A stretch of 64,000 nt of DNA from Macrostomum lignano. Taxonomy: Eukaryota. A program made the position numbers and the translations under genes. The notes beneath the pieces are model-generated. The model ran no database searches. It saw only the letters and a list, made by a program, of their open reading frames with translations, and was not told where the DNA came from. The stretch covers positions 1-64,000 of the forward strand of contig NIVC01000723.1 of NCBI GenBank assembly GCA_002269645.1, read 5' to 3'. Positions 1-64,000 of this stretch are shown piece after piece (within the stretch, counting starts at the first letter, position 1; every line of letters starts with the position of its first letter).

Positions 1-1226
1 CAACGACCCATACCCCTTAATGCCGGTTCACATTCACTGCTAGTACCATTACGGGTCAATTACTGTTCAAATTAGCTTTAAAAATGGGTCTGAACTCTGA
101 ACTAACTGTGCATTGAGTTGAGCAGCTCCCGTTCTTCCCTTATCTCCATCTCTATCTTCATCTTCATCTCCATACCTATCTCCTTCTCCATCTCCATCTC
201 TGTCTTTACAAGCAGCGTTAGACATGCTATGAATAAAATTGAGACAGCAATATGCTTTACATGCTACTACGAGTAAACAGAAAAACTTAATAACTGATTT
301 TTTACCTTTGAAGTTTAAATTTTTTACCTTTGAAGTTTAAATTTTCTCAAAATGTTTCCGTACAGCCAATGGACTCTTGAGAATTTTTCTGAGGAGCAAT
401 GTTACTCGACCGAAACAGTTACGATGGGTTTTGTTCCTTCACAGTCATAACAGTCATAAATTTCCTTTTTTCAGCAACTCAGTCTTTTCTTCTGCTGAAA
501 TAATACAGTCAATACTGCAGTGCAACTTAAGCTAAACTAAATATATAAGCCTGCTGGGAGCCGTCAATTTTCCCTGGGGTAATTCACGCAAATTCACCTC
601 AAAATTGCAGTCGCACACGTTTCTTCATTGTCAAACATTTTGGTCAGGAAAGCTTTTATCGAACGGCGAAGTCTAATTCGAACTTTGAGGATTCAAATCT
701 GCAGTAGACAACCAGAATTTTACGCCTGCGACTCAGGTTGGCTCAAGATGCAGGGCTGAGACAGTGCGGCTCATAACTCCCAGTCTGCATTCCTATTGCA
801 TGTTCATTTGCAGCTCAGTTTAAATGACCACTCGCTTACTAAGACTGCTTCGAGGGGGGGCACTGCTACGAGATAAATTTTAGTCAGATAGGGTTGATGC
901 TAACAATTAAATTTGTATAAGGGTGTGCTCAGAAGGTGCTGTCAAGCACTTGCCTTCACTGCAAAAAACTTGGCACTGACAGAAAAAGCACCCCACTGTG
1001 AGGGAGCAAACTTGTCAACAATGAATCAATAAAAACATCGAAGTCATTGAAATTATTGCTTCTACTTGTCAGCAGGGATTTCACTTTAATCTTCAGATCC
1101 TTGTGACATGCTTTGGTATATTTATCGACCATTAGACGATTGAATTCTGAAAAAACTGTTCAATGAATGTCGCTTAGAAAAGTCTGCTAGTCAACTATCT
1201 GACAGACTTCCATTGAAGCTTCCGGA

Positions 1227-1578
1227 TCAGCCAGGATAGAAGAAGCCATATGCTTCGATCTCGCAAATGGCAAACGCCTCGGCCTGCCGATTCAGAACTC
1301 GAACTCGACTGCCGAGCTGCCAGCAGCTGAGGTTCTTCACCAAGAATGGAGTCACAATGTTCACCTCGTGGCACACAACTCCGTCAACCAGCAGCTGGAA
1401 GTCGTTCAAACGTTGAGGGCAGCAGTCCTGCCTGTTGTATGGTGACGGATGCGACCATGGACTGCTGTGACAGCCGGCCCTCCCACCACTCAGATGGCTC
1501 GTTAAATGTGTGGCTGCAAGATCCGTCAAGATATTCTTGACGCTTGTCTCTGCTCTGAAACCCTGCTTTGAGTGCAGT
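1227..1578 (-). CDS. F-type lectin (fucolectin/FTP, F5/8-type C fold) domain exon with a frameshift near 1440
   Basis: ORF 1384..1608 gives GSCSHTFNEPSEWWEGRLSQQSMVASVT and ORF 1227..1529 gives YNRQDCCPQRLNDF...CEIEAYG. Restoring 2 nt in ACCATA(TA)CAAC joins them and gives the exact F-type lectin motif HX26RXDX4R. Acceptor ttcacag at 1579-1585; stop at 1227. Confidence 0.75.
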
Positions 1579-1683
1579 CTGTGAACAGAATCTTTCTAAT
1601 GCTTGCATTTGAAATTATAGGTGTTTTTTATTGTACTTGGTAAACGGCATAAAAATCAGAGTGACCTCGCACCTTCCACTTAC

Positions 1684-1821
1684 CTTGGACCACGCGAGCA
1701 TAAATGTCACAATGCCCGGTCCAGGAGTCCCAGTTGAAGAAGGCGGACACCGTGAAGAACCGTGAAGGGTTGTCGTCGGGTGGTGCCGGAGAGAATATAC
1801 GAGTATTTCAAGCCACATCAT
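1684..1821 (-). CDS. candidate upstream exon of the lectin gene (frame unresolved)
   Basis: GTAAG donor at 1683-1679 and GC-rich coding-like composition. The reading frame cannot be fixed without assuming an indel. Confidence 0.3.
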
Positions 1822-2279
1822 TTTGCACCCGTTCGAATTGCGAATTTCAAAAGAAAATAACTTTAACGTGCAAAAGTAAAATATGCCGAATCGCGCTTTT
1901 TATCTCTAAATAATGTTGATATTTTTATGTATGCAGCCCTACCTGAACTGAATTACTGCAACCACTATACCATGCAATGCAAGTAGCCTGAACCATTAGT
2001 CCTAAAGCCTTGTAAAGTACAAAAGTGCAGATTCCTACCATTAATCACCAAAAGAGATTCCTCTGTTCAGGTTTAACGGCGCGGACTCGTTACACAGGTC
2101 CTGCCATTTCGGCGACAGACGTTTAAGCGAAAATAATACATGTATCGCCTAAAACCTTTGAGTACCTAATTTTTAACTTTAATATTTCCGGTTATATTCA
2201 GGTCAAATAGAAAATACGTCGTACTTTATACAATAAAGACGCTGCATGGTAGAACAACATTTTGTTATTTTTTATTTGA

Positions 2280-2645
2280 GGGCGCTTTCATAAGGCCCAA
2301 TTAATTTCACATTGCCGAAAGCATCTTCCTTCACAAGGCCGAAATTTCACATTGCCGAAAAATCATTTTAGCAGCTAGTGTCTTTCACTAGGCCGAAACT
2401 AATTCACTAGGCCGAAACTATAATTCACTAGGCCGAAACTAATTCACTAGGCCGAAACTAATTCACTAGGCCGAAACTAATTCACTAGGCCGAAACTAAT
2501 TCACTAGGCCGAAACTTCACATAGCCAAAGTAGCTAAGCACGCTCTTTCATAAGTTTCGGTCTAGTAAAAGACACTACATGTACGATAGCTAAAATGATT
2601 TTTCGGCAATGTGAAATTTCGGCCTATTGCTAGTGAAACTGGCCC
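2280..2645. mobile_element. foldback/MITE-like element with long inverted arms and an internal 19-bp tandem array
   Basis: GGCCGAAATTTCACATTGCCGAAAAATCATTTTAGC (~2337-2372) is inverted at ~2589-2624. About 7 copies of TTCACTAGGCCGAAACTAA lie between them (2385-2516). Another end copy occurs at ~8245-8281. No convincing TSD. Confidence 0.5.
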
Positions 2646-4915
2646 TTGATTAGTAAACAGTGAATTCTGTTTAAGCATTCTGTTAGCACGTTTTGATTGT
2701 GCTACCATGCCTTGTCTCTTGTCCGCTGTACATCCTTGTCTCCTCCGCCCGGCCTATACCATTATTGCACTTTATTGTTCTGCTAAAATCTCTTTAACTC
2801 ACTTTTACTTTTCTATCCAAAACTGTACCACCCCATTCCTGTTCATGTTGAATTCACTGCTTTAAAACACCTTACTTATACTGCGACAAGAAAAGCTTTT
2901 CGCCAAAACGTCCTTCGCCGAATGACTGGTACCCCTGCCCCAAGGGTGCACGGCCAGCCCAAGGGAGCATAAGAAACGGTTTTTATCGCAATAAACAGAT
3001 AGACCAATAAAAAGAATATCAGTTTAATTGTACCTAAAAGGTAAGCAAATTTAGAAATATAAAACTAACTAATTACTAGGCTATATAGAGTTTTGTTATA
3101 AATGTTGAAATAATTAAAAATAAAATTATTAGACTTTTGTGTGGCAGTCGGGTTGCCACTTTGGTATAGGAGTTCGTATAATATTTTTTTGTAATTTACT
3201 AAGTTTTGGAAAATTAACTATGTGCCCCAACCCCCGGAATTTTTCGCGTAATTTTGTCAATGGTTGTATTTCGTCATTTTGTTCATAGGTTGTTCTCTCG
3301 TCCCAAGTTTTGTTCCTCCCATGCGTCCCACTTTTGAAGCGATGTTTCCCCACTCTTGTCTTGTTATTTTTTCTGGTTCATTTCTGCGTTGTCCGCCTCT
3401 GCCCAACCTTGTGCCCACTCCTTTGCCCAACCCGCTGCCCAGCTGCCCGTCCAAGTTTCGCCCCTGTTGTTGATTTTTTTTGCTATCTATTTATTTTGCC
3501 TGTTTTCAAGCGCACTCTCGCTCACTCTCGCGCACGCTCGCTCACTCTCTCTCTCGCTCCCACTCTCTTTCTCTTTTTGCCCAACCGACCCCTAAGTAAT
3601 TATATTTTAATTAAGCCTCAAAAAAGTAACCGTACTAGGCGTACAAGCCGCATTTAAATCTCTTAGTGCACCGCGGCTCTGCTCGAGGAAATTATTTCAG
3701 TCGTACTTAAATTAACTTTTACCTGCCTGCTAAACAATAATCTTTTTATATTCAGTTAAATAATAATAATAAAATTTAATTATCGATAACACCATTTCAT
3801 AACTACTTCGTTAAGCCCATAGCCTATCTTGAGTTATTTGCCCGTGGGGCGTAAAATAACCGAAATCTCATCTCAAAGAAAGCTCTGAGACCATTAGACG
3901 TTCCGTAATACGAGAATTACGGTGGTGGCAGCTCTACCCTACTAAAAGTAATCTGTGCGACAAATCGACCAACCAGCCTACGTGACAAAATCTTCGACGT
4001 CTACCATTTGAACGACCGCGCCGCTAACGACCGCTCCGCTACGATTGCAACTACCCTCCCCCCGGAATTTGAGGACCCCGGCTGTCGGAGTAAAAGGAGA
4101 AGAAATTCGTTGGGATTCACCTGCGCGATTTTTTCCGGCTTTATTCGTGCGAACTAAACGCCAGCGGCTATTCAAACGAGGAACCCGCCCCACCTCAGTT
4201 TGGTGTCAGCAAATTTTCAAAAGCAACAGTTCCAAGAAAATTTTTCTCCACCCCCACCTCACTTGCTTGTTCTGATCGAGCTCGCGATGTTCAGGATGTT
4301 ATTAAGCTCTAGGCTTGAAAAGTCTTTCAAAGTTTTGCATGCTTTTGCAAAGCTTTGCATGACATTTTGGAATTTAAAATTTCGATCTTGCCTTGATAAC
4401 TTTTGGACTTTAGAAGGTCTAGGCTAGGCTAGGCCTAATTAGATTTTTAGCGATATCTAAATATAGCCTATAATGCTAATGCAATTGACTAATAGCTACT
4501 CAACTTTTATAAATCATTGGTATTAGGCCTAATAGCAATTAGCATCAAGTCTAATACTTAGGCATCAATATAGCCTAGGCTAGGACCTATTCCCTAATAT
4601 CTTTTAGTTTTAAATAAATCTATACAATTCAATGTATTCAATGTATAAGGAAAAATTTTTTTGGCTTTGGCCTAAGCCTAGGCTAGGCCTAAGTATTGTT
4701 CATAATAAAAAGTAATTTTTATTCAAAAAACTTTATAAACCATTATCATTATAGGAGGTTATTCAGTTATTGGGGTGTCAGTATAAGTGGCTAAATATGT
4801 TTGCTTGTGCCTCCTTTTAATTTCAATTAGCCTTTTAACTAAATGGCTCTCAAAAGCTTTGACCAGAAGTTTGCTCAATTGTTAGGTTGCCAGTTTGCTT
4901 TAACTTAAGGTGTAT

Positions 4916-5343
4916 TGGTGTAAGACCAAGATGGCCATATACCAAGATGGCCACAACATTGAATCTCTTTCACGTCTTTGGCTCTGTTCCTCTTTTTATC
5001 ATTAATTAGCAACATAGTAGCTATTATTATATTAATTATTATGTTTAATCAATCATATTCATAAATACTAATGCAATAATAGATTTGATTAGATAATAAA
5101 AAAACTTTAATATTTGCAACAAGGCAAAGTATTTATTTTGTTACCAAAAGAATGATTATAATATAGGGGCCTAGGCCCTAATATAATACAATTCCATTAT
5201 AGGCCTAGCATCTTTTAGCATCTATTTTTCTAATTATTACTAATAGGAAATAAGTGAAATATATAGACCTAGGCTTAATATTATCTATTTAGACACTTAG
5301 AGCTGTGGCTATCTTAGTATGTGGCCATCTTGGTCATGCGCCA
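4916..5343. mobile_element. MITE-like element with ~32-40 bp imperfect terminal inverted repeats
   Basis: GACCAAGATGGCCATATACCAAGATGGCCACA (4924-4955) versus its reverse complement at 5304-5335 with 3 mismatches. AT-rich non-coding interior. Confidence 0.5.
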
Positions 5344-6161
5344 TTTGCTCAATCACAAGTTGGAAAATTTATAATTTTATACACTTATATTTATATAACA
5401 AAATCTGTCTCAGTCAGCAATATTTCAAATCATTAGCAATAGACGCAAAAGAGTTCGAGTGCAACCCAATAGCAAGAAAGTCTAGGAATTATTTTTGTTA
5501 TGAAAGTTTGGATGCCTGCATGCCAATTTCATATGAACAACAAGATTGGACCCAGTCATTGTGCATTATTTGGCAGCTCCACCAGTGTTGCAGCAGTATC
5601 AATGTTGCAGATCTTGGGTGCTGATCTCAGCAATTTTTGTGAAGATCAGGCATTTTTAGTGCAAGCCTATTCCAGCCAGCTGAACTTTTTAACTTTCACT
5701 TGTGCAAACAATTAAGTGTGAGAAGCACAATGAACTCCTGCTGAACTGGTCTTGCTGTCCTGGGCTGATCGGCTGCTTGTAGTGTGCATACTGCTGAGAT
5801 TGTTGATGCTGCTGATTGGGTCCTCTTGGTGCCATCCAGCCTCAGCCAAATGACTCGACTAGATGACACAATCAGGTGACATGTCTAGGTGCCCTAGTCT
5901 ATCCCTGTTCCTAAACTTATGAACATTTTTCTTATGGCTCATAATCATATTAGGCCTATATATAAGATTTTAACTTAGGCCAAATAATCCAAGGTTTTTG
6001 ATATTTTAGTATTTAAAGTTTTTCTAATAGGCAAAATAAAATTGATTGAGTTGTTAAAGCTCTCAAATTGTCAGACTCAAAGCAAGAAGTTTTCAAAGTC
6101 TATTGAAAAATACTAGGCAGGCCTGAGATATATAAAAGCTCAATAGAAGTATTAATAAAAA

Positions 6162-6299
6162 GCTTTAGCTTTATATATATAATAGCAAGTATATATAGCA
6201 AGTATATATATATAGCAAGTATGTTTAGTCATATAATTATATAATTATAATATATATACTTGCTATATATACTTGCTATTATATATATAAAGCTAAAGC
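6162..6299. repeat. perfect 49-bp inverted repeat with 40-nt spacer (AT-rich hairpin/cruciform)
   Basis: 6162-6210 is the exact reverse complement of 6251-6299. Confidence 0.85.
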
Positions 6300-7959
6300 A
6301 TTTTATTATATATATATATATATTTTAATTGTTGAAATAGAGAAAATTGTTGAAATATCAAAGCTTATAAAAAATAGCAAAATACCATGGCTTGTAGGAT
6401 TCACTTAAATGCTTTAGGCCTAAGCCAAAGTTCATTAGTCATAAGGGATCTGATACCTTAGGCTAAATAACTAGCTTTTAAAATAGATACTATTTGCTTT
6501 AAATATCTTTTTTAATTAATTAATAATAGACTTAGTGATTATTATTTTTTGTCTTTTAATAGAGACATAGATTGCTAGCAGTCTTCAGAGTCATGCGCAA
6601 ATTTGATTGTCACAAGCACAAATGTGTGAATTCTAAAGATATGGCGCGAATTTCCTTGTCCATCAGAGGTACAAATTTGGAAGTATAATTTCCTCTTTTG
6701 TCTATATATACTATGTTTTACTACTTGGTTCTACCTGACTATATAAGTTCTGTGTTGCATTCTCTAACACAGTAGATCCTAAATCTTTGTATTAATGGTA
6801 TTTCTTAGTTTCTTAGTCATGATCTGCAAGCAAATTGCAACCAAATTTGTGTTGATGTTTGCAAATTCAATTATTTTGTTTAAGTACATATATTGGATAT
6901 ACACCTAGGCAGTAGCAAATGCAGGGGAGGGGGCTTTGCTAGCTGGAGCCCCCCATTCACCCCAGAAAAGCCATTTTTGTGGGCACACAAACCCCTAAAA
7001 AGGTCATTAAAAATGTCTATCTAAAAAGTCATTTGGCGTGCAGACTTGTCAAGTTAAGCTCCTGGTTCCACCACTGCACCTACATTAGGTTTTATAGTAG
7101 AGAACTCATAGGCAAGAAAATTTACACAAGGTTTGAAAAATTGCATACCCCGGCACCGAATACTGATTGCTAGTCTTATTACATATAAATATTTTTTTAT
7201 ATAAAGTATCACCTTATCTCAAAACAAAAGACAGAGCAGAGGTTAATAATTGTTAGTTAAAATAGAACTAGCAAGCAGCTCCCTCTATTGGGGAGGCAAC
7301 AGAATAGAATTTTTTTTTAATAAACTATATATGGCTTCTAACCTTTTAGCTTTGACATCTTAGCAATTTTTCCATATGCCTACAAAAGAACAAAGAGGAT
7401 ATAAGATAGTAAGAGCCTTTAAAAGAACAAAAATACTTTTTAGTCTAGCTTTTAGTTTTAATTTGCTATTGATAAATTTGACATAAGGATATCTTAGTTG
7501 CTTGCTGCATAGACGGATTAAAGCTATTATAAAGATAACATAAAGAGTGCCATTTAGGGGCTATTAGAGCACCATTTGGGTGCCATATAGATACCATTAT
7601 AACATCATTTGGATGCCACAAGCTATTGAAACCTGCAGATATTGAACCCACTGAATTCTAATCCCTGGAACTAATTTTGCATCTATTCTTAAACTGAAGT
7701 CATACTCAAAAAAACTTGTTAATACTTGGGATAGAGCTAAACAAAAATTGGAATGAATTTGTGTTACAAATTTGCTGTGACACATTGACAATATAGTGTC
7801 ACTTTTTCAAAGCAGTTTGAAGACCACTTGTCTCAAGATTAAGATTTGAGGCAAGCATTGATTTTGTCAGCTGGGGTTTAGGCAATGTCTGTCTTAAGCA
7901 TGCATTGCCTAACTCTGGCCTCTGTCTCTCACTATCCCTTGGGTCCTTTGAAACTTCTC

Positions 7960-8180
7960 TCCTCTCCTCTCTTCTCTTCTTTTTTTCTTTTCTCATCTCA
8001 TCTCATCTTATCTTCTCTCCTCTCTTCTACTCGTAATTTCTCTCTCCTCCCTCCTCCTCCCCTAATCTCTGCTCTTTTATCTTTTCTCCCTCTATTCTCT
8101 ATCTTCCATCCTCTCCTCTCTCCTGATCTCCTCTCCTCTCTTCTCTTTTCTCTATCCTCTATTTTCTCCTCTATTTTCAC
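7960..8180. repeat. CT-rich low-complexity tract
   Basis: Degenerate (CTCT/CTT)n. Confidence 0.8.
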
Positions 8181-9234
8181 CACACTTTACAAGACCCAAA
8201 CTTCACATAAAAGAAAGCTTAATGCAACAAGGACCATGTAGAATTTTCGGCGTTGTGAAATTTCGGTCTTGTGAAGCGCCTTGCATATTGAGTTTTCGTC
8301 GCTGACAAAAACGAACTAGTTAACTTTAAAAGTGCACAGAGCCGTTCAAGATTAACTTTGAGACCCTAAATTTCACACGATTGCACCTAAATAGTTGAAG
8401 ATTGTTTGTGTCGAATTTGAGTACGATTGGTAAAGTGAAGCGGCGCTACCGATCTATGGAGTAATTAGTGAAACAAGCACGCTTTTTAACAGCTTAAATT
8501 GCTTTTTTAGGTACGAAGACTTCAATTTAGGAAATTTAAAGATAGCCAAAGACATTCTCCGTAGTGAATTTAGGCTGGGTGCAAAATTTGGTGTCATATT
8601 GAGCGGTTTGGGAGTCCATAGCGAATAAATTTTAACACAGACACACAGAGCTACTTAAATGCCTTTTCTTTGCTGGGCTCCAAGTATTCGTTTGTTTTTC
8701 CGTTTTCAGATATAGTCAAGGGGTTTACTGAAATTTTAATTAAAGTGCATTCTTAACAGATTAGTACAGATATGAGTGTCATATTTTTGCATGTTCCATT
8801 TTCGTGATAATAATTTTCACCTTTGAGCTTTCAGATTGGAGCTTGGGGAGGGGGGGTAGGGTGGCGTACGCAGTGACAGTATCTCCTTCCACTGCTAGTT
8901 GGTGCGCACGAGTACCAGAGCGAGAAATTTCTTCTCCGCGCTAATAGCCTGCCCCTGTGTCCTCACCCACTCACTGCCAGAATCGCACTTGATCTCGTCC
9001 GACCCTTAGCTGAGCTTTGAACTCTGAAGTTCGTTTAGCTGAGTAGCTAAGGCCGGGGCTTCTCTCGCTACCTGTTTCTGAGCACTCGCTTAAGCTTAAC
9101 TAACTAGCGGTTACCGTGGCGGCCTCAAGCACATTTTAGATTCTATTAATATACGTGTCCATAGATATAGATTTAGATATATAATATACGGTTATTTCAA
9201 CAATCAATTACTGCAGGCAAACTGAAGCCCCCGT

Positions 9235-10309
9235 ATGACCAGTCGAAACGGTAGCAGCGGCGGCTCATGTTGGGGCCTGGCCGCTTTGGCGCGCCGGTTG
9301 CACAGTCCGGATCTCGTAGCCAGCTTTCAAGCCGCCTGCGGAGTGGAATTTCTCCATAGCAACGGCCCTAGCAACGATGGCACAGATAGCGGCGTTAGCT
9401 CCACGCCGCCGCAACAAGAGGTGGACGCCTCAGCTCCGGGTGCCGACGAGATTTCTTTGAGTTCGTCGGATCGGGACAGCGAGGACTCGGGCTTCGCGGC
9501 TGTGCCAAACAATCACCAGGATGTGGCCAGCGCTGCGGCGGAGAAACTGCGGGCGGAATCGGAGTCCCGCCTGATCGACAGTACAATGCAGAATCACGTG
9601 CAATTCAGGATTAGAAGCCGCCTGCTGTACAGTCTGTTTGTGTTCGGGGCCGCTCTTGGCAATGAGGAATTCTACCTCACATTCTTCCCCTACTGGTTCT
9701 GGAATGTCGACGGCTATGCTGGCAGGCGGGTTCTCATTGTGTGGGCAGCGTCTATGTATGTCGGCCAGGCGCTCAAGGAGATCATGCAGATTCCCCGGCC
9801 AGCCAGCCCGCCAGTGGCCAAGCAGGAGAAGCGCTACGAGTTGGAGTACGGGTTCCCGTCTACTCACGCCACCATCGGTGTGGCCATACCGTTTGCGCTG
9901 TTCTTCCTCACTCAGGAGCGGTATCTGGTGAGCGGCTCTGGCCTCTGAGCTTGCGGGGGCTGCAGACAGAAGGGCTTACGGACAGGCGGACAGGTTGACG
10001 GACAGATACTAAGACACTAAGACAGACAGACAGACACTAAGACACTAAGACAGACAGACAGAGAGACAGGCAAACAGACAGACAGACAGACAGAAGGACA
10101 AACAGACAGACAGACAGAGAGAGAGACAGGGAAACAGACAGACAGACAGACAGAGAGAGAGACAGGGAAACAGACAGACAGACAGACAGACAGACAGAGA
10201 GACAGGCAAATAGACAGACAGACAGACAGACAGACAGAAACAGACAGACAGACCGACAAACAGACAGACAGAAAGACAGACAGAAAGACAGACGGACACA
10301 CAGAGAGAC

Positions 10310-10340
<31 letters not shown>

Positions 10341-12101
10341 CCAAGACACTTAGACAGACAGACAAACACCAAGACACTTAGACAGACAGACACTAATACA
10401 GACTGGCTTTCTAACAAGAAGACAGCCAAACAAATAAACAAACAGACAAACAGACTCACAGATAGGCTGACAGACAGACAGACAAACAAAGAAACACGGA
10501 CAGAAAGACACTAAAACAAAACACAAAGCAGAGAAGCAGAAAGAAAAGCAGACACAAAGTAAGCTACCCTGTCATGCACAGACACTCAGCATCGCTAAAC
10601 TGCAGCCATGCACCATATATAGCTATTCTATAAGTTCCCCTCACCCCACAACCCTTTCCATTCGCCCAGTACTCGTGGAGCCTGGGACTCGCCGTGTGCA
10701 TCTGCTGGTCCATGCTGGTGTGCCTGAGCCGCATCTACCTCGGCATGCACAGCTTTCTGGTGAGTTGGCCTTGTACAGTGATGGATATAATTTTGTTGTC
10801 TAAAAAGACAAATTGACAAAGCTTTCTAGCTTGTAAATAATTTACCCAAGCATAATCTCACCCGACCGAAGAATCTCACCTTTTTTAAATCTCACCTGAA
10901 AATCTCACCCTTAACCTGCATAATCTCACCTTATCTACGAGTATCATATTATTACGCGAGAATATCACCCTATCTATCAAAATCTCATCTGAGAATCTCA
11001 CCGTTACCCAACATAACCTCACCCTATCCATTATAATCTAGCTGGATAATCTCACCCTATCTATATTCTTCCCCGAGAAGCTCACCATATTTATCATAAT
11101 CTCACATGAGAATTCCACCCTATCTATTATAGTCTCATCTGACAGTCTCGCGCTATCCATTATAATCTTGCTCGATAATCTCACCCTATCTATTGTAATT
11201 TCTCATGAGAAACTCGCCCTATGTATTGTAGTCTCACGCTATCTATCAAAATATTAGCTGAGAATCTCACCCTATTTTTTAGAATCTCACCTGATAATCC
11301 CATCCTTACCCAACATAATCTCACCCTATCCATCATAATCTCACCTGAGAATCTCACCCTTACCCAACATAATCTCACCTGAGAATCTCATCCTTACCCA
11401 AGATAATCTCACCTGAGAATCTCACCCTTACCCAACATAATCTCACCTGAGAACCTCATTCTTACCCAAGATAATCTCACCTGAGAATCTCACCCTATCC
11501 AGCACTGTCTCACCTCGCAGGACGTGATCGCTGGCGCCCTCCTAGGTGTCATATTTCTAGTGGTTCTGTACCCCTACCTGGACCGGCTGGACCGCCTGGT
11601 GCTGACCAACCCCAACACTGGCTGGGCCCTGCCCTCGCTCCTGATCCTGCTGTGCCTGGCCTACCCGTCAATGCAGAGATGGAACACGGCTAGGGGGATT
11701 CTACCACCATCCTTGCCGGTCTGTGCGGAATATACGTCGGTGCCTGGCTAGCCTACCAGCACAATATGTACGACCGGCCTAAGCTGCCGCCGCCTTATCA
11801 GGTGAAATTTCCGCCAGACTTGGAGTTCTTCGGCACTTCAGCCGTGCGGATGGCCCTGGGCGGCACCCTGCTCATGGCTATTCGCGCTGTCTCCAAGTTC
11901 GCCTTTTACCGGGGTCTCTGCCGGCTGTACGGGTTGGACTTTAGCGACGCCAAAAATGCCCAGCTGTTGAAAGTTGAACTGCCTTACAAGTTTGCCACCT
12001 ACACTCTGGTATCGTTCAGCGTCACCTACGTATCGCCGCTGCTGTTCCGCGGAATCGGCATTCACAGGATTGTCGAGTTTACCGATCTGGATCCGGATTA
12101 G
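9235..12101 (+). CDS. SGPP1: sphingosine-1-phosphate phosphatase (SGPP1/2-like, PAP2 family), ~454 aa after correcting one frameshift
   Basis: Exons 9235-9927, 10670-10759 and 11521-12101, all GT-AG and phase 0. PAP2 motifs: KEIMQIPRP (C1), GFPSTH (C2), SRIYLGMHSFL|D (C3). N-terminal LHSPDLVASFQAACGV is typical of SGPP. One G missing in the G run at 11693-11697 breaks the expected ARGDSTTILAG. The symbol denotes family, not verified orthology. Confidence 0.9.
9995..10510. repeat. (GACA)n microsatellite in SGPP intron 1
   Basis: Direct reading. Confidence 0.9.
10850..11500. repeat. AATCTCACC-based degenerate minisatellite in SGPP intron 2
   Basis: Recurring ATAATCTCACCTGAGAATCTCACCC units. 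Confidence 0.85.
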
Positions 12102-12199
12102 TATGACTGGTTTATCTCCGGGCGGACAATGGCTAGCGCGAGCTGTGCGACTCAAACCCTGTGACTAATGAAAGCCGTGTTTTAATCCCGTCTCCCATC

Positions 12200-13100
12200 A
12201 TCCAAAACCCCAATTCGTAAATCCCCACCTCCCAGAATCCAAATTGATATTCCTGTCATTCAAAACTGCCAAATTGAAATCCCAAATTGAAATCCCCATC
12301 ATCGAAATACCAAGTTAAAGTCCCAAATTGAAATCCCAACCATCGAAATCTCGAATTGAAATCCCCACCATCGAAATCCCAAATTGAAATCCCAACCATT
12401 GAAATCCCAAATTGAAATCCCTACCATCGAAATCCCAAATTGAAATCCCAACCATTGAAATCCCAAATTGAAATCCCTACCATCGAAATCCCAAGTTGAA
12501 ATCCCTACCATCGAAATTCCAAATTGAAATCCCCACCATCGAAATCCCAAGTTGAAATCCCAATCATTGAAATCCCAACCATTGAAATCCCAACCTTTGA
12601 AATTCCAACCTTTGAAATTCCAACCTTTGAAATTCCAAATTGAAATCCCAACCATTGAAATCCCAACCTTTGAAATTCCAACCTTTGAAATTCCAACCTT
12701 TGAAATTCCAACCTTTGAAATTCCAAATTGAAATCCCAACCATTGAAATCCCAAATTGAAATCCCAACCATTGAAATCCCAACCTTTGAAATTCCAACCT
12801 TTGAAATTCCAACCTTTGAAATTCCAACCTTTGAAATTCCAAATTGAAATCCCAACCATTGAAATCCCAAATTGAAATCCCAACCATTGAAATCCCAACC
12901 TTTGAAATTCCAACCTTTGAAATTCCAACCTTTGAAATTCCAAATTGAAATCCCAACCATTGAAATCCCAAATTGAAATCCCTACCATCGAAATCCCAAA
13001 TTGAAATCCCAACCATTGAAATCCCAAATTGAAATCCCTACCATCGAAATCCCAAGTTGAAATCCCTACCATCGAAATCTCGAATTGAAATCCCCATTTC
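12200..13100. repeat. TTGAAATCCCAACC/AAATTGAAATCCC tandem array downstream of SGPP
   Basis: Alternating ~12-15 bp subunits. Confidence 0.9.
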
Positions 13101-13997
13101 CCAAACGGATCCTGAATTCAATCCCTAACTCCCAGATCCCATAGTACAATAGAATCCCAGTGCAGTTGGTTATAAAATACGCGTGCCTTTCAATGCCGGG
13201 GCGCTCAGTGCTAAGCCGGCGCAACAATGAGCTACTCTTGCTACTTATTTAACCCGTTGAAAACGTTACCGCGACAAGAATTGCTAGAGAGTCATTGCAA
13301 ACGACTCAAACGCCGTAAAATTGACTCTGACGACTATTTGATGACTTGTACCGGGACATCTCGTCATTTTAGAGTCTTGTAGAGTCACTTCTGTCCTATT
13401 TCACCTGGTTCAGTGTTACCTGCAGCGGCTTTGGGACGCTTCTTGGCCCCGGTACTGTTTTCATCGGGTTATAGTTTACATAGCTATCAGCACACTGTTA
13501 AAGCTTATTAATAATGCTAATGTATTCGTCTGTCGTTAATATTCTAGCACTGACGTGTGCTCACGGGAATTCACTAAAAATTCGTATCCATTATCACTTT
13601 ATTTATTCTGTATCCAAGATCTTTGTATGCAGCGAATCTTGCTTGTCTGTCTACTATGCTTTTGGTAGGCTCTTATTTAATTTTGAATATGCACATTTGT
13701 ATCGAAATTTTGCATTCAATCTTATTTTCTTGTCCGTAATTTAGTGTCCGACCAACCTCAGTTCGATGCCCAGCCTTTTGTACATGTATGAAACTTAATG
13801 TTAAAAATCAATTCCAAACATTTTCGCGCCCTATTACTGCTGCTTTGTACTAATCCTTGATTTTTCGAGCGGTGAGAAACCGGTTATTTTATCTCGGTTT
13901 CCTGCTTTATTTGCTTTGGCCCACTGGCTGCTTTTGTTAATCTATCAAATAACTATCTTGTTCTTCTCAGAGAAGAATTGACCAATTTGAGTCATTG

Positions 13998-15467
13998 AAA
14001 AATCGCCCCCTGAACCATTTAGAAAATCGCCCCCTGAACCATTTAGAAAATCGCCCCTGAACCATTTAGAAAATCGCCCCTGAACCATTTAGAAAATCGT
14101 CCCCTGAACCATTTAGAGAATCGCCCCTGAATCACTTAGAAAATCGCCCTGAACCATTTAGAAAATCGCCCCTGAACCATTTAGAAAATCGCCCCTGAAC
14201 CACTTAGAAAATCGCTCCTGAACCATTTAGAGAATCGCCCCTGAACCATTTAGAAAATCGCCCCCTGAACCATTTAAAAAATCGCCCCCTGAACCACTTA
14301 GAAAATCGCCCCCTGAACCATTTAGAAAATCGCCCCCTGAACCATTTAGAAAATCGCCCCCTGAACCATTTAGAAAATCGCCCCCTGAACCACTTAGAAA
14401 ATCGCCCCTGAACCACTTAGAAAATCGCCCCCTGAACCACTTAGAAAATCGCCCCCTGAACCACTTAGAAAATCGCCCCTGAACCACTTAGAAAATCGCC
14501 CCCTGAACCATTTAGAAAATCGCCCCCTGAACCATTTAGAAAATCGCCCCTTAACCATTTAGAGAATCGCCCCCTGAACCATTTAGAAAATCGCCCCTGA
14601 ACCATTTAGAGAATCGCCCCTGAACCATTTAGAAAATCGCCCCTGAACCACTTAGAAAATCGCTCCTGAACCATTTAGAGAATCGCCCCTGAACCATTTA
14701 GAAAATCGCCCCCTGAACCATTTAGAAAATCGCCCCTGAACCATTTAGAAAATCGCCCCCTGAACCATTTAGAAAATCGCCCCCTGAACCATTTAGAAAA
14801 TCGCCCCCTGAACCATTTAGAAAATCGCCCCCTGAACCATTTAGAAAATCGCCCCCTGAACCATTTAGAAAATCGCCCCCTGAACCACTTAGAAAATCGC
14901 CCCCTGAACCACTTAGAAAATCGCCCCTGAATCATTTAGAGAATCGCCCCCTGAACCATTTAGAAAATCGCCCCCTGAACCATTTAGAAAATCGCCCCCT
15001 GAACCATTTAGAAAATCGCCCCCTGAACCATTTAGAAAATCGCCCCCTGAACCATTTAAAAAATCGCCCCCTGAACCATTTAGAAAATCGCCCCCTGAAC
15101 CATTTAGAAAATCGCCCCCTGAACCACTTAGAAAATCGCCCCTGAACCATTTAGAAAATCGCCCCTGAACCACTTAGAAAATCGCCCCTGAACCATTTAG
15201 AAAATCGCCCCCTGAACCATTTAGAAAATCGCCCCCTGAACCATTTAGAAAATCGCCCCATGAACCATTTAGAGAATCGCCCCTGAACCATTTAGAAAAT
15301 CGCCCCATGAACCATTTAGAAAATCGCCCCCTGAACCATTTAGAAAATCGCCCCATGAACCATTTAGAAAATCGCCCCCTGAACCATTTAGAAAATCGCC
15401 CCCTGAACCACTTAGAAAATCGCCCTCTGAACCATTTAAAATAACGCCCTTTAGAAAATCGCCCTTT
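13998..15467. repeat. 23-24 bp satellite (GAAAATCGCCCCCTGAACCATTTA)n, ~60 copies
   Basis: Direct reading; unit length varies in the C run. Confidence 0.95.
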
Positions 15468-15608
15468 TAGCCTGGCACCCAAACTGAAATAAGCTTGCCC
15501 TAGCCGCGCAGTATCAATCAATCGGCATTGTGTACAGAGTCAACAGCAGGCTCTCTGGTTACTAATGCAATGGTATATCTGCATCATTAAGTAGTATCAG
15601 CGTGAATG

Positions 15609-16910
15609 TGAAGTACAGTTCTCGTTGTTGGTGGTCTCTTATTTTGTCTCGGGTGGCCTAGCCGTAGGTCTTGGAATCCCACCGCTGCCACCAATGAAGT
15701 ACAGTTCTCGTTGTTGGTGGTCTCTTATTTTGTCTCGGGTGGCCTAGCCGTAGGTCTTGGAATCCCACCGCTGCCACCAGTGAAGTACAGGTGTCTTGCC
15801 TGTGGTTGTCTAGAGGCCTTCAATAGGAACGCTGCCCCGGTGAAGTACAGTTGCTTGAGCTCCTCTGGGAAGTCTCCGGGTTGATCTAGCGTTGGTAGTG
15901 CTGCCACCAGCTTCGCAGAGTCGCAGCCTTCGGTGAGGTGCTGAGCTCGTAGAAGCAAATAACTAAGACGAGAGAAAGAGACTCGCACTTCGTGCAGATT
16001 TAGCAGTTCTCGCGCAGAGGTGCCCACCGTCAGCAGTCCCTGCCGGGCTGGTGCGGGGTGAGAGCGAAAGTGCTAGCTTCGGGCGATCCGAGCTGGCCTG
16101 CTAATTGATAGCAGGAACAATCAGAGCCAGAGGCAGTCACGCGCAAAGTCGGGAGTCTTGGAGTTCAACTTAAGCGTCAACTTGGCACACAACTTAGAGT
16201 TCGCTAGAAACGAAACGGAAGGAACGCTAGGAAAGCTTGGAAAGCTAGGAACGCGAGGAACGGTAGGAACGCTGAAAACGCAGAAACGAGAGGCTGAAAC
16301 GGAAGGGCCGGTTAACGGAAGGAAAGAAAGGCTTGTCTGAGCCAAGCCAGGAGAGGGGCTGCATTTATAGGGAGGATCGATTGCACCATAGCACGAAAGG
16401 CCCCCGCTGAGAGTCATAAGTGACTCTGTTGCTAATTTTAGCAACAAACAAGCGGGCCCTGCCTCAGAGGAGGCAAGGGGGGGTCCGGGCGCACGTGATC
16501 TCCCCATAAACACGAGCCCAGCGTACAATGATGAAATCATTGCACTTTGGACTAAAGAAGGAAGAGGGCCTTGTCATGTGACTGACTCACATGACAAGGG
16601 GAAAAGGCCCACAAGTGAAGGCACTCGTGACCGTGGGACCGGAAAACAGGAAGGCACTCCAAATTTGGAGATGCCTGACAGAGAACGAAACAGAGGCAGG
16701 CCAGACCAAGCTGTCTGGGCACTGCAAAAAGGGAAAGCGAGACAAAAGGGGCAAACGAGGACAAACAGACAGACAGACAAACGGGCAGAGGACAGGCCAG
16801 GGACAGGCGGGAGGGACAGGCAACTGCCCAGCGGCAGACAGAAACCTGGGGAGAAGGCGAGGGCAACAGCTGACTAGTGCGGCGCCTAACTAAACTAGCG
16901 ACTCACTACA
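15609..16910 (-). repeat. 3' LTR
   Basis: Direct repeat of 24075-25376 with TG...CA termini on the element strand. Confidence 0.95.
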
Positions 16911-16921
16911 CTCTCCCCGTT
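16911..16921 (-). promoter_or_regulatory. polypurine tract
   Basis: AACGGGGAGAG on the - strand immediately before the TGTAGT start of the 3' LTR. Confidence 0.85.
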
Positions 16922-17311
16922 CAAATAAAGAGGCGGAGTGAAGCGGCGCGCGCTTTATTTAAAACAAAGTAAACGTGAATTTACTGACAAAAGAAAACAC
17001 ACAAAATTTCAAATGCGCTCGTGAAATTGCGCGACTGGCCAGGTCGTAAAGATAGTGGCCTGATACCGCGGGGCGCCAACCCGCTAATAGCCTGCGCCTA
17101 ACTATTCCTCGTGCTCCAGCCCGCAAAATTAGTGCTCGAATTTGGTGTGGGGGCGCCGGCCCACCCTAGAAATGGCGCCTAAATATTGCGCGGGCGATAC
17201 CTGAATACACAAGCCAACCGGCTTAAAATTCCTGCATAAGGGCGCTTAACTAGCGCGGCAAACGGGGCAACTTCATTGTCAACAGGGCGTACATCAGCGT
17301 ACGGCCGCCAA

Positions 17312-18373
17312 TCAGTCAAAATAGCACAGACGCGGAGTCATCAAGAGCATCGGCAGGTCTTCTTCCCCGCCGCCCATGAATCGGGCAACGCGGACGGCCG
17401 CCAGGTGGAGAGCGTACGGCCGGTTCGGCCGCTCCAGGTCGGGGCCGGCCAGGCCGACCGCCTCCGCGAATAACCGGCTCCTCTCCTCGGCCGTGGTTTG
17501 ACGGAGCTCCGCCCAGATCGGGCCACCGAGGTCAACGATTTCTCCGCCTTGCCGAGCCGCTCTGACGAGTACAGCGCTTATCAGGTTGGCGCCGGCAGCG
17601 ATGACGGTAGCTCGGTATTCCGGTATTGGCGACTCCGTTTGAGTGCCGGTATCGAGCGTTTCCGCCGGACGTTCGGGCGATGGTGGCGGGGCCCTGGGCA
17701 GGGTGCGGCGCAGCGACGCGGCCAGGTCGGTCCAAACAGCTGAGGAGCATGCGGCCGCTCCCTGAGTGTCATCGGTCCAAGACATCGGAGACGGGGCCGC
17801 GTCGGGATGCCTGGCGTCGTCGAGATCCCCTCCGCGTTCATCTGTTCCGCCGGGCCTGCCGTGGTGCTCCGACCCGACTCGCTCACGGGCCGCCGGCCGA
17901 GCCCCGTCGATGTCTGGAAGGGAATTGCGGACTTGGAGGCGGATGTCCGCCAAGCCCCGCATCACCTGCTGTTCCAGCTGCACGTAAGCCAAAGCGGCCG
18001 CGATCCGGTCGACCATGAGTGTCCGCGCAGTCGCGTCTGGCGATGGCGAGTCGCGCGTGAGGTCGATGACTTCGGGCGAGTGTCGTTGACCCGAGCGGGG
18101 TGTTGAGCTGCATGGCTCTCCAGAACGGGCGAAGGGCTTCGCCTGGGTGCCGATGTTCGGAGTGGCCTCCCATTCCGCCTCTGGGGCTCGGGGACGGCGT
18201 GCGACGGTGAGGGCGCCGATCAACCTGGCGCGTCGGCCTCGCCGAGCCGTTGCCTTCAGCCCTGAGTCTCCGGTTAATTGTCTCCAGCGGGCGCCGCGGG
18301 ATCCCCATGGTCTCTGGCGAGACCGGGGTACCAGGTCGGCGCCGGCTACGGCTAGGCCGCCCTTGCTCCGCAT
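17312..18373 (-). CDS. accessory ORF of the LTR element (353 aa as annotated; true start uncertain), unknown function
   Basis: Open frame overlapping the pol 3' end and stopping ~400 bp before the PPT. Contains EVIDLT, EIVDL, DTGTQTE, a predicted coiled-coil-like segment and a helical-looking C-terminus. No signal peptide or TM, so not env. Confidence 0.6.
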   Translation of the reverse strand: MRSKGGLAVAGADLVPRSRQRPWGSRGARWRQLTGDSGLKATARRGRRARLIGALTVARRPRAPEAEWEATPNIGTQAKPFARSGEPCSSTPRSGQRHSPEVIDLTRDSPSPDATARTLMVDRIAAALAYVQLEQQVMRGLADIRLQVRNSLPDIDGARPAARERVGSEHHGRPGGTDERGGDLDDARHPDAAPSPMSWTDDTQGAAACSSAVWTDLAASLRRTLPRAPPPSPERPAETLDTGTQTESPIPEYRATVIAAGANLISAVLVRAARQGGEIVDLGGPIWAELRQTTAEERSRLFAEAVGLAGPDLERPNRPYALHLAAVRVARFMGGGEEDLPMLLMTPRLCYFD

Positions 18374-21300
18374 CGGACGAGGAGCTTGAGCTCACGTGGA
18401 GCGGACGCTTGTGCATTTCTGCGCTGCAAGGTTTTAATTTGTGCACACGCATGCGGGCGGTGCGACTAACGTACGTTTTGGCCCTAGGATCGCTAATCAG
18501 AAGCCTCTCGGGCGGCCTCCGATCCCTAACTGGCCTACCTACCACTACTGGTATGGGAGACGCTTCCACCGGAGTGGTGCAAGAAGGTGGCGCAGGAGAC
18601 TGCGCCGCAGAAAAAGGTTCGGGAAGGGGGGACGCGTGGGCAGGTGAAAAAGAAGCAGCAGGTGCAGACGCATTCAAACCAGGCACACCATCATGGCGAT
18701 CACCATACGGCAGTGGCTCACGCCGAAATGCACTTGCCTGGTTCGCTGGTGTCGTGACCGGTCCACCTCCTGGCTGCACATCCGGGATCGCCAACGGCCG
18801 GAAGCGCCACCGGAAGGCCGGCCATGCGTCATCATCATCATCGTCCTCGTCGGGATCGTCCTCCGGGATCGGTGTCAGGGTCGCGGGTCCTGCACCGTCC
18901 GGGACATCAGTCGACCTGCGGCGTTTCTTGGCCTGGTCGACTTCTGGATCCGAAGTCAGCTGGTAGTCGGCATCAGGGACGAGTAGCAGATTCCGGCGAT
19001 GGACTACTAGCTCGTCGCGCCTGGCCCGCGGGTTTGGCACTCTACGGCGAATCTTGTAGACGACCTCGCCCTTGGGTTCGACTACCTCGTACAGCGCTTT
19101 GCGAGGTCGATGGAACTTCGCCGCTTCATCCGGTTCGAGCATGATAAAGTTCTCGGTGACACGGGCTAATCCGGGCCTCCAGAATCGTTCACGTAGCCGC
19201 TTCAACGTCTTCGTCTGGCCGAGGTGTCCACACAGTGGCGAACTGTGGAGCTCCTGGAGCACCTGGGCATCTAGAGCTTCGGGCAGGACAACCTTCGGGG
19301 GCTGCTGGCCATCAGTCAGATCGATCATCAGCAGGCCGTTGTCCTCTCGCAGATTATCATAATATCCGAGCAGATTCCGCTGCTCCTTCGTCAGTCGCAA
19401 CCGGGCGTCGAACTCAGGCTTCAGGGCTTTGTTCTCGACCAAGTTGAGCACGTAGCTGATTGCTCGGTCGGCGCGCTGCGCGTCGACAAACTGTTGCCGC
19501 GTCATCGGCATCCTCAGAAAATCAGTGAGCACGGCGCGGCATGGCTGAGGGTTCCGGATTTCCTCAGTCTCCGCTTCTGTGGCTCGCAGTTGATCACGCG
19601 ACTCCGTCTTGTCGGCGTCAGGATTAGGTCGCTCCGAGGGACTTTGTCTCACAACGTCGGCGTACGATCGCTGATCTCGTTTCGAAGTTCTCATCGTCGC
19701 TCTCTTGACAGGAATTTCCGCAGCTGGAGCAGTGCACTTGCCTCCACTGCACAGCCCAGGCGACTCTTGGCTGTAGGGCGAGACGCAACACGTGAAGCAC
19801 GCCTCGTCGCAGGCAGCCGTAGCCGTCGGCTCGATCATCGTCGTCATTGGGTGAGTCTTCTCCAGCACTGGGCGGTGTCGCAAAGGGGGACTCGACTTTC
19901 CGCACAGGCGATGAGCAGCTGTCTGTCGGCTCGGGGGACAGAGCGTTGACCTTGCAGCCGTCGCGAGAGTCTGGCCTCTGTCAACACGGCGAGAACTCTC
20001 AGCGCAAAACTCCGGGGAGTTGAACTTACATTGCTGGTCTGGATTCGCGTTGTGGGCTGTCATCAGAAGGGCTGCTTGTTCAGTGGCCTCTGAGTCGTGG
20101 TCCATGGGCGTCTCCAGATTCCGAGACCCGCAGTCTTGGACATCATCAAGGAGGTCTACGTCAGCAGTGGCCTCCGAGGTTTTGTCCGGGCGAATCTCCA
20201 AGTAACGGCAGTCGGCGTGGGCGTCGTTGCGGAGGGCTGAGGTGTCAGTGGCCTCCGGGTTGGTGTCCAAACCGGTCTCCAGGCGTTGACTGCAGCGATG
20301 GTCGTCGTGCTGAAGGGCTGCTGGCGCAGTGGCCTCCAGGTCTTCGGCCAGGGCAGTTTCGGCCTCCTTGTTGCGAGTGTGGACCTTCTTCGTGCGGGCT
20401 GCTCTCGCAGTGGCCTCACGTGTGGTGTCCAATTCCGGCTCCAGGCTGGTGTCATCACCGGGTCGGGCTGCAGAACCGGGGTGCTCCAGCAGTCGGCCAT
20501 GTTCGAAGTCAACCGGTGGTGTCTCCGGGCGTCTTGACAGGGCGTCAGCGTTGGCGTGGTCCTTGCCTTTGCGATGGTGAAGCTGGAAGCGGAACTCGCT
20601 TAATCGCTCAATCCAACGGCCCAAGATGCCTGTGACCTGCGTCTGGTTCAGCAGCCACAGCAAGGCCCGATGGTCAGAACGAACTTCAAACTTCTTGCCG
20701 ATTAAATAATGACGGAAATGTCGCATCGCGTCCACGATTGCAAGCAGCTCTTTCTTCGTGACCGTGTAGCGCTTCTCAGGATCACGAAGCTTCCGGCTAA
20801 AGAATGCAATTGGGCGCTCGACGCCGTCGGATTGCCGTTGTCCAAGACAAGCGCCTATGCGAATGTCTGAGGCATCCGTGTCTAGGACAAACTTCACATT
20901 AGGATCTGAGTTAAACTCAGGCAGAGCGAGAACTTCAGTCGAACACAACTTCTTCTTCAACGTGTCGAACGCTACCTGGTGCTCATCAGTCCAATGCTGC
21001 CGCAGGCTGCCGATGTCCTTTCGAGTCAGGGCATGTAGCGGCGCAGCAAATCCAGCGTAGCCGTTGACAAACTTGTGGTAGTAATTGGCGAGGCCTAGGA
21101 ATTGTCTCAGTTGAGTAACGGACTGTGGCACGGGCCAATCACGGATCTGCGCAATCTTGTCCTCACAGGTCTTCAGGCCGTCGGGAGTCACGACGTGGCC
21201 TAGATAATGCAGCTCCTTGAGGAACAAATGGCACTTCTTCGGCTTGACCTTGAGGTTGGCTGCGATAATCCGCTGGAGTACAGTCCGCAGGTTGTCCAGC

Positions 21301-22920
21301 TGCTCCTCGAAGGTCACAGAGTGCACCACGATGTCATCCATGTAGCCAAGCGCAGTCTTTGGCGTCAGGCCGTCCAGGAGCTTATTGATGCAACGCTGAA
21401 AGCTGCCTGGACTATCGTGGAGACCCATCGGTAGAACATTGAAACAGAATTGTCCGCGGTCAATCACAGAGAACGCCGTCAGGTGCTGATCGCAGTCGCG
21501 CAGCGGGATCTGCCAGAATCCTTGAGCGAGATCCAAGCTAGAGTACCACTGGGCACCACGCAGCTTCGCGAAGGTCTCCTGAATGTGCGGCAGCGGGTAC
21601 GGGTGGTACACACACTTGTCGTTGAGAGCTCTGAAGTCATGCACCAGCCTGATGTTTCCGTCCTTCTTGGGCACTATCAGCATTGGCGAGTTGTAGCTAG
21701 AATAAGCTGGGCGAATGATGTGCTTCGCCAGCATCTCGTCTAGCAGGGCGTCTAGCTTGTCCTTCAGATGAGGCGGGATCCTGCGCGGTGGTAGCGCAAC
21801 TGGTGTCCGATCCTTCAGGATGATCTCGTGGGTCACCAGGTGTGTCAGGCCAGCGTCTAGCAGATGCTTCGAGAAGGCTGCTTGACACTCAACTAGTAGA
21901 TCTCGCACTCTCTGTCGTTGATCTTCGGACAGCTCGCTGTTGATCTCGACTTCCTCTAGCCAAGCTGTGCTGGACTCTTCAGGGCTCCTTGGCAAATGTC
22001 GCACTTCAGGTTCCGGCGTCTCTTCCAGGTACATCAGGTCGGCAGTTCTAAGTGGTGTCGCAACCCAACGCGGATGCCCGACTGCAGGAACACCTCACAG
22101 TCAGCAGTGTTGACGACCTCGATGTAGCCTCGACCTTCAGGCATAGTCATCAGAGCTGGAGCTGCTTCCAGAGTGTTGCAGCTGGGGTGCAGTCTCGACT
22201 TCACCAGCTCGACGATTGATGGCGATCCTCGGTTCTCGGGTGGCCGACATCCAACTGGACGGCCAACAGCGCTGAGCTTCTCGGCGGCAGAGTGCACTTC
22301 TCGGAGGTGTACACCCGGCATGATTGAAGCTCACGGCGCGAATAGCGAACGGGAATGCACGCGCCATTGTTGAACTTTAACATTCCTTGCGCAAAGTCCA
22401 AGTTTTGGCAGTGTTCACGCATGAAATTAATACCAAGCAAATTTTCACAATCGGTGACCGTGACCAGGAATTCGGTGTCCGCGACGACATCACCAAACTC
22501 CACCGGGATGATCACCTTACACGCAAGGGGTAGCTGCGTACCGTCGTACATGGTCACGCAATCCGGGATAGCATGCGATATGATACAACGAGGCATCCGA
22601 CGTCTAACATTGGCCCAGGTCGACGCTCCAAGAAAGTTTTTCCGACTGCCGCTGTCTAGTAGGAAAGGGACTTCTCGGCCCGCCAATCGGCCGGTGACGT
22701 ACGGATCAGCCTCACGCGCATGGATTTTTTGATCATCGGAGGTGTCCACGAAACCTCCGGGCTCAGCCTCACTTACTGATGAGCGACTGTCGGACTGGGC
22801 ATTGGCGCCTGCGCAGCCGACATCCTCTTCTTCTGGTGAGCGTTCGGAGTCTGCCAAGTAGCCGGGGCTTGGGCTCTGCGGAGGGCGTTGCCGTGGGCGC
22901 TCTCCGTCTCGCCGTTTCCC
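17883..22920 (-). CDS. pol: pol polyprotein (aspartic protease, RT, RNase H, partial integrase) with two single-base frameshifts
   Basis: Protease FLLDSGS (ORF 22201..22941), RT GYMDD, RNase H VLDTDAS, integrase HH zinc motif (LHSSPLCGHLG) and C-terminal module. Adding one base in the C/G runs at ~22238-22240 and ~22064-22066 fuses three ORFs into one frame. Confidence 0.92.
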
Positions 22921-23942
22921 TGGTTCTGGCGTAACGGGCACTGTGCATTGCGATGACCAGGCTGACCGCAGCCATAGCAGATCATGACTTTCGAAGGCGG
23001 ACTCGTCTTCTGCTGCTGGTCACGCTGCACCAGGTTGTCTAGCAGTCGCTGCTGTTTCTCTAGCAGATCAGTCAGAGCCAGGAGAGCTTGAGCGGTGGCG
23101 TCGGGCGTCGGGTCACCGTCGCGCTCCCCGTTCAGCATGCGAACCGGGGGTTGAGCAGAGCGCTGCGCCAGTTCCTTGGCGCCTTCCAGACGATGGAGTT
23201 CTCGAATAGCGGCCAGCAGATTGTTCGGGCGGACCCAATAGAGCCGCTCGCGCAGATCTGGTGTCGTCCTGATGCCAGCTAGGAACTGATCAGCCAGCTC
23301 CCGCTCTCGATCCTCAGGGTGCATTCGAGGGTACGCTCGCTCTCCCAAGGTGCGCAGGGCATCAGCGTACTCTTCTGCTGACTCATTCTTGCCTTGCTGA
23401 CGGCGCCTCAGCAGCTCTCGATATTCATCCGCGCCACCGTGGCGGGCGAATCTCTCGATCAGTCGCTGCCTGACCTCCTCGTAGCCAGCATAGCGTGGGA
23501 GGTGCATACTGAGCAGAGCCGGGTAAGCGGTTGCCAGATCTAGACTCGCAACGAGGTGCTGCTTCATCTCGATCGGGTCTTCGATACGCTCCATCTCGCA
23601 GCGCTGCTCGAACGCGGCGAGCCAGACGTGGATGTCCTGGCTGGGCGTGTACTTTACAATCTTAACAGATTTGCTTACCGGCCGCTCCATCTGCTGCTGC
23701 AGAGCTGCCATCATCGTTCTCACATCCTGGGGCCTGATGTTCTGGCCGAGGTCGTCCAAACCTGGCAGAAGCTCGTCTGGCGGGTCTTCGGACACTTCGC
23801 TTCTCGCACTTCGCCGCGGCATCTGCTGACCAAGGTCGTTGACCGCTGCTGCTGCGGCAGCCGATGCTGCTGCAGGTCTCGAACTGCTGATGTGCTGATC
23901 CAGCCGGCTGCTGCACCGGCTCTCTTCTCTCTCGTTAAACAT
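22773..23942 (-). CDS. gag: Gag (389 aa) with CCHC zinc knuckle
   Basis: CYGCGQPGHRNAQC (CX2CX4HX4C), capsid-like WLAAFE and LADQFLAGI segments. ATG lies ~110 nt after the PBS. Confidence 0.92.
   Translation of the reverse strand: MFNEREESRCSSRLDQHISSSRPAAASAAAAAAVNDLGQQMPRRSARSEVSEDPPDELLPGLDDLGQNIRPQDVRTMMAALQQQMERPVSKSVKIVKYTPSQDIHVWLAAFEQRCEMERIEDPIEMKQHLVASLDLATAYPALLSMHLPRYAGYEEVRQRLIERFARHGGADEYRELLRRRQQGKNESAEEYADALRTLGERAYPRMHPEDRERELADQFLAGIRTTPDLRERLYWVRPNNLLAAIRELHRLEGAKELAQRSAQPPVRMLNGERDGDPTPDATAQALLALTDLLEKQQRLLDNLVQRDQQQKTSPPSKVMICYGCGQPGHRNAQCPLRQNQGNGETESAHGNALRRAQAPATWQTPNAHQKKRMSAAQAPMPSPTVAHQ
22879..22920 (-). promoter_or_regulatory. -1 programmed ribosomal frameshift signal (G GGA AAC plus hairpin)
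   Basis: Heptamer at 22920-22914 in the gag frame (QGN). A -1 shift enters the protease frame (GKRRDGERP). After a 7-nt spacer comes the stem CGGAG-AGCG...CGC-C-CTCCG (22906-22879). Confidence 0.75.
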
Positions 23943-24051
23943 TTCAAATTAGTAGAATAGCCGAATTCTTACTCGAAAGAGCGGTTGTCTTGGGTGTAGT
24001 AGTAGTCGAATCTTGACTTGTCGGATCCCAGATAGTCGTGTCGTTGACTCG

Positions 24052-24073
24052 TCGAATCCCACCGCTGCCACCA
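24052..24073 (-). promoter_or_regulatory. primer binding site complementary to the tRNA-Leu 3' end
   Basis: TGGTGGCAGCGGTGGGATTCGA, 1 nt after the LTR CA end. It matches the conserved metazoan tRNA-Leu(AAG/TAG) end TCGAATCCCACCGCTGCCA-CCA. Confidence 0.9.
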
Positions 24074-24074
24074 G

Positions 24075-25376
24075 TGAAGTACAGTTCTCGTTGTTGGTGG
24101 TCTCTTATTTTGTCTCGGGTGGCCTAGCCGTAGGTCTTGGAATCCCACCGCTGCCACCAATGAAGTACAGTTCTCGTTGTTGGTGGTCTCTTATTTTGTC
24201 TCGGGTGGCCTAGCCGTAGGTCTTGGAATCCCACCGCTGCCACCAGTGAAGTACAGGTGTCTTGCCTGTGGTTGTCTAGAGGCCTTCAATAGGAACGCTG
24301 CCCCGGTGAAGTACAGTTGCTTGAGCTCCTCTGGGAAGTCTCCGGGTTGATCTAGCGTTGGTAGTGCTGCCACCAGCTTCGCAGAGTCGCAGCCTTCGGT
24401 GAGGTGCTGAGCTCGTAGAAGCAAATAACTAAGACGAGAGAAAGAGACTCGCACTTCGTGCAGATTTAGCAGTTCTCGCGCAGAGGTGCCCACCGTCAGC
24501 AGTCCCTGCCGGGCTGGTGCGGGGTGAGAGCGAAAGTGCTAGCTTCGGGCGATCCGAGCTGGCCTGCTAATTGATAGCAGGAACAATCAGAGCCAGAGGC
24601 AGTCACGCGCAAAGTCGGGAGTCTTGGAGTTCAACTTAAGCGTCAACTTGGCACACAACTTAGAGTTCGCTAGAAACGAAACGGAAGGAACGCTAGGAAA
24701 GCTTGGAAAGCTAGGAACGCGAGGAACGGTAGGAACGCTGAAAACGCAGAAACGAGAGGCTGAAACGGAAGGGCCGGTTAACGGAAGGAAAGAAAGGCTT
24801 GTCTGAGCCAAGCCAGGAGAGGGGCTGCATTTATAGGGAGGATCGATTGCACCATAGCACGAAAGGCCCCCGCTGAGAGTCATAAGTGACTCTGTTGCTA
24901 ATTTTAGCAACAAACAAGCGGGCCCTGCCTCAGAGGAGGCAAGGGGGGGTCCGGGCGCACGTGATCTCCCCATAAACACGAGCCCAGCGTACAATGATGA
25001 AATCATTGCACTTTGGACTAAAGAAGGAAGAGGGCCTTGTCATGTGACTGACTCACATGACAAGGGGAAAAGGCCCACAAGTGAAGGCACTCGTGACCGT
25101 GGGACCGGAAAACAGGAAGGCACTCCAAATTTGGAGATGCCTGACAGAGAACGAAACAGAGGCAGGCCAGACCAAGCTGTCTGGGCACTGCAAAAAGGGA
25201 AAGCGAGACAAAAGGGGCAAACGAGGACAAACAGACAGACAGACAAACGGGCAGAGGACAGGCCAGGGACAGGCGGGAGGGACAGGCAACTGCCCAGCGG
25301 CAGACAGAAACCTGGGGAGAAGGCGAGGGCAACAGCTGACTAGTGCGGCGCCTAACTAAACTAGCGACTCACTACA
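24075..25376 (-). repeat. 5' LTR
   Basis: Direct repeat of 15609-16910, followed by the PBS. Confidence 0.95.
24829..24835 (-). promoter_or_regulatory. TATA box in LTR U3 (copy at 16363-16369)
   Basis: TATAAAT on the element strand; position fits U3. Confidence 0.55.
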
Positions 25377-26294
25377 AATGGCAGCTGAAAAATGAAAAAA
25401 TAGAACTAGAATTTAGCTCTATCGAATCACTTGCTATTGTGTTTTTCATATTATTATCAATCATTTTTTCTATTTGTGGTTATTTTGATTTTCTCCCAAT
25501 TTATTTTTTAACTCAATCTCTCTCTTTTAAGAGTTTTGTTGCTATAAGTAGTAATATAGTAGTGTTGTCTGTATTTTTCGATTTTCACGCTCAGATTGTC
25601 CAAAACGAAAGTTTGGATTCTCTTCCGGCTATGCCAACACCTGGTCTCTCCACAGAATTCAAATAAAATCACGCTTTTAGGCATCAATACGCTTGTTTGC
25701 CTACTAGTAATCGGGGGCTGTATGAGTAGGTCGGGCGCGTTTTATTTATTTATTTGGAATTATCTTTTAATTGAGAATTTTCGATCTGATAGAAAATGCA
25801 ATCACGAATTATTTAGTGTCGTTTTTATAATAATTTTACAATCGCTGAGCCCGATTCTGCAATCACTGCTCCCCTTACTCTCGAAATATAGATATATCGT
25901 ATTAGTTGAATCTAAATTTTACTACTTAAAAATAAATATTTGCATTATAGATAATTCACGTATAAAACATATTCGTCTGTCAATTCGCTGGATGTTGCCT
26001 TTTCCGATTAAGTCCATTCTTATTTTAATCGTGAGTTTGCTCATCCTTTATGTCACTTTAAAATGTTATTTTTACAAGAAAGCCAGTTGGAAAGGCTGGA
26101 TGATTTGATATACAGTTTTCATTTTATTTTAGACTTCAAGCATTCATCATCATAAGACTGCCAACCATATCCCACTATTGCTTCTACTTTCGTCTATGGT
26201 TAAAAAACCCTCTGGCACAGGCAGAGCATTGAATTTAAAGGCACAGAGCAGTTAAATTTAGGGAAGAAATTAATCCATAGGATTGGCGTTACAA

Positions 26295-26402
26295 AATCCC
26301 GAGTTTTGCCAATCCCGGGATTCTCGGGATCGGAATATCCCGGACTTCGAAAATCCCGGGATTCTCGGGATCGGAATATCCCGGACTTTGCCAATCCCGG
26401 AA
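26295..26402. repeat. ~50-bp tandem duplication rich in CCCGGGA motifs
   Basis: ATCCCGGGATTCTCGGGATCGGAATATCCCGGACTT x2; possibly the subterminal repeat of a DNA transposon. Confidence 0.6.
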
Positions 26403-27572
26403 TTAAAATAAGTTTCTAATCTTGGTGCAACTTTGGTTTACGAAGCTATCTAAACTGATTTTAAAGGGCTATCAATGATAAAAGTAAAACAGAACAAAAT
26501 ATTTTGCAAACAAGAAACTGACAGTCAGCTCAGAATTGGAGTATGATTTACGGGCTGGCGTATTAGACGTGCTTTTTTACATGCCAGTATCAGCTCAGGA
26601 AAATCACACGATTGTGATGTAACCTGGGGAATGATAGCTTAGAGCTATGGCCCGAGGCACTGATACCAGGTTAGAAGGGTATCAGACCTCCACCCTACCA
26701 GGGGCACCCGCCCTAGATGGAGAACTGGTAGCTTGGGTTGTGGTCCGGTAGCAAGGTCCCACTGTTCTAATCCCAACTACGGCCAAGGAGTTTTGAAGAT
26801 AGGGACTGCTTAAGGTACATGTAGTTCTGCCACCACCCCTATGCTGGGAATCTAAAAAGGTGTCCTACTAGCTGACAGTGCTAATAAGAATGAGGCATAG
26901 GGTTCTGCGCAAGTCGAGACTATGGCTTCTATTGCTTTAGGCGCTGTGCACAGGTTTTAGAATAATATAATTAAATTAGTCTGCGAGTACCATATGCACA
27001 CAGTTGCACGTACATTATTACACCTGAAATCTCCTACGATCTGCCCTGCAGCACTAGCCTTCTCACAAGCAGTATGCATGTTTAAAAGATTATTAAATCA
27101 AAATCAGGCCAACTGGGTTATGATTTTCACCTGATATTAGCTCAGATGCAGATACTACTACTCGACAATGAATGGTTGAATTATTGCAAACCGGGATCGG
27201 GTCGCAAGCGTTCACACTGCAATCAACTGACATATACTGAGAAGAATGACTTTGCTGGGGTTTAGAGGAGGGTGACGCAAGTTTTCCAATTTGTTGCGCG
27301 CGCAATACTGTGCGCACATAGCTATCTCCAGCTGAGCCCAAAATCGTACATATTTTCAGCACGTTTGAAAAAAAAACTTTTTTGTGCTTTGAATTCAATA
27401 CCAGTGTACAGTCTGTATCAGAGTACAAAGGCCAGCGCTCTTATTGATATAACTATCGCGAGCTAACAAAAAACCAAGCACCTACACTTTTCCGATCGTC
27501 CTTTTTCCTGTTATTTCGATTGTCAGGGTGCCGAAGGTCGTATAGAGCAGGATTTTCTTGCACTTTGTTTAC

Positions 27573-27928
27573 CAGGGGTTCCAGCGGCAACCAACAGGCG
27601 CTGTTTTTTCACGCTTTCACGCCCAAGGGCCAGATAAAGAACCTAGAGCATGACTGCGGTCCAGAGGAAGGAGGAGATGAGCTGAGGGAATAAAAAAGAA
27701 AGAAGGGAGAGGCGAGGGAATAAAGGAACAATGAGGAGACGAGAGGAGAGATGAATTAGGCTAGGAGAGTAGGAAAGAGAGAGGAGAGGAGAGAAGAGCG
27801 CTGAGAAGAGACAAACATCGAGCGGGTCGGATTGCTATTGTGCAGTTTCAAAGGACCGCGAGGGCCGGATGAAGAAGAGGCTTTGCGGGCCCCATTTGTG
27901 GCCTGCGGGCCAGTTTAGCCGACCCCTG
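27573..27928. mobile_element. hAT-like MITE, copy 1
   Basis: Termini CAGGGGTT...GCCGACCCCTG; interior homologous to 29373-29669. No TSD match. Confidence 0.6.
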
Positions 27929-29372
27929 GCTCATGTGATGGAAAATAATAAAATACTTAACAACCTGACTGGTGTGATGACCAATCAATTTTGAAGCGAC
28001 AGACTAGACGGAGAGTTGTTAAAATAGAGTGGTTTTGAGTTGAGTTTTGTGTGTTGCGCAACTTGAGGTGCTGTGTAAGAGGCAAACGACCAATGTACAG
28101 CGCTTTAGTTGATCAACTGGCCCTCGCGTTATTAACTTTTGTTGCTGAATTTGAAAATTTTATAACTTAGCTGAGATTTCAAGTGATCACAGAAAAATTT
28201 AGAAATTCTGTTTGGTCAAACGAATCGTGTTATTTGGTCTCTCATTTGATTGCAGTGTGAATGAGCCTTAAGAGGTCGATAAATAAGGAAGGGCAGAGAG
28301 GAAAGCATCGCACACAACCTCGCCAAAATAGAAGTTGTCGCGGAGCACAAATTTAGCTAAAAAAACTCCAAACAGACGCCCGGAAAGTAGCTTACAAGTA
28401 CTTAGGCAACATAAAGGGTCGAGTTGCTTGTGGTATCGTTGGTTCTCATTCTTATAGTCTCACTAAAGTAGAAATAACGAAGCTCAACTACAAAATAATG
28501 AATTATAACTTATCCTGACTGTCGTGAGAAAATTCTCACAGACTCTGGTGGATCATGGTTTGTGAAAAACGGTCAATTTATAATCTGCAAGTTAAGTATT
28601 GGCCCCTATAGTTTTGTAGAACCCCTCTGACTTGGCCACTTTTCTTGGACATTTTAAGGCCGTTGAAGATTCTAAAACTTACTCACAACATATCTGGACA
28701 GGTCCCACTTTAATCTTGTTATTGGACTGTGCGTTATGGAGAAATTATTCTTATCAAGAAAAAGCTCATATATTAGAAATAAGAAAATCGGCCTAATGCT
28801 GTAATGTCGTGCAGACTCCAGATTCTGCTTGCAGTAAGCGAAACTCCTTATACTATACTCAAAGCCCTTCCTTTATTGCTTTTGGTCTCTCTAGGCTATT
28901 TGGACTGGACCTCAATCCATCACGTGGGGTAATGGGTGACTGGGCTGTGTGACTCACTCCGCTATAAGCGTGTGACAGCCCGTGTGTGTCCATGCGCCGC
29001 ACGGGACTGGATGAAGTGCTCGCCAATGGGACCGCAGCTTCACGCGAGAGGCTCGGTCCCGAAGGCAGCGAGAACGAATGGGCTGGCAGTGTGGATCTGG
29101 TAGCCTACAAGAGGGTCGAAAGTTCGCTTCTGCCTGCAGCTATCGAGGAACTATTAAACAATCCCCAGTCTGGAAGAAATTCGTGGCCAATTTTGTTAGG
29201 AAAAAAAAACAAATTTTGCGCGCATCATGAATTGCTGCTTGGATCTTCATCAACTGCTTGTACTGCTTACCATTGCTGCTTTGGTGAAGTCGTCTAGGTG
29301 AGTCTTGATGCTGAAATTAGCTTACAAATCCATACGGCAGATGATCGAGCTTCGCAGGTAGAGCCTCGAGAT

Positions 29373-29669
29373 CAGGGGTTGGCAAACGTTTTTTACCTCA
29401 AGGGCGAGATAGAGAATCTAGAGAATGACTGCGGGCCAGAGGGGAGAGGAGAGGGAATAAATGAGAGAGAAGAGAGATCAGCGAAAGGAGAGGCGAGAGA
29501 ATAATAGAGAAGAGAAAAGAGGAGAGGATTACAGGAGGAGGGTGATTACATGGAGAGAAGAGCGCTAAGAAGAGATACAAACATTGAGCGGGCTGGATTG
29601 CTATTGTGAAGGCCGGATAGTCTTTTCGGGCTTCATGTGGGCCACAGGCCGTAGTTAGCCGACCCCCTG
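29373..29669. mobile_element. hAT (Charlie-like) MITE, copy 2
   Basis: CAGGGGTTGGCAAAC...GTTAGCCGACCCCCTG. Flanking 8-mers CTCGAGAT and CCCTAGAT agree at 6/8 and resemble the NTCTAGAN target preference. Confidence 0.7.
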
Positions 29670-30255
29670 CCCTAGATTGAGCTGAGACTTGAGTTGAAAA
29701 TCGATACGAGAGTGCTAAGGGTGGAACAGGGAGCATGTTCCGTAAGTGCAAGATATACAGCTCGATTCCTTTGCCCGGTCACATTCATTTGAGGCTTGTG
29801 CGCGACGAATTGGCCAGGGGATTGTCATGCGATTCACAGCCATTAGGGCCAACCCCACCAAGGCACAGAGGGTGTACATGCCTGACGATTAGAAAGTCAG
29901 GGCCGCTGTACACCCTGTGTGAGCGAGTGTGTGTGAGTTCTGGTTTCAGCAGCCGACAACTGTACGGCCATCATACGGCAATCTATTTACAATAAGACGG
30001 GCAGACATTCATTTGCGATGACCAGCCATGTTTGACCGGAGTCTGGAGGGGTCACAGATGACGGAACAACTGCATCACTTTTTTCGAGCCTTCTTCCCCA
30101 CGAATTCAGCTGTTGACGCGAGGGGCCGGCCGGGACTGCTGACGAAATGCCCGGCGACGCTTGAATATTTATGTCCGCTGACCGGTGACTCACCGCGGTG
30201 CCGTTCGCTCGAGTGGCCAGGGTGGAAAAAGAAAATGCCAGTTTCTTAGCTGCGG

Positions 30256-31480
30256 CTTCTACTCCCCTCTCCCTACTCCCCTCTCCCTACTCCCCTCTCC
30301 CTACTCCCCTCTCCCTACTCCCTCTCCCTACTCCCTCTCCCTACTCCCCTCTTCCTACTCCCCTCTCCCTACTCCCTCTCCCTACTCCCTCTCCCTACTC
30401 CCCTCTCCCTACTCCCCTCTCCCTACTCCCCTCTCCCTACTCCCCTCTCCCTACTCCCTACTCCCCTCTCCCTACTCCCCTCTCCCTACTCCCCTCTCCC
30501 TACTCCCCTCTCTCTACTCCTATCTCCCTACTCCCTCTCCCTACTCCCTCTCCCTACTCCCTCTCCCTACTCCCCTCTCCCTACTCCCCTCTCCCTACTC
30601 CCCTCTCCCTACTCCCCTCTCCCTACTCCCCTCTCCCTACTCCCCTCTCTCTACTCCTATCTCCCTACTCCCTCTCCCTACTCCCCTCTCCCTACTCCCC
30701 TCTCCCTACTCCCCTCTCCCTACTCCCTCTCCCTACTCCCTTTCCCTACTCCCTCTCCCTACTCCCTCTCCCTACTCCCTCTCCATACTCCCCTCTCCCT
30801 ACTCCCCTCTCCCTACTCCCTCTCCCTACTCCTCTCTCCCTACTCCTCTCTCCCTACTCCCTCTCCCTACTCCTCTCTCCCTACTCCCTCTCCCTACTCC
30901 CTCTCCCTACTCCTCTCTCCCTACTCCCCTCTCCCTACTCCCCTCTCCCTACTCCCTCTCCCTACTCCCTCTCCCTACTCCCCTCTCCCTACTCCCCTCT
31001 CCCTACTCCCCTCTCCCTACTCCCCTCTCTCTACTCCTATCTCCCTACTCCCTCTCCCTACTCCCTCTCCCTACTCCCTCTCCCTACTCCCTCTCCCTAC
31101 TCCCCTCTCCCTACTCCCCTCTCCCTACTCCCTCTCCCTACTCCCTCTCCCTACTCCTCTCTCCCTACTCCTCTCTCCCTACTCCTCTCTCCCTACTCCC
31201 TCTCCCTACTCCCTCTCCCTACTCCTCTCTCCCTACTCCCTCTCCCTACTCCCTCTCCCTACTCCCTCTCCCTACTCCTCTCTCCCTACTCCCTCTCCCT
31301 ACTCCCTCTCCCTACTCCCCTCTCCCTACTCCCCTCTCCCTACTCCCCTCTCTCTACTCCTATCTCCCTACTCCCTCTCCCTACTCCCTCTCCCTACTCC
31401 CTCTCCCTACTCCCTCTCCCTACTCCCTCTCCCTACTCCTCTCTCCCTACTCCCTCTCCCTACTCCCTCTCCTTACTGCC
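30256..31480. repeat. (CTCCCCTCTCCCTA)n 13-14 bp minisatellite
   Basis: Direct reading; the - strand is G-run rich. Confidence 0.95.
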
Positions 31481-31814
31481 CTCTCCGTTTTCCAAGTTTT
31501 CTCTCTCCGAAACCTCAGTCAATGCTATGATCGATCAGACGTTCCTCTTTCATGCTTTTCAAGCCAAAAGCAAGCAGACTGGAAATTTTTGTTGAGAGCA
31601 TTAAAATAACTGGAGTTATTATTTTGCCGCAGATAATTGGCCTCTGTCTACCATAAAACCGTAGGGCCCGTTCGAGAGCATAAATTGTGCTTGTAAACTA
31701 CTGGTTGAATCTCCTGCTGTACCTGCGGCTACCCTTTATTGCTGGTCATTCGTATGCCCTCGCAACCCGGTGTGCAATTAGGGGAAGCTCAATTTATTAC
31801 AGTTCTAGCTGTGA

Positions 31815-32405
<591 letters not shown>

Positions 32406-32461
32406 ATGTCACTCTACTTTAATGTCACTCTTGTACAATATCAATCACTGGCACACTGCAG

Positions 32462-35264
32462 AGAAGCCTCAACCGAGTCGCTGAAGGAGAGCATCAAGAT
32501 GCTCTACATGAACATGGATGTCCCGGAGGTCAGTCCAACAGACGCATCCGGGTCTCTCAACGTTTCCATTGAGATTGGCGAAGTAGCCCGGCTGGGAAAT
32601 AATGTAAGTGGCTCTGGGAGGTGTGGTGAACTCTTGTGTTTTTGTGTTTCCTGGCGCTGACTGCTGACTGCTCAAAGCCCTGTTGAAACCAACCGCTCAG
32701 GAGATTGACGTATCGTTCACCTTGGACCTGCGCTGGAGTCATCGCTTCCTGGAAATGATGTCCGACTCGCTGGAGGCCATCCCACTGAATAGGGACAAAC
32801 TGTGGACTCCGAGGTTCGTGTTCCTGAACGCCCGGTCGCTCCGAGAAGAGCAAAACACCTTGTACATGACGCTGGCCGGGGGCCTCACTGCCAAGGCAAT
32901 TGTGTACAGAGTCTGGTGAGTCGCTTGCTATCTGTCTACTCGTAATTGCTTCACCGAAATTCAAGCTAAAATGTGTTGTAAAAGCAAAAATTGCACTATT
33001 TTTTTCCAAGGCACCGAGCCACCGTCCGGTGCGATGGTCCGGCCTTGCAGTACCCACTATCTGACACTCTGTGCAGCATCGTGTTCGAAGAAGGTGACTT
33101 GAATGTACATTTTAGGAGAGAGAAAATATTGGCCTAGACCTTAAGTTGAATGTACATTTCGTGGGGGGTGGGAGAATCCAGGCCTAGACCTCAAGTTGAA
33201 TGTACATTTCGTGGGGGGGGAGAATCCAGGCCTAGACCTAAAGTTGAATGTACATTTCGTGGGGGGGGGGAGGGGAGAATCCAGGCCTAGACCTCAAGTT
33301 GAATGTACCTTTCGTGGAGGGGAAGAATCCAGGCCTAGACCTCAAGTTGAATGTACATTTCGTGGGGAGAGAATCCAGGCCTAGACCTCAAGTTGAATGT
33401 ACATTTCGTGGGATTGAAGAGAAAATCCAGGCCTAGACCTCAAGTTGAATGTACATTTCCTGGGGGGAGAGAAAATCCTGGCCTAGACATCAAGTTGAAT
33501 GTACATTTGCTGGGGGAGAAAATCCACGCCTAGACCTGAAGTTGAACGTTTTAACTTAAAGAGAATTCAAGCCTAAATCTATAAAAAGTAGCTGAGGAGA
33601 GCAGAGGAAATTTAAGCTCACCTGCGAATAACGCAAAGTTCAACTTCTAACCTACTCCAGCGAGTCCTCGCGGCCAAAGGTCAGTGCACATGTCACTGGG
33701 TCAGCATCATCAGCACAACTGCAGCTTCAAGGAGTCAGCTGGGAGGCATGCAATTGTCTATCGGCTGTCGAAGCCAATTAGTAGCGATGGTGAGCGTCCT
33801 TTCCGTAAGCCCAAACTTTTTTTCATCGTCAGCTATCTCAATGCCACTCCCCACCTCAACAAGGTCGCAAGTTCGAATTCTGGACCCGAATTTGCATTAA
33901 GTCGAGCCTGGACGACATGAGCGACGCCCTGCGCCAGTACTGCCTGTCGCTCATTTTGTTGCTTCACTCCTTCGCCACTTTGTACTTCTTTGATCGAAGC
34001 ACTCGGCTGCTCATCAACCTGGCCCTGCTGCACATCCTTCTGCTCAACTGGCAGCCAACTGCTCGCAGTCGAATTAGCGCGCTGGACATCTGGATGGCCA
34101 AGTGCACCCTGGCGATATTTTGCTGTCTCACCGTTGCCATGGCGACAACAAACGAACCGGCAAACGGCGAAGGCGGCTTCGGCGACGCCGGAACCCGACG
34201 GAAGCGTCGGCAGCAGCAGAGAGACGAGCAGCTGTCCGGCAGGCAGTCAGCCAAGGGCAGCAGCGGCAGCTGCAGCGGGGTGAGCCAGGCTGGCAGCCTG
34301 TCTTTACAGTAGTGCAGAATGTCTGTCTGTGGGACTAAGAAGCTATCAAAGTCAGCACAACCAATCTGTGCAAGTCACTCCTAAACAAGGGGTCACTCTA
34401 GTACAATGTCACTCTAGTAAAATGTCATTCTAGTACAATGTCACTCTAGTACAATGTCACTCTAGTACAATGTCACTCTAGTACAATGTCACTCTAGTAC
34501 AATGTCACTCTAGTAGTACAATGTCACTCTAGTGCAATGTCACTCTAGTAGTACAATGTCACTCTAGTACAATGTCACTCTAGTACAATGTCACTCTAGT
34601 ACAATGTCACTCTAGTACAATGTCACTCTAGTACAATGTCACTCTAGTACAATGTCACTCTAGTACAATGTCACTCTAGTACAATGTCACTCTAGTACAA
34701 TGTCACTCTAGTACAATGTCACTCTAGTAGTACAATGTCACTCTAGTGCAATGTCACTCTAGTAGTACAATGTCACTCTAGTACAATGTCACTCTAGTAC
34801 AATGCCACTCTAGTACAATGTCACTCTAGTACAATGTCACTCTAGTCACTCTAGTACAATTTCAATCTAGTACATGAGTTCACCCCAAACAGTACAACAA
34901 ATCCTGATCCTCTGCATCAAACGCTCAATTCCAGACCTTTCTGATGCCGCGCGATCCTCAAACTTCGTCATGCGGACTTCGCAACTCAAAGTGCACCACC
35001 ATATCGGAGTGCAGCGACCACTTGGATCTGTTCCCGGCCGACGAAATTGTTCACCATCATCACCATCACTCGCCGCCTGCTCAGCCGACCGGATCGTCGC
35101 AGAACGGCGGTCGCGGCTCGGCCTGGCAGACCGCGGCAAAGTCCACCGTGCCTGCCTGCTGGCTGATCTTGGCCGCCGCGTTCTGGGCCTGCCTGCTGCT
35201 GACTGCGGCCAGGTGCGACTCCCTGCTGCCCGAGTGCCACCAGAGAGACCGGCTGACTGGCTGA
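32462..35264 (+). CDS. divergent Cys-loop (pentameric) ligand-gated ion channel subunit; N-terminal exons unresolved
   Basis: Exons ~32462-32603, 32701-32915, 33011-33093, 33661-33789, 33864-34279 and 34935-35264, GT-AG with matching phases. Motifs: LDLRW, LWTPRFVFLN, Cys-loop CDGPALQYPLSDTLC (CX13C), M1-M3 with ALDIWM, M4 ACWLILAAAFWACLLL. Possible upstream exon at ~30111-30184. Confidence 0.85.
33098..33545. repeat. ~55-60 bp minisatellite in the channel-gene intron
   Basis: GAATCCAGGCCTAGACCTCAAGTTGAATGTACATTTCGTGGGG x~8. Confidence 0.9.
34392..34860. repeat. 16-bp minisatellite (TAGTACAATGTCACTC)n
   Basis: Direct reading. Confidence 0.95.
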
Positions 35265-35394
35265 CATGCCAGCGACTGACATCAAATATACTTACTCACA
35301 CAGTGTCTGATCTGTTGTCATGCGTTGCTGAATTTGTTTTACTCGATTTGATCATTTTATTTTCTAGTTGTCTCGATCCTATGCGGCTTTTATG

Positions 35395-35800
35395 CAGACT
35401 GTCACTCTTTCTAGCACTCTTACTAGCACTATTCACAGGGCACATGTACTCTTTGAGGTGTCTATTTCTAGCACTCTTGCTGTCACTCTTGCTGTCACTC
35501 TTATTGTCACTATTATTGTCACTATTATTGTCACTCTTACCGTCACTCTTGCTGTCACTCTTGCTGTCACTCTTACCGTCACTCTTACCATCACTCTTAC
35601 CGTCAATCTTACCGTCACTCTTGCTGTCACTCTTATCGTCACTTTTATTGTCACTCTTCTGTCACCCTTTACGGTCAGTCACTCTTATTGTCACTCTATT
35701 GTTCTCATTCAGGTCTGTCACTCTCCCTTCCACTCTTTCTAGCACTTCTATCTTTCAATAATTGTCACCCACTGTTGTTATTTATTACTCACTGTCACTC
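35395..35800. repeat. degenerate 12-bp (TGTCACTCTT..)n array
   Basis: Direct reading. Confidence 0.8.
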
Positions 35801-36314
35801 TATCCATCTAGATGGCACCCCTCCGACTGTCACTATCATTTTTGCACTTAATACTCGCCGCCACTCAGCTTCAATTATCACATTGTCAAACGCATTCACA
35901 AACTGCGCAAAATTAGAAAACAGCTCCTCCCACCCCAAATTTGCATAAACACAGAACGCGAACTGGATGGGAAAGTCAGCAGGGTGGGGGCAGTGCTGCT
36001 TCTCTTAGTTTAGCAATCCGGTCACGGATCTGCCCGACATCTGCAATTCACGCCACCGATCAAATGCACTTTAAAAGCCCCAGCTCCACACGGGGCTGCG
36101 CCACTTAAACCGAGATTCTTCCGTGTGCAGGTGATCGTAAAAAACGATTTTTTTTGGGGCGGGGGCACCGGGGTTCTTGGCAATAAAATTTCTGCCGACT
36201 GCAGAGCAAACAGTTTTGCGAATTCACAAAAATGGGCTTTGCTAGCCGGGATTCAAGTGTGGGGTGCGTCTGCCCATGCAATCTGCTGACTGCACTGCCG
36301 CCTGTGCCCCTCCC

Positions 36315-37010
36315 ACTCTGACTCTCACTCCCACTCTCACTCCCACTCTCACTCACTCTCACTCCCACTCTCACTCCCACTCCCACTCTGAACTTCACTC
36401 CCACTCTCACTCTCTCTCTCACTCACTCTCACTCCCACTTTCACTCCCACTCTCACTCCCACTCTCACTCCCACTCTCTCTCTCTCTCTCTCTCACTCAC
36501 TCTCACTCCCACTCGCACTCCCACTCTCACTCCCACTCTCACTCCCACTCTCACTCCCACTCTCACTCCCACTCTCACTCCCACTCTCACTCCCACTCTC
36601 TCTCTCTCTCACTCACTCTCACTCCCACTCTCACTCTCACTCTCACTCTCACTCCCACTCTCTCTCTCTCACTCACTCTCACTCCCACTCTCACTCCCAC
36701 TCTCAATCCCACTCTCACTCCCACTCTCACTCCCACTCTCACTCCCACTCTCACTCTCACTCTCTCTCTCTCACTCACTCTCACTCCCACTCTCACTCTC
36801 ACTTCCACTCTCACTCTCACTCCCACTCTCACTCCCACTCTCAATCTCCCTCTCACTCTCACTCCCACTCTCTCACTCTCACTCCCACTCTCTCACTCTC
36901 ACTTTCAATCTCATTCTCACTCTCACTCTCTCACTCTCACTTTCAATCTCACTCTCACTCTCATTTTCAATCTCACTCTCACTCTCACTCAGTCAATCTC
37001 ACTTTATTAT
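36315..37010. repeat. (CACTCT/CACTCC)n hexamer microsatellite
   Basis: Direct reading. Confidence 0.9.
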
Positions 37011-38298
37011 CAGTCTCACCCCCCGAATAGCCCACAACCCACCAGTTCCCTGAACTCCCGAATCCGCCACTCTGGAATGCTTAATTTGGCCCCAACTAAC
37101 CCTCCCCAATGCCTTCCTTCCAGTCTCCCGCATTTTATCCTGCAAGTCGTTACAATTTGGTCTCACCACTCGGCACCCCCTAAATTCTCCCGTATCTCTC
37201 TCAGTGTATTCATATCCCAATGCTGGTGGCCAGTGAGGCACAATTTATCTTGCTGTCTAGAAATCAGACACACGGCTCTTGACTGCAGTGGCCAGCCTGC
37301 CCTATCTATAAAAATATCCGCTCTTATCGTGCCTTTTTTGGTTGCCTCCAAGGGCGGAAGGAACGGCCCAGCTGGGGCTTGGAGGCTGGAAACCGAGTCG
37401 GCCACATCCGTGATTGAGAGCTGGGCGGGGGGGAGCCTGGTGTGAGCAGGTCTCAGTCTGTGCGAGTGTCCCTTGCCCGTCACGCACACAGCAATTTCTG
37501 CAATTGAAAATCTGCCACCGCGGTCTGGACTCGAATTCGGCCATCTGCACTGACCCGGGCCTCGCCAATTTAGTAAAACTGTCACGTGATGTTTTAAATA
37601 GTTTTTAGACACTGAATTTTCTGTTCTCTTCAGTAAGTGGGTGGAAACTGTTGAATGACAGCTTAGGCCAGATTTCACTGCCAATTGAAGTGCTGAGGGA
37701 GATTGGCGTGGCTTAAAAAGGGCGAACTGATTTTTGAACTGTCCACTGCAACTGGCAAGCAATATTATGGCTCAGAGAGTGTACGAGTGTGTATATTTTA
37801 TGCTCATAGTCGCCTGGTGTACTATTCTGTTGAAGGTGCCGACGGTGTCAGGGTGATAACGGAATGTTTGAGAGACTAGCTGAGAATGTCCAGCGTTTGA
37901 GACTTGCCCACTGTCGGGGCTCTATCAGCGAAACTAGAGAAATTCGCATCAGGGTGTTCATAGTCACCTGGTGCCTCCTGTTGAAGGTCCAGAAGCTCCA
38001 CCGGGGTGGAAGCCGGTGACCAACCAAGGCAGAGCTGATGCAGACACATGTGGGGTCGACGTGCTGATGAAATTTGGGGGCTTGGCAAGACCGCACTGAG
38101 GCGCAGTGCTGATTGGCGCACAGGGGTGCACTGAATACACTGGCGCTTATGGGAAAAATCCGACCTTCTGGGAGAATCGTTGAATATCTCGACGGTCCCG
38201 AGGGCTGGCGACTTGATTCTTGCTTGAGAAGGTGCGTAGCAAAATTTGAGACCATGTTCTTGAATTTCGTGTTCCTGCGTTGCTCTGAAATCCCCCTG

Positions 38299-40467
38299 AC
38301 TACTTGACTTAGCTGCAGGGCGGTCCGAAGACGCAGCGGGGAGGCGAGCGTCGCCCATTCCGCTAATCCCTGAAAGACCCGCAAAGGCTAGGGCGCGGGG
38401 CCGGTCAGGGAGGTCTGCCGGTCCTGTCTGCAGCGTTGTCTTCGGTGGCTCGTTTAGTAGCCCGGAGGAACCGGATGAGCCGTGGGATGTTCTCGGGCCG
38501 GCAAACGTCGTCCAGGGACGGGTTGGGCCCGAGGTGGTTGAGCCGGTCTCGGTTGAAGGCCGGGCAGTAGCAGACGAAGTGCTTTGCATCTTCATTCTCG
38601 AGGCTGCAGAAGGGGCAGAGTTCGCTCCGGCGGGCACTTCGGAGGAAACAGTGCCTGGCAAAGCAACCGTGACCTGTGAAGGTAGTGAGAGCGCGGATAT
38701 CTTTTCGATTTTGATTCAAAAGGATTCTCCGCAGCTTGAGGGATGGATTGGACACTGCAGCACGGGACTGGCGGCAGTTGGAAATGCCACCCCATTTGCG
38801 TAATTGCAGGATGTCGACCCACGATTAATGACCGTGGCCGGGATGGGGGCCAGGGGCACGGGGCCAAGGAGCGAGCCAGAACTACCCGCCTTGGCGAGGG
38901 AGTCGGCTAGCTCGTTACCTTTGAACCCAGAGCGTGTCCTGGGATCCACGTAAGCCGGACGGTGTTCCTCCGAGCCAGCTTGTTGAGCTGCCCGATACAA
39001 TCGCGGACTGTTCGGGAGTTCGTAGTGGTGTGACACAGGGCCTGCAAAGCGGTTTGGCTGTCAGAGTGGAAGAAGATTCTTCTGTCCTTGAAGTCCCTAC
39101 AGTGGAGCTCAGCTGCACAGGAGCTGATGGCAAGGACTTCGTTCTGGAAGACGCTGGAGAGTCTGCCAGTGTGTTGGGCGTGAGTAGCGATCACGCGGCC
39201 TTTGATAAGGATACAGACTCCAAAGCCGGATAAACCGTCTTTGGAGGATCCGTCAGTGAAGCAGTGAACCTCCTGAGGGGCCCAGCTGTCGTTGGCGTTC
39301 TCCCTGAAGGGGATAGTGACCTTGAAGCGTTGGTAGAGATTGAGGGAACGCGGCTCAGCGTCCGAAAGGACAGCCGTACTCCCGCTCTCCTCCAGAACTT
39401 TAAAGCACAGGTCCGAGTGCGGCAGGAGCTTGCGCTTCGCCATCGCTCTTTGTGGCTTGAAGCTAACGCCAGCGTCGATTAGCCGGCGGGTGGTTTTAGC
39501 AGCCTCACGACGGACAAAGATGTCCAGAGGCGGGAGGCAGAGAAAGGCGTTGAGGCCGTCAAAGGGAGCAGAGAGCGGGGCATTCAGAATAATGCGGCAC
39601 GCGCGTCCCTGCACCTTTTTAAGGGCTTCGTAGCAGGTTTTAATCTGCAAAGCGCTGGTCCAGATCAGACCGGCGTACAGACCGGCGTAAGTAACGGCCG
39701 GCCGGACCATTGCGGTGTAGATCCACCAGAGCCGTTTCGGGGTGAGGCCCCAGGTGGTGTCGACGGCTCTGCGCAGCTGCGCAAGAATCGCGAGGGCTTT
39801 TTTGGTTTTGGCCTGGACGTGAGTGGACCATGCAGCTCAGCCGGTGGTCCAGCGTAACGCCGAGACACTTGGCTTGCTTGCAGGATGGGATTTCCACCCC
39901 GTAAAGCTTTAGTGGGCGAATACGCCAGTTTACCCTGCTGGTGAACATGATCGCGACAGTTTTGGTCTCAGAGAGCCTGAGGCCGCACCTGTCCGCCCAT
40001 TGTTCAGCAGAGCGAATAAAGTTTTGCAGAAGGTTTCGGTCGACGGTCCGGATGCTACGGCTGTAACATCATCGGCGTAACCGACCTTAAGGATGAGGTC
40101 AAGATGGCTGTCCTGAAGGAGCTCATCGATGACCATGTTCCAGAGAACTGGAGAAAGGACACCGCCCTGGGGGCTGCCTTTGCAGACGGTTACCGTCCGT
40201 TGGTGGCCCAGCAGGTGTGCGATGGCAGTGCGGTAGCTGATCATATACATGATCCACCGGGTGAGGTGCGGGTGGGTTCCTCCAGCACGTAGAGCTCTGT
40301 CAAAGGCCTCAAAGAGGACATTATCGAAGGCTCCAACAATGTCGAGGAAGACAGCGAGAGCGTAGCCATTGCCAAGAACGGCTTTCTCCAGCATGTCGAC
40401 CAAGACATGAAGCGCGCTCTCCGTGGACCGGCCTGCCCGAAAGGCATGCTGGTTCTCACTGAGCGGC
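38299..40467 (-). mobile_element. 5'-truncated, mutated non-LTR retrotransposon (I/R1/LOA-type, RT + RNase H + CCHC)
   Basis: RT motifs QHAFR, FLDIVGAFD, PQGGVLSP, YADD; RNase H FTDGS, NE, SDSQ, WIPGH, GNELAD; C-terminal CPFCX8HX4C. 3' tail TAAGTCAAGTAGT. 14-bp TSD CTGAAATCCCCCTG at 38285-38298 and 40468-40481. Several non-homopolymer indels, including a YAGL 12-bp duplication. Confidence 0.9.
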
Positions 40468-40921
40468 CTGAAATCCCCCTGGAAAGTTCTACTTAATTAT
40501 TAATAGTCAAAACCCAATGCACCAAAATGATCTCAAAAATATGATCTGATTAACCAAACTAAAAGCACTTAAATCTTCCTCTCTCAAAACAGACAAAATT
40601 TACGATTGAATTTTAATACCCAAGCCCGTATTAAACTGGTGCAGCGGCAGGAAGTCAGGTCAGCAGCTCGGGATGCTTGGCCGGATGGTGCGCGTTTGCC
40701 ATTGGAGAAATGATTTAATGCCGATGCCAAGTACATTCAACTGAGCACAAGCTAGGCGACCTTCAGGCAGGACCTGGAGAAAATAAATTCTTTGTTAAAC
40801 TGCTCTCATTTTAAAGCTGAATAAATCTGATGCATCTTAATTGAAATCAGGGGATTGGGGAGTTTTTTCATTTTTATAGGAATTATGCTCTGTTTTCTGC
40901 TTAAAGTATGTGGAGGTAGAT

Positions 40922-41690
40922 GCTCCTCTCCTCTCCTCTCCTCTCCTCTCCTCTCCTCTCCTCTCCTCTCCTCTCCTCTCCTCTCCTCTCCTCTCCTCTG
41001 ATCTCCTCTCCTCTGATCTCCTCTCCTCTCCTCTCCTCTCCTCTCCTCTCCTCTCCTCTGATCTCCTCTCCTCTGATCTCCTCTCCTCTCCTCTCCTCTC
41101 CTCTCCTCTCCTCTCCTCTCCTCTCCTCTCCTCTCCTCTCCTCTCCCCTCCTCTCCTCTCCTCTCCTCTCCTCTCCTCTCCTCTCCTCTCCTCTCCTCTC
41201 CTCTCCTCTCCTCTCCTCTCCTCTCCTCTCCTCTCCTCTCCTCTCCTCTCCTCTCATCTCCTCTTCTCTCCTCTCCTCTCCTCTCCTCTCCTCTCCTCTC
41301 CTCTGATCTCCTCTCCTCTGATCTCCTCTCCTCTCCTCTCCTCTCCTCTCCTCTCCTCTCCTCTCCTCTCCTCTCCTCTCCTCTCCTCTCCTCTCCTCTC
41401 CTCTCCTCTCCTCTCCTCTCCTCTCCTCTCCTCTCCTCTCCTCTCCTCTCCTCTCCTCTCCTCTCCTCTCCTCTCCTCTCCTCTCCTCTCCTCTCCTCTC
41501 CTCTCCTCTCCTCTCCTCTCCTCTCCTCTCCTCTCCTCTCTCCTCTCCTCTCCTCTCCTCTCCTCTCCTCTCCTCTCCTCTCCTCTCTTCTCCTCTCCTC
41601 TCCTCTCCTCTCCTCTCCTCTCCTCTCCTCTCCTCTCCCTTCTCTTCTCTCCTCTCCTCTCCTCTGATCTCCTCTCCTCTCCTCACCTCT
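40922..41690. repeat. (CTCTC)n pentamer microsatellite
   Basis: Direct reading. Confidence 0.95.
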
Positions 41691-42297
41691 CCGCACCTCG
41701 CATCTCCTCTCTTACTTTCCATCTGCTCTGTGTAAACTGTGGCACCTCAGGCTGCAACTCCAGGTCACATTCTCCCCGCCAAGATGAGTAATTGAAGAGG
41801 CGACGTTCGGTGTTCTCATCAAATAAGTTGCACGGAGAGAAGAGAGGTGATTCTAAGAAAGATTTATCAGTTTCGGAAGCGATGGAGACTGGGAAAATTG
41901 TGGAGGGAAGCTGAGTTGCCGGCTCTACCAGATGAGCTCTTCATCATTTGGGCCGCTATTTTTAGATTGCCAACCAGGCACAGTTGAACACTGGTGCATT
42001 TTTAACTTTTCAAGTCATTGCAGTTCACGCGGCAATTTCATTTCAGATCGTAAACAAATATAAAGTACCCCGTGTTCTGCCATACCAGCGTAGTATTTTT
42101 TGCCTTTTTCAGTTTTCCACGAGTAGGTAATTTTGACGTGTGTGTTTAAATCTATTCAGGGACCTCTAGCTATATATAGTTAGACTGGAAACGTACAACA
42201 ACCATCCCGAACCTACCAGGGACCTCTGAATATACCTGGAATAGAAGTGGTCGAGTACTTACAGATATTCGAACTGGAGACAGATCTGCACCCATTC

Positions 42298-42970
42298 AAG
42301 ATCAGCCAGGGACCTCTAAGTACTGGTGGGCCGGAAGCAGGGACCTGAAACCCACCCCAAAATCAGCTAGGGACCTCTAAATACATGTGGACTGGAAGCA
42401 GGGACCTGAAATCCACCCCAAAATCAGCCAGGGACCTCTAAATACACGTGGACTGGAAGCAGGGACCTGAAACCCGCCCAAAAATCAGCCAGGGACCTTT
42501 AAATACATGTGGACTGGAAGCAGGGACCTGAAATCCACCCCAAAACCAGCCAGGGACTTCTAAATACATGTGGACTGGAAGCAGGGACCTGAAACCCGCC
42601 CAAAAATCAGCTAGGGACCTCTAAATACATGTGGACTGGAAGCAGGGACCTGAAATCCACCCCAAAATCAGCCAGGGACCTCTAAATACACGTGGACTGG
42701 AAGGAGGGACCTGAAACCCGCCCAAAAATCAGCTAGGGACCTCTAAATACATGTGGACTGGAAGCAGGGACCTGAAATCCACCCCAAAATCAGCCAGGGA
42801 CCTCTAAATACACGTGGACTGGAAGGAGGGACCTGAAACCCACCCAAAAATCAGCCAGGGACCTCTAAATACATGTGGACTGGAAGGAGGGACCTGAAAC
42901 CCGCCCAAAAATCAGCCAGGGACCTCTAAATACACGTGGACTGGAAGCAGGGACCTGAAACCCACCCCGA
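42298..42970. repeat. ~59-bp minisatellite, ~11 copies
   Basis: AAATCAGCCAGGGACCTCTAAATACATGTGGACTGGAAGCAGGGACCTGAAACCC units. Confidence 0.9.
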
Positions 42971-43524
42971 AAATATCCAGCCTCCAGATTTTGTCAAGGG
43001 CTGGGCGCAATACTGTATTTTTTCTAACAAAATTATGTGGGGCATAAGTTTTCGGATTGGAAAGCGGCGAGACCGCAGGGCGGTCACAGCCATTTCTTTG
43101 GGACAATCAAATCCCCCCCTCGCAGCTATGAGATTGAATTTTCGGCTGAGATGCCCGCAGTCTATTCGGGAGATCGGGGAGAAAATCAGATTTGCGCCGG
43201 GACCGCAAAGGCTTGGCTGCGAGGCGAAAAACTGAATCTTGACAAATCCCCCTCTGCTCAGCCTGATCCAAGGCCCGATCCTAATCATTCTTGACTCCAT
43301 GCGAGGAAGGGAGGCTTCCCAGCCGCGGGATTTTCCCACTAGGCATATGAGAGACCCACGTTTTTAGTGATTGACATTATTATTATTAGTATAGACCAGA
43401 TGAAGTGCAGGAAGGCTATATAGAAATTTACCATTCGTTTAATATTTCCTCTCAATTCTAGCTTTAATGGATTGCTGGACTAATTAGAAGAGAACTATGA
43501 GCCGTTTGAGCTATTTAGGTGTGT

Positions 43525-44100
43525 TAAAGGACAGGCATGGATGATCATTCCTGACTAACTCCAGCCAATCACAAGCCGGGAAGGGGCAGGCAGAATTGGG
43601 TGGGTTGAGGGACAGGCATGGATGATCATTCCTGACTAACTCCAGCCAATCACAAGCCGGAGCCGGGAAGTGGCAGGCAGAATTGGTTGGGTTGAGGGAC
43701 AGGCATGGATGATCATTCCTGACTAACTCCAGCCAATCGCAAGCCGGGAAGGGGCAGGCAGAATTGGTTGGGTTGAGGACAGGCATGGATGATCATTCCT
43801 GACTAACTCCAGCCAATCACAAGCCGGGAAGGGGCAGGCAGAATTGGGTGGGTTGAGGGACAGGCATGGATGATCAATCCTGACTAATTCCAGCCAATCA
43901 GAAGCCGGAGCCGGGAAGTGGCAGGCAGAATTGGTTGGGTTGAGGGACAGGCATGGATGATCATTCCTGACTAACTCCAGCCAATCACAAGCCGGGAAGG
44001 GGCAGGCAGAATTGGTTGGGTTGAGGGACAGGCATGGATGATCATTCCTGGCTAACTCCAGCCAATCACAAGCCGGGAAGGGGCAGGCAGAATTGGGTGG
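43525..44100. repeat. 80-88 bp minisatellite, 7 copies, each with AGCCAATC
   Basis: GGACAGGCATGGATGATCATTCCTGACTAACTCCAGCCAATCACAAGCCGG... Confidence 0.9.
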
Positions 44101-44269
44101 GTGATAGCAACTTTCTGGTGAGGTTAGAAAGCTTCTATAAATAAATTTAGACCACATCTATGGGAAAAAGCTTAAAGCGAAAAACTTTGCTTTCCTTCTT
44201 AGCATAATTAACAATCTCAGTTTTTTAAAGCTTTTTCAAATACCGAGAAAGTGACAAGAAAGCACCGAA

Positions 44270-44890
44270 ATGCATGCCTTGAAGTCTGTTTTGCTCTGCT
44301 CTGGCAGTATCGTTCGGTCTATCCAGGGAACCTCGTACCTATCCATACTGATCATTCTGGTCTTGGCTGCCTACATTCTCCGACCCGCATTGCTGTACAT
44401 CAACCGGCTGCTGCACACCACCGGCAGCAGTGGTCGGCATGCCACCCAGAGACTGCTAACATCGGTAATTGCCATGGTGATCAAGATATCCAGGGCCAAC
44501 TATCGAACCTCCCGAGTCATACGCGAGGCGAGCAAGCGGACAGAGAATTTCCTGCACGCTCTGCTGGTGCTGCCGCTCATCTGCTTGCAGATATTCGACC
44601 TGTCATTCATATTGTTCGACTTCTTTCGGGCAGTCATCATGGTGTTTGCCAACTTCATGGGCGTGGTGTTCTCCTACGCAATCTTCATATTCAACACCTA
44701 CAAGATCGTGGTGATGTGCACAGCCAGCATCATGCTGTCAGTGTACTACACATCGTACTACTCAATCCTGCTCATCCGTAGCGGTCTGGCATTCCTGGAC
44801 ACGTTCCGAACCCTGATGCAGCACAACGCTCTCAGGCTGCTCCTCATCCGGTATAAGGAGCAGAAAATGCGAGTGGCCAATGTTCTGTGA
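44270..44890 (+). CDS. intronless orphan multipass membrane protein (206 aa)
   Basis: Non-repetitive ATG-to-TGA ORF with strongly C/G-ending codons like the other host exons and several long hydrophobic segments. No family recognised. Confidence 0.6.
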   Translation: MHALKSVLLCSGSIVRSIQGTSYLSILIILVLAAYILRPALLYINRLLHTTGSSGRHATQRLLTSVIAMVIKISRANYRTSRVIREASKRTENFLHALLVLPLICLQIFDLSFILFDFFRAVIMVFANFMGVVFSYAIFIFNTYKIVVMCTASIMLSVYYTSYYSILLIRSGLAFLDTFRTLMQHNALRLLLIRYKEQKMRVANVL

Positions 44891-45064
44891 TTTTTTATTG
44901 ATTTATAGAAATTGCTTTTTCTGCCCTGTGTTGCTTTTGTTTGATCAATTGCTAATCTGTAGCACAAAATGCATCAACTTTGATTTGCAACAAGTTGCTG
45001 GCCGTTGTCATTTTTAAGGCTGTCTTGCATCGGAGGATAGCTAACAGAATATTAGCAACTAAGG

Positions 45065-45695
45065 ATTATCTACCAGAGGGTATCTACCAGAGGGTATCTA
45101 CCAGAGGGTACCTACCAGAGGGTATCTACCAGAGGGTATCTACCAGATGATATCTACCAGAGGGTATCTGCAAGAGGGTATCATACAGAGGGTATCTACC
45201 AGAGGGTATCTACCAGAGGGTATCTAATAGAGGGTATCTGCAAGAGGGTATCTTACAGAGGGTATCTACCAGAGGGTATCTACCAGAGGGTATCTACCAG
45301 AGGGTATCTACCAGAGGGTATCTACCAGAGGGTATCTACCAGAGGGTATCTACCAGAGGGTATCTTACAGAGGGTATCTACCAAAAATTATCTAGCAGAG
45401 GGTATCTTACAGAGGGTATCTACCAAAAGGTATCTACCAGAGGGTATCTTACAGAGGGTATCTACCAAAAAGTATCTACCAGAGGGTATCTTACAGAGGG
45501 TATCTACCAAAAGGTATCTACCAGAGGGTATCTACCAGAGGGTATCTACCAGAGGGTATCTACCAGAGGGTATCTACCAGAGGGTATCTACCAGAGGGTA
45601 CCTACCAGAGGGTACCTACCAGAGGGTACCTACCAGAGGATATCTACCAGAGGGTATCTACCAGAGGGTATCTACCAGAGGGTATCTACCAGAGG
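45065..45695. repeat. 13-bp minisatellite (AGAGGGTATCTACC-like)n
   Basis: Direct reading. Confidence 0.9.
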
Positions 45696-46264
45696 GCGCG
45701 TTTATTCCAACAACTCTGTGCAGAGACTTTGCACAGCAGACTTAACTGCAGATCCATCTGTGATTATTTTGCAGCTGTTTTAAGCGACTTAAACTTCAGA
45801 CAGAGAGCCGAACAGCTGTTATAAGTTGAAGCCGAATTCGCAGGCCAACCCGGTGTTTGGCTGTAATTAAAAAACACTTTTCGCAGATTGCGGAATCCAA
45901 AAAGCCTGCGTGGAAGTTTTTTTCAATTTTCTGAAGTAGAAAGAGGGGTTTCTCTCTCTCACCAATTTTTTTTACTTGGTGGACCATTTTAAACTTTGTG
46001 ACGCCGAGCGGCTGCCAGCGACCTCTTGGTTGCAGCACTCTTGGTAACCCCTTGTGCGGCAGTCATTGAGTGCTTGAAGGCAAAAGGCAAGCCAAGTAGA
46101 ATCCAAGTAGAGCCCCGCTTAGGTCAGCGGGCGTGTCGCAATCAGAGAGAACGCTTATTGGACAGACAGACAGACAGTTGCTGCACAAATTATTAATAAA
46201 ATAGATTGGCAGACGCCAGGACAGACAGAGACTAATTAGACAACACTGTGACAGATATTAGGTC

Positions 46265-46925
46265 AGACAAACATTAAGGCAGACACTTAGATAGATAGAC
46301 ACTGAGGCAGAGAGACACTAAGATAGACACTGAGACAGAGGGACACTAAGACAAACACTAAGAGACACAGAGGCAGAGAGACACTAAAGCAGACAATAGA
46401 ACAGACAGACACTAAGATAGACACTGAGGCAGAGAGACACTAAGATAGACACTGAGACAGAGGGACACTAAGACAGACACTAAGATAGACACTGAGGCAG
46501 AGGGACACTAAGACAGACACTAAGATAGACACTGAGACAGAGGGACACTAAAGCAGACACTAAGATAGACACTGAGACAGAGAGACACTAAAGCAGACAC
46601 TAAGATAGACACTGAGACAGAGAGACACTAAAGCAGACACTAAGATAGACACTAAGACAGAGAGACACTAAAGCAGACACTAAGATAGACACTGAGACAG
46701 AGAGACACTAAAGCAGACACTAAGATAGACACTGAGACAGAGAGACACTAAAGCAGACACTAAGATAGACACTGAGACAGAGAGACACTAAGACAGACAC
46801 TAAGATAGACACTGAGACAGAGAGACACTAAAGCAGACACTAGAACAGACAGACACTATGACTACACGAAGGCAGAAAAGACAGACAGACACTAGAATAG
46901 AAAGACAGACACAAGTACAGACAGA
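46265..46925. repeat. GACACTAAGATAGACACTGAGACAGAGA-type minisatellite
   Basis: Direct reading. Confidence 0.9.
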
Positions 46926-47783
46926 CAAGCTGTCATGTCTAATTCGGCAGTTTTCCAGCGCCAGTCTACTATCAGTAGCAATCGATGCTTTCTAGCTCTT
47001 TTATCTGATTAAAATTGCAAAGGCTTTTCAGTATCTTAGCAAAGCCTCATTTTAATTTCATGAATAATTGCACATGGCTGCATGGAATTCACCTCGCCTA
47101 GCAGAAAATCTGGCACGCCAGGCAGGCCAGAGCTGACGAGGTCATTGTCCATTGAAAATCCAATTAAATTGCAGAGAAAGAGCCTGCCAGACCCCAGAGA
47201 GCTGTTCTATCATAGCACCTGGAAGCCGTGTGATTGATTGCCAGGTTCTCTTTGACAACTAATTTTCATTAAGTCAAACAAACGGGTAAACAGCTCTCTG
47301 TGGTAGAGTCAGCGCCACATCCGCATGTCAACAGCCCCGGACTTGCAGGAGTTGAGCACCTATTCAATCTTATAGCCATCTGAAGGTGTCAAAGCTCGCT
47401 CACACCAGCCGCTTCCTGAGCTCTGCTCATTGATCATTTCTGCCTGCTGATGTCCGCCAGTCCAAGAAGGTCTTCATCTAAAATAGTTGATGATGAAGTT
47501 AGCTCCCAGTCCAGTTTACTCTGTTTGGTAGTCCTTGACCTGTCAGCATAACTTGTCCTGCAGGTAATATTAATACAATAAATTCATTCAATCGTGTTTT
47601 TGCCTATAGCCGATTGTCCGTCTGTCTGTCCGTCCGTCAGGGATAAATGGGCCAGAAAGAACAGACAGACAGGACCTGATCTGTCAGACTGGCCAATGTC
47701 CCCAGATCTGCGTTGATCATTGTAGTCTGATTATGGCACAATAAGCTGGTATTACTAACGGAAGGTCCAGCGACTGCCACATG

Positions 47784-47814
<31 letters not shown>

Positions 47815-48892
47815 CCTCCTAATCTTTAATCTGCAGACTGAATGGCACTGACAGAAAACAGTTTTCCCACTGAAGGGAAGCCGATGCCTGAGAAAAAGTG
47901 CAAAATTTACGAAAAGACGCCCCGTTGCTGTCTAAGTATAAGAAGAACCTCTCTGCAGTGCTTCGCGCATGTTGAGGTTGGGGGGAACCTCATGGCCTGG
48001 CCAGTACAAGCATGCCATGACCTCAGGCTCCCATTCAGAACTCCTGCTTTGCTTTGCCCACCAGATTTGTCAGCTGTGTGAGCTGCTCCATCCCCAATGC
48101 CCCCGGGGGCGGGACAATGGTCGATTGTGAATATTTTTGGGATTTTTTTGGGGAGCTGACATGCGGGGGGGGGGGCGCGCTGCTCCCAGGGACCTCCCTA
48201 GACTGAGAAGAGATTTGAGACAGCGGCATGGGTTGCGGTGCGTCACCCGTTTTTGCGGCTGCGACTGCCATAGGAGACTACAGGGAGGGGGGAGGGGACA
48301 GGCAGACAGCCGGCAGAGACAGAGAAAAAATGGGAAAGGGGAAATGAAAAATGGGCGATAGAGAAAGAGAGAGAGAGAGAGAGAGAGTCAGTTCCAGTCC
48401 TGTCTGGCCCGGAGTCGCGTACAGGCCCAGGTAATAACACAATGCAATCCTATTTCCAATGTGAGAAACATGCTGAGGGCTTAGAGTAAAGGGAAGGGGA
48501 GAGAATTTCGCTAATCCCCTTCTGTCCTAGGCAGATCTATCATTGGCCAGGTCCTCACTTACCCCTGTCAGCTCTACAGATCCCCCCGCGCGTCTGTCTC
48601 GCCTTCCTACCCGCCTCTCGCTGTTTTCTCCCCGCTGTCTCTCTCCTCCCCTCACCTCAATGTTTAATGGCCTCAGCCAATGTTTGCCTCGACCACAGAA
48701 AGCCTTTCTCCACCCTCAATACTCTCTTCAAGAGAGCAGTTCAGCTGACTCCAAAGCCTCAGCTCATTATAACTGTATTAATAGAAATCAGGCAGTGAAA
48801 AAAACTTGTGCAACAGACTAAAAGCATCGGACCAGACTTTCTCTTCTCTCTGCCCTCGAATGAAACAGAAAGAACTCAAGTTTGACAGGTCG

Positions 48893-62600
<13,708 letters not shown>

Positions 62601-62721
62601 GCCAGTTGCCTGGTACAATATTTATGACTATACATTGTATATGATCGATGCCACCAACGGTGACTTCTGGAATGTGGAGATGCCTACGTTTTCTCACAAA
62701 TCTACAGTCTGAATGCTCCCT

Positions 62722-63688
62722 TAACTCACTCTGAATACCCCTTATCTCACTCTGAATACCTCTTATCTCACTCTGAATACCCCATTATCTCACTCTGAAT
62801 ATCCCTTATCTCACTCTGAATATCCCTTATCTCACTCTGAATATCCCTTATCTCACTCTGAATATCCCTTATCTCACTCTGAATACTCCCTTATCTCACT
62901 CTGAATACTCCCTTATCTCACTCTGAATACCCCTTATCTCACTCTGAATACTCCCTTATCTCACTCTGAATATCCCTTATCTCACTCTGAATATCCCTTA
63001 TCTCACTCTGAATACTCCCTTATCTCACTCTGAATACCCCTTATCTCACTCTGAATACCCCTTATCTCACTCTGAATACTCCCTTATCTCACTCTGAATA
63101 TCCCTTATCTCACTCTGAATATCCCTTATCTCACTCTGAATACCCCTTATCTCACTCTGAATACCCCTTATCTCACTCTGAATACCCCTTATCTCACTCT
63201 GAATACTCCCTTATCTCACTCTGAATACTCCCTTATCTCACTCTGAATACTCCCTTATCTCACTCTGAATACTCCCTTATCTCACTCTGAATACCCCTTA
63301 TCTCACTCTGAATACCCCTTATCTCACTCTGAATACCCCTTATCTCACTCTGAATACCCCTTATCTCACTCTGAATACTCCCTTATCTCACTCTGAATAC
63401 TCCCTTATCTCACTCTGAATACTCCCTTATCTCACTCTGAATACCCCTTATCTCACTCTGAATATCCCTTATCTCCCTCTGAATATCCCTTATCTCACTC
63501 TGAATACTCCCTTATCTCACTCTGAATACTCCCTTATCTCACTCTGAATACCCCTTATCTCACTCTGAATATCCCTTATCTCCCTCTGAATATCCCTTAT
63601 CTCACTCTGAATACTCCCTTATCTCACTCTGAATATCCCTTATCTCCCTCTGAATATCCCTTATCTCACTCTGAATATCCCTTATCTC
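62722..63688. repeat. 22-23 bp satellite (CCTTATCTCACTCTGAATAYYC)n
   Basis: Direct reading. Confidence 0.95.
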
Positions 63689-64000
63689 AAGCTTTAACTA
63701 CTAGCTTGCGTTCATTACTTTAATCGTGACTTGTTGTGTCTTTACGAAGAATTAATTGATAAAGATTGACTAAAAGTACTCATTAGTAGCAATTCATTGC
63801 ACTACAAGGATTTTCTAACGTATCTAATTAGTATCTGCTTGCTAGCAATTAGAATCACATTACCTCAGTAGAGAGTACACTAGTACTCTCCTGCTCACAA
63901 TGCAATCCTATGATTGACATTCAGTTAGTTCGAACACCTCAGCTTTTACACTAAATTTAATTAATTTAATGCTTAGTACAGTAATTCTGTCCCCCAATGC

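What the first reader, a model, noticed from the sequence alone, without database searches (positions are those of the whole stretch)
17312..18373. Retrotransposon accessory ORF with SUMO-interacting and LC8/dynein-light-chain (TQT) motifs: possible anti-silencing factor
Seen: a ~350-aa ORF between integrase and PPT, with no env features. It carries EVIDLT (18073-18056), a second SIM-like EIVDL, DTGTQTE (17653-17633), a weaker IGTQA, a coiled-coil-like LAYVQLEQQVMRGLADIRLQV and an ordered-looking C-terminus. Known: VIDLT is the PIAS-type SIM and TQT is the canonical LC8/DYNLL anchor. In Drosophila, co-transcriptional piRNA silencing needs LC8 binding to Panoramix and SUMO-dependent SetDB1 recruitment. 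Inference: the ORF may mimic or sequester host silencing hubs, or use LC8/dynein-linked trafficking. Removing one C at ~18183-18186 would fuse the RS-rich pol tail to this frame (RTPSPSPEAEWE), so it may instead be an integrase C-terminal extension.
Basis: partly seen in the sequence, partly recalled or inferred. Interest (0 to 1): 0.7.

Follow-up and report, generated by a model that had tools for sequence, protein, structure and literature searches.

The report
Trans-spliced accessory gene inside retrotransposon pol
A family of flatworm jumping genes ends its enzyme gene with a conserved extra module that also gets a message of its own, made by attaching the host's spliced-leader RNA; the module is predicted to dock on two host hub proteins (LC8 and SUMO) and likely helps the element's full-length RNA escape host processing, which is untested.

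Summary
The 359-codon frame is not the real gene. The window copy of this Macrostomum lignano Ty3/Gypsy element is broken at two base runs where sister copies and all 6 read sets differ; in relatives the module is the end of the Pol frame. It is also a gene of its own: a conserved acceptor (18425-18424) precedes a conserved ATG (18416), and contigs of 2 of 6 runs carry the host spliced leader there. Related groups carry a homologous domain as a separate ORF after the pol stop. The 368-aa protein has an Arg-rich start, a SIM (10 of 13 copies), an LC8 motif (12 of 13; model score 0.79, control 0.06, textbook pair) and a folded helical end domain without a known match. IGTQA and the second SIM fail. 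The cassette is swapped between near-identical integrases (dS 0.02-0.05 against above 1). Function is inferred: most likely a CERV/Rev-like regulator of full-length RNA; anti-silencing and integrase-tail roles remain open. The scan had not noted this protein; it noted other third ORFs in this genome.

The parts
24075..25376 (-). 5' LTR (1302 bp; includes two extra 86-nt units with primer-site sequence at its end)
   Evidence: identical to the 3' LTR; TG...CA ends and 4-bp target duplication
24056..24073 (-). primer binding site (tRNA-Leu type, recalled label)
22773..23942 (-). gag with one CCHC knuckle
18417..23019 (-). pol: protease, RT, RNase H, integrase zinc finger and GPF/Y-type domain; broken in this copy near 22064 and 22237; integrase core absent at 19141/19142
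18861..18878 (-). LTPIPE followed by an acidic run: LxxIxE-type (PP2A-B56 docking) motif in the integrase linker, predicted only
18732..18741 (-). GC-type splice donor (exon ends at 18738)
   Evidence: kept in 15 of 15 unspliced copies; 4 genomic copies are joined exactly here; joint in run X5
18501..18536 (-). RPVRDRRPPERL: end-of-integrase motif; related integrases stop shortly after it
18424..18429 (-). splice acceptor used for spliced-leader addition and for cis-splicing (exon starts at 18423)
17312..18416 (-). accessory gene, ATG to stop (368 aa in sister copies; broken twice in the window copy)
18090..18416 (-). Arg/Ser/Pro-rich N-terminal region
   Evidence: Arg 15-25% of the first 110 aa in 13 of 13 family copies
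18056..18073 (-). EVIDLT, SUMO-interacting-type motif followed by D-S-P
   Evidence: 10 of 13 copies; binding not tested
17930..17992 (-). amphipathic helix
   Evidence: alignment A2
17913..17919 (-). second, downstream acceptor
   Evidence: genomic copy L014 and run X5
17675..17734 (-). conserved W-L-L helix plus P-APP-SP block, unexplained
17633..17653 (-). DTGTQTE, LC8-binding motif (predicted)
17315..17620 (-). folded helical end domain of about 100 aa, no family or fold match
16954..16959 (-). AATAAA 49 nt before the 3' LTR, candidate internal poly(A) signal
   Evidence: same place in 10 of 10 elements, none in their LTRs
16911..16922 (-). polypurine tract
15609..16910 (-). 3' LTR

Best explanation
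The feature is the last part of the pol frame of a flatworm Ty3/Gypsy family that doubles as an accessory gene: the host spliced leader is joined to an acceptor 7 bases before a conserved ATG, so a free 368-aa protein is likely made, predicted to be dimerised by LC8 and to dock on SUMO, and it most likely acts as a nuclear CERV/Rev-like regulator that would let full-length element RNA escape splicing. Shown: architecture, leader junction, cis-splicing, motif conservation, cassette swapping (about 0.9). Predicted: translation from that ATG (0.8), LC8 binding (0.75), SUMO binding (0.6). Inferred: the RNA-regulator role (about 0.45). Logic: leader addition at this site severs the genomic RNA, and the same acceptor removes the tail from Pol when cis-spliced, so full-length RNA must evade active splice sites; an Arg-rich, dimerised protein made from the default processed RNA is the solution used by Cer1 and HIV. 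Unspliced RNA would also give an integrase with the tail attached.
For: Leader letters at 18424 in runs X1 (16 nt) and X5 (11 nt), two studies, matching the end of the published 35-nt leader; X10's contig ends at the same base; deep DNA-like run X16 shows none. No leader end in 192 fetched loci, nor element sequence after 30 of 79 genomic leader-end matches examined. Four annotated proteins start at or within 2 residues of this Met. CAG seven bases before the ATG in 33 of 33 distinct contexts. In related groups the ORF has its own ATG in four different relations to pol: 16 of 19 loci separate, 3 fused; the end domain is homologous in two separate-ORF groups (E 1.4e-5, 8e-4, 1e-3; best decoy 0.022). 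Active splice sites: at least three independent genomic copies lack an exact GC-AG intron from one donor; an annotated protein ends two residues after that donor. LC8 dimer plus peptide: score 0.79, best of 3 controls 0.06, runs agree in at least 94% of contacts, partner pLDDT at least 61; mark reached by 51 of 78 solved and 2 of 108 mismatched pairs (eukaryotes 39 of 65 and 2 of 126; peptides untested); a textbook pair that may pass from memory. Precedent: Cer1 spliced, SL1-bearing mRNA encodes CERV, needed for genomic RNA export (PMC3315495 passages; PMC10309623 abstract and sections 9, 15).
Against: Only assembled contigs, no raw reads; library types are guesses and X5 is guessed to be DNA; X4 and X19 show no leader. 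49 of 79 genomic leader-end matches were not examined. The leader's own AUG opens a short frame out of register with the ORF, so translation needs leaky scanning or reinitiation. No conserved export-signal pattern, no likeness to CERV's described domains, no RNA-binding test. Arg richness is partly favoured by 64% GC DNA and is weak in two of the five groups; LC8 motifs are missing in some groups. Strong diversification of the cassette over a shared pol fits a host conflict better than binding of a shared RNA signal.
Confidence: 0.45

Rival explanations
1. Same dual expression, but the free protein is an antagonist of host silencing: it docks on SUMO-marked chromatin as an LC8-bridged dimer and its variable end domain blocks a host repressor; cassette swapping is an arms race.
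For: SIM and LC8 motif conserved; many old cassette types kept on near-identical pol and LTRs; LC8 dimerises Panoramix in Drosophila (PMC7861614 passages).
Against: No host target found; fold searches blank; Panoramix evidence is from flies; one LC8 site per chain cannot plausibly titrate a hub with 8 top-scoring loci; dN/dS below 1 in every pair tested, near saturation.
Confidence: 0.27
2. The main product is the long integrase: the tail tethers the integration complex to SUMO-marked chromatin or links it to LC8/dynein for transport, as integrase tails of Ty1, Ty5 and chromoviruses do (recalled).
For: Tail in frame with integrase in all 11 divergent copies aligned and in Pol frames of 2139-2215 aa; fused in a second group.
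Against: Separate ORF in 16 of 19 loci of related groups, including proven homologues; own acceptor, ATG and leader junction; no shared target in flanks of 13 insertions (1 tRNA in 26 flanks); LC8 is mostly a dimerising hub outside dynein (PMC6607443 passages).
Confidence: 0.18
3. The acceptor is a brake, not a promoter of an accessory gene: leader addition and cis-splicing cut full-length RNA to limit copying, and the free protein is a by-product or a dominant-negative piece.
For: Leader AUG out of frame; cis-spliced RNAs are packaged and reinserted; leader addition necessarily severs genomic RNA.
Against: Conserved own ATG, purifying selection and stand-alone ORFs in sister groups.
Confidence: 0.07
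4. Envelope or small fusogen remnant.
For: Position between pol and the polypurine tract, spliced expression.
Against: No signal-type N-terminus, no conserved membrane segment (best 19-residue hydropathy 0.75-1.68 in 13 family copies, inside the predicted bundle), no Pfam or viral fold match.
Confidence: 0.03

Closest known systems
CERV of C. elegans Cer1 (PMC10309623: abstract, sections 9 and 15; PMC3315495: passages)
   Same: Ty3/Gypsy element; non-envelope protein from a spliced RNA that can carry the host spliced leader; shares reading frame with a core gene; full-length RNA must skip active splice sites; predicted multimer; proline-directed phosphosites.
   Different: CERV's leader site is at the 5' end and its mRNA is multi-exon, sharing Gag exons; here the leader is joined deep inside pol, operon-style, to one exon in frame with integrase. 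No sequence or described-domain likeness (no Cys loop, no G-like domain); function shown for CERV only.
Non-envelope ORF3s of bdelloid rotifer Juno/Vesta elements (PMC5408684: passages)
   Same: Extra ORF after pol in envelope position, modular gain and loss.
   Different: Those are captured enzymes or membrane proteins; the passages seen do not mention trans-splicing; no fusion to Pol or swapping of allelic cassettes described there.
sORF2 of Drosophila MDG1-group elements (10.1101/2025.03.14.642691: abstract and outline)
   Same: Envelope-less Ty3/Gypsy with accessory ORFs.
   Different: sORF2 is a short membrane fusogen; this protein is 350-470 aa, mostly low-complexity, without a conserved membrane segment.
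Integrase C-terminal targeting tails (Ty1, Ty5, chromoviruses; recalled, no call)
   Same: Long integrase extension with short host-binding motifs.
   Different: Separately expressed here, and unfused in most related groups; no target-site preference seen.
Panoramix-LC8/Cut-up (PMC7861614: passages)
   Same: TQT-anchored LC8 site in a disordered region.
   Different: Host silencing factor with two sites; only the generic motif is shared.

Membership tests
Ty3/Gypsy LTR retrotransposon | LTR pair, primer site, polypurine tract, target duplication | tested here: met
Ty3/Gypsy LTR retrotransposon | gag, then protease-RT-RNase H-integrase order with GPF/Y-type domain | tested here: met
   integrase core missing in the window copy, present in sisters
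Gmr1/Osvaldo cluster named for M. lignano in PMC12801592 | RT tree placement with reference elements | tested here: inconclusive
   nearest outside hits 28-42% identical, some with SCAN domains; no reference set; supplements searched gave no sequence match
Spliced-leader trans-spliced gene | leader 3' end joined at an AG acceptor, junction absent from DNA | tested here: met
   2 of 6 runs, leader sequence from PMC8629364; DNA check partial
LC8 client | anchored 8-residue motif in a disordered region: polar -4, no pre-anchor proline, D/E/P at +2 | tested here: met
   canonical groove in the model
LC8 client | measured binding | not testable with these tools
   needs ITC or co-IP
SUMO-interacting protein | hydrophobic core with flanking acidic or phospho residues (pattern recalled) | tested here: met
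   xIDLT plus D-S-P/D-T-P in 10 of 13 copies
SUMO-interacting protein | binding to SUMO | not tested
   the one complex job went to LC8; host SUMO loci exist
CERV family | Gag-shared exons and Cys-rich multimer domain | tested here: not met
   single exon at the end of pol; 0-7 scattered Cys, none invariant
Rev/CERV-like exporter (works like) | made from processed RNA of an element with active splice sites; basic region | tested here: met
Rev/CERV-like exporter (works like) | conserved nuclear export signal | tested here: inconclusive
   pattern hits in 8 of 13 family copies, at different places
Rev/CERV-like exporter (works like) | needed for export of unspliced RNA | not testable with these tools
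   needs knock-down and RNA imaging
Envelope / sORF2-type fusogen | conserved membrane-spanning segment | tested here: not met
   hydrophobic helices pack in the model
Any solved fold | structural match of the end domain | tested here: inconclusive
   best Z 5.9 (rmsd 6.5, 94 aligned), level with unrelated helical bundles

The most novel reading that the evidence does not exclude
A retrotransposon clade has built a host-style operon: it uses spliced-leader trans-splicing inside pol, with its own poly(A) signal before the LTR, to express a new family of LC8- and SUMO-docking regulators; the leader-bearing RNAs are co-packaged and act as donors for template switching, so the accessory cassette is shuffled like an allele pool between near-identical polymerases in a conflict with host silencing or RNA surveillance.
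Probability: 0.3. Interest if true: 0.85.

Novelty: new variant of a known kind. Interest (0 to 1): 0.72.

Why it matters
It gives a direct RNA-level example of an LTR element using the host's trans-splicing machinery at an internal site to turn the end of pol into a second gene, one sequence serving as integrase tail and as free protein. The protein family has no described relative, keeps two host-hub motifs while its sequence turns over, and is exchanged as a cassette, which marks a host-element interface. M. lignano has RNAi and transgenesis (PMC5730564, search listing), so how envelope-less elements protect full-length RNA or counter silencing in stem cells becomes testable. It also suggests that other unexplained third-ORF acceptors in trans-splicing animals should be checked for leader addition rather than for a donor in the LTR.

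Tried and rejected
Pfam: no match for the ORF or its relatives above cut-off. Solved-structure sequence search: best E 0.13. Fold searches: no Foldseek match at E 0.001 in PDB or viral sets; VIA best Z 5.9 and, for the basal group's domain (model pLDDT 66.5), 6.9; this shows neither a new fold nor a different one. Protein atlas gave no result. Profile search of 1.84 billion proteins: 4 hits, 3 M. lignano and one repeat protein judged spurious. Search for longer homologues with a wide alignment found none but also missed the known ones, so it is weak. None of 32 integrase homologues returned carries the domain or a strict LC8 motif. Homology of the basal group's downstream ORF is unproven: profile probability 0.1, no better than decoys; only position, acceptor and helix pattern agree. 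L190 alone did not beat decoys with the first profile (E 0.023). No RNA holder is on record; run types are guesses. Idea that U3 travels with the cassette: rejected, LTRs are mostly 87-100% identical per 100 bases within groups. tRNA-gene targeting: rejected. Heat-shock elements: none by a simple pattern. The window's 762-nt integrase loss as a spliced intron: undecided, donor-like start but no AG end. Literature searches found no description of this ORF or of internal leader addition in a flatworm LTR element; PMC12801592 (part 1 of 6, passages, supplements searched for three motifs) has no passage on ORFs or splicing; PMC12582326 (passages) only notes leader remnants next to mobile elements; PMC13524379 had no hit for the terms. 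An earlier M. lignano LTR classification paper (recalled) and bioRxiv supplements were not seen.

Full report
Setting. The finding lies in a Ty3/Gypsy LTR retrotransposon on the minus strand, 25376-15609, with identical LTRs, a primer site, a polypurine tract and a 4-bp target duplication. Pfam finds a gag knuckle, protease, RT, RNase H and integrase end domains, and nothing in the reported ORF. The only real homologues of its end domain among 1.84 billion proteins are three Macrostomum lignano records that match frames in this genome, which names the host.

Observation check. The motifs are at the stated places, but the frame is an artefact at its 5' end. A DNA search gave 43 matches (40 of 119 candidates scored), 13 of them near-identical sisters. 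Of the 12 sisters that cover the region, 12 differ from the window at about 18189-18192 and 9 at about 18089-18092. Contigs of all 6 runs laid differ from the window at both places, and the 4 runs laid over the whole element also differ at three other single-base sites. Scattered one-base losses occur in most copies, so assembly error is the likely cause; reads anchored in the flanks were not available. In 3 of 12 sisters one frame runs from the integrase zinc finger to the stop at 17312 and in 7 of 12 from the ATG at 18416; Pol frames of 2139-2215 codons end with the module in three divergent copies. IGTQA lies between the two breaks and is not part of the protein.

A conserved module. A protein search found 87 matches in the genome, down to 28% identity; 40 regions were fetched. 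Of 13 copies open from the Met to the stop (350-470 aa, 25-44% identical to the window type), 12 hold a strict LC8-type motif (0.54 expected from shuffles; none in about 6,900 upstream Pol residues of 7 frames) and 10 hold xIDLT (0.03 expected; a look-alike also occurs in the integrase N-terminal part of 5 of those 7 frames). The patterns were written after seeing the data and the copies are related, but the LC8 motif sits at different places in different subgroups, which points to repeated selection. It fits the published rules (PMC6607443, passages), and a model with the host's own LC8 dimer puts it in the canonical groove: 0.79 against 0.06 for the best control, a textbook pair that may pass from memory. 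The last ~100 residues fold as a helical domain (mean pLDDT 84) with no family or fold match. The second SIM is a non-conserved loop in that domain. dN/dS in the end domain is 0.05-0.50 within groups where dS is measurable, up to 0.66 between groups.

A gene of its own. Annotated proteins begin at, or within two residues of, a Met kept in every subfamily. Seven bases upstream lies CAG after a pyrimidine-leaning stretch in 33 of 33 distinct contexts (contexts were picked by the protein motif, which does not force these codons). On laying runs, contigs of X1 and X5 carry loose ends at 18424 that match the last 17 and 12 bases of the published M. lignano spliced leader; X10's contig stops at the same base; X4, X19 and the deep DNA-like run X16 show none. 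The junction was not found in DNA: 0 of 192 fetched loci hold the leader end, and none of 30 examined (of 79) genomic leader-end matches is followed by the element. Limits: contigs only, run types guessed, X5 guessed as DNA. The leader's AUG opens a short out-of-register frame, so use of the ATG at 18416 is inferred. An AATAAA stands 49-51 bases before the 3' LTR in 10 of 10 elements and none in their LTRs, a candidate end for this RNA.

Cis-splicing. A GC donor at 18738/18737 is kept in 15 of 15 unspliced copies. Four genomic copies, probably three events, lack an exact intron from it to the same acceptor or to one at 17913; two are complete LTR-bounded insertions, so spliced RNA was copied back. 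Run X5 holds the second joint and an annotated protein ends two residues after the donor. Splicing to 18423 shifts the frame and would give integrase without the tail.

Relatives. An integrase tree joins 25 M. lignano rows (100/100) in five groups. In 19 of 20 further loci an ORF starts next to the end of pol: 16 separate (three frame relations) and 3 fused; by eye 18 of 19 have a CAG 7-30 bases before the ATG, untested in RNA. The end domain is detected above shuffled decoys in the second fused group and in two separate-ORF groups, not in the basal one. Fusion is thus labile while acceptor and ATG are constant, which makes the free protein the likely primary product.

Cassette swapping. In the same pairs of copies dS is 0.02-0.05 in the integrase core and 1.1 or more in the tail (for example L005/L023, L063/L068, L061/L074). 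Nucleotide identity falls from 0.89-1.00 to 0.50-0.73 at the Met in 5 of 5 pairs and recovers in the LTR. Selection cannot raise synonymous change that much, so recombination exchanges a unit of ORF plus 3' UTR. Its ends match the predicted leader-bearing RNA; template switching onto that RNA is one explanation, homology boundaries alone another.

Mechanism. Leader addition severs the genomic RNA and cis-splicing removes part of pol, so full-length RNA has to escape active sites. Cer1 solves this with CERV, made from a spliced RNA that can carry SL1 (PMC3315495 passages; PMC10309623 sections). An Arg-rich start, a dimerising LC8 site and a SIM fit a nuclear RNA regulator of that kind (0.45). 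Against: no conserved export signal, weak Arg content in two groups, and diversification that fits a host conflict. Anti-silencing (0.27) and an integrase-tail role (0.18) stay open.

Verdict. Not a CERV family member; it may work like one. Searches found no description. New variant of a known kind; interest 0.72.

Noticed in passing
window 19141/19142: This copy lacks 762 bases of the integrase catalytic core, in frame; the gap starts at a perfect GT donor motif kept in relatives but does not end in AG. No other examined copy has it; LTRs are identical, so it is a young copy that would depend on others.
   Followed up: partly
window 18878-18861: LxxIxE-type motif plus acidic run in the integrase linker, kept in three groups; HTLV-1 integrase binds PP2A-B56 (PMC7542444, PMC7305164, search listing only). 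A possible convergence, untested; similar motifs occur in some accessory proteins.
   Followed up: partly
window 15609-15780 and 24075-24246: Both LTRs end with two extra 86-nt units that each contain the primer-site sequence; sister LTRs are about 1,130 bp and lack them.
   Followed up: partly
L173:211-1080, L177:2794-3648, L181:556-1284: Basal sister group (integrase 59% identical) has a separate 240-280 aa acidic ORF after pol with an acceptor, a basic NLS-like patch, SIM-like VVDL/IIDL and a Cys-bearing helical domain; homology unproven.
   Followed up: partly
L138 and L139 (G000:C1069, C2766): Short non-autonomous copies that keep only LTRs, the integrase end and the spliced accessory region; candidates for cassette-only derivatives.
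   Followed up: partly
L195-L205: Several genomic leader-end matches share a different 5' start and the same next 12 bases, suggesting a repeat family that carries a leader remnant.
   Followed up: no
window 22773-23019: gag and pol overlap in the -1 relation in sister copies, suggesting a ribosomal frameshift; not examined.
   Followed up: no
window 11694-12101 (+): Host exon resembling the end of a lipid phosphate phosphatase (recalled likeness), about 3.5 kb from the insertion.
   Followed up: no
G000: 110 matches to the dynein light chain family, 8 of them near-identical canonical LC8: a large expansion in the host.
   Followed up: no
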